DNA of 63,934 bases, counting the filler, from Octopus bimaculoides (Eukaryota): the NCBI RefSeq assembly GCF_001194135.2. It is 7 parts of 7 records of this genome, joined end to end, with 100 filler letters (N's around TTAATTAATTAA, not from the genome) between each part and the next. Parts side by side here need not be neighbours in the genome. Positions count along the whole stretch, not along the records: positions 45,007 to 52,323 come from NC_068981.1; 6 more parts are not named here. The stretch is one strand, 5' to 3'. The translations under genes and the position numbers were made by a program. Under the pieces are notes generated by a model. That model saw only the letters and a program-made list of their open reading frames with translations, did no database searches and was not told where the DNA came from. This document shows positions 1-63,934 of the stretch, piece after piece (the first letter of the stretch is position 1; each line of letters opens with the position of its first letter).

Positions 1-446
1 ATATATATATATGTACACATACGTATACACTGGCATATATGCACAGCTACATACACGCATATATAACTACATTTATATCTATATCTGTGTATCTATCTAG
101 CTATCTATCTAGCTATCTATCTAGGTAGATAGATAGATAGATAGATAAACACAAAAGACACGCACACGTACACACACACAAACACACGCACAAATACATA
201 CTTAGAGGAGGCTGAGATTTTGGGAGAACAACAAATGCGCCGGGTAGGAGAGAGGGGAGTCGTAACTTGTTACGAAAGCCTGGTGGAGAGAGGGTTGCAG
301 ATGTGGTCTTAGGCAGTCTTAGCTATATTCATGAATAGCCGAGGAAGTAGAATGATTTTGTGGAGTGGACAGCTGGCCCAAAGGTGTTCGAATAGATCAA
401 TACAATGAAAAATTTAAGAAATATTTATATCTCTATAAATATTTGT

Positions 447-493
<47 letters not shown>

Positions 494-1145
494 NNNNNNN
501 NNNNNNNNNNNNNNNNNNNNNNNNNNNNNNNNNNNNNNNNNNNNNNNNNNNNNNNNNNNNNNNNNNNNNNNNNNNNNNNNNNNNNNNNNNNNNNNNNNNN
601 NNNNNNNNNNNNNNNNNNNNNNNNNNNNNNNNNNNNNNNNNNNNNNNNNNNNNNNNNNNNNNNNNNNNNNNNNNNNNNNNNNNNNNNNNNNNNNNNNNNN
701 NNNNNNNNNNNNNNNNNNNNNNNNNNNNNNNNNNNNNNNNNNNNNNNNNNNNNNNNNNNNNNNNNNNNNNNNNNNNNNATATATATATATATATATACAT
801 ATATATACTTTATTTAAAAGCAGCAGAAATATAATAAAAGACTGTAACTCTGAGTTTTACGTTCCCGTTCATCGGACAGTTTTGTTAGGAAAAAAAAAGT
901 GTGTATGAATGCATGTATGTATGTAAATGTCTGTGTTGTGAAATGTTTGTTAAATGGAGGGAAATACGTTGATATTCAGATGAATGTGTGAGTGTGTTTG
1001 TGTGTGTGTGTATATGTGTGTTTGTCTGTGTCTGTGTGCCCGCGCGTATATGTTCGTGCGTGTGTGTTTATGTGTATGTGATTTTATCTATCTATACACA
1101 CACACACACACACTGAAACACAGACACACGCTAACACACACTCAT

Positions 1146-1431
1146 TTATAATGACCGAATATCAGATTGTGATTTACACAACACGCTTATTTCCATAAAC
1201 AAACAATTACACAATTTCATACGTACGCCACCGTAACGATATGCGAAAAAAATTGTTGCGTGAGTAAATGCTTCAATATAAAACTTGTGTTTATAGAAAT
1301 ATCTTTGAGACGGACTTGACAACGGTCTAAGTTATCGGAAATGGAAGCCGCAGACAAAAACTGTTCCGACATTTTAATTATTGAGATTCCCAAGAAACTT
1401 TCTGCTACATCATTCGGTTACTTTATTATAA
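1146..1431. mobile_element. Possible degenerate MITE
   Basis: Left TTATAATGACCGAAT and right ATTCGGTTACTTTATTATAA form imperfect terminal inverted repeats around non-coding DNA. Confidence 0.3.
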
Positions 1432-2783
1432 GTCATAAGATTTTAATTCTGTTACTTGTCTATGTGTGTGTGTTTTACGTGTGCGAGTTACTGCCATTGT
1501 ATTTATAGAATATGTGTGTGTGATTTTATATGTTTGTATGTATGAGTGTGAGACAGTGTGTGTTTGTGTGTGTCTGTGTGTGCGTGTGTGTGTGTGTGTG
1601 TGAATGTGTGCATTTGTGAGTACGATTATATATATTGAGTATACGTGTATGTGTGTTTGTGTCTGTGTGTGAGTGTGTATATGTGTTTGTGCTAGTGTGT
1701 GTGTATGAGTGTGTATATGGGGGGTGAATATGTACGTGTGTGTGTGTGTGTTGTATGTGTCTTTCTGTGCGTGTTTTATCCAGTTTCATCGATATCAGGT
1801 TTATTTAAAATGATGCAGACGGCTGAATTAGATATGTTGATAGTTTTGCAAAATTTCAATGTCTGTTCCATCTCAGACCATTCTTTGGCTGTCCAAACCG
1901 GAGAACACCAGTAGCAAGTTGTATCTCATATCTTACTTTCAGAAGAAGACAATCACATCTTTGTGGATCGGCGATAAGAAAAAAGAAACATCGACCTTGG
2001 AAGCATTTCGACCGAAATATAAATAGACGTAAGTCAAAACCTCAAGAATTTTTCGCACAACTCTAGAATTAATGAACAATTTATTGAAATCATCATGGGT
2101 GGAAAACACTAAATTGTGCTGCGAAAACTTTAACACTAGTGATATACCACCAAAAGACAAAGCTTAAAATCACGCATGACTGTATTAAACCATGTGGACA
2201 CTCGAGGAAGCTACTGATGTCTAACGTGATTCACAGATTTGTTCATTGGAAGGGTTGGTAACCCCGACACTCATGTCAGCCATGACGGTTAACACTATTG
2301 CACGGGTGTGCTGTGTACTTGCAGCAGAGTTGTTCGCAATGCACAACACTACATAGCTCTCGAGAATGGAAGAATATTATTGGTGACAACCTGTAATTTA
2401 TAAAATCCTCTTTCCGACGTGATCTGTTTGTAATAATGGAGACCGTGCTCTAGGTAAAGCACAATGTTTTTCGTGATCACACAGATAGGAATCTTAACTG
2501 GTCATAAGCGAAACAAGAGGCTTAGGTAAGATTATGTAGGTTAGACGTTTACTGATCAACTTTGGGTGAAGACATTTAAGTTATTTACATAAGCCGTGTC
2601 TGCGATTAAGGCAACGATATGTACAGACGAAGCCTTGTAGACACAGCACCATACTTTATATATCTATCTATCTATATATATATATAGGAAAAGGTAGAGA
2701 AAATTTAATAAAGAGAACGAACAAGGACAAGACGTTGCTTTTCATTACGATGCGTTAGAAAGAACTGCACTGTCGCATATATT

Positions 2784-2794
2784 CGTGTGTGTGC

Positions 2795-2872
<78 letters not shown>
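2784..2872. repeat. Alternating purine-pyrimidine tract, (GC)8 core within (GT)n
   Basis: Read directly: (GC)8 at 2793-2808 flanked by GT repeats. Confidence 0.95.
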
Positions 2873-2874
<2 letters not shown>

Positions 2875-3053
2875 GCCGCTGTGCCTAGCTAGTGTTGTAA
2901 ATATTCAAGCCAAGTTTAAATTATCCTAATGTAACTTACCAAATTTGGTATAATAAATATATTTATCGACTTTGCGTTCTATATTAGGTATTGCTGTACT
3001 ATGTAAAACGTATGACGGATATACACTTTACAATTTTTACGTCATGGCAGATA

Positions 3054-3054
<1 letters not shown>

Positions 3055-3116
<62 letters not shown>
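3055..3116 (+). repeat. (GATA)n microsatellite; similar tracts near 20385-20440 and 25280-25380
   Basis: Read directly. Confidence 0.95.
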
Positions 3117-3117
<1 letters not shown>

Positions 3118-4084
3118 GAAAAGCAGAAGGTTGCCCAAGTGTCTTCTCACTCAATATTCACGTGCTATTATAAATTAGATGTATGTGAGTGCTTCGAGAT
3201 ATTCCAAGAAAGAATTATTTCTCGTTCTCTCGAAAATTTTAAAATTCTTATGACGTCAACAATATACATACATACATGTATATGTGTGAGTGCGTGTGTG
3301 TGTATGTGTGTTTGTACATACACGCATACATACATACATAGATACATACATACATACATATATACATACGTACATAAGCAAATACATTATAATTTTAATG
3401 TGCAGACAGCTGGATAGGTGGGTTCCTGGCTGGTTAGACGTTTTACCAGTTCTCTAGATCGATTAACAAAGTAAAAAAATTCAAGAAATAATGTCAAATA
3501 ATATTTTGAGATCGTGTGCAAACATATTGAACGATAGACATGTAAACAAAGAAAAGAGTTATTACACCTATCTTACAAACTAATATTATTTACATAGAAT
3601 CTCTCAGCTATAATCTTCCAATTAAATTAATGCCTCATGGGAGATCTTGTCTTCCCTGTATTAAGTAGATGGCAAATATGTTTTTGTCTAAGAAGAATCA
3701 TTTAAAATATGAGACATAGTAAATTTTGGGTAATGGTTAAATCATAAATTTGTAGTAAATATATTTGCTGACCGATTCTTATATTTTTTGGCGAATTTTG
3801 TTATTATGAGGTTAGGTGTAATTGTCTCCGTTTATAAGTCGAAATCCCATAATTTTCTCGCTGAGCTTATAAATTTCAGTGTTTAAAATCAAAATTTCAT
3901 GATCTGACCATCACTCACATCAGTTTGGAAAATATTTTATGTAATAAATAAGTCAAGTAAAAATGGCTTATAGTCTGAAATCTTACAGAGAGTAAATTGT
4001 AAGCGTTAAGCAAAACCAAATGTTTCAAATGTGTTTCGAGCTGAAACGAGGCTCAAACTTGCACGAAATAATAAAAAAGATATC

Positions 4085-4310
4085 ACTTTCCTTCTGTTGC
4101 CATATTTCTCTTTAAATATACTTCCTCTACTTCAATTAATTCTGAAAATTGTTGAGAATTTATTAAAATAACATTGTCATTATTATGTTAGTGTTTTGAA
4201 CATAAGTTTACATGAAATTTTTACTGGAAAATTTTATTGAGATCACGTTTAAGCAGAAAGAAAATATCATAGAATCAATGCAGACACGAGTGGATTGGTG
4301 TCATTAGACT
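4085..4310. mobile_element. Diverged copy of the TTAA-type MITE seen at 28204
   Basis: AATTTATTAAAATAACATTGTCATTATTATGTTAGTGTTTTGAACAT resembles the reverse complement of 28300-28355; termini eroded. Confidence 0.35.
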
Positions 4311-4879
4311 TAATTGATAGGCATAATATATTTTCTACTGTCATATATTATCTGCATTTCCTACTGAAATTGCGATTTTACATGTCTCATTGAAAAAGAA
4401 AATGATTACATGCGACGATTTTGCTTCTTGTTGAAATATACTGAGCAAAAAAGAACAAAAACCTCACCTGTTTGAGAGGTGACGTGTGCTGCCTATTGTA
4501 CAGAACTGCTGTATTTTCTTCGAGAACAAATGCACAAGGGTCTTCTACTCATGTTACGGACAATAGGTAATATAATTTATTATATAATAGTGTCTTCTTT
4601 ACCTAGCACATTAATCTATTAGACGACAAGTTTGCACAGTTTCATTGATGAAAAGGCGACTAAGGAGCCAAGGAACAGGGGTGAGTTGGGCAGCAATATA
4701 AATTTATACCTTTAGCAGATAGTAATATTCCCCTAAAGCAATATCAGAATATCGTAATAGTAATAACATGAGAAGCCTGGAAAATATTTTGGTCCAGGTT
4801 TACCAGGATCGTCCAGTCATTAACAAGAAAGTCAGTCCTTAAATTACGTAGCATCCATGATTCGGTTCTAAACTAGGTT

Positions 4880-5010
4880 GGTGTGGGTGTTCAGAGCAGA
4901 AATCCTGAGACTGGGATACCAAAGAGAAAATCAGAAAACTACGACAGCAGATCTCTGAAGGAGAAAGCTCAGGAATAGAAAAAGGATGATGCTGAGACTG
5001 ATAAAGAACC
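4880..5010 (+). pseudogene. Possible very decayed N-terminal remnant of an R4/Dong-like ORF
   Basis: Frameshifted peptides EKIRKLRQQIS and RRKLRNRKRMM recall the basic coiled region upstream of the RT in RLE elements; recall only, weak. Confidence 0.2.
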
Positions 5011-5681
5011 ACACATTTCTGTGTTGAGAGTTGCCAAGAATTAAATAAAGTCGTTTGATTTTCTTCGTCACTACGAATTGCATTAATGCAGGAATACTGT
5101 GGAATAAAACATTTCCTTCTTTCAATATAATGTCAGTTAATGGCTTCTAGCAATGTTTCCAGGTTTGCGTACAATTGATAACAGGGAAAGTAAAAGAAAA
5201 CAGCAGGCCATATTTCAAAACCATCTGCGTGGCTCTTCGACTGTGTATCGTTAAGTTGGTAGAATATGAAAGAAAGCCTCGAAACGTAATATATTATCAT
5301 CTGCAAGGAAATTACAGAATTCCTTACAGGAATATAGACAATTCTTTACAGCCACAGTTCACGCAAATCGAAGCCACTTTCCACCAGGCTTCAAGCAATT
5401 CATCGATGAGACTTGACAGCCAACACCTAACGGTTCCCTTACAAGGATAGAACTCCTATATATGACTGGAAAACAGTTCTACGAGGATGACACCTTAACA
5501 ATTAGGAAAGAAAAAACATTATAACGTTCTTCATTAAAGTGGTGAACATTGATATTTTGAAATGGTCTAGATAACAACGAAGATATTTCTTAATGAAAAT
5601 AAAACAAAAGATTCTTCAGATAGGAATCGAAATCGCGTTCTACGGTCCGCCAGCGTATTATGCATTATTTAAGATCACTTC

Positions 5682-5787
5682 TTAGAGATAATGTAACTTA
5701 GATAATGTAACTTAGATAATGTAACTTAGATAATGTAACTTAGATAATGTAACTTAGATAATGTAACTTAGAGATAATGTAACTTAG
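5682..5787 (+). repeat. 14-bp minisatellite GATAATGTAACTTA x7
   Basis: Seven near-perfect units counted; first and last carry an extra GA. Confidence 0.95.
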
Positions 5788-5898
5788 CAATACTGTGCTC
5801 ATATATGTATCTAGGCTTGAACTGTCTTTATTTCTTTCATTTTTTTGTCCTCTCTCTCTCCCTGTCTCTGTCTCTCTGTCTCTCTCTCTCTCTCTCTG

Positions 5899-5948
<50 letters not shown>

Positions 5949-6420
5949 CACACACACATACATATGTAAATATATACACATGCACATATATGTTTGTGTG
6001 TATACGTATACATATGAATATACTCACATGCGTATATATACATATATATATATTCACATATATGTGCGTGTGTGTGTGAGCGTCCGTGAGTGTGTGTCCG
6101 TGTGTGTGTGTGTGTGCGTGATTGGGTGAATATATATATATGATGGACATAGAAAGATACCGATATGTGAGTGTGCATGTTTACATTTGTTTACGTTGCG
6201 TCTTTAGGTCTTTATTTAATTTGTTTTTATGAGATCATCTATTTCAAAATATTTTATTCTATACTTAAGTTTATCGCACAGTTCATAAAAATACACACAC
6301 ACACATAGACAAACGTATATAAATATATAGAGATAGGTAGATGCATAAGGTTATAGATATCGTTAAAGATATGTGTGTATGTACATATGTATCTACGTAT
6401 ACAGTTTTATATGTCCCTAT

Positions 6421-6455
<35 letters not shown>

Positions 6456-7743
6456 NNNNNNNNNNNNNNNNNNNNNNNNNNNNNNNNNNNNNNNNNNNNN
6501 NNNNNNNNNNNNNNNNNNNNNNNNNNNNNNNNNNNNNNNNNNNNNNNNNNNNNNNNNNNNNNNNNNNNNNNNNNNNNNNNNNNNNNNNNNNNNNNNNNNN
6601 NNNNNNNNNNNNNNNNNNNNNNNNNNNNNNNNNNNNNNNNNNNNNNNNNNNNGTGCGTGTGTGTGTGTTGTGAGTATCCCTTTTTTAATTCGCTTCTTCA
6701 CAGGATATTCTGCTATATTTACGCACACTTCATTTTAAATTTCATCGTATATTGTTATTTCCAGCTATTTTTTTCTTATTTTAAAACATTTTTAAAATTA
6801 TTTTCTTTTTCTTCTGTCTTGTTATCGTAAGATTTTTTTAAAATTTTTTTTTTCCCCCGCAGCAAATTTTTTTCTAGTACATTCTTTATATTTTCTGCAA
6901 TATTTATTATGTGTAAGTTTGTTTTTTTTTTCCATTTTCATGGCAGTAAGAATGTTTTTAAACAACCTCCACCATCATAACTAAGAAAAAAATATATAAA
7001 ATATAAAAGCAACATAAAAACAACATCGAAATAAAAAAAAATGCAAACCGGAAGTAACATTACTCAATAACATAAACCATTAACAAGGATAAGAAGTTAG
7101 CGACATTAGGAAATAGAATTAGATGAAAGACTCCAAATTTAAATAGAAAAATCAGATGAAACGATATATACGTTGTGTATATGAAACGATAATAAAGCTT
7201 GTCTTAATGTATGTGAATTGAGATTAAACAACTGGAAAGTTGCTTGTATATAACATCAGAATGTTATATAAAAATAATACAAAATAGAAATACATATAAT
7301 ATCTACATATATATATATATATACACATATATATATATATATAAATGTATGTATGCATATGCGTTAAAAGATAAATCAATAAAAAACACAACAAATGATT
7401 ATTTTCTAAAGAAAAAATTGAGCTTATGAAAATCTAATAAAAACAGTAAAACGAAATAAAAACAAATTCGTTTTAGAAACAAAAAAAAATAATGAAAAAA
7501 ATAAATAAATGCTGTAAAATAAAATAAAGATGGAGGGAAATGCTATTATTGGTTGCTAAGAGCAACAAAGTACATGTTATATTCAATAGCCAAGTATAGA
7601 AAGAACTGTAAATGTCTTGTGTGGTAACAAAGGATATATTCATGGAAAGTACGATATATAGTACGGTTAACATAGTGTCTGTAACGTGTTCTTTATGTAT
7701 GCGTGTGAATATGTCTATGAGTACACACACACACGCACACACA

Positions 7744-7794
<51 letters not shown>

Positions 7795-8624
7795 NNNNNN
7801 NNNNNNNNNNNNNNNNNNNNNNNNNNNNNNNNNNNNNNNNNNNNNNNNNNNNNNNNNNNNNNNNNNNNNNNNNNNNNNNNNNNNNNNNNNNNNNNNNNNN
7901 NNNNNNNNNNNNNNNNNNNNNNNNNNNNNNNNNNNNNNNNNNNNNNNNNNNNNNNNNNNNNNNNNNNNNNNNNNNNNNNNNNNNNNNNNNNNNNNNNNNN
8001 NNNNNNNNNNNNNNNNNNNNNNNNNNNNNNNNNNNNNNNNNNNNNNNNNNNNNNNNNNNNNNNNNNNNNNNNNNNNNNNNNNNNNNNNNNNNNNNNNNNN
8101 NNNNNNNNNNNNNNNNNNNNNNNNNNNNNNNNNNNNNNNNNNNNNNNNNNNNNNNNNNNNNNNNNNNNNNNNNNNNNNNNNNNNNNNNNNNNNNNNNNNN
8201 NNNNNNNNNNNNNNNNNNNNNNNNNNNNNNNNNNNNNNNNNNNNNNNNNNNNNNNNNNNNNNNNNNNNNNNNNNNNNNNNNNNNNNNNNNNNNNNNNNNN
8301 NNNNNNNNNNNNNNNNNNNNNNNNNNNNNNNNNNNNNNNNNNNNNNNNNNNNNNNNNNNNNNNNNNNNNNNNNNNNNNNNNNNNNNNNNNNNNNNNNNNN
8401 NNNNNNNNNNNNNNNNNNNNNNNNNNNNNNNNNNNNNNNNNNNNNNNNNNNNNNNNNNNNNNNNNNNNNNNNNNNNNNNNNNNNNNNNNNNNNNNNNNNN
8501 NNNNNNNNNNNNNNNNNNNNNNNNNNNNNNNNNNNNNNNNNNNNNNNNNNNNNNNNNNNNNNNNNNNNNNNNNNNNNNNNNNNNNNNNNNNNNNNNNNNN
8601 NNNNNNNNNNNNNNNNNNNNNNNN

Positions 8625-8657
<33 letters not shown>

Positions 8658-9192
8658 TATACATACATACATATAAACTCATATATATACATATATGTGC
8701 ATACATACATATATACATACATATCTACATATATACATATGTACATAAATATATACATATATATAGACGTATATGTATTCCTGTCTAAGAATTCAAGAAC
8801 ATTCTCGTATATATGCAAATTATATATACTCATATGTATATAAGTATATATTCAAGTCTATGGAAGGCATTTGTAGAGACATGTCATAATTCTCTGGTAT
8901 GTATACATCGAGAATTTATGACAAATTAGTTCGCAGGAATGGTATGAGAAAATTTTCAACAAGCTCTTGATATAAACCAGACTACGATGCTGAAGACATG
9001 AGATTAATGGCAGATTTTATAATATTTCTTCATTTTCTCTTCTTTTATTTGAATTTAGTTTAGAAAATTTAGCAAAAGTTGTCCGCGCCTATGTGGTATG
9101 ATTCAATCATATTTGCAATAAATGTAATCTTCGAATGCGTTGTTAGGATGTATTGGATTTGTGTGTGTGTGTGTATGGATATGAATATACAT

Positions 9193-9237
<45 letters not shown>

Positions 9238-9284
9238 CAGATAGATAGATAGATTGATAGATATGTGTATGTATGTAGGCATAG

Positions 9285-9430
9285 ACATGGAGGGAAGATT
9301 ACGAACCTCGCTTTGCCACCAAGTGGTTTAAGGTTCAATTCTATAGCCTGGACCCTTGGGAAAGTGTTTTGTAATATATTCCCAGCTCAACTAATACCTG
9401 GTATGCAGAAACTGTGGAAGCTCTCGTATA
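9285..9430 (+). mobile_element. Decayed 5' half of SINE family B
   Basis: Box-B-like GGTTCAATTC, CCCTTGGGAAAGTGTT, then AGAAACTGTGGAAGCTCTCGTATA leading into a microsatellite, as in intact B copies. Confidence 0.55.
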
Positions 9431-10474
9431 CACAGATCCCATACAACCACACACACACACATATATATATTTATTTACACACACACTTGTGCGTGTGTGT
9501 ATGTGTGTATACATATATGTACATATATATCAGTGCGTCTGAGTGCGTGTATGTATTCACTGCGTTACTATCATATGTACATTCATGCATGTATGCATAG
9601 ATATATGTATGTATGTATTTGTGTGTATGTGTGTCAATACATTCCTACAAATAAAATGTGTAGGAATCTATAGATTGCAGTTGAATCAAGATGTCTTTCC
9701 GAGATCGTTTTGTGAGACTCACTCGTCACGCTGTTTAACAGTAATATTCATATTATCGAACGTGCCAACATTTTCGATCGAACAATACTACGGATTAAAC
9801 AAAACCCAGTGTATGAGAGAAGAATGCTGTGTACCTCGACATTCGTTAATATCAGACATGGAAGCAAACGACAAACGCACGACTGCAATTCATAGGACAA
9901 GTGAAAACATAGTACTCAGCAACTCGGGAATCTAGCAGTTTCGGTACCTTGAGGTAGAACAATTTTTTGTTAATGAAATCAAGAAGCTAGTGGATTTCAG
10001 TTTTCAAGCAACGCATAAAATGAAGAGGAAAGAGGATACAGGCAATGCATGTAGAGGTGCCTCAGAAACTAGAAAAGGCCCGTAACTGGCATGATAAAAA
10101 ATGATAAAAACTTAGCCCTCAAACATAGAAAACAATCAAAGCATGTAGCGTTATCACAGAAGCAAGGTGTGTAGAAAAGCAGGGTGAAGGGGAAAATGGA
10201 TGAAGTCCAGCAAATACGCTACATGAAACGACAAGACAGCATACACATGCTTTGATATAATTCAATAAAACAAGTTTCATTTGTATTTAACTAAAATGAT
10301 TTTTAAGGATATATAAGATAGACTCATACCACGTGCCTATATCCTGCAGTGGGTGATACCCAGCTCCTTCTAATGTAAGTTACATTAACATTTGAGCACA
10401 GGATATGCATGGATCTAATATATTACAGGATGGTTCTTGAAATAGGACATATTGTTATTTTTTCTAATCACCAT

Positions 10475-10686
10475 GTCGGTGAGCTGGTAGAGTGGATAGC
10501 ACGTCGGGAAAAATGCTTAGCGGCATTTCGTCCGTTTGTATGTTCTGAGTTCAAATTTCGCCGATGTCGACTTTACATTTTATCCTTTCGGTGTCGATAA
10601 AATAAGTACCACCTGATCATTTGAGTCAATGTAATCCACTTGGCTCCTCCTACGAAATTGCTGAATTTGAGCCAAATTTTTAAACC
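10475..10686 (+). mobile_element. tRNA-derived SINE family A (Meta-domain-like core)
   Basis: Box A GAGCTGGTAGAGTGG, box B GAGTTCAAATTTC, core GTCGACTTTACATTTTATCCTTTCGGTGTCGATAAAATAAGTACC; homologous to 43482-43681. Confidence 0.85.
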
Positions 10687-11013
10687 GATATTTTCCTCTT
10701 CGTGAACATAAGAGTCAGGCGTACATTTTAGTATTTCGTGTCAAAATATATGCATCTACAGAAATGTAGATGCAGTTATCGATTTTATCAAATAGCGATT
10801 TTTTGGTAATGAACATGTTAGGTTTTAATTGGTTTCAATAGTATTGGTGTCAAAACACCAAGGTGTGAAACTACGATTCTCTTATAGAGATGTAAATATT
10901 TTTCTTTTGTACATCTTAGATAATACAGGAACAGATAGGAATTTGATAAATCATTTTTCTTTCGTTAATCAATATGGAAATGTGGTCCAGTTATATATAT
11001 ATAAATATTTACA

Positions 11014-11075
<62 letters not shown>

Positions 11076-11476
11076 AATATTTTCATTTGGCAAAGATACG
11101 TACGGAGAAAATCACATATTTAATTGTAGAATTCACCTTACAAAGCCGTCATTTGTTTATCTTGTGATATATTTAGATAAAGAAGATATCATTGAAATAA
11201 AAATTTTCAGAAATTACATATAAACACATCGCTTTAAAGGTGATCCATAAGAAGATAAGTTGAAATTGAACTGCGGAAATATTTCCAGTACAAAAACGCC
11301 TACAAAAAGAACGGTAAGAAGAAATATAATCTAAGACAATATATGTATCTGTCTGTGTGTATGCGTGTGCATATGTATATGTGTATATGTATTATATGTA
11401 TGTACATCTATATATATATATATATATATACATACTTATATAGTACGAATGTAAATTCATATATTCATATATAGCT

Positions 11477-11700
11477 GCAGGCGTGGCTCTGTGGTAAGAA
11501 GTGTGTTTCCTAACCACAGGGTTACGAGTGCAGCTCCAATGCGTGGCACCTTGGTCAAGTATATTCCACTATCGATATAGAAACCGATAGAGAAAATAAC
11601 AGGCTTTAATATTACTGAAGGGGATTCATTCGACTAAAATTGCTCAAGACGATACCCCAGCTCGGCCTCTTTATTACTAAAACAAATAAAAGATAAATGA
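11477..11700 (+). mobile_element. SINE family B, internally deleted
   Basis: GCAGGCGTGGCTCTGTGGTAAG head, GCGTGGCACCTTGGTCAAGT, TCGACTAAA and AAACAAATAAAAGA tail shared with 48324-48808. Confidence 0.75.
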
Positions 11701-11726
11701 AAATAGATGTTATATATATAATATAT

Positions 11727-11769
<43 letters not shown>

Positions 11770-11955
11770 CATTTATATGATTATCTACATATGTATGTAT
11801 ATATGTATATACGTGTGTGTGTGTGTGTGTGTGTATAACTTTCTTTTCCTTCCCTCGCATGTATCATCACGTTAGAAAGTTAATCAGTATTCTAAAGACG
11901 CATTTCCAAAAAGAAACCGAGAAACCAGCAGCATACACATTTATCTTCCCTGTAT

Positions 11956-11990
<35 letters not shown>

Positions 11991-12962
11991 TTTCTCTTGA
12001 AAAGATTTACAACCGCTCAATACTGGTGGCTCCCCCTATATTTTCTGACAAATACTTCGAACAGACAAACAATGGGTTACTTTCGTATCGTACTGCCAGA
12101 GTTCTTCCGGACCTATGAATCTCATCAATCGAGTTATTGATTTCATCTGGACATTCTGAACGTTCCAACAGAACCAGAAGAAACTCTATTTCCGAACCCG
12201 CTAATCTCATTCTTTTCAACTTTTTTTTTTCTTCTACTGACGTTCTTCGCCACTTCCCCAGCCATAGACATGTACTGCTGTGTATGCATGGACGGCTCGA
12301 TGTTTAGACCAATATATTTACATTCCGTGTGTTTATCTTCATTTCCGATTTTTACCTTGATCGTTAGCTTTGGTTCACTTTATAACGACGTTCTCTTTAT
12401 TGTGTTTATCGTTTAAAGCAACGTAAACTGTATGGAATTAAAGGCAATGTGGTGGATGGTGGGGGATTTATAAACTATGCTCTAATTTGATGAGTGAAAT
12501 GGAACGGTTTCTTATTATATTATGAAATGATTTAAAGACTTGAGGTAACAAATAGACAAAATGTGTGGACTGAAGTAACAATAGTTAAATACAGACACAT
12601 CGAAAAATCTAGAGGTGGAAGTGGACAGCTATGCACTCACACATACATACGCACATATACATACACACACAAACACAAACACTTGGGCGCCGAACGTATA
12701 CACACATATATATATATATGCTTACACACACACATATATATATGCTTATATATATATATATATATATATATNNNNNNNNNNNNNNNNNNNNNNNNNNNNN
12801 NNNNNNNNNNNNNNNNNNNNNNNNNNNNNNNNNNNNNNNNNNNNNNNNNNNNNNNNNNNNNNNNNNNNNNNNNNNNNNNNNNNNNNNNNNNNNNNNNNNN
12901 NNNNNNNNNNNNNNNNNNNNNNNNNNNNNNNNNNNNNNNNNNNNNNNNNNNNNNNNNNNNNN

Positions 12963-13260
12963 TAGTCAATAGACTATATATTATTCATATAAATACAGTG
13001 TACATAGGGGTAATTTCGAAATTACCTCTAATAGTGGTTTGGATTTTAACTACTCCTTCTAGCGGGTTAGATGTCCTATTATGGCCATCTCTTATGTGTT
13101 TAAATGTACACTGTATTTATATGAATAATATATAGTCTATTGACTAGTTGTTTTTTTTCACGCTAGACCGCTGGTAGGAAAAAAATTCTAAATACTTTTT
13201 TGCTAGCCTGAAATTTATTAATAATGATTTTTTGGGCTAATTTTGGAAGAAAATCGGCAT
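12963..13260. mobile_element. Foldback/MITE-like element with long inverted arms
   Basis: Perfect 43-bp inverted repeat 12963-13005 / 13104-13146; homologous to 13380-13575 and 50491-50880. Confidence 0.7.
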
Positions 13261-13379
13261 TTTTTTTCTATTTGCTGCCGATAAAAAAACTGCGCTTGCG
13301 CGGTGGATTTTGAAAAATTATAACATGTAAGCACGAGGCAAGTTCTGTATTGCCTCGTATTGATATGTTAATCTTGGCT

Positions 13380-13575
13380 TTCCTGCTGATGATAGCTGCG
13401 CCTAGCAAATTATTTTATTTGCTGAAGATAACTTGAAACTATGGTACAGATTCTTATATTTCATTCCCTTTTGAAATTACCCTTAATAGTGGTTTGGATT
13501 TTAACTACTCCTTCTAGCGGGTTAAATGTCCTATTATGGCCATTTATTATGTGTTTAAATGTACACTATATGTAT
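13380..13575. mobile_element. Second partial copy of the foldback family
   Basis: Near-identical to 13015-13115 and colinear with 50604-50800. Confidence 0.7.
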
Positions 13576-15373
13576 TTATACTTATGTATATATATATATA
13601 TATATATGGTAGACGGAAACTGAAAGAAGCCCGTCGTATATATGTATGTATACGTTTGTGTGTCTGTACACACACGCGCACACACATACAAACACACATA
13701 CACGAATAAACATGGATGGAATCCTAATCTGTTAGTTTTATTCTCTTATGATTGCAGCCAAATCTCACTCAAATCAAAAGCCGTCCTATTAAAAATATGT
13801 ACAGCTCACATGTTGTACCCCCGAGAAAATGGTTGAATATACAATGGAATGAATAGTTATGGCATTAGTTTGAACACAGAACTAAATGTTGAAGATTGTT
13901 CTCAGGATAAACAACCACCATAAAAATAAAACAATAAAAATATATATTTCGTATTTTCCGGAATACAATTAGGACCCTGTAGACTAAAATTTACTGCCAG
14001 AAATTGTAGGTCGACTTATACAGCGAGACGACTTTGGGAAACCAAATATTCTATGTTAACAGCAATACGATTAGGAAAGATACTGCTAGTATTTCAATGT
14101 TTACATTATGTTTCCCCTAGTATACCAAGTTGATTTTTTTTTTCAGAAAATACGATAAACAATATTTGTTATATTTAATTTCAAAAATATTCATTCTACG
14201 CCTTGTACATTAATAGTACAAGGGTTGATTTATGTTTGTCTCTTTTTCTTCTCATCTATCTATTATGTTTTACCTCATACAGGCTCATTCACACAAATGC
14301 ATGCGTATGTGTACCGCAAGGTTGCGGACCTTTCTTTATTAATATAATATAAATATGTATATAATATGATATAAATATAAAACGGCGGTGCCACAGCACG
14401 GTCAAAGTCCACTGGCTGGAACCAAAAATCAATGAAAGGGGTAAAAAGAGTTTTTAATATAATATACTGTCTATCTATCTATCTATCTATATATATATAT
14501 ATATNNNNNNNNNNNNNNNNNNNNNNNNNNNNNNNNNNNNNNNNNNNNNNNNNNNNNNNNNNNNNNNNNNNNNNNNNNNNNNNNNNNNNNNNNNNNNNNN
14601 NNNNNNNNNNNNNNNNNNNNNNNNNNNNNNNNNNNNNNNNNNNNNNNNNNNNNNNNNNNNNNNNNNNNNNNNNNNNNNNNNNNNNNNNNNNNNNNNNNNN
14701 NNNNNNNNNNNNNNNNNNNNNNNNNNNNNNNNNNNNNNNNNNNNNNNNNNNNNNNNNNNNNNNNNNNNNNNNNNNNNNNNNNNNNNNNNNNNNNNNNNNN
14801 NNNNNNNNNNNNNNNNNNNNNNNNNNNNNNNNNNNNTATATACATACATACTGAGGCACTCTTTCTCATTTTCTCTTTGTCTTTCTCTATGCGTTTCTAT
14901 GTATTGCTTATATATATATATACATGCAGATTTGTGCTAATACACACAGACACCCGCCCACATACACACACACACGTATATATATATATATATACACGCA
15001 TACATTATAAACGTACATACATTCACACGCGTGAATGTATACATACATTGAAATATACAGTATGTGTGCATGTGTACAGGTGTGGGCGATCATATATGTT
15101 TCATAGGCTCCTATAAGTATGAGATCATGCGCCTATGTGTATGAATATATGTATCCAGTCCGTTGCTTTCGCGTTGAAGCTGGAAGCATGAAAACGTATA
15201 AATATGCAAAAAGATTAGAAATGTACAAATACATGAAATGACTATGATTCAGTTGAAACTAGTTTAGAACTTTGGGGTATTAGCCATAGAACATGACAAG
15301 TGTGATATTTAGGATAGGTTTGAGTGGGGGCTGTGGTCGTAGGGCGTTCCGGTTTCAATTCTTACAAGCACAC

Positions 15374-15416
<43 letters not shown>

Positions 15417-16005
15417 NNNNNNNNNNNNNNNNNNNNNNNNNNNNNNNNNNNNNNNNNNNNNNNNNNNNNNNNNNNNNNNNNNNNNNNNNNNNNNNNNNNN
15501 NNNNNNNNNNNNNNNNNNNNNNNNNNNNNNNNNNNNNNNNNNNNNNNNNNNNNNNNNNNNNNNNNNNNNNNNNNNNNNNNNNNNNNNNNNNNNNNNNNNN
15601 NNNNNNNNNNNNNNNNNNNNNNNNNNNNNNNNNNNNNNNNNNNNNNNNNNNNNNNNNNNNNNNNNNNNNNNNNNNNNNNNNNNNNNNNNNTACTCGTACA
15701 GAAACACAGTCCTACATTTTCGCGATGTATATAATCATTTATAATATATTGATCGTGACTTCGAATAGTTACCGTGTGTAAGGCTTATTCACTTTAACCA
15801 TGCCATTTACTCAATAAAACTTCGAAGTCATTCTAATAGAATTATTTTCAATATCAGATTTTCGTATTGCATTCATTTGATGATCTCCGCTGTTCTTCTG
15901 ACTTTTAGTGTGTGTCTATCTATCTATCTATTTATCTATCTATCTTTTTATCTATCTACCTGTTTATCTATCTTGCTATCTATATGTATGTATATGTATA
16001 TATAT

Positions 16006-16041
<36 letters not shown>

Positions 16042-16534
16042 NNNNNNNNNNNNNNNNNNNNNNNNNNNNNNNNNNNNNNNNNNNNNNNNNNNNNNNNNNN
16101 NNNNNNNNNNNNNNNNNNNNNNNNNNNNNNNNNNNNNNNNNNNNNNNNNNNNNNNNNNNNNNNNNNNNNNNNNNNNNNNNNNNNNNNNNNNNNNNNNNNN
16201 NNNNNNNNNNNNNNNNNNNNNNNNNNNNNNNNNNNNNNNNNNNNNNNNNNNNNNNNNNNNNNNNNNNNNNNNNNNNNNNNNNNNNNNNNNNNNNNNNNNN
16301 NNNNNNNNNNNNNNNNNNNNNNNNNNNNNNNNNNNNNNNNNNNNNNNNNNNNNNNNNNNNNNNNNNNNNNNNNNNNNNNNNNNNNNNNNNNNNNNNNNNN
16401 NTGGTGAGGCAGAAACTCCTTGATATTTTGGGTATTTGAGTATATTTATATAAAAGTAATAATTTAAGGTGCCTCAACTGTACCTTATTCAACTGAATCT
16501 TGTTTGGCTCGTATGTAGGTAGTTGCACTCACAG

Positions 16535-16640
16535 TCTAGCGATCGTAGGTTCGATTCCCAGGCCAGACGGTGAGTTGTGTTTTTTGGGGTAAAACAAACA
16601 CTTTATTTCACGTTGCTCCAGTTCCTTCTGATGGACGGTG
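16535..16640 (+). mobile_element. Decayed SINE family C head (tRNA plus CORE-like)
   Basis: GGTTCGATTCCCAGGCC then CACTTTATTTCACGTTGCTCCAGT, as at 29930-30020. Confidence 0.65.
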
Positions 16641-18290
16641 GAATGTTGACCCGTTCACCTAGTATATTTGATATTTTTTCATCATTTGAAACACTATAAT
16701 TTTGGTTTGGGATATTTTTGCCTCTCTTTTCCTTTTATGCAAACTCTCAAATTTATCCCGATAACCCCGTATAGCATTACGTGTGAATACGTGTATATTT
16801 AGTCGTTAGACCGTGAGATCTAATGCTTCTTGTTATTCACGCTGACTCTCACCTCTTTCATTTGAAATCCAACAAACTTCAGCTTTTAACTCCCGTCCAT
16901 TATCGTCCGATATAAAAAAAAAGTAACAATTAAGAACACTTCGCTAGAGGAACTACAAAATTTCAACGACATGCTTTGCCATATTTGTCTCGGTTCTCTA
17001 TGTTCTGTGTGAAAATTCCACCAGGATTAATTTGAAGTCTAGACTTCATCCAACTCCCTGTTTATCACCATTACGTCATACTTAAAGTACCCATATTAGC
17101 TACAAACTCTCCCGTATTTTCACTTACAAGTTTCAGGTAAAGTCAGTAGAAATCCTCCCTTTTTATTTTATTCCGTTTCTGATTCTTTGCACGGTGTCAT
17201 GGTCACTGTCTTATCTCCTGGATAAAAAAAATGTTTTAAAAATATCAATTTGTAATGTCTTCCGCATCAGAATCCTTATTAGTCGGTTTTTAGTCTTTCA
17301 CACTCACAAGTCAACTCACGCATTTCTTTCTCTTCTCTTTGAATTTGTCGGTCTCTTTCCTTTTATCTCTCTTTCTCTCCCTTTGTTCTGTTCCTATCTC
17401 ATTTTATCATTATACGCCATTTCCTTATGTAACGTTTGAGAACATCGAACATTCATTTTAAACAGCTTTCTTTTTCCATTATACATGTCTAATTCTCCGA
17501 AATCGATGACGAGCCATCTCTTTTATTCAATATACATCTTTATTCCTCATATATGTCTTTCTATTCTATATACATGACTACTCCCGCTTTCTCAATCTAT
17601 CTGTTTCTCTCTCTCTCTCTCATGCTATCTATCTCGAGCATTTAGCTATCTATTTCTCTGCCTATCGATCTAATTTTGTGTGTTATCTATCTATCTATCT
17701 AGTCTATCTCTAGTCTAACCGTCTATTCATTTGCCCGGCCGTCTCTCTTACAGTCTATCTTGTCTAGCAATATACTTATCTCTCTTGTTTCTCTCTATCT
17801 ATGTTGACTGTCTAGCAAGCTAATCACTCTCTCACTTTCTCTCATCATCCTCTCTATCAATATATCTAGATACCTCGATATCTATCTTGTATCGTTATCT
17901 CTCAACTCTTATTTTTCTAGTCTTCTCTCTCTTTTTCATATCTATTTTCTCGGCATAACGTATTCTTAGTTCGTTGACTCTTACTATCTCTTACATACCT
18001 CTGTACACATTCTTGTCTCTGTGTTTTTCTTTCACAAAGCATAACTATCTTCCACCTACCCTCATCATTTCACCCCTCAATCTAGTTGTCTCCCCTTCTT
18101 ATATTCTCCCATTCTCTCCTCGGTCTATACGTGCATTCCTTTTGCTTATCTCTTACACTATCTCTTTCAATTTGTTTTACTAACATTTCTCTTCAATATC
18201 TTTTAATATTCCTTTATTTATTATCCGAAATTTTATTTACATATTTGCATCTAAAATATAGCTAAATATATGGGTGTGTGACTGTGTATT

Positions 18291-18369
<79 letters not shown>

Positions 18370-18531
18370 NNNNNNNNNNNNNNNNNNNNNNNNNNNNNNN
18401 NNNNNNNNNNNNNNNNNNNNNNNNNNNNNNNNNNNNNNNNNNNNNNNNNNNNNNNNNNNNNNNNNNNNNNNNNNNNNNNNNNNNNNNNNNNNNNNNNNNN
18501 NNNNNNNNNNNNNNNNNNNNNNNNNNNNNNN

Positions 18532-18573
<42 letters not shown>

Positions 18574-18765
18574 TATATATATACATACATACTTAATTCA
18601 TATTTACATACATACATAAGCTAATTTATATATCCAGCTCGTTTCTGCTTCACTTTCTTACACATTAATTTTTTTCTTACAATATATTACACTCCGTCTA
18701 CCACCCCACACTCTCTCTCACCACACATACATACATGCATACATACCTACATAGATACATATATT

Positions 18766-18808
<43 letters not shown>

Positions 18809-19502
18809 ATTTATATATGCAAGTATATATCGATAGATATATAGACGTGTGTATGTCTACTTGTGTATGTCTACTTGTATATGTATATATATATACATTA
18901 TACGCTTATACATATGTATATATACTTTCTATTTCCCACCAGACATCGTAGCAAGCAAATGATTAATCACAGTGTATAAGCTATTATTTTTCTTCCCATC
19001 AACTCCCCAAACATTCCAATAAATCCACGTATATAATAAATATATGTACACATATCGAAACAGATTCATGAATACGCATACAAATAAATAACAATAACAC
19101 AGACATATATACAGAAATACATGCATACATACACATGCAAAAACGCGCGGGCGCGCACACACACACACGCACTTAAATAGGCATACATACATATCTATAG
19201 ATACATATAGAGAGAAATATGTAGACAGCTAGATTGATACATGCAGGCATATATCCATATTCACATATTTACACATGTGCATATATATTTACACATGCAT
19301 GCACAAAAATTTGTAATGACAAATGTATACATAATTGTATTCCGATTTCAGACGTTGTATATATATATATATAGCTTCGAGATGGTAATATAAAATAATA
19401 CAGCATATTATATATATATATATATATACAGTATACATACATGTATCTACATTTCTGCGTATACATATATGTATTTGTATATTTATGTTTATATGTATAT
19501 AT

Positions 19503-19541
<39 letters not shown>

Positions 19542-20380
19542 NNNNNNNNNNNNNNNNNNNNNNNNNNNNNNNNNNNNNNNNNNNNNNNNNNNNNNNNNNN
19601 NNNNNNNNNNNNNNNNNNNNNNNNNNNNNNNNNNNNNNNNNNNNNNNNNNNNNNNNNNNNNNNNNNNNNNNNNNNNNNNNNNNNNNNNNNNNNNNNNNNN
19701 NNNNNNNNNNNNNNNNNNNNNNNNNNNNNNNNNNNNNNNNNNNNNNNNNNNNNNNNNNNNNNNNNNNNNNNNNNNNNNNNNNNNNNNNNNNNNNNNNNNN
19801 NNNNNNNNNNNNNNNNNNNNNNNNNNNNNNNNNNNNNNNNNNNNNNNNNNNNNNNNNNNNNNNNNNNNNNNNNNNNNNNNNNNNNNNNNNNNNNNNNNNN
19901 NNNNNNNNNNNNNNNNNNNNNNNNNNNNNNNNNNNNNNNNNNNNNNNNNNNNNNNNNNNNNNNNNNNNNNNNNNNNNNNNNNNNNNNNNNNNNNNNNNNN
20001 NNNNNNNNNNNNNNNNNNNNNNNNNNNNNNNNNNNNNNNNNNNNNNNNNNNNNNNNNNNNNNNNNNNNNNNNNNNNNNNNNNNNNNNNNNNNNNNNNNNN
20101 NNNNNNNNNNNNNNNNNNNNNNNNNNNNNNNNNNNNNNNNNNNNNNNNNNNNNNNNNNNNNNNNNNNNNNNNNNNNNNNNNNNNNNNNNNNNNNNNNNNN
20201 NNNNNNNNNNNNNNNNNNNNNNNNNNNNNNNNNNNNNNNNNNNNNNNNNNNNNNNNNNNNNNNNNNNNNNNNNNNNNNNNNNNNNNNNNNNNNNNNNNNN
20301 NNNNNNNTATATACATAATGCATGCATTAGTGAGAAGGAAAGAAGATAAGACAGACCGACAGACACACATGCAGACGGAC

Positions 20381-20442
<62 letters not shown>

Positions 20443-20929
20443 ATCAGACCTCAGGACATGGCATTTATTTGCGAACGTATTTTAGTGGACTGCAAATGGA
20501 AAACATCCTCACAAGACATGGTACTGCAGACGCTTAATTTTAACCTACGTCTCTTTCACGTGTAACCAAGAAGAAACGTATTGATTCTATTCTTACAGAA
20601 GAAATTATAAGATACGCCATACGCTTGACTCTAGTGACCCCGAATCCAACCTCAGCTCTCATGAAGCCAAATTACTCCTCATGTTCAAAGAGTGGAAAAT
20701 AGGTAACTGTAGTTAATTCTTTGGTGCAGAAGGCCGCAGCCGACCATGGCCGACCATGGNNNNNNNNNNATATGCGCACACACATTTATACATGAACATA
20801 TGGATACCTATGTAAAGATAGGTAAATATATTTATGTATGTATGTGTATCTTAAATCTTTTATCTTCTGTATTTAATGGGTGTCAGCCAGAGGCTAAGGC
20901 CATACTGGAGCTCCGCCTTTACTGCATCC

Positions 20930-21490
20930 GGGGATTTTTTCTAGTATTGCTTCTGGTGAAGTAGCTTGTCGGACGTTTCCACCTTCTTTGGGTCTCCTGC
21001 CGCGATGTAGATTCATCCGGAACTGCAGATAAAACACTGTCTAGACGTATTTTGAAGACTTCCATATCTACACCTTGCAGATCACTGATGTTCTGAATTA
21101 CAATATTGAGTACGTATCCTCGATGGAGAAGATGGGACTTTTGGTACTGTGCAGTTCGGGGATTATTGTAGATTTTAATTCCGAAATTTGGAACCGAAAC
21201 CTCAACAGTTTAGAGTCCTAATTCCCTCAATCTCTCCCAGTAGCCCATGTGTTTTCCTGAGTCTATCTTCTTTGAGAGGAGGCGTTGGATTGCTTCTAGC
21301 TCCGCAATTAGTTTTACACCCTGTAGGGACCAATAATCCAGGCGACAAAGGACAAAGGTTCTGCAAAGCACAAACATTGTGTCCCTATTCCTGGTCCTGA
21401 AGGATCTAAGGATCCAACCTGACTCCTACCTGCATACTGTTGCCATTTGAACACTGTACACATGGAAAGTTGCGTCGTTCCTCATGTGGA
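20930..21490 (-). pseudogene. 3' end of a CR1/L2-group LINE (RT C-terminus), degenerate
   Basis: Minus-strand peptides GWILRSFRTRNRDTM, AELEAIQR, YWERLRELGL, RIRTQYCNS, DLQGVDMEVFKIRLD, VPDE; stops and deletions present. Confidence 0.8.
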
Positions 21491-24400
21491 TTCTCAGGTC
21501 ACACACAGACTCTAACTCTGTATATATGTATATATATATATATATATATNNNNNNNNNNNNNNNNNNNNNNNNNNNNNNNNNNNNNNNNNNNNNNNNNNN
21601 NNNNNNNNNNNNNNNNNNNNNNNNNNNNNNNNNNNNNNNNNNNNNNNNNNNNNNNNNNNNNNNNNNNNNNNNNNNNNNNNNNNNNNNNNNNNNNNNNNNN
21701 NNNNNNNNNNNNNNNNNNNNNNNNNNNNNNNNNNNNNNNNNNNNNNNNNNNNNNNNNNNNNNNNNNNNNNNNNNNNNNNNNNNNNNNNNNNNNNNNNNNN
21801 NNNNNNNNNNNNNNNNNNNNNNNNNNNNNNNNNNNNNNNNNNNNNNNNNNNNNNNNNNNNNNNNNNNNNNNNNNNNNNNNNNNNNNNNNNNNNNNNNNNN
21901 NNNNNNNNNNNNNNNNNNNNNNNNNNNNNNNNNNNNNNNNNNNNNNNNNNNNNNNNNNNNNNNNNNNNNNNNNNNNNNNNNNNNNNNNNNNNNNNNNNNN
22001 NNNNNNNNNNNNNNNNNNNNNNNNNNNNNNNNNNNNNNNNNNNNNNNNNNNNNNNNNNNNNNNNNNNNNNNNNNNNNNNNNNNNNNNNNNNNNNNNNNNN
22101 NNNNNNNNNNNNNNNNNNNNNNNNNNNNNNNNNNNNNNNNNNNNNNNNNNNNNNNNNNNNNNNNNNNNNNNNNNNNNNNNNNNNNNNNNNNNNNNNNNNN
22201 NNNNNNNNNNNNNNNNNNNNNNNNNNNNNNNNNNNNNNNNNNNNNNNNNNNNNNNNNTATATATATATATATATATATGTATATATTCGTACATAAATCT
22301 ATTACCATTCTGTTTGTCAGACACATATATCTTCAAAAATATCTCCAGAGATATTTTAGAAACAAAACTACTAAATATACGTTATTTTATTTAAATTAGT
22401 TACTTTATTTTCTGTACGGGATACTATGGAATTCTTCTCCATCAATTATTGTCAATTCCACAGAAGCGGATGCTTAATTTTAGCTATCTATAGAAACATA
22501 AAGAATCTAACCAGATAACACGCTTGGCTCTGATTACAAGGAATTTGCATTGGATCCAATTACGTTGAACATGACAAGAAAATCAGTGACAGCGCCCGTG
22601 GCTTTAGCAAACTCATTTCAGAGTGGTAATGATGGTGGCTTTAGCAAGCTCAGTTCAGAATGGTAAAGATGGTGCCCTTGGTGATCAGTTTAAATTTTGT
22701 TACTTAATGCTTCCAGCGAAAACAGAGAGAGGATGCGTTGCGGAAGGACTGAGATCCAAAATTATCTGAAATGTTTAATGCGGTGTTTGGTATAGATGAT
22801 AGAAATGGTGTACAAGAAGGCATAAGACCGTACAAACGATTACGATGAAAGGAAAATAGTGACTTGTTTCTGTGTTTAAGCAATAAATATCATTGTAGTG
22901 GTTGTAGATATCACATATACTGTAGATACATATATACATCCACACATACATACATACATACATACATACATACGTACGTTTATATTTTTCATATATATAT
23001 ATATATAATTGAAATTGACAGAAAAGAAAAGACGATTACAGGTGAGGGAAGCAGGTGTATTAGTTTGACGGTCAGGAAGAATGGAAAGGGTTTTTGACGT
23101 TCAATAGAAAGATTTGAGGTGAAAAATACAGAAAGAGAACGACAAAAAAAGTAGGGATTACTGGTTCAACATGATAAAGAATATGTACGTACGTATGTAT
23201 ACATGTATNNNNNNNNNNNNNNNNNNNNNNNNNNNNNNNNNNNNNNNNNNNNNNNNNNNNNNNNNNNNNNNNNNNNNNNNNNNNNNNNNNNNNNNNNNNN
23301 NNNNNNNNNNNNNNNNNNNNNNNNNNNNNNNNNNNNNNNNNNNNNNNNNNNNNNNNNNNNNNNNNNNNNNNNNNNNNNNNNNNNNNNNNNNNNNNNNNNN
23401 NNNNNNNNNNNNNNNNNNNNNNNNNNNNNNNNNNNNNNNNNNNNNNNNNNNNNNNNNNNNNNNNNNNNNNNNNNNNNNNNNNNNNNNNNNNNNNNNNNNN
23501 NNNNNNNNNNNNNNNNNNNNNNNNNNNNNNNNNNNNNNNNNNNNNNNNNNNNNNNNNNNNNNNNNNNNNNNNNNNNNNNNNNNNNNNNNNNNNNNNNNNN
23601 NNNNNNNNNNNNNNNNNNNNNNNNNNNNNNNNNNNNNNNNNNNNNNNNNNNNNNNNNNNNNNNNNNNNNNNNNNNNNNNNNNNNNNNNNNNNNNNNNNNN
23701 NNNNNNNNNNNNNNNNNNNNNNNNNNNNNNNNNNNNNNNNNNNNNNNNNNNNNNNNNNNNNNNNNNNNNNNNNNNNNNNNNNNNNNNNNNNNNNNNNNNN
23801 NNNNNNNNNNNNNNNNNNNNNNNNNNNNNNNNNNNNNNNNNNNNNNNNNNNNNNNNNNNNNNNNNNNNNNNNNNNNNNNNNNNNNNNNNNNNNNNNNNNN
23901 NNNNNNNNNNNNNNNNNNNNNNNNNNNNNNNNNNNNNNNNNNNNNNNNNNNNNNNNNNNNNNNNNNNNNNNNNNNNNNNNNNNNNNNNNNNNNNNNNNNN
24001 NNNNNNNNNNNNNNNNNNNNNNNNNNNNNNNNNNNNNNNNNNNNNNNNNNNNNNNNNNNNNNNNNNNNNNNNNNNNNNNNNNNNNNNNNNNNNNNNNNNN
24101 NNNNNNNNNNNNNNNNNNNNNNNNNNNNNNNNNNNNNNNNNATATATATATATATATATATACATACATACATATGCATTTGTGTATGTGTGTGTATACC
24201 ACTGTATGTTACATCACACCCGTGTATATGTATGTGCATGCATGCGTCAATGTGTCTGTCGCCAGTTTCTCTCTGACGTGTTCATAGGCATTCAAATATG
24301 TGTGTTTGTTTTGTCTTGTGTGTGGGTATGGTTGTCTCACAGTGTGCTTAATATGTATGCGTGTGTTTCGAACAAAACATTCCTGTACACCTCTTGTCTA

Positions 24401-24869
24401 TGAGTCTTCGAAAGTATATTAAATGCGTATAACATACGCATATATTGACATGTGGTGTGCGGGTAAGCAGGCAGTGAGATAACAGGCGATATAATATGCT
24501 CTTCTATATTGTATGTACGCTTCACTTGCTAGATATAACATTATCTTGATATTTCGCTACCAATTCAGATTTAGACAGTTGCTGTGGATTGCGTTTAGCC
24601 AGCGTAACTGCCAAATCACATCTACGACCCTATTGATCGTTAGCCACCACCAACATTTCCCCCATTGCAGTAAAATTTAAATGGATACCATACACATAAT
24701 TCATGTTGTCTTGTTTAAGTATAAATATACATACTTGGGCGTACGACTTATAAGAATGCATGTGTATGCGTATATATATATATTTGTGTGTGTAGAGAGA
24801 GACGCAAACATGTGCACGTATATGTATGCATACGATTGTGTATGTAGTATATAGAGGTATGTAAACCAA

Positions 24870-24900
<31 letters not shown>

Positions 24901-25123
24901 NNNNNNNNNNNNNNNNNNNNNNNNNNNNNNNNNNNNNNNNNNNNNNNNNNNNNNNNNNNNNNNNNNNNNNNNNNNNNNNNNNNNNNNNNNNNNNNNNNNN
25001 NNNNNNNNNNNNNNNNNNNNNNNNNNNNNNNNNNNNNNNNNNNNNNNNNNNNNNNNNNNNNNNNNNNNNNNNNNNNNNNNNNNNNNNNNNNNNNNNNNNN
25101 NNNNNNNNNNNNNNNNNNNNNNN

Positions 25124-25156
<33 letters not shown>

Positions 25157-25276
25157 GTGTGTGTGTGTGTGTACAATGTAAAAGGTAGGGTAGAAAAGAA
25201 AAAGAAACTGAGGAAGAGAAAAGAAAAGACATAATAGATAGTTATGTAGGTGGAGAGACAGATAGGGAGATGACAA

Positions 25277-25377
<101 letters not shown>

Positions 25378-25881
25378 CAGATTAAGAGAGACAGAGGGAA
25401 TAAGTGAACACTAATGTTTGATTTTCATGTAAAATATTAAATGAATAAATAAATGTATAAATATATATGTAAATAATAGATAAATAAATAAGTAATCTCC
25501 CTGACGCATCGATACTAAAATACATACTAAAATATTAAAATACTTGGTATGCAATGAAATGTGAACGAAAGGAAAAACACATGAACATTTCACATTTAAG
25601 AGCGTCGTCCATGTTTTGAAATATCAAGTAATCACTTGAAAATGTATTTGCTGCATTTTACTGGAATTGTAATTAAATAAACTATTAGAATTACATGAAA
25701 AATCTCTACAATTTCTAATATATTATAGAAACGGAGATTGAAAGCGTCGATAAATAACTATCACGAGGGTAGTTTTGGCTTCTCACCGCTTCTAGAACAT
25801 CATTTAATGGACTAGTTTTTTTTGTTGTTTTTTTTACATAATAAATAGAGAGAAATTTACATTGTTGCATGTTACATATAA

Positions 25882-26040
25882 AGGCGCGTGATCTGACGGT
25901 TAGTGTGTTATATCTATGATCTGACGATTGCGGTTTCGATCTTCCCAGACTTCGCAGTGCACAGTATTCCTGAGAAAACTTCTTCATTTCGCATTGTTTT
26001 ACTCCATTCAGAAGTTAAATGTGAGTTTAATGCTGCAGGG
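25882..26040 (+). mobile_element. Decayed SINE family C
   Basis: GGCGCGTGATCTGACGGTTAG head, GGTTTCGATC box B, TTCATTTCGCATTG core. Confidence 0.6.
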
Positions 26041-26224
26041 CTAATTCTGAGACGAAGCGGCGTCACGTCCAAAAGAAAATATTCTGATCTCAGTCAGAAT
26101 GTGCATTATAGAAAACAGTTACTCCGGGTTTATGACAGACCGAACGTAATTCGTGCTCTTAGGCAGAGTTGAAACTGCAACTTTCAGTCTTTTACGTAGG
26201 ATTTTGGGCAGCAGGAAAAGTAGT

Positions 26225-26460
26225 TGTCTTGGTCTTCTACAGTCTTCCCATTTCTTTGGCTGGATCCTGATATTTAACAGGTTTTCCAACTTTATTAATA
26301 TCAGCACTGTTTTTTGAGGCAATTGAATAATCTATGATCTTATACTGTTTGTTTATTTTGTCCTTTATGATCATATCTGCTATACTTGCTTCAATGGTGT
26401 GTTCAGTCATTATGGAGAAATCCCAAACGATCTTGTAACTTTCATGTTTTATTACAACCT
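26225..26460 (-). pseudogene. R4/Dong-like RLE domain remnant
   Basis: Minus strand ESYKIVWDFSIMTEHTIEASIADMIIKDKINKQYKIIDYS..KYQDPAKEMGRL matches the WDF..PD..IID..KYxDL RLE pattern. Confidence 0.75.
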
Positions 26461-26554
26461 ATGTTGATATCAATAGATATTACCATTTAAGACGCCGCGC
26501 AATATCCAATATCGCGATGTCGTTGATTGAAGATTTTGTGTCAGACAAACAGTA

Positions 26555-26963
26555 CTTTACGCAATATGCATGAAGTTCCAAGTAATGCCGATTTTTGCAA
26601 TACACCTGGATTGTAGGATATTTCTAAAGTTTCCAGATGTTTTCGGGTTGAGTGGTATTGAAACTAATGCACCAATGGACAATAGGGACAAACTTTATGT
26701 TTGATTCTCGTAGCTGCCACATCTTGGTGATCTCAGTTTTCAGGTTTCTATATTTATCAATCTTTTATTTTTCTTTCATGATAATATGTTGATCTCCTAG
26801 CACTGCCATGTCAGTTATTAGGCACTCTTGTTTGTCGCTCCTAAAGATCACCATATCAGGCTTTCGATGCATTAACATCTTGTATGTCTGGAATAAAAAT
26901 CAGAGGATTTTTGCCTCCTCCTTTTCGTTCATTACCTTTTCCGGTCTATGTTGGTACCAAACA
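26555..26963 (-). pseudogene. R4/Dong-like RLE domain to ORF end, degenerate
   Basis: WYQHRPEKV..AKIL*..HRKPDMVIF..CLITDMAV..KIDKYRNLKTEITKMWQL..VPIV/IGAL..LQKSALLGTSCILRKVL; stops and frameshifts. Confidence 0.88.
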
Positions 26964-27070
26964 CTTGCAAGTGGAGTCCAGTAAGAATGTTCTTCAGATC
27001 AAGTAGCCCATGCCGCTCTGTAAGTGCCACGCATGAAACACTCGGCCCCTGAGTCACTTTCTACCAACTA

Positions 27071-27166
<96 letters not shown>

Positions 27167-27268
27167 ATTTATCTATATATATATGTATACAAATATATAC
27201 ATATGTATACACATATGTGTGTATGCATATATATATATATATTCATTTATTCTCAAATGAAAATGATG

Positions 27269-27317
<49 letters not shown>

Positions 27318-28064
27318 GTCAATCATGTATTGAGTACTACCAAACTAGCAAACAAATATCTATTTTGCGTGCGTGTGCTTGTGCGTATATACTGCATTTA
27401 CGTGCGTATGTGTATAATTAGTGTTGTATAGGCTTTATTAATATACAAGATTTAATGTCATGTCTCAAGCTTAAGGCATCATTGATTCTGCATTGATTGA
27501 TTAATTTTGTCGCTTGTTATTGTTATTCTTATTGGAATTGACAAACTTCCCACTAGACGTGTATCGATTCGATTTATTCACGCTTCAATAGTTATGAATC
27601 GATCTTTAAAATTTAATGACTCAGTCGCTTGTGTTTTTCCCATTTTGGCTCAAACCATGCATTGATTTTTTTTACTAGCAATCCTTCAATAACAACGTAT
27701 ATTGATCTGTCGATTTTAATAGCTATTATTGATTTTCATTTGAGAATAATTGAATATTTATAGCTACATATCGATCCATTTAGATTCTACGACATTCATT
27801 GCCTATCCACTGTTTAGGAGTCGATGGCGTATTGAAACAGTTCTTCCACAACATTATATACAACAGACAAAATATGTTATGATATAATTATATGATGGAC
27901 GATTGAAAAAAAGTTTAATGTTTCTCTGCCTTATTTAGAACGCTTGAAACCAGTGTAGAGTTTGAACAACGTATTTACACATACACGATAACAAGCAAAT
28001 ACTCAAATCTTTAACTCACACATATCCACATAAAAAACACATACAAACGCATACTTATATATAT

Positions 28065-28095
<31 letters not shown>

Positions 28096-28195
28096 NNNNN
28101 NNNNNNNNNNNNNNNNNNNNNNNNNNNNNNNNNNNNNNNTTAATTAATTAANNNNNNNNNNNNNNNNNNNNNNNNNNNNNNNNNNNNNNNNNNNN
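28096..28195. other. Artificial 100-bp scaffolding pad N44-TTAATTAATTAA-N44; motif at 28140 here and also at 40816, 42828, 44951, 52368, 62317
   Basis: Six identical constructs; the 12-mer has stops in all six frames and always sits between exactly 44 Ns on each side. Confidence 0.97.
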
Positions 28196-28203
28196 AACAA
28201 TTC

Positions 28204-28356
28204 TTAACCCTTTTGATACCAACTTGGCTGAAACCGCTTCTGGCTCTGTGGTACAAATGTCTCGTTTTCAAAAGTTCTGAATTAAAATCTTCCACCAAAC
28301 CTCAGCCATAATTGATGTTCTTAACACTAGCTGAATGATAACTAAGTTATTTTAGC
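28204..28356. mobile_element. Partial TTAA-flanked (piggyBac-type) MITE
   Basis: Starts TTAACCCTTTTGATACC; other end replaced by an RTE-type tail. Confidence 0.6.
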
Positions 28357-28365
28357 AAATCCTTT

Positions 28366-28482
28366 GTTGTGCTGGTGGCACGTAAAAGCACCCAATACAC
28401 TCTTGGAGTGGTTGGCATTAGGAAGAGCATCCAGCTGTAGAAACTCTGCCAGATCAGATTGGAGCCTGGTGCAGCCATCTGT
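28366..28482 (+). mobile_element. RTE-type 3' tail fragment (LINE or SINE)
   Basis: GGTTGGCATTAGGAAGAGCATCCAGCTGTAGAAA motif; related to the reverse of 32590-32625. Confidence 0.6.
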
Positions 28483-28742
28483 ATGGCACCTTGATCAAGT
28501 ATCTTCTACTATAGCCTCAGGACCACCAAAGCCTTGTGAGTGGATTTGGTTGACAAAAACTGGAAGAAGTCTGTCTGTGTTTGTCCCCTGCCAGTGTTGG
28601 TGTGTACATGTCTCTGTAAGCTAGTGGTTCAGCAAAAGAGACTGATAAAATAAGTACTGAGGTCGATTCATTTGACTAAATGTTTTTCAAAGTGGTGCCC
28701 CAGCATGGCAGCAGCCCTAATGACCGAAATGAGTAAAAGATT
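28483..28742 (+). mobile_element. SINE family B, 5'-truncated, internal microsatellite lost
   Basis: GGCACCTTGATCAAGT, CCAAAGCCTTGTGAGTGGATTTGG, GGTGCCCCAGCATGGC, GAGTAAAAGA. Confidence 0.85.
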
Positions 28743-28767
28743 GTGTGTAAATTTCATATTCTTGCAG

Positions 28768-28989
28768 CTGACTACGAGCGTAACCAGGAGGAGGAGAGGG
28801 ATCAAAGGTCACAAGTAACACATGGTACAAAGCGGAAACGTGAGAGCAGCAGCGGAGGAGGAGGAGGTAGCCGCAACAAACGCAGCAGCGGAGGAGGAGG
28901 AGNNNNNNNNNNGAGGAGGAGGAGGCGGCGGCGGCAGCAGCAGTAGCCGCAACAAGCACTCAAAGAAGTCGAAGAAATCCAGAAAATAA
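28768..28989 (+). CDS. Candidate terminal coding exon, Gly/Ser-rich with basic NLS-like C-terminus
   Basis: TTCTTGCAG acceptor at 28767; DYERNQEEERDQRSQVTHGTKRKRESSSGGGGGSRNKRSSGGGG [10 N] GGGGGGGSSSSRNKHSKKSKKSRK*; frame across the gap assumed. Confidence 0.45.
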
Positions 28990-29068
28990 GAGAGCGGTGG
29001 TGCGTGTGTTTTTTGGATGCTGGTTTTCGGTCGTCCTGGTGGCATGGTTAGGGGGTTTTGTTGGTGGG

Positions 29069-29132
29069 TGTGTGAGTGAGTTCCACCACTCGACCTGTGT
29101 GAGTGAGTGCCACCACTCGCCCTGTGCGAGTG
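29069..29132 (+). repeat. 27-bp tandem repeat, about 2.4 copies
   Basis: TGTGTGAGTGAGTKCCACCACTCGMCC twice plus a partial unit. Confidence 0.9.
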
Positions 29133-29184
29133 GGGCTTACTCAAATGTCGTAATTACAATGGGTGTTGCTCACTACTTCAACTC

Positions 29185-29360
29185 ACACCATCTCCATCAC
29201 TACCACCACTGCCACCACCACTACCACTACCACACTTGTAACCACCACCACTCCTACTACAACAACCACCACCACTACTACCACAGGTACAATAACTATC
29301 ACTAAAGTTATTACCATCACTACTATTATTATTGATACTACTACTACAACTACTAATACA
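29185..29360 (+). repeat. (CAC/TAC)n low-complexity tract
   Basis: Read directly; explains the poly-T/H ORFs. Confidence 0.9.
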
Positions 29361-29929
29361 GGTCCTACTGTGCAGGACGTCTATCCATCCCTTCTACCTG
29401 GCCATCCCTCCTGATGTATCAAAACCCACTTCTAAGATCCCATTCGACACATTTTCCACATAACTATGTTTGTCATGGCATCACACACACACACACACAC
29501 ATATCTAAATGGCCCCTGCCTTCTTCTACCTGCCTCTCACATGCATATACATATATATATACATACATGCATACATATGTGTATATATATATATACACAT
29601 ATGCACACACGCACACAGACATGTAACAGTTTGCTGTAAAAGAACTGGTCCTTATTTTGTGGCCCCCCCCCCTTTTGGATTGTTGAGGAAAAGTTGCAAC
29701 AATGCAAAAGCAAGAACGAGAGAGAGTGAGAAAGAGAGCGAGAGAGAGTGTAATAGAATTATTGGAGCTAACAAACAAACAAAATATGTGACTAAAAAAA
29801 AAAGAAAAAAAAGACTAAAATGATGAGATATACAAAACAAAGATTATAAATAAATAAAATGATTTAAATTGCTTTGGTTGTTGAAACATCCTAGTATGTG
29901 TTTGTGTGTGTATGTAACTGTCTCTTTGT

Positions 29930-30133
29930 GGAGGCACGTGGTTTCGATTCCTGGACCGGGCGACGCGTTGTGTTCTTGAGCAAGACACTTCATTTCACAT
30001 TGCTCCAGTCCACTCAGCTGGCAAAAATGAGTAACGCTGCGATGGACTGGCGTCCCGTCCAACTGGGGAATACATACGCCATTGAAGCCGAGAAACCGGG
30101 CCCATGAGCCTGGTTAGGCTTTAAAAGGGCGCA
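29930..30133 (+). mobile_element. SINE family C (tRNA head with internal deletion, CORE-like then V-like segment)
   Basis: GGTTTCGATTCCTGG, GTTGTGTTCTTGAGCAAGACACTT, GCGATGGACTGGCGTCCCGTCCA; domain names from recall. Confidence 0.8.
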
Positions 30134-30249
30134 TATATTTTTTTATTAATTGTCTCTCTACACTGTTTGTAGTTTATTGTCCCGTTAAGGTAGGATCAAC
30201 ATAAAATGTACTCCATCCAGTGAGAAATAAATCTTGCTCTGTCCCATGG

Positions 30250-30426
30250 TATCGAATTAATCATTGCATTATCTCACAGCTGTGAGATTTTGGTGATTTA
30301 ACTCTTTACTCTGGGAATGATATTGTGTGGGTAAGTTTAAGAGGTTGGATCTGATTGGTTTTGAAACATAAAGACAGTCAAATATTTAAGCCAGATATGG
30401 TTGGTTTTAAAATGTTAAAGGGTTAA
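30250..30426. mobile_element. Partial TTAA MITE of the 52564 family
   Basis: Ends AATGTTAAAGGGTTAA; GAATTAATCATTGCATTATCTC shared with the 52564 copy. Confidence 0.7.
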
Positions 30427-30783
30427 TGTACACAGTATAAAAGTACAAGGTACTAATAGTTATAAAAACCTGCCAAGACAAGTGTTTCCAGAGCATGAAA
30501 CTATTAATGGCTTGTATCTTTATACTATATATATATTAAATGCGAGACGTTAGTAAGCATGTACATGGCTTGAAGTGGACTTGATCAACAAAGTTTGTTA
30601 TCAGGTATGTGTTATTATAGATGGAATTTCTAGTAAGTGGCTGCCACTGTACAACTCTCAGTTTAGCAGCGTAGATTGCTAGCTATGTGATTAAGTTTAA
30701 GAGTGTAGGTAATGAAGAAGGTAATTCCAGGCTGTATATGTTCCCAAGCCTCTCTGAACATGTTTTCTGTAACTTTTATATAT

Positions 30784-30866
30784 ATTATTTACATTTGACG
30801 GATATTTGTCCTCATCTTGTTTGTTGTCAACAAGATGAGGACAAATATCCGTCAAATGTAAATAAT
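30784..30866. repeat. Perfect 38-bp inverted repeat with 7-nt loop
   Basis: Arms 30784-30821 and 30829-30866 checked base by base. Confidence 0.97.
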
Positions 30867-31351
30867 GTAAATAATTCCTCATCTCTTAAATAAAGAACTG
30901 CAACTTTTATATATATATATATATATGTACACACACAGATATTAGATATGGTGTTATGAGTTATATTAAGCATTCTCAGACTGATTTGGAAATAGGGGGC
31001 GGAGAGAGAGAAAGGTACTGTATGTTCCAGTGGGTATCAAGTGGGAAAAAAAAAGGGGCGATGTTCAACCAATTGAAATAAAGACCTCAGCCTGAGAGTG
31101 AATAAAAATTTTATCCAGAATCTTCAGTCCAACAGAATACATTTTATCAGGTTAATGATTATAGCTGAGATGCTTATGTAATATTAGGATAAATACTTTA
31201 TAAGAATTTATGAAGTAGTGTGAAAAAACCTCATAAGTAAAAAAAAAACAACATTTTTTTCCGTAAATATATATAAGGGCATTACTATACAATAATGCCC
31301 TTATANNNNNNNNNNTAAGTAAAAAAAAAACAACATTTTTTTCCGTAAATA

Positions 31352-31389
31352 TATATAAGGGCATTACTATACAATAATGCCCTTATATA
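31352..31389. repeat. 15-bp inverted repeat with 8-nt loop; copy before the adjacent 10-N gap is likely an assembly overlap
   Basis: TATATAAGGGCATTA / TAATGCCCTTATATA. Confidence 0.9.
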
Positions 31390-32539
31390 AATACATGTTT
31401 ACATGGATGTCTGTATGCTTGTTTTTTGTTTGTATATATGCGTGTGTGTATGTTCTCATGAGGATATGTCTTATTTTTGTTGGTGTGTTTTGCATGTTAC
31501 GTTCATGTTATTTCTTGATATACTGTATTTTAAGATGTATTAGGAACTCCCTAATTTTTTGAGCTTAAAACTTGGGAAAAAAAGTTTTGTAAGGGATTAT
31601 AATACTGTCCCTGTGTAAGAAACAACCATATTTTTTTAACCTAATTTTTGACAATAAAACTGGTTCTGTATACACGTTAAAATACAGTATGTATGTGTAA
31701 CAGAAGACAAGATTTTTTCATTAGCTTGACAGATTGTATCCAGACATATATAATTGTCCCACCCATGCTAGCATGGAATGTGGATGTTAAATGATGTCAT
31801 GTGAATTTAAAAGCTGATGAGCTTAATCATTACCATGTTTCAGAGAAGATGCTATCATTATATATACATGAATGCGTGAATATTTAGCATATCTATATAC
31901 TTCGTCTGTTTCTATGTCTATGTGAAAATAAAGCATTGTCTTTGTGGGCATATTGCATGAACCTTTCTATAAGGTGAATGAATATTCTAGGTATGACATG
32001 AGGATGCAGAGTTGGTCGATGTTTTATTACATACAAATAATATTTGTGTATGTGTATGTATGTAAATGTGTGTGTGTATATATATATATATATGTGTGTG
32101 TATACTAATTATTCATGTGTGAATATATATAGATATATGTTTTATGTATCTACGTACATGTAATTACAGGTAAGAAAATCTGGAAATATCAAGAAATCAA
32201 TATTATCTTTAGTTTCTGTTTTCCCTTGTTTGTTAAAGTTATCAAAAACCGTGTTTAATTCTTCTCATACTATCATTATTGTTATTTTAATATTGTAATA
32301 TTTGTTTTTTTTTTTCTTGTTTTTTCTTTTCATTTCGAAACTGTTTTTGAAAAACAAAAAACAAAAAATGATTGAACTTGCTCTTTTTCTTTCTATCTAA
32401 GCTAATTGTTTTGTCAAGTCTGAGGTGAACAAATAAATATCGCTACATTCTACTACCCCCACATTAAACGTTTGGGGATAAACTGCAATTGATCGAAATA
32501 CGAATACAAAACAGCAACATTTGCATTGAGCCAAATGAT

Positions 32540-32860
32540 TATCATCATAGCATTTACTATCACTTTCCCAGGCTTTCATAGAATTTTTCCTGCAGTTGGA
32601 TGCCCTTCCTATGTTGCCAACGACCAGCCGTTTCCAAGCAAGGTAATATTTCCCCATAACCAGACATGTTTTTGCAGAATACTGGGAACAAAGGGCACCA
32701 CTTGTAGGACAGGGGCACTCGTTTACAGCTATCATGCATTGTCGTTACAAAGAGACATATACAATAGGCTTCTTTTAGTTTCTCATTGATGGCTTTTGGC
32801 ATGGGATTGTAGATCAAGTGTCTACCTCAAGGAACGAGCATTTATACAGCCTCATCTTGG
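32540..32860 (-). mobile_element. Decayed retroposon 3' end with RTE-type tail
   Basis: Minus strand GTTGGCAACATAGGAAGGGCATCCAACTGCAGGAAAA followed by a TGATGAT-like tail. Confidence 0.55.
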
Positions 32861-32869
32861 AGGAGATGA

Positions 32870-32901
<32 letters not shown>

Positions 32902-32922
32902 TCATGTATATACACACACATA

Positions 32923-34483
32923 CACAGGCATGACAAGTAATTAGACACCCTTCTAATCATTAAAATTTAAATCTGAAATTATACATTCAAATTATTTATT
33001 CATTGTTATAATGTAAATATTTAGTAGACATGCCCAATGCGTTTTTCAATGCAAGGGGACCCTATTAGGCATGACGAATATTCTCTTGCGAAGTTTCATG
33101 TAGTAATCTCAAAAGATCTGGCTTTGAAGATGCTTTTTTCTTTTTATGAAGTNNNNNNNNNNNNNNNNNNNNNNNNNNNNNNNNNNNNNNNNNNNNNNNN
33201 NNNNNNNNNNNNNNNNNNNNNNNNNNNNNNNNNNNNNNNNNNNNNNNNNNNNNNNNNNNNNNNNNNNNNNNNNNNNNNNNNNNNNNNNNNNNNNNNNNNN
33301 NNNNNNNNNNNNNNNNNNNNNNNNNNNNNNNNNNNNNNNNNNNNNNNNNNNNNNNNNNNNNNNNNNNNNNNNNNNNNNNNNNNNNNNNNNNNNNNNNNNN
33401 NNNNNNNNNNNNNNNNNNNNNNNNNNNNNNNNNNNNNNNNNNNNNNNNNNNNNNNNNNNNNNNNNNNNNNNNNNNNNNNNNNNNNNNNNNNNNNNNNNNN
33501 NNNNNNNNNNNNNNNNNNNNNNNNNNNNNNNNNNNNNNNNNNNNNNNNNNNNNNNNNNNNNNNNNNNNNNNNNNNNNNNNNNNNNNNNNNNNNNNNNNNN
33601 NNNNNNNNNNNNNNNNNNNNNNNNNNNNNNNNNNNNNNNNNNNNNNNNNNNNNNNNNNNNNNNNNNNNNNNNNNNNNNNNNNNNNNNNNNNNNNNNNNNN
33701 NNNNNNNNNNNNNNNNNNNNNNNNNNNNNNNNNNNNNNNNNNNNNNNNNNNNNNNNNNNNNNNNNNNNNNNNNNNNNNNNNNNNNNNNNNNNNNNNNNNN
33801 NNNNNNNNNNNNNNNNNNNNNNNNNNNNNNNNNNNNNNNNNNNNNNNNNNNNNNNNNNNNNNNNNNNNNNNNNNNNNNNNNNNNNNNNNNNNNNNNNNNN
33901 NNNNNNNNNNNNNNNNNNNNNNNNNNNNNNNNNNNNNNNNNNNNNNNNNNNNNNNNNNAATATGACAGTGTCCCAAAATGCTAGTGGCGTCTCCATCTCA
34001 CTCGCCAAATCTTTTCTCCGCTTGATATTGGCTGGTTGAAGAAGTGGCTTCCTTCTTGCTGCTCTGCCATAGTAACCAAGTTCTGGGACTGACATCAACT
34101 TGTTCTGCTATGTCAGAGGCCTTGCAATGAGGATTATCCTCCACACTTCTCTTAACAAAGCGAAGGGTCCTGTCAGAGGGCTTTGGTTGATCTGGGTGAG
34201 GTGATGCGGACTTCTTCCCTTCTCTGCTGAATTGCACAATCACTCTATTAACTGTAGAAAGCGGGTTCTCAAGGTTTTCAGCGATTTTATGCTATGTCCA
34301 CTTTCAGAATGACCCACAATACGGCCTCTTTGAAATTCAGACAGTTTCAAAGCTTGTTTTGTACATGGCAGGATTAAACAGACACGTACAGGACCTGAAA
34401 CATAAAAATATAAACCATAACGAGTTGGAATCGACATAAAACGATGTTCAATGGGATGTCTATTTACTTCTGTCATACCTATG
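32923..34483 (-). mobile_element. Tc1-family DNA transposon, apparently full span, transposase disrupted, centre in gap
   Basis: Imperfect TIRs of about 28 bp (CACAGGCATGACAAGTAATTAGACACCC / GGGATGTCTATTTACTTCTGTCATACCTATG) flanked by TA; peptides LSEFQRGRIVG, LGYYGRAARRKPLL, FWDTVI, GMSTKY. Confidence 0.9.
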
Positions 34484-34699
34484 TATAAAGTGAGTTGATC
34501 TACTCAAGTCGATCCTTTGATTTAATCCTAATAATTCATTTTTGTAAATATAGACATAAGACGTAGGATTTGGCTAAGTGGGTTTGTCGATCAAATCTCA
34601 TCCCCACCTCCATACTATAAGCTTTAAAACCACCATCTTTCGTGTAGGAAAATTACCAAAGAAAGTACGATATAGATATAGTTAATATATAGTCTAGTC

Positions 34700-35325
34700 A
34701 GAGTTGCTCCCCTTTCACTAGCAAACTTTACAGATGCGTCTCAGAATTACCAGTTTGGTATTGATCGATTTTTTTTTTTAAATATTGGAAAGAGATACTA
34801 CATGAAAACTATTACGGCCAAGAATCTTTCCAAAATTTAAATTCCATTTGAAAGGAACAAGATTTCGAGACATACAGGAAATTCAAGAGAATGTAATGAG
34901 ACAGCTGCTTGTTATCCCCACCAAAAGAAGTTCCACGAATGGAAACGACACTGAATAAAGTGTGTGGCTCCAGAGGGTCTACAGCGCAGGAAATGAAATA
35001 CCGAATTGATACNNNNNNNNNNNNNNNNNNNNNNNNNNNNNNNNNNNNNNNNNNNNNNNNNNNNNNNNNNNNNNNNNNNNNNNNNNNNNNNNNNNNNNNN
35101 NNNNNNNNNNNNNNNNNNNNNNNNNNNNNNNNNNNNNNNNNNNNNNNNNNNNNNNNNNNNNNNNNNNNNNNNNNNNNNNNNNNNNNNNNNNNNNNNNNNN
35201 NNNNNNNNNNNNNNNNNNNNNNNNNNNNNNNNNNNNNNNNNNNNNNNNNNNNNNNNNNNNNNACGTGTTGTAGTTTTCTTTTTTTATAGCACCAGTCCGG
35301 ATACTTTTCGATCTGACCTCGAACG
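34700..35325 (+). mobile_element. Mariner remnant (transposase C-terminus and right TIR)
   Basis: FPKFKFHLKGTRFRDIQEIQENVMRQL..FHEWKRH*IKCVAPEG; CAGTCCGGATACTTTTCGATCTGACCTCG resembles a mariner TIR. Confidence 0.75.
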
Positions 35326-35902
35326 CGCTACTTCAAACAATTGATTGGTTAATTCGATCGAATCGATCCCGCATTTGATTGCTACTTATTTTATATCGGT
35401 GTTGAAATATCAAAAGCAAAACTGTCTCTAGAATATAGAAGATTGCAGTTAAACCTTATCCCACATTTTAATCTGATTCTTACTCACCGTGTAAATCCAC
35501 TCGGTCCATGTAGGGGCATGAAAACATGTCTAAAAAAAAAAAAAACACTTTCATAGACTTAAAAATTCCACTTGGAAAAGGAAAGTGAGGAAGAAGAGAG
35601 AAACTTTACCTCGCAGTCAATTGGCGAAAAGATGCGTGACTGGCAAAAAATGGTTAGAGTGAATGGCTTTACTCACAAGCATGTGCCTGTAGACTGGAGA
35701 GCAGCAGTTGGTTGAGGGCTTGTTGCCTTTGGTGTCCAGGGTAATCTTCGATATGTAGGGGTTCCTTGATTGGCCCTAGTTGTAGGGCCAATCCAGAGGA
35801 CTACATCATTCATGTTGTAATATACTTAGTACGCTATGTGTACTCTTTTCACCTTCTCCCTTCTCCTCATCTTTTATGTAAATTCCTACACTTCCTCTTC
35901 TT

Positions 35903-36398
35903 GAGGTGAACTGGAAGAATCGTTAGCACTCCGGACGAAATGTTTAACGCCATTTCTTCTGTCTTCACGTTCCGAGTTCAAATTCCATCCAGGTCGATTA
36001 TGCCTTTCACCTTTTATCGAGGTCGATAAATTAAGTAAGAGCGAAACACCACCAAATTCCAGGCCTTGTGCCTAGAGTAGAAATTATTATTGTTATTACT
36101 ATTATTAAGGCGGGTTAGCATAAAGGTCAGTGCTTCGAAACAAATGCTTAGCAGGATTTTTTCCCGGCTTTTTACGTTCTGAGTTGAAATTCTGTCGAGG
36201 CTGACTCCTCTTTCATATTTTCATGACAATAAAATGAGTACCTGTCACGTACCAGAGTTGATATGGTCGACTTTTGCAACTATTATTACAGCGGTGAGCT
36301 TGCAGAAGGGTGAACGCTTCGTAAAAACGTCTGAGCGGCATTTCTTCTGACTGTTTTCAACCCTGTTTCAAATTCCACCGGTGCCAAAATTTGAAACT
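35903..36398 (+). mobile_element. Three head-to-tail SINE family A copies separated by (TTA)n
   Basis: Heads at about 35903, 36109 and 36290, each followed by a box-B-like GTT(C/G)AAATT motif; TATTAT spacers at 36083-36106 and 36281-36288. Confidence 0.8.
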
Positions 36399-36451
36399 AT
36401 GGAATCAAAAATTCCGACAATAAACCGTACGTAATGTGCTCAAAGGAAATT

Positions 36452-36850
36452 TCTGTGGTAAGTAGCTTGCTTACCAACCACATGGTTCCGGTTTCAGTCC
36501 CACTGCGTGGCACCTTAGGCAAGTTGTCTTCTACGATAGCTTAGGGCCGACCAAAGCCATGTGAGTGGATTTGGTAGACGGAAACTGAAAGAAGCACGTC
36601 GTATATATGTATATGTGTTTGTCCCCCCACCACTGCTTGACAACCGATGCTGGTGTGTTTACATCCCCGTAACCTAGCGGTTCGGCAAAAAGTCGCCGAT
36701 AGAATAAGTACTAGGCTTACAAAGNNNNNNNNNNTCGGCAAAAAGTCGCCGATAGAATAAGTACTAGGCTTACAAAGAATAAGTTCTGGGGTCGATTTGC
36801 TCGACTAAAGGCGATGCTCCAGCATTGCCGCAGTCAAATGACTGAAAAGA
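36452..36850 (+). mobile_element. SINE family B, near full length
   Basis: High similarity to 48324-48808; 39-bp duplication across the 10-N gap is likely an assembly overlap. Confidence 0.92.
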
Positions 36851-37372
36851 GTATATGGTGATGAGAAATATTTCAAACTGGAACAACTGAGTACAAGTTA
36901 TCCATTAACCATATTTTTTTTCGTTTTACATCCCCGCCTTAAATTACCTCCCCTACCATAAGAGTTGCCTCCCTTGTTTACCTATTTCTTCCAAGTAAAA
37001 TAATCGGCTTATTTGAACTTAAAGTCGCTTCCTTTCGATTCTAAATTGCATGTGTTTAATTTGATCCCCTTCTTAATAAACTTGAAGAAGAAACAAGTAA
37101 ACCCACTCCTNNNNNNNNNNNNNNNNNNNNNNNNNNNNNNNNNNNNNNNNNNNNNNNNNNNNNNNNNNNNNNNNNNNNNNNNNNNNNNNNNNNNNNNNNN
37201 NNNNNNNNNNNNNNNNNNNNNNNNNNNNNNNNNNNNNNNNNNNNNNNNNNNNNNNNNNNNNNNNNNNNNNNNNNNNNNNNNNNNNNNNNNNNNNNNNNNN
37301 NNNNNNNNNNNNNNNNNNNNNTGCTATTCATTCTGCTAGCTCGCCACCTGAATCCCTTCTAAGGCCTCAAAT

Positions 37373-37535
37373 TTATGGGGAGGGGGATAATCGATTACAT
37401 CGACCCCAATGTTCAACCTCGAAAGAATGAAAGGCAACGTTACCTCGGCAGCGATTGCATTCAGAACATAAAGACGGACGAAATACGGCTAAGCATTTCG
37501 TCCGGTGTGCTGAAGATTCTGCTAATTTGGTCTTT
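37373..37535 (-). mobile_element. SINE family A, internally deleted
   Basis: Reverse complement of the family A head and core (CTAAGCATTTCGTCCGG; ATCGATTACATCGACCCC). Confidence 0.8.
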
Positions 37536-37589
37536 GCATAGCCCAAGTACAAATTTCGGAATGGCATACTTGACAAAGTGTGACCACGC

Positions 37590-38830
37590 CTGTTTATTGG
37601 TTAGGAATATCTACAATTGCTGCTGCCGTAACGCATATCTGCGCATTTTCAGCCCCGTCATACCGAATCCGCTGCGCAAAGCGTGTTGGTTGCAGAAGGA
37701 CCGCTTGACTAGTGGAATCCGTCCCTTCCACTAGAACTGGAAGAACAAACGCTCTGACTTGGTGTGATACGAGCTGGAGCAAGGCACGACAGTCAGCCGC
37801 TGATATATAACAGAGCAGATATACGCGTTCGCCCCTTCTGCCCAACTCCTCAGATCGCTTCCTCTTTCCTCTCGGCCCATTTCTGGACGAGTGACCACTC
37901 TCCTCGTTAACTCGTCCCAGTTTTTAACCACTTGGAGGTGTGGGCTAAAGTAGAACCCAAGAAATTCCATCTGTCCATCCGACTAGCGTCACACGACGCT
38001 GCTGAGCAGCATGGATTTGTCTTTCCAGGTGCGATGCTGCAAACCCACTGATTACTTGGGTTAATTTTTGTTCCAGTCTGCTCTTCATATTCCTCTAGGT
38101 AGTTGCCGACCACTCCGATTTCTGAGGTTCCCAACACCATTCCGGTGACGTCGTCCGCATATGCATACACAGTCCGTCCACGTCGCAGTTCGAGCGGGAT
38201 GTTCTCTAACAGCTCCAGTTTCCGAAGTGGTAGCTCGGGATCAGTATGTACAAAAGGGAAGAGAGAGAGTGTATCTTTGGCGTATGATCTGAAACGGTTC
38301 TGATTGGTGGCCGTTAACTCTGACCACTGAGCAGATTCTGCTGTGCATTGAAACGATCCAGTCTTTAAAAACGGGATCGAAACAGGCTACCTTGATAACT
38401 TCCCCAAAGAATCGATGGTCAACCCGAGCGATAGCTTTTGATTGTTCTTAATTGATCTGAGCCCAATGAAACCAGATTTACTTCCTACCCTCTTTATGAT
38501 GAATCACATGAGGTGGAGTTGAGTATTGACCTGGACGAAATACGTATATCTGCGCTTCCTCGAATCACACTTTTGACGACGAATGCCAACATCTTTGTTA
38601 ATATCTTGACTAGAATCGTAAACTGTGTGTGTGTGGAGAAGAGTTATAGCCCGGAAATTTTCAATTACGTCCCCATTGTTCGCGTCTTTCCTTATTAGGG
38701 TAACTACTCTCCGGATTACTTACAGAGCTAGGAATTCTCCCGTTCTGTTGCCAGTTGAGAGGACACCGGCGAATTAGCTTGGTATATATGAAAGAACTCG
38801 ATGATGGTGATGGTGCTGCTGCCGAGTTTT
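37590..38830 (-). pseudogene. Tx1/L1-clade reverse transcriptase remnant
   Basis: NWQQNGRIPSSV, QSKAIARVDHRF, VVRVNGHQSEPF, YAYADDVT, NAYICSVIYQRLTVVPC, WKGRIPLVKRS; many stops and frameshifts. Confidence 0.9.
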
Positions 38831-39237
38831 TCTGTGGTATTCCCAACTCCGAGTACTCCGACGTTAGTCAGCTTGTTGTTGTTATTATTATTTTCGCGCT
38901 CGCTTCCGTCACCACCCATCATGCAAATTACTTCGCCATTGAAAAAGGAGAAGGAAAAACTTCGTCTTCCTTGAAGACACCGAGATCTTGAACATGGATT
39001 TCTTTTTCTCTTAACGTCACCGAGCTATTTTCAGGAGGCAAAATTTACCCTCTAAGGGCTAAAGCTAACACAGAACACTAGCCAAAGAATTTCTGGTACC
39101 CTTACTGACAAATTACAATAAAATATGCGTACATAAAGACACAAAACTGGTGAAAAAACAACGATTCCAAGAGAGACTTACACAACATGGTCAAAATTAC
39201 GTCTGAACTATTCCACAGCAAATAATAATAACAATAA

Positions 39238-39587
39238 TGCCCGGATGCAGTACCAAGCAGTTGCTCTCATGGCTTCTGATCTTAACTGATTGGAAGTGTT
39301 ATCATGTACATTGTTTTGTCTTCGTATAAAAGATGGGCTACAGCAAATATTCTGCTCAATACCACAGATTTGCTTGTCAGTTCCTTGACCGTAACTAGTT
39401 GAGCGTGTCCCTTAGTGGCTGACGATATGTGCATCTCTGACCCCGAGCAGAAGTAGTGGGGGAGCATCATAGCCATGTATTGAGAGGAATTCTTTAGGGT
39501 TTGAATAATTCACCTTTGTAAACATGGGTGTTTTGCTCAACATCCTTAAAGAAACCTTATTCAGGGACCTTTTGAGCGGGATGGGCT
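39238..39587 (+). mobile_element. (AAT)n-abutting repeat element with no recognisable ORF, copy 1 (orientation arbitrary)
   Basis: Starts right after AAT tract 39221-39238; clear reverse-complement homologue of 43040-43390; runs into a gap. Confidence 0.85.
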
Positions 39588-40444
39588 NNNNNNNNNNNNN
39601 NNNNNNNNNNNNNNNNNNNNNNNNNNNNNNNNNNNNNNNNNNNNNNNNNNNNNNNNNNNNNNNNNNNNNNNNNNNNNNNNNNNNNNNNNNNNNNNNNNNN
39701 NNNNNNNNNNNNNNNNNNNNNNNNNNNNNNNNNNNNNNNNNNNNNNNNNNNNNNNNNNNNNNNNNNNNNNNNNNNNNNNNNNNNNNNNNNNNNNNNNNNN
39801 NNNNNNNNNNNNNNNNNNNNNNNNNNNNNNNNNNNNNNNNNNNNNNNNNNNNNNNNNNNNNNNNNNNNNNNNNNNNNNNNNNNNNNNNNNNNNNNNNNNN
39901 NNNNNNNNNNNNNNNNNNNNNNNNNNNNNNNNNNNNNNNNNNNNNNNNNNNNNNNNNNNNNNNNNNNNNNNNNNNNNNNNNNNNNNNNNNNNNNNNNNNN
40001 NNNNNNNNNNNNNNNNNNNNNNNNNNNNNNNNNNNNNNNNNNNNNNNNNNNNNNNNNNNNNNNNNNNNNNNNNNNNNNNNNNNNNNNNNNNNNNGTAAGC
40101 ATTAAAAGGATAGAAACTAGTGAAAAACATGAACTGGGTGAATATATCGATGTCGAATGACAATGAGAATTACTGAAGCGAAATATACAACAGATATTGT
40201 TATAAAAAGACGGAGACACCATGAATATTACTAAAATAGGACTAGAAACCTTGGAAAGGGTAAGAAACAAACGAAATATACAGAAAGTAATAATTGAAAA
40301 AGAAACCGTCCGGAAGTCGACTGAATGAACGTGAAATGATTAAAGAACGCGGCGGCAATAGTAGTTAAGTAGGCGAAGATGTTGAAATAGAATGACATCA
40401 AGGGAGAAATAAAAGAGGTTTTCGAAACAGTAGAAAGGGTTAGA

Positions 40445-40771
40445 TGTTGTTGTTGGCACTCCGTCGCTTACGACGACGAGGGTTCCAGTTGATCCGATCA
40501 ACGGAACAGCCTGCTCGTGAAATTAACGTGCAAGTGGCTGAGCACTCCACAGACACGTGTACCCTTAACGTAGTTCTCGGGGAGATTCAGCGTGACACAG
40601 TGTGACAAGGCTGACCCTTTGAATTACAGGCACAACAGAAACAGGAAGTAAGAGTGAGAGAAAGTTGCGGTGAAAGAGTACAGCAGGGTTCGCCACCATC
40701 CCCTGCCGGAGCCTCGTGGATCTTTAGGTGTTTTCGCTCAATAAACACTCACAACGCTCGGTCTGGGAATC
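40445..40771 (-). mobile_element. tRNA-derived SINE family D with (CAA)n tail
   Basis: Minus strand box-B remnant GATTCCCAGACC, long body, ends GAGTGCCAACAACAACA; decayed relative at 47530-47670. Confidence 0.75.
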
Positions 40772-40871
40772 NNNNNNNNNNNNNNNNNNNNNNNNNNNNN
40801 NNNNNNNNNNNNNNNTTAATTAATTAANNNNNNNNNNNNNNNNNNNNNNNNNNNNNNNNNNNNNNNNNNNN

Positions 40872-40891
40872 ATAAAAATAAAACTACTGAA
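40872..40891 (+). mobile_element. Extreme 3' end of an R4/Dong-like family-1 copy running into (AAT)n
   Basis: ATAAAAATAAAACTACTGAA matches the reverse complement of 44788-44807. Confidence 0.7.
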
Positions 40892-40934
40892 CAATAATAA
40901 TAATAATAATAACAATAATAACAACAATAATAAT

Positions 40935-41142
40935 GGTTTCAAATTTTGGCACAAAGCCAGGAATTTTGGGGGAGGGTGCTAGTCAATTATATCGATCCCA
41001 GTGTTCAACTGGTACTTAATTTATCAAGCCTCAAAAGGACGAAAGGCAAAGTCGACCTCGGCAGAATCTGAACCCAGAATGTGCAGACAGACAAAATACT
41101 GCTAAGCATTCTGCCCAGCATGCCAACGATTCTGCCAGCTCG
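40935..41142 (-). mobile_element. SINE family A flanked by trinucleotide tracts on both sides
   Basis: Reverse complement of the 43482-43681 type. Confidence 0.9.
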
Positions 41143-41175
41143 AAATCATAATAATAATAATAATAATAATAATAA

Positions 41176-41507
41176 AACGAGAAAGCAACCATACTCTGGG
41201 ATATGCCAATACACACAGATATAGAAATTAAGGCCAATAGACCAGATATAGTTGTCAAAGATCATGAAGAAAAAAAATGCTTTCTAATGGATGTATCAAT
41301 ACCAGCAGATGACAACGTTTCCCTAAAAGAAATGGAAAAACTTTCAAAATACAAAGACCTGGAAATAGAGGTAACTCGAATGTGGAATCTAAAAACAGAA
41401 ACAATTCCTATCATAGTAGGTGCCTTAGGTATAATAAAAAAATATTCAGACAAATACATAACAAAAACACCAGGACTTACAAATATATATAACATACAGA
41501 AAATTGC
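41176..41507 (+). pseudogene. 5'-truncated R4/Dong-like element (family 1), RLE domain in open frame
   Basis: ATILWDMPIHTDIEIKANRPDIVVKD..CFLMDVSIP..KEMEKLSKYKDLEIEVTRMW..IPIIVGALG; starts right after (TAA)n. Confidence 0.93.
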
Positions 41508-42398
41508 NNNNNNNNNNNNNNNNNNNNNNNNNNNNNNNNNNNNNNNNNNNNNNNNNNNNNNNNNNNNNNNNNNNNNNNNNNNNNNNNNNNNNNNNNNNNN
41601 NNNNNNNNNNNNNNNNNNNNNNNNNNNNNNNNNNNNNNNNNNNNNNNNNNNNNNNNNNNNNNNNNNNNNNNNNNNNNNNNNNNNNNNNNNNNNNNNNNNN
41701 NNNNNNNNNNNNNNNNNNNNNNNNNNNNNNNNNNNNNNNNNNNNNNNNNNNNNNNNNNNNNNNNNNNNNNNNNNNNNNNNNNNNNNNNNNNNNNNNNNNN
41801 NNNNNNNNNNNNNNNNNNNNNNNNNNNNNNNNNNNNNNNNNNNNNNNNNNNNNNNNNNNNNNNNNNNNNNNNNNNNNNNNNNNNNNNNNNNNNNNNNNNN
41901 NNNNNNNNNNNNNNNNNNNNNNNNNNNNNNNNNNNNNNNNNNNNNNNNNNNNNNNNNNNNNNNNNNNNNNNNNNNNNNNNNNNNNNNNNNNNNNNNNNNN
42001 NNNNNNNNNNNNNNNNNNNNNNNNNNNNNNNNNNNNNNNNNNNNNNNNNNNNNNNNNNNNNNNNNNNNNNNNNNNNNNNNNNNNNNNNNNNNNNNNNNNN
42101 NNNNNNNNNNNNNNNNNNNNNNNNNNNNNNNNNNNNNNNNNNNNNNNNNNNNNNNNNNNNNNNNNNNNNNNNNNNNNNNNNNNNNNNNNNNNNNNNNNNN
42201 NNNNNNNNNNNNNNNNNNNNNNNNNNNNNNNNNNNNNNNNNNNNNNNNNNNNNNNNNNNNNNNNNNNNNNNNNNNNNNNNNNNNNNNNNNNNNNNNNNNN
42301 NNNNNNNNNNNNNNNNNNNNNNNNNNNNNNNNNNNNNNNNNNNNNNNNNNNNNNNNNNNNNNNNNNNNNNNNNNNNNNNNNNNNNNNNNNNNNNNNNN

Positions 42399-42458
<60 letters not shown>

Positions 42459-42522
42459 TAACAACAACAACAACAACAATAATAATAATAATAATAATAA
42501 TCATTATTATTCTATCTACTAT

Positions 42523-42670
42523 TGGCACAAGACATGAAATTTTGTGTGAGGTAGCTAGTTGATTACATGAACCCCAGTGCTCAATTGGTACTTATTTTCT
42601 CGCATCCATAACAATGAAATGCAAAGTCAAACCCACCAGAATTTGAATTCAGAATGTAATGACTCAGACA
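42523..42670 (-). mobile_element. Partial SINE family A
   Basis: GGCACAAGAC..GAACCCCAGTGCTCAATTGGTACTTATT..GAATTTGAATTCAGAAT. Confidence 0.7.
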
Positions 42671-42883
42671 GTAAAGCCTGGTGCCTGGTGCAGTCTTCTG
42701 TCTATATGTGTGTGTGTGTGTGTGTGTACATACTTCAATGTGCCAGAAGGGAGGCTAGGCGACAGGTTTATTTAGCCAGAGGGNNNNNNNNNNNNNNNNN
42801 NNNNNNNNNNNNNNNNNNNNNNNNNNNTTAATTAATTAANNNNNNNNNNNNNNNNNNNNNNNNNNNNNNNNNNNNNNNNNNNN

Positions 42884-43388
42884 CGAAGCCCAGTATACCC
42901 ATCATGACTACCTGTCTGATAAGGGTACACCAGGCACATGCATCACAACCATATGTGAGTGATATGGTGATTTCATATCAAGATTAACAGCAGATGACCT
43001 TGCAGGTGAGGCCCAGTTAGAATTTTCTTCATGTTGAGTAGCCCATCCCGCTCAAAAGGTCCCTGAATAAGGGTTGTTTAAGAATGATGAACGAAACGCC
43101 AATGTTTCCAAAGGTGAATTATTCAAACCCCAAAGAATTCCTCTCAACACATGGCTATGATGCTCCCCCACTACTTCTGCTCGTGATCAGAGATGCGCAT
43201 ATCGTCAGCCACCAAGGGACATGCTCAACTGGTTAAGGTCAAGCAACTGACAAACATGTCTGTGGTATTGAGCAGAATATTTGCTGTAGTTCATCTTTTA
43301 TACCAAAGCAAAAACTTGTACATGATAACACTTTCAATCAGTTAAGATCAGAAGCCATGAGAGCCACTGCCTTGTACTGCATCAGGGC

Positions 43389-43390
<2 letters not shown>
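42884..43390 (-). mobile_element. (AAT)n-abutting repeat element, copy 2, opposite orientation
   Basis: Ends in the (TTA)n tract at 43391; homologous to 39238-39587. Confidence 0.85.
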
Positions 43391-43457
<67 letters not shown>

Positions 43458-43481
43458 CAATGTTGTTATTATCATTATTAA

Positions 43482-43681
43482 GGCGGCGAGCTGGCAGAAA
43501 CGTTAGCACGCGGACAAAATGTTTAGCGGAATTTCGTCCGTCTATACGTTCTGAGTTCAAATTCTGCCAAGGTCCACTTTGGTTTTCATCCTTTTGGGGT
43601 CGATAAAATAAGTATCAGTTGAGCACTGGGGTTGATGTAATCGATTTACAAAATTGCTGCCCTTGTGCCAAAATTTGAAAT
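43482..43681 (+). mobile_element. SINE family A, best-preserved copy
   Basis: GGCGGCGAGCTGGCAGAAACG box A, GAGTTCAAATTC box B, CATCCTTTTGGGGTCGATAAAATAAGTA core; TTA tracts on both sides. Confidence 0.92.
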
Positions 43682-43694
43682 CGTTATTATTGTT

Positions 43695-44660
43695 ACCTTT
43701 GCACAGCTTCTAACGCTGGAGATGTATTACAGTGCCACCTGTTCACTACCGGTGAACTAAGGTAACAGCTTCTAATTTTTCGAGCACCTACCGGAGTATT
43801 CGAGCGGTTCCAATCAGCACTGTTTTCTGCAAGTGCTCCACCCTTATTGCAGTCCTTATGTGTTCCACGTACTTCTCGAGATTTTTGCTCACTGTTCCCT
43901 GGGCTCCGACAATTATTGGTACTACTGCTACCTTTTTCATCGACCACAACTGCTTAACTTCCCAAGCTAACCTGTCATATCTCTCGACTTTTCTTTCTTC
44001 CTCATCGCATACCTTGTTGTCAGCTGGGCATGCTATATCTATGATCCAGCATAGTTTGTTTTCTTTCTCAATTAAGACCTTATCTCATGGTCTCTATCCT
44101 ATTCTCTATCTCATGGTCGCACTGAATCATAAAATCCCACAGGATCTTTGCATTTCCATTTTCGACGATGCCTTCCGTTTATGGTCGAACAAAAGTTTTG
44201 CTCTGTCAAATCCATACTTGTTGCAAAGTGTCCAATGGACAAGCCTTGCTATGTTGTCGTGGCGTCTCTTATATTCCTTCTGGGCTAGTGGCATACATTG
44301 ACTGGTAATATGCCATACAGTTTCACCGTTTTGTCCACAGATTCTGCACTTATCACTTTCTGCTGTGTTGTCTATTCTGTATTTTATGTAGTTTGTTCCT
44401 AGCGCTTTCTTTTGGGCCCCCGTTTCCAGTTTTAAATCACTTTTAGTCATCCGCAGTCATCTTTTTTCTCTGTCTGTCTTATCTTCAACATCCCTATGAA
44501 ATTGCCCCTGCATTCTTTTCTTTATCCACCTATTTTCAGTCTCATTCGTTTGTAATTTCTTGTATAGTGTTTTATCTTTGCAATCTTTCATTCTTCACAA
44601 GCCTGACCTTCTTACTTCTAATAATAGCGGTTCTATAGTTTTTATCTAATTAAAGTGGTT
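43695..44660 (-). pseudogene. 5'-truncated R4/Dong-like element (family 2): CCHC knuckle, RLE and 3' UTR
   Basis: KRMQGQFHRD, CRICGQNGETVWHITSQC, YKRRHDNIARLVHW, KILWDFMIQCDH, WIIDIACPAD, VPIIVGA, LIGTARILR; PD motif lost in a small rearrangement. Confidence 0.93.
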
Positions 44661-44787
44661 CTGTAGATAATAACTATTGTTAATATTATTATTATTGTTA
44701 TTATTATTACTATTATTATTATTGTTGTTGTTGTTGTTGTTGTTGTCATTGTCATTGTTATTATTATTGTTATTATTATTACTATTA

Positions 44788-44906
44788 TTCAGTAGTTTTA
44801 TTTTTATAACCTGCTTTCACTTCACTACCGAGCGCAGCTCTGTGTGCCGTGGGTATGTGCTGTGGTTTGCTGTGATGCTCTTATGGTTACTGTATTGAAA
44901 GTGTTT
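44788..44906 (-). mobile_element. 3' UTR and end of another R4/Dong-like copy, tailing into the (TAA)n upstream of the family-2 copy
   Basis: Minus strand KTLSIQ* then UTR ending ATAAAAATAAAACTACTGAA(TAA)n; link to family 1 (41176) is by recall, since that copy's end is in a gap. Confidence 0.65.
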
Positions 44907-45006
44907 NNNNNNNNNNNNNNNNNNNNNNNNNNNNNNNNNNNNNNNNNNNNTTAATTAATTAANNNNNNNNNNNNNNNNNNNNNNNNNNNNNNNNNNNNNN
45001 NNNNNN

Positions 45007-45063
<57 letters not shown>

Positions 45064-46289
45064 CATATATATATACATTTTATATATATATATATATACC
45101 ATATATATATATATACACATTATATATATATATTTGCAAATATATTTGCATGCAAAACCAATTACATAAAAATTTGGAGTTATATAGTTTAACGAAAGAA
45201 CTGAATATCCGGCCACCTGGAGGCGTCGGGTACCTTGACCAGTGGGTGTATGTATGTACGTATGTACGTATGTATGTATGTATGTATGTATGTATGTATG
45301 TATGTGTGTGTGTATGTGTTGTGTTATTGCATGTGTTTAAGCATATATATATTTAAATATTTGTGTGTATACATATATACATATATACACAGAGACAAAT
45401 ATACACAGATACATATTTTTAAAATAGTGTTATAGCTTAAAGTATGTGGATTATGTCTATATATATTTATATGTGTACGTGTCTACATACATACATCCAT
45501 GCATACATATAAGCACACATACATACATACATACATACATACATACATACATACATACATGATTCACATTCTTGAAACTACAAATATTTTTAAAATCGTC
45601 ACTTAATTTTCCATTTCTGACATATAAACCAAAGAATTTAAACCGTACTATATTCCTCATGTTTAGTTCCAATTAATTTTAATGTGTCCTGACATGTCTG
45701 AAGACATTGTACTCAACTAACTTTCATTTGAGAATAGTCAAATTTTATACTTTTTTTAAGAAAAAAAAATATGAGTCTTAATTTTCCTTAATTTACTGTA
45801 TGATCAACGCAGTTAAAATGAGAGAATTTATAAACCGCCCAATTAGGCATTTCTAAATTAACTTCAATATAGAATTTCTGAAGAATTCAATATAGAATTC
45901 CTGAAGAAAATTTATCCATTCTTGTAATAGTTTACTGGCTTCAGTTATTGGACAGAAGCCATGGTGGGGAACGGCTTTCGATTGTAAGAGCCTGAATTCT
46001 ATGTATTTGTTTAGTTTTCAAAATCAAGATTGGCAAAGGAGTAATGGTTATGTCAAAGCTGACGGGGAGTTAAAGAAAGTTCGATGGATATACCACAAAA
46101 TCATTTCCCTTCCATGGATGAATTTTACTGTCTCCTTCCTCCTCCCCCACATACATACATACGTACGTACGTACGTACATACATTATACAAACAGGCACA
46201 CACACACACATATGTATACGCAAATATATATTATATGAATATACCGTGTATAATACATTGTATATGTCTGTATATTATAGGCAAATATC

Positions 46290-46345
<56 letters not shown>

Positions 46346-46569
46346 GTCTGTCTGTCTGTCTGTCTATGTATCTGTTTGTCTGTCTGTCTGTTTGTCTGTT
46401 ATCTTCTCTCTGTATATATACATATGGTCACATGTTTATATATGTGTGTGTGTTGATGTGTGTATGTGGTTGTGTATGTGTATTTGAGTATATATGTATA
46501 TATGTCTCATTAAGGATCTGTGAACTACTATAAAGGCACGCATCATATCAACACGATCCAGCCACACAC

Positions 46570-46799
46570 AGTTCGACTGCAGCCATGCTGGAGCACCAAC
46601 TTTAGTCGATCAAATCGACATTAAGACTTATTTTTTGTAAACCTATGAAGTTCTATCAGGGTTCTTTTGCCGAACCGCTAAGTTACGGGGAGGTAAACAC
46701 ACCAACATTGGTTGTCAAGCGATGGTGTAGGGACAAACACAGACACACAAACATATACATATGTATGCATACATACATACATACACACACAAATATATA

Positions 46800-46835
<36 letters not shown>

Positions 46836-47364
46836 NNNNNNNNNNNNNNNNNNNNNNNNNNNNNNNNNNNNNNNNNNNNNNNNNNNNNNNNNNNNNNNNN
46901 NNNNNNNNNNNNNNNNNNNNNNNNNNNNNNNNNNNNNNNNNNNNNNNNNNNNNNNNNNNNNNNNNNNNNNNNNNNNNNNNNNNNNNNNNNNNNNNNNNNN
47001 NNNNNNNNNNNNNNNNNNNNNNNNNNNNNNNNNNNNNNNNNNNNNNNNNNNNNNNNNNNNNNNNNNNNNNNNNNNNNNNNNNNNNNNNNNNNNNNNNNNN
47101 NNNNNNNNNNNNNNNNNNNNNNNNNNNNNNNNNNNNNNNNNNNNNNNNNNNNNNNNNNNNNNNNNNNNNNNNNNNNNNNNNATATATATATATACACATA
47201 TATACGACGGGCGTCTTTCGGTTTCCGTCTACCAAATCCGCTCACAAGACTTTGGTCAGCCCGAAGCTATAGAAGAAGACAGTTGCCTAAGGTGCCACGC
47301 AGTGGAACTGAACCCGGGCCCATGTGGTTGGTAAGAAAGCTACTTACCACATAGCCATTTCTGC
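46570..47364 (-). mobile_element. SINE family B with expanded internal microsatellite (gap inside)
   Basis: Both halves match family B in reverse. Confidence 0.9.
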
Positions 47365-47394
47365 ACACACACACACATACATATGATGTATGTA

Positions 47395-47670
47395 GGCATC
47401 GTAAGATGGTTTAGAATTTAGGTTTACTATCATGAAGTTCAAGGTTCAATCTCCTTGCATAGAAGTGTCTCTTGTCATTACTTCGAGTTGACTAAAGCAT
47501 TGTAAGTGAATTTGGGTTGGAAAAATCTACCTGCAATTCAAAGGGCCAATATTGCCACGCTCATAGTCATAGTTAATCACTACAATATGAGTGTACATGT
47601 CTTTGAAACGCTCATCTGTTTATGTGCTATTTCAAAGCGTACACCGTTCCATTGATCGAACAACCAACAG
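47395..47670 (+). mobile_element. Decayed composite SINE: family B head plus family D tail
   Basis: GGTTCAATC..GACTAAAGCATTGTAAGTGAATTTGG joined to CCTGCAATTCAAAGGGCC..GTTCCATTGATCGAACAACC. Confidence 0.5.
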
Positions 47671-48323
47671 AGATTTGTGTATGTTCTCCTGTATCTTTAA
47701 ATATCTGAAGTCTTCCTATAAGGAAATAGGCTGGTTTCTAACAAAGTACAAGTCTTTGTCGTTCGAATGTAAACAAAAACAGCATCATATTTTAAACTCG
47801 AGAAAAGTCTTGAATGTTTTTATTGTTCCATTTTCAGATTATCTATGTAATGTGTAAGTTAATTAGTTGCTTTCCTTTTCTGAAAACCCCAGCCTTTGCA
47901 GATTGTCACAAAGACATTTACTAACAAAACAAAGTTCACCAATTATTATTGGTATTAATGTGAATTTGGATACAAAAGTTGGAGGCTTTCTCCAGAATTT
48001 TCGAAGAGATATTCACGTCAGCAGGGCAGCTGATCTCTATGACAGTACATACTTTTTCTTGTGAATCTCAAACGACGGTATCTAGTCTATTGTGTCTGCA
48101 CTTTGTTGAAACTTTGTTAGGAATCTTCCACCTATAACTGTTGTGTTGATGCTTATGTATGTATTTGGTTATGGGGGTATTATCTATGTTTATCCCCAAA
48201 CAATCTTTTGCCTCTTTCGAATAACATTGTTTTAGCGACAACGTCATGTCGCAGTATCTTGATGACATTTTTGGGCTTTCGCTGGTCACATGAGTGATGT
48301 CTTCTACAGAAATGTGACGACTA

Positions 48324-48507
48324 GGCGCAGGAGTGGCTGTGTGGTAAATAGCTTGCTTACTAACCGCATGGTTCCGGTTCAGTCCTACTGCATGGTACCT
48401 TGGGCAAGTGTCTACCATAGCTTCGTGCCGACCAAAGCCTTGTGAGTGGATTTGGTAGACGGAAACCGAAAGAAGCCCGTCGTATATATATGTGTATGTG
48501 TGTGTGT

Positions 48508-48549
<42 letters not shown>

Positions 48550-48568
48550 ATGTGTGTGTGTGTGTGCA

Positions 48569-48602
<34 letters not shown>

Positions 48603-48808
48603 TGTGTATCCGTGTTTGTCCACCCGCCATCGCTTGGCAACCGATGTTGGTGTGTTTACGTCCCCGTAATCTGGCAATTCGGCAAAATAGACCGATAAAA
48701 TAAGTACTAGGCTAACAAAAAAAACTGAAGTCCTGGGATCGATTTGTTCCACTAAAGGCGGTGCTCCAGCATGGCCGCAGTCAAATGACTGAAATAAATA
48801 AAAGAATA
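48324..48808 (+). mobile_element. Full-length SINE family B with internal (TG)n
   Basis: GGCGCAGGAGTGGCTGTGTGGTAA box A, GGTTCAGTCC box B, CORE-like ACCTTGGGCAAGTG, microsatellite 48485-48608, tail CAAATGACTGAAATAAATAAAAGA. Confidence 0.93.
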
Positions 48809-49039
48809 ATCGGCATTTCAGTGGCATCGTGTAGCTCCAAGGACCAACCTGTTACTTGTTCGTTAAGTATTATATGCAAACGTAAATCCGTCACTCGCAA
48901 GTGAGTATAATTTGCTAGCTTGTGCGACGCTTTCGTTAATTGTTTTTATTGCCTGCGTAGTCAGGAGCAGACATAGACACCCTCTTCGTCCTCCAAACCG
49001 TCACCCATCGGATCATGGAAGGCGTAGCAGCACGATGAA

Positions 49040-49210
49040 AGACAAAAAGCTTCATCAGCGGTCGATTGGTACTCATCACGGCTAAGAAGACTAAAGTAAC
49101 GCGAAGTGATGTTTTGTTCAAGGACACACAGAAACCATTGATCTAGGAATCGAATCGTTGAACTTATGAGTTCGAGCTCATCATTTTAATTGTTACGTCA
49201 CGTGGCTTTG
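49040..49210 (-). mobile_element. Decayed SINE family C-like
   Basis: Minus strand GATTCGATTCCTAG then GTGTCCTTGAACAAAACATCAC. Confidence 0.5.
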
Positions 49211-49349
49211 ACTTATGTACACACACGTGTTTATACATACACTCATATTTGTGTGTCTTTGCACGTTTTGTAAGTATATACGTATGTATGTATTTAGGTA
49301 TGTATGTATGTATGTATGTCTGTATGTATGTGTGTATGTATGTATGTCA

Positions 49350-50250
49350 AATTTGTAAGTGCTACTGGTAACATGTGACCCAGTACAATTTTTGTCATAT
49401 AGTTGCATGTATAGGCATGCCTTTATATACTTAAATAATAAACTTCTGGAAAAATTTACAGTTTCACAGTTCCACTGATAACTTGGATCTACTGTCTTCG
49501 AATCAGCTTTCTCCTTTCTGGTTTTGAGAAGCTTAATTTCTGAAGATGGGTACTTAGACAGTGTGTTACATATTCCAGTACCCCAATAATTACAGGTATA
49601 AATCTGAACTTGTAATCTGGGTTGAATAAGTGTAGATTTCTTAATAGTTCAGCGTAGGTGTCTTTTCTTTTTCACTGATCTTTAGCTTTATGTAGATCTT
49701 ATCAACGTCACTTTCTACGGAAGTTCCCAGTTGTTGTCAGGATTTTGCGGGTTTTGATGTCTGTGGAGTGGATTTCCTCTACAAACCAATTACGTAACCC
49801 ACATATTGGGATCAGCACTGGCACTACAAATGCATTCTGGGATATGGTTTTGTTGTACGAGGAGAGTTCCGACTGCCATATTTTCCTAAGTCTGGTGTAA
49901 TATTCTCGGGTCACTCTATCTTTATTCACAGTGCCTTCATATGATATATTTTCGTCTATGCCTAGGTACTTGTAACATTCTTTGTGTGGAATAGGGGAGA
50001 CAGAGAGACCGTTGATGCACAGGTTAGGGGTTTGGGGACTGACTCACCTCGTTCTATAAGCAAATATGAACATTTCTTTTGGCTAAATTCCATGCCTATA
50101 TCAGCTGAAAATGTTGTTATTAATTCCAGTTGTTTCTTTTTTTTACATTGTTAACACCTTTAGCATAAACCTTCAGGTCGTCTACAAAGAAATTACGAGT
50201 TACATTGATATTTCTGGCAGTTGAAGATCCTAGCATGTAACCATTTGTTT
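49350..50250 (-). pseudogene. R4/Dong-like element (family 3): RT C-half fused by deletion to the RLE end; (CATA)n on both sides
   Basis: FFVDDLKVYA, YKYLGIDEN, EYYTRLRKIWQSELSSYNK, DIKTRKIL, SDVDKIY joined near 49690 to YAELLRNL..FRFIPVIIG..FSKPERRKLIRR. Confidence 0.9.
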
Positions 50251-50490
50251 TCTGCTGTATGTATGTATGTATGTATGTATGTATGTATGTGTGTGTATGT
50301 GTGTATGCATGCATGTATGTAAGTATGTATGTATGTATATATGTATGTGTATGTGTGTATGTGTGTATGTGTGTGCGTGTGTGTATGTATGTATGTATGT
50401 ATGTATGTATGTATGTGTGTGTGTGTGCGTGTGTGCGTGCGTGTATTATGTATGTATGTATGCATGCATATATATTTATATATATATGTA

Positions 50491-50880
50491 TATAAATACA
50501 GTGTACATTTAAACATCTAAGAGGTATCTATCATAGGATTCCTTGCACGCTAGAAAGAACCATTATTAGGGATAAAACTTCGAAGGGAAGCTTAATTTAG
50601 GTGTACCTGCTGAAGAAGACTTCGCTTGGCAAATTATTCTATTTGCTAAAATAATTCAGAAACCATTGGTTCAGGAGCTAGATGGTAAATGTTTTCATTT
50701 TTCATTCCCTAATAATGGTTTGGAACTTAGCTGTTCTTTCTATCGTGCAAGGAATCCTATGATGGATACCTCTTATGTGTTTAAATCTAAACTGTATTAA
50801 TATGAATAATATATAGTCTATGGACTAAATTTTTACATGCTAGGCCACTGGTAGAAGAAATTTCTAATATTTCTCATCAC
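50491..50880. mobile_element. Third copy of the foldback family
   Basis: Imperfect arms of about 80 bp, 50491-50572 / 50706-50798; right flank matches 13118-13200. Confidence 0.75.
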
Positions 50881-50893
50881 CCTTGATATTATT

Positions 50894-50928
<35 letters not shown>

Positions 50929-51032
50929 NNNNNNNNNNNNNNNNNNNNNNNNNNNNNNNNNNNNNNNNNNNNNNNNNNNNNNNNNNNNNNNNNNNNNNNN
51001 NNNNNNNNNNNNNNNNNNNNNNNNNNNNNNNA

Positions 51033-51134
51033 TATTGTCCATGTTTTTTTGCAACGTCATGTATCCAGATATGCATCTATATATACATGTAGATGAAGGT
51101 ATGTACATACATGTACATATATATGCATATACTC

Positions 51135-51145
<11 letters not shown>
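51033..51145 (+). repeat. Dispersed repeat, inverted homologue at 54135-54255
   Basis: CCAGATATGCATCTATATATACATGTAGATG..GCATATACTCA shared in reverse complement. Confidence 0.8.
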
Positions 51146-51180
<35 letters not shown>

Positions 51181-51879
51181 TGTATCCGATGGACTTCTGC
51201 AACATTTACAGTTGCCCAATATCACGAAAGAGGCTATGGCAGAAAACATTCGCTTAATCTTTTACGCACAGTGTTCGGAGCCAAACGTTTTTGGAAAGAA
51301 TATTCTCCTCGTCATTTCCCGTTTCATATGAATTTTAAAGCAATTTACTTTAAATAAAACTTTTTAATTTATAACAACATGATTTATTATTTCAGCTGGT
51401 GACTTTTAAGCTTTTATTCTTTAACTGATTGCAGTCATAAACAACTTGTGTCTCATGTAATTCACTTGACACTATAGTCTTTGGTTAATTGGTGGATTTC
51501 TAAATGAAAACAAAAACAAGATTTCTTTACTGAGAAGAGACAGAGAGAGGGAGAAGGGGAACGAATTGAAAAAGAGAGACGGAGAGGGAGAAAATGAAAA
51601 AGAAGAGAAAGGGAAGAAAGAGGAAGAAAACACATTAATTCGTTGACTTTTTATTAGAAAATAGTTTAAGCTTCCTATAAAGAGATGTTATTATTTCTGA
51701 TGTGAAACTCGTAAAACGCTTCCTCTGTCACTTTATCCGCCGGCTTGACGCATTTCATTATTTAACCCCCTTACTGCCATGCAAAACTTTAGGCTGAGTG
51801 ATAGCTTAATAGCTTATGTGTGTTATTTTATACACGCATAGATTCATATCAATATACACACATCCAAACATACTTACAC

Positions 51880-51919
<40 letters not shown>

Positions 51920-52009
51920 CCATTACTCTATTATTCTATTATCAGTTTCAGCCAAAGGCTGTGGCCATTCTGCAGCACCGCAATTAGCGTTAATGCTTGC
52001 TTATTTGAG

Positions 52010-52260
52010 ACTCTTTTCCCGGTTCTACCTCTGGAATCGGTTCTGGTGAAGTAGTAATTTTTACGAAGCTGCTTGTCTTTGCGTTTCTTGCTGTTATCTA
52101 GATTATTCTGATATATCAGATCAAAATTTGTCCACTCGTTCTTTGAACACATCTACATCTACTCCTCGTAGATCTCTGAGACCTTTCGGCAAGGTATTGA
52201 ACAGTTGCGATTCTTTGAACCCTAAACTGTTACAGTAGTGGGTCCTTACTTTGGATCTTG
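52010..52260 (-). pseudogene. 3' end of the same CR1/L2-group LINE as 20930
   Basis: VRTHYCNSLGFKESQLFNTLPKGLRDLRGVDVDVFKERVDKF*. Confidence 0.8.
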
Positions 52261-52278
52261 TATACATTTACACCCAAC

Positions 52279-52323
<45 letters not shown>

Positions 52324-52481
52324 NNNNNNNNNNNNNNNNNNNNNNNNNNNNNNNNNNNNNNNNNNNNTTAATTAATTAANNNNNNNNNNNNNNNNNNNNN
52401 NNNNNNNNNNNNNNNNNNNNNNNGAAATATATTCTATTCGAATAGAAGTCAAGTCAGTATAAGTTGAGTGAAAATAACCGT

Positions 52482-52544
<63 letters not shown>
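52482..52544 (+). repeat. (TAG)n microsatellite
   Basis: Read directly. Confidence 0.95.
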
Positions 52545-52563
52545 CTGTTGTTGTTGTTGTTGT

Positions 52564-52772
52564 TTAACCTTTAGCATTCAGAATACTCTGTCAAATGTAA
52601 AGCTTATTTATTCTTGATTTTATGAATTAATCATGCATTATCTCATAACTTTGAGAGTTCGATGATATGGTTGTTTATTTCTTGAATGACATTGTAGGAT
52701 ACATGTCAGAGGATGGATTTGGCCAGTTTGAACATAAAACAGATACGGCCTGTTTAAATGCTGAAGGGTTAA
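52564..52772. mobile_element. Complete piggyBac-type MITE with TTAA at both ends
   Basis: TTAACCTTTAGCATT ... AATGCTGAAGGGTTAA. Confidence 0.85.
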
Positions 52773-52934
52773 GTGAGGTTAAAACCTTTCGAGCAGACCT
52801 GTAAGAAAAGGAATTCCATTCTAGTAGATTGCCTAATGTATCCGTCTTTACTGTTTCAGACAGTAGAGACAAAATACTTTATGTTTACTTTCATAGTAAT
52901 ATAAGCTTTTCCATGAAATTTGCGGTTAAACGTT

Positions 52935-53280
52935 GATATAAGTTAACTCTCTGGCCCCAGGAAACAAAATGGAAAAGGCGTTTCCCCAGAGGATGGTGAG
53001 GTGGATGCGCTGAAACAGCCACTCTGACTCACGGGGCTCACACATGCGGACAGTCATCTCCGCCCCGATAGCAGAGAGCAAGGATATAGTCCGGGGGCCA
53101 AGGATGCCGCAGGTCTCCACTGCCACAGTCTCGACCATAAACCTGTCCGAAAGCGACCGATACTTAGCTTGCTTTTCAAAGCCTGACAAGCAGCGGAGCC
53201 TGTGCTGATAGCTGCTGGAGAAGGTATCACAGTATTTTGTATCCCAGATGAGGTGGCCTGCCACCACAGAACAGGAAAAT
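52935..53280 (-). pseudogene. CRE-like RLE retrotransposon C-terminus
   Basis: GHLIWDTKYCDTF..KQAKYRSL..VAVETCGILG..WLFQRIHLTILWGNAFSIL resembles the WD.T..DT, VET.G..G, QR.S..IQRGNA pattern. Confidence 0.75.
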
Positions 53281-53804
53281 TTTCAGTAGAGTATAGTTTG
53301 AGATGGATTTGTTTGTAATTTCTAACAGACTGAATATAGATTTCCAATTGTATAACACTTATACAATTACTTATACAGTAATAGATTTTTTTCCAAAAAT
53401 AGATTAACTTTTTTAAAAAGAAATAGTTTTAATTAGTTAACTGAGCGACACATACTAAACTATATATAATTACAGCAAATAAATTAATATACCACATGGT
53501 CTATGAAAAAACATTTGTAAAAAAATTGGGGATCAAAGTTTGCATAACAATGAAAAAGAAGACTAAAAGAAGGCGTGAGAGCGGAAATGAAGTCGACGCA
53601 AGTGAAAGAAACGAACTGAGAAATAACGAGCTCTTACTTACTAGAGACTCTATAAGAGAGTTTAGTTTGCATGTAGTGGGGTGTTCAAACCACCATGTAG
53701 ACATGGATGATTAATGAACAAATCGAAATATTCTTGCTGTTGTTGCAGTTAGTTAATATTTCCGTCTATTTCATCATTAACTCAGTTTTTCTTCATTCAG
53801 TCAA

Positions 53805-53814
53805 ATACTGGGGG

Positions 53815-53868
<54 letters not shown>

Positions 53869-53878
53869 CCCCCAGTAT
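53805..53878. repeat. Perfect palindrome: 12-bp arms around (AT)25
   Basis: ATACTGGGGGCG-(AT)n-CGCCCCCAGTAT. Confidence 0.95.
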
Positions 53879-54591
53879 ATATATATATAGATGGCTTAGC
53901 TGGCTTAGAAGATGGCTTATCTGGCTNNNNNNNNNNNNNNNNNNNNNNNNNNNNNNNNNNNNNNNNNNNNNNNNNNNNNNNNNNNNNNNNNNNNNNNNNN
54001 NNNNNNNNNNNNNNNNNNNNNNNNNNNNNNNNNNNNNNNNNNNNNNNNNNNNNNNNNNNNNNNNNNNNNNNNNNNNNNNNNNNNNNNNNNNNNNNNNNNN
54101 NNNNNNNNNNNNNNNNNNNNNNNNTGTATGTAATACAAATAATATGTGAGTATATGCATATATACGTACATGTATGTATATACCTACATCTACATGTATA
54201 TATAGATGCATATCTGGGTACAGGACGCCACAAAAAAAAAACGTGGACTAAATGAAAAACAGAACATAAACAGAGCACAGAAAACACACAGGCCACATAG
54301 AAAACATTTCCTTCATCAGCTGCCACCATTCTGAAACTAAGCGTTTCGAAGAGTTAGGGCAGGACGCATTGTTAGAATGGCTCTTCCCGCGGAAACAAAT
54401 TAAATGAAATTTGTAATGCGGAGGAATATAGTGGCGAACAGAAAACACGACAGGAAAACGAAACAGTGAAAATAAATAAGAAGAGCTGTAAGGCCAGACG
54501 TGATAAAAATATGTATACTGAACGCTGTGTGTGTGTATGTATGTATGTAATTATGTGTGTGTATGTATGTATGTAATTATGCGTGTGTGTG

Positions 54592-54785
54592 TTTGTTTGT
54601 ATCTGCCACCCGCTACCTGTATTGGTTTGTTCACACCCCCGCCAGCTAGCGGTTTAACAAAAGAGACCGAATGAATGAGTACCAGTCTTTAAGAAATGAA
54701 TATTAGGGTCAATTCGTTCGACAAAACCCTTCAAGGCAGTGTTCCAATATGACCGCAGACCAATGACTGAAACAAATAAAAGATT
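54592..54785 (+). mobile_element. Decayed 3' half of SINE family B
   Basis: CTAGCGGTTTAACAAAAGAGACCGAAT..ATGACTGAAACAAATAAAAGA. Confidence 0.75.
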
Positions 54786-55879
54786 TAAAAAAATAATAAA
54801 ACAGAACCCGCTTCTCAAATACAGTTTGTTTTTTTCTTTGACAAAACTTCGTTATTTTATTATCTTTTCGGAGATTGCGGAAGATCAGCTGGATGATCAA
54901 CACCAGTCTCCAGGAACCATTATTATATCGAGTTTCGCAAAATGGCAGTCTCAGCCATCTAAAGTACGTTCAAGAAATAGCTTTCTTCTGCTTGGAAGTA
55001 TTGTCTATTCGTGGATGCAAAAAATGTTATTTTGTAGCATATACGTTAGTTGGTGTTGGCAAAGTTTTCGTCCGCTTTGTATCATATCTATTAATATCTG
55101 ATGCTATACGAAGGTTAAAACCAATTATTCGACTCTTGCTGTTTTGTTGCTTTGTTTCTTTTATTCTGACGATAGTTGTGTTATGGGTTCATACTGCTTC
55201 ATAACATGCTTCGTTGTGGGGAATCACCATTCCTATTTCCTCAAACATGTAAAATGTCTTTTCCTTTTTTTCTTTTCAAAGGTATCACAGTAACTTGTCA
55301 TAAATCCTATTTGGAACACTTTAAGTATAAATTTACAATCCTATAATATCATCCTTGCTAACCTCATGTCTAGGATTACTATAATTTTCAGAGGTGAAAC
55401 TTGAACCAATGGGAGCTGAAACCAATTTGAATATCACACAAAGGTTGAAGAGCTGCAGTGTGTGGGTTGAGTGTTAAGGGAGAACGAGTTTCCTCACCCC
55501 ACTAACCAGAGGGTCTGGGCATTTTTACCGCTTGTACGTTTTCTTCTGGTGTGAAGGCAGTTCGTAACAAGGGCTGAAGTGATACATGTGTGCTAGTAAG
55601 ACGTGTGACTTGTCTTTATCACTTACACTTAGAAAGTTGTGAGTCTGACTGAGAGACACAGAAGGACGAGGAACAGAAACAGGAGCAGCTATTCTTTACA
55701 AGACAACGCGTATATAAAATATTGTAAAGTAGAAGAGTGCCATTTAAAAATAAAAATAAACGCATGTTCTTATTGTCAAGTAATATTTTATTCAACCATC
55801 AGTGCTTCCATATTTGTCACTTGAAATTACTTCAGTAAGAAATTCATTGTCATTATCAATTTTGTCAAAATATTCTGAG

Positions 55880-57030
55880 CAGATTAGTGGAATGCTTATT
55901 TACAGCTCCTGCCATATTGCCCCTCTCATCTGACCACCCATAATTTACTACAGAAAGCAATTCATCTGGTGCAGAAGTACCAGGAAGACAAAGAATGTAT
56001 TCTACTACAGCACCAAGATTTTTTTTGCTAATATGTGCTTTTCATTGCAATGAACAAAAAGAAAAAAAATGTCACTTTTTTTCATGCTTAAATTTTTGTG
56101 TTGTCTAAACTTCTGCCTTAGAAGCCAAGCCTTTGCAATAACAGTTTCATCAAATATTTTATCAATATTTATTGCTTGTTTTACAGTCTTTTGGTTCATC
56201 TTAACTGTAGCCTACGCAATACTGGTCTAATATATGTCTCCATAACTTAATCACATAAACTCTTCAGCTTGTTCAATGTTCTAGATATTGGCTACATCTT
56301 TCATAAAAACTTTTAAATTCTTTCTTCGGTTGTTCAATGCATTCACCTTTTCTTCAAGTTTTCTTAACAAGGCCCTTGCATTTAGAAGCACAAGTCCAAA
56401 GAATTTTCTTTTTACTATTTTTGCAATCAGATTTTGCATTTTCAGTTTGATATCTGCCTCGTTGGAATTGTCCTTCTCTATGGCTAGAATCGATTTGTCG
56501 AAAAGGTTAAATTGTTCATGTACGAACCATAAATTCATTTCTTCAATTGTTTTGTTTTGTTTTGTTTTGTATTCTTTTTTTTTTTTCGGGAACAGATTTC
56601 AAACCTGCAAAAATGTTAAGAATTCGTAACACTGACAAAATTCTGATATTAGTATGTTGTAACAGCATTCTATATTCAACTATGACAAAACCTAGAAAGT
56701 TTTGAGACCAGCTTTGACGAACAGTTGAATGTCTTGAAACTCAATTTCTGAGAAACAGTATTTGAAATGAACAAGAGACTTTTCTAGCGCCAACGAAAAG
56801 CTCCAATTTGATTATTTCTAACTTTTTTAAGTATCTAATCGTGACAAACCAGCAACAAACTTACTTTGTACTTTTGAAATTTCAAGCGATTATTAATGTC
56901 CAACCTGCCTCAAGCACCGCTGAGAACTCTGCAAAAGAGTGGTCACATTTTACTTTGTCAGCACAAAGCTTTTTTAGAAAAGGGTAATCCTTCTTGAGTA
57001 CTTTCGTAAATGTACATGCTTTTTTCGGCA
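55880..57030 (-). pseudogene. hAT-like transposase remnant, internally deleted
   Basis: PKKACTFTKVLKKDYPFL..VKCD (zinc-finger-like N-terminus), LLQHTNIRILS (RWLS-like), VEYILCLPGTSAP..WSDER (dimerisation domain). Confidence 0.75.
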
Positions 57031-60000
57031 ATGTAAAAAGAAAAAAGAACATATATATGGAATATATAAGCATTAGATATCAAAACAAACTGAAATATGT
57101 ATTAAAATTTGTTTATTCTGGACGCATCAACACCAGGAGAAATTTTCACAATCATTGACATAGCAAGAAAAACAGTCATGAAACATGCAGAACGAATTGC
57201 TTATTCATTTATTCTATAATTTTCTTCACTCCTTGTTGCTTTAAGAAAAAGAACAATCTAACTAATATTCGTTACCTGCGAAGAAAATATATTTCTTTCC
57301 TTTATTCTATTCTTAAATATCTTATAGAGTCCTCGTTTTTGTCAGTATTCCATCTATTCCGAACATTTGCCATTATTATCTGCTCATATTCGTGTACTAA
57401 ATGTTATAAAAATAGGTTATATGTTTACACTTTTAAACAAACTGAGGCATTCTAATATGAAACGTAGTCGCATGAAAAAAAGAAGAATAAAAATGTAAGT
57501 ATACAACAAAATACACACATACATTTCAAAAGCAAACAGTCGAATGAGATTGCCAGAACTTTTCATTTGTTAGAACCCATGCCAAGTTAGTCTTCACGTC
57601 AATTAAACCTAATTTAACATTATACCATTCTTCTGCAATACAATCTACCATGAATCTTTTAATGGAATCCAACAAATTTTCTTGTCAAGCAACCTACTAT
57701 CTCTGGCGAGAGAGAATTCTTCAGTTTGAAGAGACGGAAACAGATTCACATCTATGTAGCTAAGACCAGGTTTACTTAGTACTAAAGATATTTACTGAAA
57801 CATTTATTTTTGTAAATTCATAGAAGTGACCGTTCACCAATTATGTGAATCAACAATAAAGGAACGTTAAATGCATAAAGAAGTGGTAAGTGCTGGATGC
57901 TACCATGTTGTTACAGAGGAGTAATATTCTCTAGTTATATTACGATCGTTCTTTTATGTATATCGCGTTCAGAAATGTTTTCAAGGCAGACATGATCGTA
58001 TAGTTAAGTTGTTCAGAGTCACACTTATCACTTGTTGAATTCTACTAATTCTTACGACATTATGGGCAAGAGTTTCCTTGTACAGCTTCGAATCCGAACT
58101 GAATCTTGGTGTGTGAAAATTACAGAAATCCGTTGGATGGATTTTACATGTTTTGGAGCGGTAGACTTGTCACTCAGTTTAACACCACCATCTGGCTTTC
58201 GTGATGTTCTCTCAAATGTGTATATTCGGTCCAGATTTCCAGTCTCTTCTCGGTCACCTACCATTCTTGGAAGACTACAAGAAGATAATAGGCGTTGTCT
58301 TTTCTCTTCTGACAAGGCCGTAAAATATTGGCCCAAGGTAAGCATTATTTACAATATAACACTTCTCTCTTCAGAAATTAAGCTATTTTGTTGTAGTTCT
58401 AAACTAACACCCTTTTACTATTAAAACGATTGTTGACTTTTTATAACTATAGATCACATGGGCTATATACAAACGATCTTCTGAAAGGCGGGTATTGAAA
58501 AAAACTAGTAATGAAAATACATTTTTCATTTTAGAGCCCGGAAACATCTTAACTCTGAGTAGTTACTCACACTTAGCAAAGCAAATAGTCACACTACATG
58601 AAAAACTGTTACTAAATCAGTGTCTTGCTTCTAAAATCGTATTCAAAGACAGCCATATATCACATAAACAAATCTTCACTTACATAAATTCTAGCTCTTA
58701 ACTTCGTTTCTTGCGTCACCATTCTTATAATACTAAGTACAGCTTTAAATAGAAGTGAATGGCAGAATCAGTAACCGCACCAGCCACAATATCTAGTAGC
58801 ATTTATTTCTATATATTATAAGATCAAATCCGAACGGGAGTCAATTTATTTTTCTTTCATTCTTTTAGGACGAGGAGAGAGATATTGAAGAGATAGCGTG
58901 AGTGGGATGGAATATAGAAGAGATGGTGTTTGTACGGGTGCGTGTGTGAGTAAACTAATTAATGTCTCTTTAATCGACTATATCAACCCGCAGAATTAGC
59001 GATCGTTTGCCAATGCCACAAATCAATATACTACATGAATGCTTAAAATTTTTTCTTCCTTACTGGCTAGCACCATCTTTATCGCTCTTCAACCAACAGC
59101 TTTTTTAACTATTAGCATTCCTCTTCAGTGCATCTCTACGCTAAATTCTTTTGGATAATTTTTACCTGTAAGATATAGGCAAAGCGATGTTGATAGAGCT
59201 TTGACACTTTCAGCCAAAATCTCACTTGTATAATGCTGATTCAATAGCTTTCTTTTTTAGACCAGAATAGTCGACATGACAACTCTTAAATGTAGCTGTC
59301 AGATTGTCTTTCTGACGTTTTATGAATTTCCATTTGTTTCTTCTAGACCAGAGAAAAAGTTGTTTTGCGAAATTGAAATCATCTGCGCAAGGCAGCTCAC
59401 CTATTCAGCAAGCACTTTTTGACGGCGCACCCCAGGTAAGAGACTTTGACCTTTTCTAAAGATACAAATTTGTAACGTTGTCTGTTCAGTCTAGAAACGA
59501 TTTTATAAAAGTAACACGGCAGGAAAACTTTCATTTGGTATTTGTAACGTCTGCTTCTAAAAATATGAGTTAGAAAGTATATGGATACCTCTCGATATAA
59601 GATGTATAAGAAGTGAGTCGAATCAGTAATGTACACGGATTAATTCACTTATTACTTACAAAAGTCGAGCTTGTTACGTTACGATTGTTTAGCCACGAAA
59701 TAAGCCTTGATCGAATCACAGTTATGATCAAAGGTGTTCCATCCATGTTCTTCCCGTTATTTGTGTTCTTAGGGCTACAGTTTCCAATATGTCCATCCTT
59801 TTTTTAAAATAGTAAAATTGCTTTGAGAAACTTGGCTGTTATTTTTCTATGTAGTCGAGTGACCACATAGAAATTCCTTCGTTGGATTGTTGCTATGTAA
59901 AAAAGAAAAAAGCGCTTTGTTTTAGCAATAATAGCTGTTGGTTCGAATCAAATTCTCACCTATGTTTTACCATATATAAGATAAAAGTGGATTTTTTTGT

Positions 60001-60199
60001 GCAAGAATATGACGAAAATATTGATTTGTTACATAGGCACAATGCTTAAATTTAGGAGGAAAGAACAATCGAATATATCGACCAGAGTATTTGATTAGTA
60101 CTTTGCGATGAACAATTCTGTTGCTTATTCGCACTATGATCATAGACATTATAAATTTAAGATAGTCTTCGTTCTCAAACTATTACTTCAAATTAGGCT

Positions 60200-60305
<106 letters not shown>

Positions 60306-60374
60306 ATACATACATACATACATACATACATACATACATAAATACATATATACGTACGTACGTACGTACGTACA

Positions 60375-60810
60375 TGTAAACTTCACTTTTTATTTATACC
60401 TATGTTTATTGGGACATTTTGTTATGTAACTAACTGCGTCGACACCAATCTTGAGAAACTAGGCTACACAAAACCAGAAAGGAAATGGTTAATTAAGAAA
60501 TTACAATTACTAGCTATTAATAGAACTGTGAAAATATGTAAAACATTGCAGACGTTTAGCTCGTAGATTTATACATACGTATAGACATGCAAACATAAAC
60601 ATATGTGATGTGTACACATACATAATTCAAAACATACCGATCTACATATGTAAATGACATGCATGCGCACATACATATATGTGCAGAAACGTGCATGCAT
60701 ATCCACCTACTTAGTGTCTAAATTCCAATGAAAACATTTTGTTTTGGGATTGGAAACGAGTTCTTTTATTAATGGTGAGAAATTTTTAAGACGAAACCAG
60801 AAGAACGAAC
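60375..60810 (+). pseudogene. 5'-truncated family-3 R4/Dong-like end with 3' UTR between (CATA)n tracts
   Basis: FIPMFIGTFCYVTNCVDTNLEKLGYTKPERKWLIKKLQ..TVKICKTLQTF* aligns with the 49440-49600 peptide. Confidence 0.8.
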
Positions 60811-61370
60811 ATACATACATACATACATACATACATACATACATACATACATACATACATGCTTACAGACATATATACATACATACATACACATACAAAC
60901 ACACACACACATACATACATACATGCATACATACATACATACATACATACATACATGCATACATACACAAAGAGACTACAGGGTGAACTGGATATCTGTG
61001 GATACAACTTCAATGGGTTAAATATGGAATGTAAACCAACATGACGTTATGCAGAGTCAGATTTAAGTTTCTCATTTTTTTTTCAGACTATCGACAGTAT
61101 CAACTTGGCGACACTCCACTCTCACACAAGAAAGGAAAAGGCACACACTACTCGTAGCCATAGTTACTAAGTACAGGGACTCAGAGCTCATCAGCTTCTT
61201 GAATTTAACCGACTCTTCCATGCTCATAATTAAAAAAAAAAGGGCCGGTTGCTTCTGGCGGGGACGCGTCATCTATAGTTAAAAGAAACATTCTTAGCTG
61301 TCACATGTCGACAGGACGGCCAAGTTAATCTTGCAAGTCCATGATATCATCAACAAAACCCTCTAGCAGG

Positions 61371-61879
61371 CAGGGCCAGATTTAGACATCGTGGAACCCT
61401 TGGGTACGAAGAGATCCTACGATTTTGCAAATTCAAAGTATAATGAGATAAAAGGGCTCTTTAAATCTAGAGGCCCCAAACAATTTGAAGCGGCTCCCAA
61501 AACTTAAAAGGGCCCCAGTAGATTCAGAGGAAATCAGTTAAATGTAAAGGCTTTTTAAATCTAAAAGAGCCCAATACATCGAAAGATGGCTCAATAATTT
61601 TAAAAGAACTCTATTGAATTTTAAAAATATAAATTAGTAAAAATAATTACAAATTCGATTGCTGTAAATATATTTTTTCATCTTTAACTCCAAGTATTTT
61701 GCGTCTCTTGCTAAAGCCTTAGCCCCAGTGCTTGGAGCCCACCATGCTTGGGGCCACTAAGCTTGGGACCCACAAAGCTTGGGGCCCACTAAGCTTGGGA
61801 CCTACAAAGCTTGGAGCCCACCAAGTTTGGAAGTCTCTGGATCTTGGCCCAAGTTGACCTATACATAAATCCGGCCCTG
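61371..61879. mobile_element. hAT-type non-autonomous element with internal 16-bp array
   Basis: TIRs CAGGGCCAGATTTA / TAAATCCGGCCCTG (13/14); flanks CTAGCAGG / CCAGCTGG (6/8, degenerate 8-bp TSD). Confidence 0.85.
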
Positions 61880-62050
61880 CCAGCTGGTCAACGAGGTTCA
61901 TCCTCGAGCGGCTCAAAATGGCGGAATTCACTATCGGACGAAGCAAAGGAATTTCTACATGATTTGGCAAGACCGGGAAAACAGCATGATCATGTAACCC
62001 CTAACATTCGAGCTTGTTACTACCACCTGCATGGTTGTGATCCCTATTAT

Positions 62051-62087
<37 letters not shown>

Positions 62088-62372
62088 TTGAAATATGAGG
62101 GGACCTATGTGAGTTGTCTCGCTTGACTATGACTTACTTTCAGGTGTTTTTCACACCAAACACATAGAAAATATATTCTCTTACGCCTAAAAACTGCAGC
62201 CGACCCACGAACTAACAACGCACATATCTTATGTGTGTGTGTTCGATTATATATATATATATATATATATATNNNNNNNNNNNNNNNNNNNNNNNNNNNN
62301 NNNNNNNNNNNNNNNNTTAATTAATTAANNNNNNNNNNNNNNNNNNNNNNNNNNNNNNNNNNNNNNNNNNNN

Positions 62373-62399
62373 AGACGGAAACTGAAAGAAACCCATCGT

Positions 62400-62447
<48 letters not shown>

Positions 62448-62660
62448 ATTTGTGTGTCTGTGTTTGTCCCCCCCACCATCGCTTGACAACTGATGGTGGT
62501 CTGTTTACGTCCCCGTAACTTAGCGGTTCGGCAAAAGAGACTGATAGAATAAGTACTAGGCTTCCAAAGAATAAGTCCTGGGGTCGATTTGCTCAACTAA
62601 AGGCGGTGCTCCAGCATGGCCGCAGTCAAATGACTGAAACAAGTAAAAGAGTAAAAGAGT
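62373..62660 (+). mobile_element. SINE family B (5' end in gap)
   Basis: Close match to 48324-48808; GAGTAAAA tail repeat. Confidence 0.92.
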
Positions 62661-62999
62661 ATTGGAGATGTAGAAGGCTTATATGCCCCAATGTCTTCAG
62701 TCGTTGAGCAGTGATCACTTATAAGCTTTAAGCCTATAAAAAAGATATTATTATTTACAGAATTGTAAAATTCAGCACAGCTTATCGTAATTATGTTTAT
62801 AATTATAAAACTTTTGTATAAGTTTACCGATAATGGTTTTTTTAACGTACCGAACTACTTGGTAAAATTATTAATTAATTACTAAATTTTACCCTATATC
62901 TGTAAAGATATATATATTTGTATGTATGTATGTACGTATGAATATATATGAATGTATGTTTGTGTGTTTGTATTTGCACTCTCATACAAAAGTCACCCA

Positions 63000-63435
63000 A
63001 AAATGTATGCTTTCTACGCAGTAGAAGCACTGGAGCAATTCCTTATGAGCACACCTGAAACTCAGTCTCATATTTGCACAGATGGCTCATTAAAAGTAGT
63101 TGCTAGCATTTGTTACCTAGGAGATGTAATTAGCAAGGGAGGTAGTTGATCTGAAAGTACATATATGCTAAATTAAGAACTAGTTGGAGAAAGTTCAGGA
63201 AGCTACTATCATTGATAACAACAAAGAACTTTTCTCTAAGAGGGAAGACCATATTGTATGATGCTTATGCGAAGAATTGCAATGCTGCATAGTAACGGGA
63301 CTTGGGCCTTGAATGCAGAGGACTTGAGAAGATTGGGGGCAAAAATGAAGTGAGAATGTTCCACTGTATGTGCAATGTGGGTGTGCATAACAGAATTAAT
63401 ACAAAGGTGCTAAGTGGAAAACTGGGCATTAGGTG
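63000..63435 (+). pseudogene. RTE-clade LINE RT C-terminal remnant
   Basis: GSLKVVASICYLGDVISKGG, WRKFRKLL, LYDAY, NEVRMFHCMCNV, LSGKLGIR across frameshifts. Confidence 0.8.
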
Positions 63436-63583
63436 CAGGTATGGCCGTGTGGTAAGTAGCTTGCTTCCCAACCACATGATTCAGGATTCAGTCCCACTGC
63501 GTGGCACCTTGAGCAAGTGTCTTCTACTAAAGTCTCAGCTTTGTGAGTGGATTTGGTAGATGGAAACTGAAAGAAGTCCATCC

Positions 63584-63585
<2 letters not shown>
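63436..63585 (+). mobile_element. 5' half of SINE family B ending in (CA)n
   Basis: GGCCGTGTGGTAAGTAGCTTGCTTCCCAACCACATG..GGAAACTGAAAGAAG. Confidence 0.9.
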
Positions 63586-63657
<72 letters not shown>

Positions 63658-63934
63658 TATATGTATTTATGTATATCTATGTATATGTTAAAGTATGCAT
63701 ATATATGTGGGTTTTTACGGTTTTTATATTTTTATATCTTTATATTTTAACTTAACCTTATGAACTTTATAAAATCTCTGAAGAGGCCTAGAGAATCATC
63801 CATGTACCTCTATTTCATCTAGTAATTACTTCAGTCTACTGGAGTGATAATGATAGAATGAGTCATGTCACCCCTAGACTGAAACAGCTGTAAGACATTA
63901 TCCCATTTTCTGTCACTATATGTCATGTTTTTAA

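What the first reader, a model, noticed from the sequence alone, without database searches (positions are those of the whole stretch)
49280..50470. RLE retrotransposon lineage apparently tied to a (CATA)n tetranucleotide repeat
Seen: two independent family-3 copies, 49350-50250 (minus) and 60375-60810 (plus), each have (CATA)n on both sides of their sense strand. Their C-terminal peptides align with each other and differ from the TAA-associated families. Established: R4-clade Dong elements insert into (TAA)n. Inference: this lineage switched target, or templates a tail, to (CATA)n. I do not recall a tetranucleotide-specific RLE element, but novelty is unverified and only two copies are visible.
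Basis: partly seen in the sequence, partly recalled or inferred. Interest (0 to 1): 0.75.

Follow-up and report, generated by a model that had tools for sequence, protein, structure and literature searches.

The report
Dong-like retrotransposon targeting (CATA)n microsatellites

Summary
On the minus strand, window 49348-50255 is a 0.9-kb degenerate non-LTR retrotransposon fragment. It is embedded, in sense orientation, between two (CATA)n arrays (49269-49347 and 50256-50491).

I fetched relatives from other genomes: an Argonauta hians assembly, Tara Oceans contigs and other ENA/JGI contigs.
- Full-length, near-full-length and 5'-truncated copies all abut the same sense-oriented tetranucleotide on both sides, either (CATA)n or (ACTT)n.
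- This held at 13 of 13 readable 5' junctions and 11 of 11 readable 3' junctions.
- Such arrays cover 0.1% or less of the surrounding DNA.
- The 3' junction register in the CATA families is always ...|ACAT.

Intact relatives encode one ORF: an N-terminal three-helix domain, a reverse transcriptase (RT), a CCHC knuckle and a PD-(D/E)xK restriction-like endonuclease (RLE). The predicted fold is R2-like and there is no APE (apurinic/apyrimidinic-type) endonuclease domain.

In a neighbour-joining (NJ) tree the tetranucleotide families form a clade with 100% bootstrap support. That clade is sister to (TAA)n-flanked, classical Dong-type elements.

The window copy itself is dead. It has frameshifts, a stop codon and an internal deletion of about 273 codons that removes the CCHC knuckle and the RLE core.

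I found no published description. Repbase and Dfam could not be consulted. The (ACAY)n-specific Waldo elements, which use an APE endonuclease, are a known precedent for tetranucleotide targeting. Verdict: a real feature and a new variant of a known kind.

The parts
50256..50491 (-). Upstream (5') flanking microsatellite. It reads (CATA)n on the element's sense strand and is impure, with CACA/GCAC stretches.
   Evidence: TRF period 4, consensus TGTA on the plus strand, 59 copies, 81% matches. It abuts the 5' truncation point as ...CATACATACA|GCAGAAAAC.
49678..50255 (-). 5'-truncated reverse-transcriptase segment running from the palm to the thumb. The FFVDD box is at 50177-50191. At least three frameshifts are present.
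   Evidence: Three tblastn segments match an intact relative at residues 615-797: 50266-50135, 50129-50037 and 50034-49714, each in a different frame, at 43-65% identity. SDVDKIYIKLK follows in a further frame.
49672..49677 (-). Approximate junction of an internal deletion of about 273 codons (about 0.8 kb). The deletion removed the linker, the CCHC knuckle and the RLE catalytic core.
   Evidence: Residue ~810 of the relative is followed directly by residue 1084. The missing stretch is present in all intact relatives.
49459..49671 (-). End of the restriction-like endonuclease domain (the K..Y motif, KRKDTY) plus the C-terminal helices. It contains one in-frame stop.
   Evidence: 48% identity over 71 aa to residues 1084-1154 of the L003 element. 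These residues fall in the invariant K1070/Y1074/L1077 columns of alignment A2.
49348..49458 (-). Remnant of the ORF end and a short 3' UTR. The element's 3' end is ...CACTTACAAATTTG.
   Evidence: Read directly from the sequence. The 3' UTR hairpin conserved in relatives is not recognisable here (z = -0.84).
49269..49347 (-). Downstream (3') flanking microsatellite. It reads (ACAT)n on the sense strand.
   Evidence: TRF period 4, 19.8 copies, 81% matches. The junction is ...AAATTTG|ACATACATACAT, the same register as in five other CATA-type copies.

Best explanation
**What it is.** The feature is a dead copy of a Dong-like, RLE-bearing non-LTR retrotransposon. It is 5'-truncated, frameshifted and internally deleted.

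Its lineage is a well-supported sister clade of the (TAA)n-specific Dong elements. Families in this clade insert, in one orientation, into tetranucleotide microsatellites. The window family and several others use (CATA)n. Other families use (ACTT)n.

**Proposed mechanism.**
1. The element's single protein recognises the repeat.
2. Its restriction-like endonuclease nicks the bottom strand at a fixed register.
3. The freed ...ATGT-3' end primes reverse transcription of the element RNA (target-primed reverse transcription). The 3' UTR carries a conserved hairpin that is the likely protein-binding site.
4. The cDNA is joined upstream within the same array. Copies therefore end up with the repeat on both sides even when reverse transcription stops early.

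**Shown here:** the anatomy, flanks, orientation, junction register, independent insertions, RLE motifs and R2-like fold in relatives, the conserved hairpin, and the sister relation to (TAA)n elements.

**Inferred:** the cleavage positions, priming by the repeat, which domain reads the repeat, and that the arrays existed before insertion.
For: **Flanks, CATA families.** These copies have (CATA)n on both sides:
- the window copy;
- L004 and L008 from ERZ25878469, 90-94% identical with unrelated flanks;
- L009 from Tara Oceans, with an intact 1133-aa ORF;
- L006 from Argonauta hians, and L007, both with weaker 3' arrays.

**Flanks, ACTT families.** L001, L003, L005 and L013 have (ACTT)n on both sides. 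L002, L014 and L015 have it at the 5' end and L016 at the 3' end; their other ends are cut off by the contig.

**Background.** In 64 kb of surrounding DNA, CATA arrays cover 0.09% in sense and 0.06% in antisense orientation. ACTT arrays cover 0%.

**Register.** The 3' junction reads |ACAT in 6 of 6 CATA-type copies.

**Protein.**
- CCHC, RH(D/N), PD, D/E and K..Y columns are invariant in 16 relatives.
- The best PDB sequence hits are R2 proteins, E = 2e-25.
- The best Foldseek hits are seven R2 structures, E = 7e-25 to 8e-19, ahead of LINE-1 ORF2p.
- There is no APE domain.

**Tree.** The tetranucleotide clade has 100% bootstrap support and its (TAA)n-flanked sister clade 92.5%.

**Hairpin.** Seven relatives fold into the same 3' UTR motif. 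All 5 stem pairs show compensatory changes across 11 families.
Against: - No empty (pre-insertion) site was seen, so pre-existence of the arrays is inferred.
- Only about 15 loci were examined, from mostly unidentified organisms.
- The window copy is only about 55% identical to its nearest relatives. Its family is therefore represented here by a single copy.
- Two 3' arrays are very short: ACATACAT in L007 and ACAT(AC)n in L006.
- The hairpins were picked by eye as hairpins, so the 100% pairing is partly by construction.
- The tree is neighbour-joining on p-distances, and no named Dong, R4, HERO or NeSL reference sequences were available.
Confidence: 0.85

Rival explanations
1. The repeat is only a templated 3' tail. 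On this reading the element inserts more or less anywhere, carries (CATA)n as its own 3' tail the way many LINEs carry a microsatellite tail, and the upstream array in the window is coincidence in a CATA-rich genome.
For: The piece is rich in this repeat in both orientations: 45247-45317, 45484-45560, 46149-46184 and 46768-46790. A second Dong-like fragment in the piece (48310-47788) has only a short ACATACAT at its putative 3' end and no CATA at its 5' end.
Against: All 13 readable 5' junctions abut the family-specific repeat in sense orientation, with arrays up to 270 bp long. This includes three 5'-truncated copies, whose 5' repeats cannot have come from a co-transcribed upstream array. Background coverage is 0.1% or less.
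Confidence: 0.05
2. The element makes the arrays rather than seeking them. On this reading, tail-only insertions, template jumps to a second RNA's tail, or slippage during priming seed and extend (CATA)n. The association would then be real, but the arrays would be a product of the element rather than a pre-existing target.
For: The 5' array of L007 is a mosaic, (CATA)n(CTTA)n(CATA)n. L084 has (ATA)n followed by (CATA)n. Both look like successive additions by different families. The arrays flanking the elements are long and pure.
Against: This does not explain the fixed 3' register. It also does not explain why each family is confined to one repeat unit, unless the endonuclease also recognises that unit. 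It is better seen as compatible with targeting than as an alternative to it.
Confidence: 0.08
3. Passive accumulation or an assembly artefact. On this reading, microsatellite arrays are gene-poor safe havens or assembly break points where any transposon piles up.
For: Published work suggests passive accumulation for Drosophila Waldo-A and Waldo-B near CA repeats (PMC3812793). Several contigs end inside the arrays (L009, L013-L016).
Against: The repeat unit tracks phylogeny, with (TAA)n, (CATA)n and (ACTT)n each confined to particular clades or families. Orientation and register are fixed. Long HiFi contigs span both arrays and unique flanks in L001, L004, L005 and L008. Other transposon fragments in the same loci are not flanked this way.
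Confidence: 0.02

Closest known systems
Dong (Bombyx mori, Anopheles, Biomphalaria; R4 clade, RLE-type non-LTR retrotransposons)
   Same: Both have a single ORF with RT followed by a CCHC knuckle and a restriction-like endonuclease, and no APE domain. Both insert orientation-specifically into a microsatellite that then flanks both ends. The proteins are collinear along their full length. The (TAA)n-flanked relatives fetched here are the sister clade.
   Different: The target unit is a tetranucleotide, (CATA)n or (ACTT)n, instead of (TAA)n. Identity to the (TAA)n clade is only about 31%, against about 47% within the clade. [quoted passage not shown]
Waldo (R1 clade; WaldoAg1/2, WaldoFs1)
   Same: Waldo is specific for the tetranucleotide microsatellite (ACAY)n, which includes (ACAT)n = (CATA)n (PMC3812793).
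   Different: Waldo uses an N-terminal APE endonuclease and has two ORFs. The present clade has no APE domain and has an R2-like fold. The shared target is convergent.
R2 (28S rDNA-specific, RLE-type)
   Same: R2 proteins are the best sequence and structure matches in the PDB. The RT-CCHC-RLE order is the same, and the target-primed reverse transcription logic with a structured 3' UTR is presumably the same.
   Different: R2 targets a unique 28S site and has N-terminal zinc-finger and Myb modules. Here the N-terminus is a zinc-free three-helix domain. No R2 RNA element or HDV-like ribozyme was found by Rfam.
Togen (NeSL clade, (TG)n) and the microsatellite-specific HERO families
   Same: These are RLE-type elements specific for microsatellites (PMC4640811).
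   Different: They belong to different clades and use different repeat units. I could not compare sequences because no references were available.

Membership tests
Dong / R4 clade (RLE-type non-LTR retrotransposon) | Single ORF with RT followed by a C-terminal CCHC knuckle and a PD-(D/E)xK restriction-like endonuclease | tested here: met
   The CCHC (C959, C962, H971, C976), R988-H989, P-D1039, the acidic column, and K1070..Y1074 are invariant in 16 relatives. The fold is R2-like. The window copy keeps only the RT part and the K..Y end, because of an internal deletion.
Dong / R4 clade (RLE-type non-LTR retrotransposon) | No apurinic/apyrimidinic (APE) endonuclease domain | tested here: met
   Pfam on three intact proteins finds RVT_1 plus weak zf-RVT and no Exo_endo_phos.
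Dong / R4 clade (RLE-type non-LTR retrotransposon) | Groups in an RT-RLE tree with (TAA)n-specific Dong-type elements | tested here: met
   With APE-type LINEs as outgroup, the tetranucleotide clade (100% bootstrap) is sister to a clade of (TAA)n-flanked elements (92.5%).
Dong / R4 clade (RLE-type non-LTR retrotransposon) | Groups with named reference Dong/R4 sequences to the exclusion of R2, HERO, NeSL and CRE | not testable with these tools
   No named reference sequences could be retrieved. All three homologue searches returned unnamed proteins, apart from one Argonauta hians hypothetical protein and two insect entries with uninformative names.
Dong sensu stricto | Insertion into (TAA)n | tested here: not met
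   The flanks are (CATA)n in the window and in L004, L006, L007, L008 and L009. They are (ACTT)n in L001-L003, L005 and L013-L016.
Dong / R4 clade (RLE-type non-LTR retrotransposon) | [quoted passage not shown] | tested here: inconclusive
   A conserved motif, W-T-x-E-L-N...C-Y...G-Y-M-K-R-x-K..W-D..H-P, is present. AlphaFold predicts a three-helix bundle with pLDDT about 90. Foldseek against the PDB gives no match below E = 1, and Pfam gives no Myb hit.
Target-specific (microsatellite-specific) non-LTR retrotransposon | The same repeat abuts both ends of full-length and of 5'-truncated copies, in independent insertions | tested here: met
   13 of 13 readable 5' junctions and 11 of 11 readable 3' junctions fit. 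L004 and L008 are the same family with unrelated flanks.
Target-specific (microsatellite-specific) non-LTR retrotransposon | Fixed orientation and fixed junction register relative to the repeat | tested here: met
   All arrays are in sense orientation. The 3' junction reads |ACAT in 6 of 6 CATA-type copies and |CTTA in 4 of 5 ACTT-type copies.
Target-specific (microsatellite-specific) non-LTR retrotransposon | Empty sites show an uninterrupted array before insertion | not testable with these tools
Waldo (R1 clade) | N-terminal APE endonuclease | tested here: not met
   No APE domain is present. R2-type structures outrank LINE-1 ORF2p.

The most novel reading that the evidence does not exclude
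This would be an undescribed, widely distributed sister clade of Dong, present in cephalopods and in unidentified marine organisms sampled by Tara Oceans and other metagenome assemblies, that reads 4-bp repeats. On this reading the clade has retargeted several times by single-base steps between (CATA)n and (CTTA)n, with offshoots on (CA)n. It shares a covarying 3' UTR hairpin with (TAA)n Dong. It may itself seed or extend the (CATA)n arrays that are abundant in octopod genomes.
Probability: 0.45. Interest if true: 0.7.

Novelty: new variant of a known kind. Interest (0 to 1): 0.55.

Why it matters
Site-specific RLE retrotransposons such as R2 are the model for target-primed reverse transcription and are now being engineered for gene insertion. 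How their proteins choose a DNA site, and how that choice changes in evolution, is still open.

This clade offers a natural series for that question. Closely related proteins are 45-55% identical, and their targets differ by one base (CATA versus CTTA) or by unit length (TAA versus CATA). The determinants of target reading could therefore be mapped by comparison and by domain swaps.

The finding also bears on cephalopod genome annotation. Dong-R4 elements are among the most active LINEs reported in Octopus vulgaris: 5 families and 1129 recent insertions (PMC13282606). Repeat surveys there set simple repeats aside (PMC8967140), which would hide this association.

Tried and rejected
- **Sequencing runs and reads.** I wanted a genome-wide census and empty sites.
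- **Insect relative as a Dong anchor.** I fetched a lepidopteran relative (Parnassius mnemosyne, L012). It is an old, degenerate copy with A/T-rich flanks but no clean (TAA)n, so it was inconclusive. The anchor came instead from metagenome contigs.
- **Rfam.** No R2 3' element, HDV-like ribozyme or other family was found in 10 loci at gathering score; the only hit was a tRNA in the flank of L005. In the window only sub-threshold mir-297/466-type hits on the TG/TGTA repeats appeared, and these are chance.
- **N-terminal domain.** Foldseek gave no significant match.
- **Third homologue search, with a profile.** It reached a ~30%-identity tier but returned no named Dong.
- **MAFFT alignment of the 3' UTR hairpins.** It did not keep the structural register. 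I used equal-length stem-loop cores instead, and those cores were chosen by eye.
- **A CATA-monophyly idea.** I rejected it. CATA families occur in groups A, B and C, and ACTT families occur both basally (L015/L016) and inside group A. Either there were several switches or the ancestral state is uncertain.
- **Literature.** Nine searches found (TAA)n for Dong, (ACAY)n for Waldo, (TG)n for Togen and unspecified microsatellites for HERO. None described a (CATA)n- or (ACTT)n-specific RLE element.

Full report
**1. What is in the window**

The piece (45007-52323) is AT-rich and full of microsatellites. It probably comes from an octopod. A SINE-like segment at 48427-48484 is 93% identical to a segment of an Argonauta hians contig.

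Between 49348 and 50255, the minus strand translates across three frames into a recognisable non-LTR reverse transcriptase:
- ..GYMLGSSTARNINVTRNFFVDDLKVYAKG..
- ..LELITTFSADIGMEFSQKKCSYLLIERG..
- ..CYKYLGIDENISYEGTVNKDRVTREYYTRLRKIWQSELSSYNKTISQNAF..DIKTRKILTTTGNF..SDVDKIYIKLK

It then continues with a C-terminal peptide, KRKDTYAELLRNLHLFNPDYKFRFIPVIIGVLEYV..SGTVKL.

Pfam RVT_1 is only a weak hit. The stitched peptide nevertheless finds 85 homologues, down to E = 5.6e-63.

Mapped on a near-intact relative of 1163 aa, the copy covers residues ~622-810 and 1084-1154. It is therefore 5'-truncated. It carries at least three frameshifts and an in-frame stop. It has also lost about 273 codons internally, including the CCHC knuckle and the endonuclease core. 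It is a dead copy.

**2. The flanks in the window**

TRF finds (TGTA)n on the plus strand at 49269-49347 and 50256-50491. On the element's sense strand, the 5' truncation point reads ...CATACATACA|GCAGAAAAC and the 3' end reads ...ACAAATTTG|ACATACATACAT.

Arrays of the needed orientation cover about 1.3% of the rest of the piece. Two exact abutments by chance would be of the order of 1e-4.

**3. Relatives and their flanks**

All close homologues are unnamed proteins from ENA, JGI or NCBI assemblies. I fetched the DNA around twelve of them and 80 further loci from metagenome contigs.

(ACTT)n families:

| Locus | State of the copy | Flanks |
|---|---|---|
| L001 | 4.6 kb | (ACTT)24 and (ACTT)16 |
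| L003 | 4.06 kb | (TTAC)26 and (TTAC)35 |
| L005 | 4.26 kb | (CTTA)69 and (CTTA)13 |
| L013 | full-length | (CTTA)n at both ends |
| L002 | 5'-truncated | repeat at the 5' end; 3' end cut off by the contig |
| L014, L015 | 3' end cut off by the contig | repeat at the 5' end |
| L016 | 5' end cut off by the contig | repeat at the 3' end |

(CATA)n families:

| Locus | Source and state | Flanks |
|---|---|---|
| L004 | ERZ25878469, 3.8 kb | (CATA)35 and (TACA)29 |
| L008 | ERZ25878469, same family as L004, lacks the first 50 nt | (TACA)66 and (TACA)34 |
| L009 | Tara Oceans contig, intact 1133-aa ORF | (CATA)n at both contig ends |
| L006 | Argonauta hians | (ACAT)15 upstream; ACAT(AC)n downstream |
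| L007 | ERZ25072740 | mosaic (CATA)n(CTTA)n(CATA)n upstream; only ACATACAT downstream |

L004 and L008 are 90-94% identical, and their flanks share no similarity. They are independent insertions.

L010 has a (CA)n 3' flank.

Counting all readable junctions, 13 of 13 5' ends and 11 of 11 3' ends abut the family's tetranucleotide, always in sense orientation.

In 64 kb of surrounding DNA, perfect arrays of four or more units cover 0.09% (CATA, sense), 0.06% (CATA, antisense) and 0% (ACTT).

The 3' junction register is |ACAT in all six CATA-type copies and |CTTA in four of five ACTT-type copies.

The 5'-truncated copies carry the most weight. Their upstream repeat cannot have been carried in from a co-transcribed array, so a tail-only explanation fails.

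**4. What the protein is**

Intact relatives of 1130-1160 aa have, in order:
- a conserved zinc-free N-terminal motif (WTxELNxD..CY...GYMKRxK..WD..HP);
- a helical linker;
- RT (Pfam RVT_1, E ~1e-26);
- a CCHC knuckle;
- RH(D/N), (K/R)PD, an acidic column and K..Y. Together these are the PD-(D/E)xK restriction-like endonuclease signature, and the residues are invariant in 16 sequences.

There is no APE domain.

The best PDB sequence hits are R2 proteins, E = 2e-25, with the alignment running through the CCHC knuckle.

An AlphaFold model of P0086 has mean pLDDT 73.6, with the RLE region at 85-92. Its seven best Foldseek hits are all R2 structures, E = 7e-25 to 8e-19, ahead of LINE-1 ORF2p.

The N-terminal domain is predicted as a three-helix bundle with pLDDT about 90. 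It has no significant structural neighbour. The Myb/SANT-like assignment proposed for R4/Dong N-termini (PMC7998251) is therefore neither confirmed nor excluded.

**5. Relation to classical Dong**

The metagenome scan returned a second tier of full-length collinear relatives at about 30% identity. Their 3' UTRs are followed by (TAA)n in every case examined: L018-L029, L039, L056, L084 and L090. Several also have (TAA)n upstream: L025, L028, L052 and L056. That is the defining Dong arrangement (PMC3812793, PMC7998251).

I built an NJ tree on 966 columns with two APE-type LINEs as outgroup:

| Clade | Bootstrap support |
|---|---|
| All tetranucleotide and (CA)n families together | 100% |
| (TAA)n-flanked sister clade | 92.5% |
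| Group C, mostly CATA | 98.5% |
| Groups A + B, ACTT and CATA mixed | 99.5% |

Inside the tetranucleotide clade, L015/L016 (ACTT) branch first, followed by group C and then groups A + B. The window copy falls in A + B. It is about 55% identical to both an ACTT family and a CATA family.

CATA and CTTA differ by one base. The scattered distribution of the two implies more than one switch, or an uncertain ancestral state.

I could not include named R4, HERO, NeSL or R2 references. Membership of the R4 clade therefore rests on architecture and on the sister relation to (TAA)n elements.

**6. A conserved RNA feature**

A hairpin lies 25-65 nt from the 3' end in seven relatives: L001, L003, L004, L005, L006, L007 and L008. 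All fold into the same motif: a lower stem, a UU bulge, an upper stem of 5-7 bp, a 5-nt loop (mostly UUGUU) and, in these seven, a single-base 3' bulge. L013 and L016 show it too, and a comparable hairpin occurs in the (TAA)n elements L025 and L056.

On the five innermost pairs of 11 families, all 55 cells pair. All 5 pairs show changes on both sides. There are 25 double-change cells, against 6.1 expected from shuffling.

One caveat applies. I picked these as hairpins by eye, so the pairing percentage is inflated by construction. The variety of pair types at a conserved position is the meaningful part.

By analogy with the R2 3' UTR, this is the likely protein-binding site. That is inference. 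The window copy's version has decayed.

**7. Mechanism**

The best-supported account is sequence- and orientation-specific target-primed reverse transcription into the microsatellite. This is the same logic as for Dong and R2, with the repeat unit changed.

The constant |ACAT register suggests a bottom-strand nick that leaves ...ATGT-3' as primer. The 5' junctions mostly end ...ACA| (window, L007, L008, L009) or ...A| (L004, L006). That is compatible with a second nick a base or so away, but this is speculative.

Whether the elements also lengthen or seed arrays remains open. The mosaic array in L007 hints at it.

**8. Novelty**

The searchable literature gives the following:
- Dong targets (TAA)n.
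- Waldo (APE, R1 clade) targets (ACAY)n.
- Mino targets (AC)n, Kibi (TC)n and Koshi (TTC)n.
- Togen (NeSL clade) targets (TG)n.
- Some HERO families are microsatellite-specific (PMC3812793, PMC4640811).

Cephalopod repeat papers report abundant and active Dong-R4 elements but do not discuss their targets, and one discards simple repeats (PMC13282606, PMC8967140). I found no description of a (CATA)n- or (ACTT)n-specific RLE element.

Repbase, Dfam and the supplementary inventory of Fell et al. 2025 could not be consulted, so prior annotation cannot be excluded.

I rate the finding as a new variant of a known kind. It is real, well supported and useful for studying retargeting, but it is not a new kind of system.

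Noticed in passing
window 47788-48310 (minus), with 3' UTR to ~47395: A second Dong-like fragment from another family lies here. It is 5'-truncated at the CCHC knuckle and keeps the RLE and the C-terminus, at 35-48% identity to P0087, P0088 and P0090. On its sense strand the putative 3' end is followed only by ACATACAT+CATA (47383-47394). Its 5' end abuts a SINE-like copy, not CATA.
   Followed up: partly
window 47190-47364 / 48327-48497 and 46572-46791 / 48559-48785: Two nested inverted pairs of a SINE-like repeat with an internal microsatellite bracket the second Dong-like fragment (84-90% and 75% identity). The 48427-48484 part is 93% identical to Argonauta hians L006 11441-11497, which suggests the window genome is an octopod.
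   Followed up: partly
window 50485-50560 / 50733-50808: A foldback or MITE-like inverted repeat lies immediately beside the upstream (CATA)n array. Its arms are 76 nt and 88% complementary, with a 172-nt spacer.
   Followed up: no
L021 84-168; L025 ~107-180; L028 ~25-100: (TAA)n-flanked Dong relatives begin with a tRNA-like module directly after the 5' (TAA)n array. ARAGORN calls tRNA-Gly(ccc) in L021. L025 and L028 show A-box and B-box-like sequences by eye, but Rfam finds nothing at E <= 0.01. This may be a 5' processing or promoter module. No such module was called in the tetranucleotide clade.
   Followed up: partly
L007 3373-3558; L084 2742-2810; L063 3284-3469; L010 3' flank: Some flanks are mixed or of another type: (CATA)n(CTTA)n(CATA)n in L007, (ATA)n then (CATA)n in L084, (ACA)n(GCA)n(TAT)n in L063, and (CA)n in L010. 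These suggest either further target types or arrays built up by successive insertions.
   Followed up: partly
L001, L003-L008, L013, L016 (25-65 nt from each 3' end); L025, L056: A 3' UTR hairpin is conserved and covaries. It has a UU bulge and a 5-nt loop that is mostly UUGUU, and most copies also have a one-base 3' bulge. It is shared by CATA, ACTT and some TAA families. No Rfam family matches it.
   Followed up: yes
5' ends of L003, L006, L009, L013, L014: Full-length copies start with a short hairpin followed by a GGACG-like box, for example CTTCCGCAATGGAAGGACG in L009 and CGTCGTCGCAGACGGACG in L013. This was seen by eye only and could be a 5' RNA or promoter element.
   Followed up: no
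window 45247-45317, 45484-45560, 46149-46184, 46286-46399: The piece holds further tetranucleotide arrays, (TGTA)n, (TACA)n, (ACAT/ACGT)n and (TATC/TGTC)n, with no recognisable element fragment next to them. The genome is generally rich in such repeats.
   Followed up: partly
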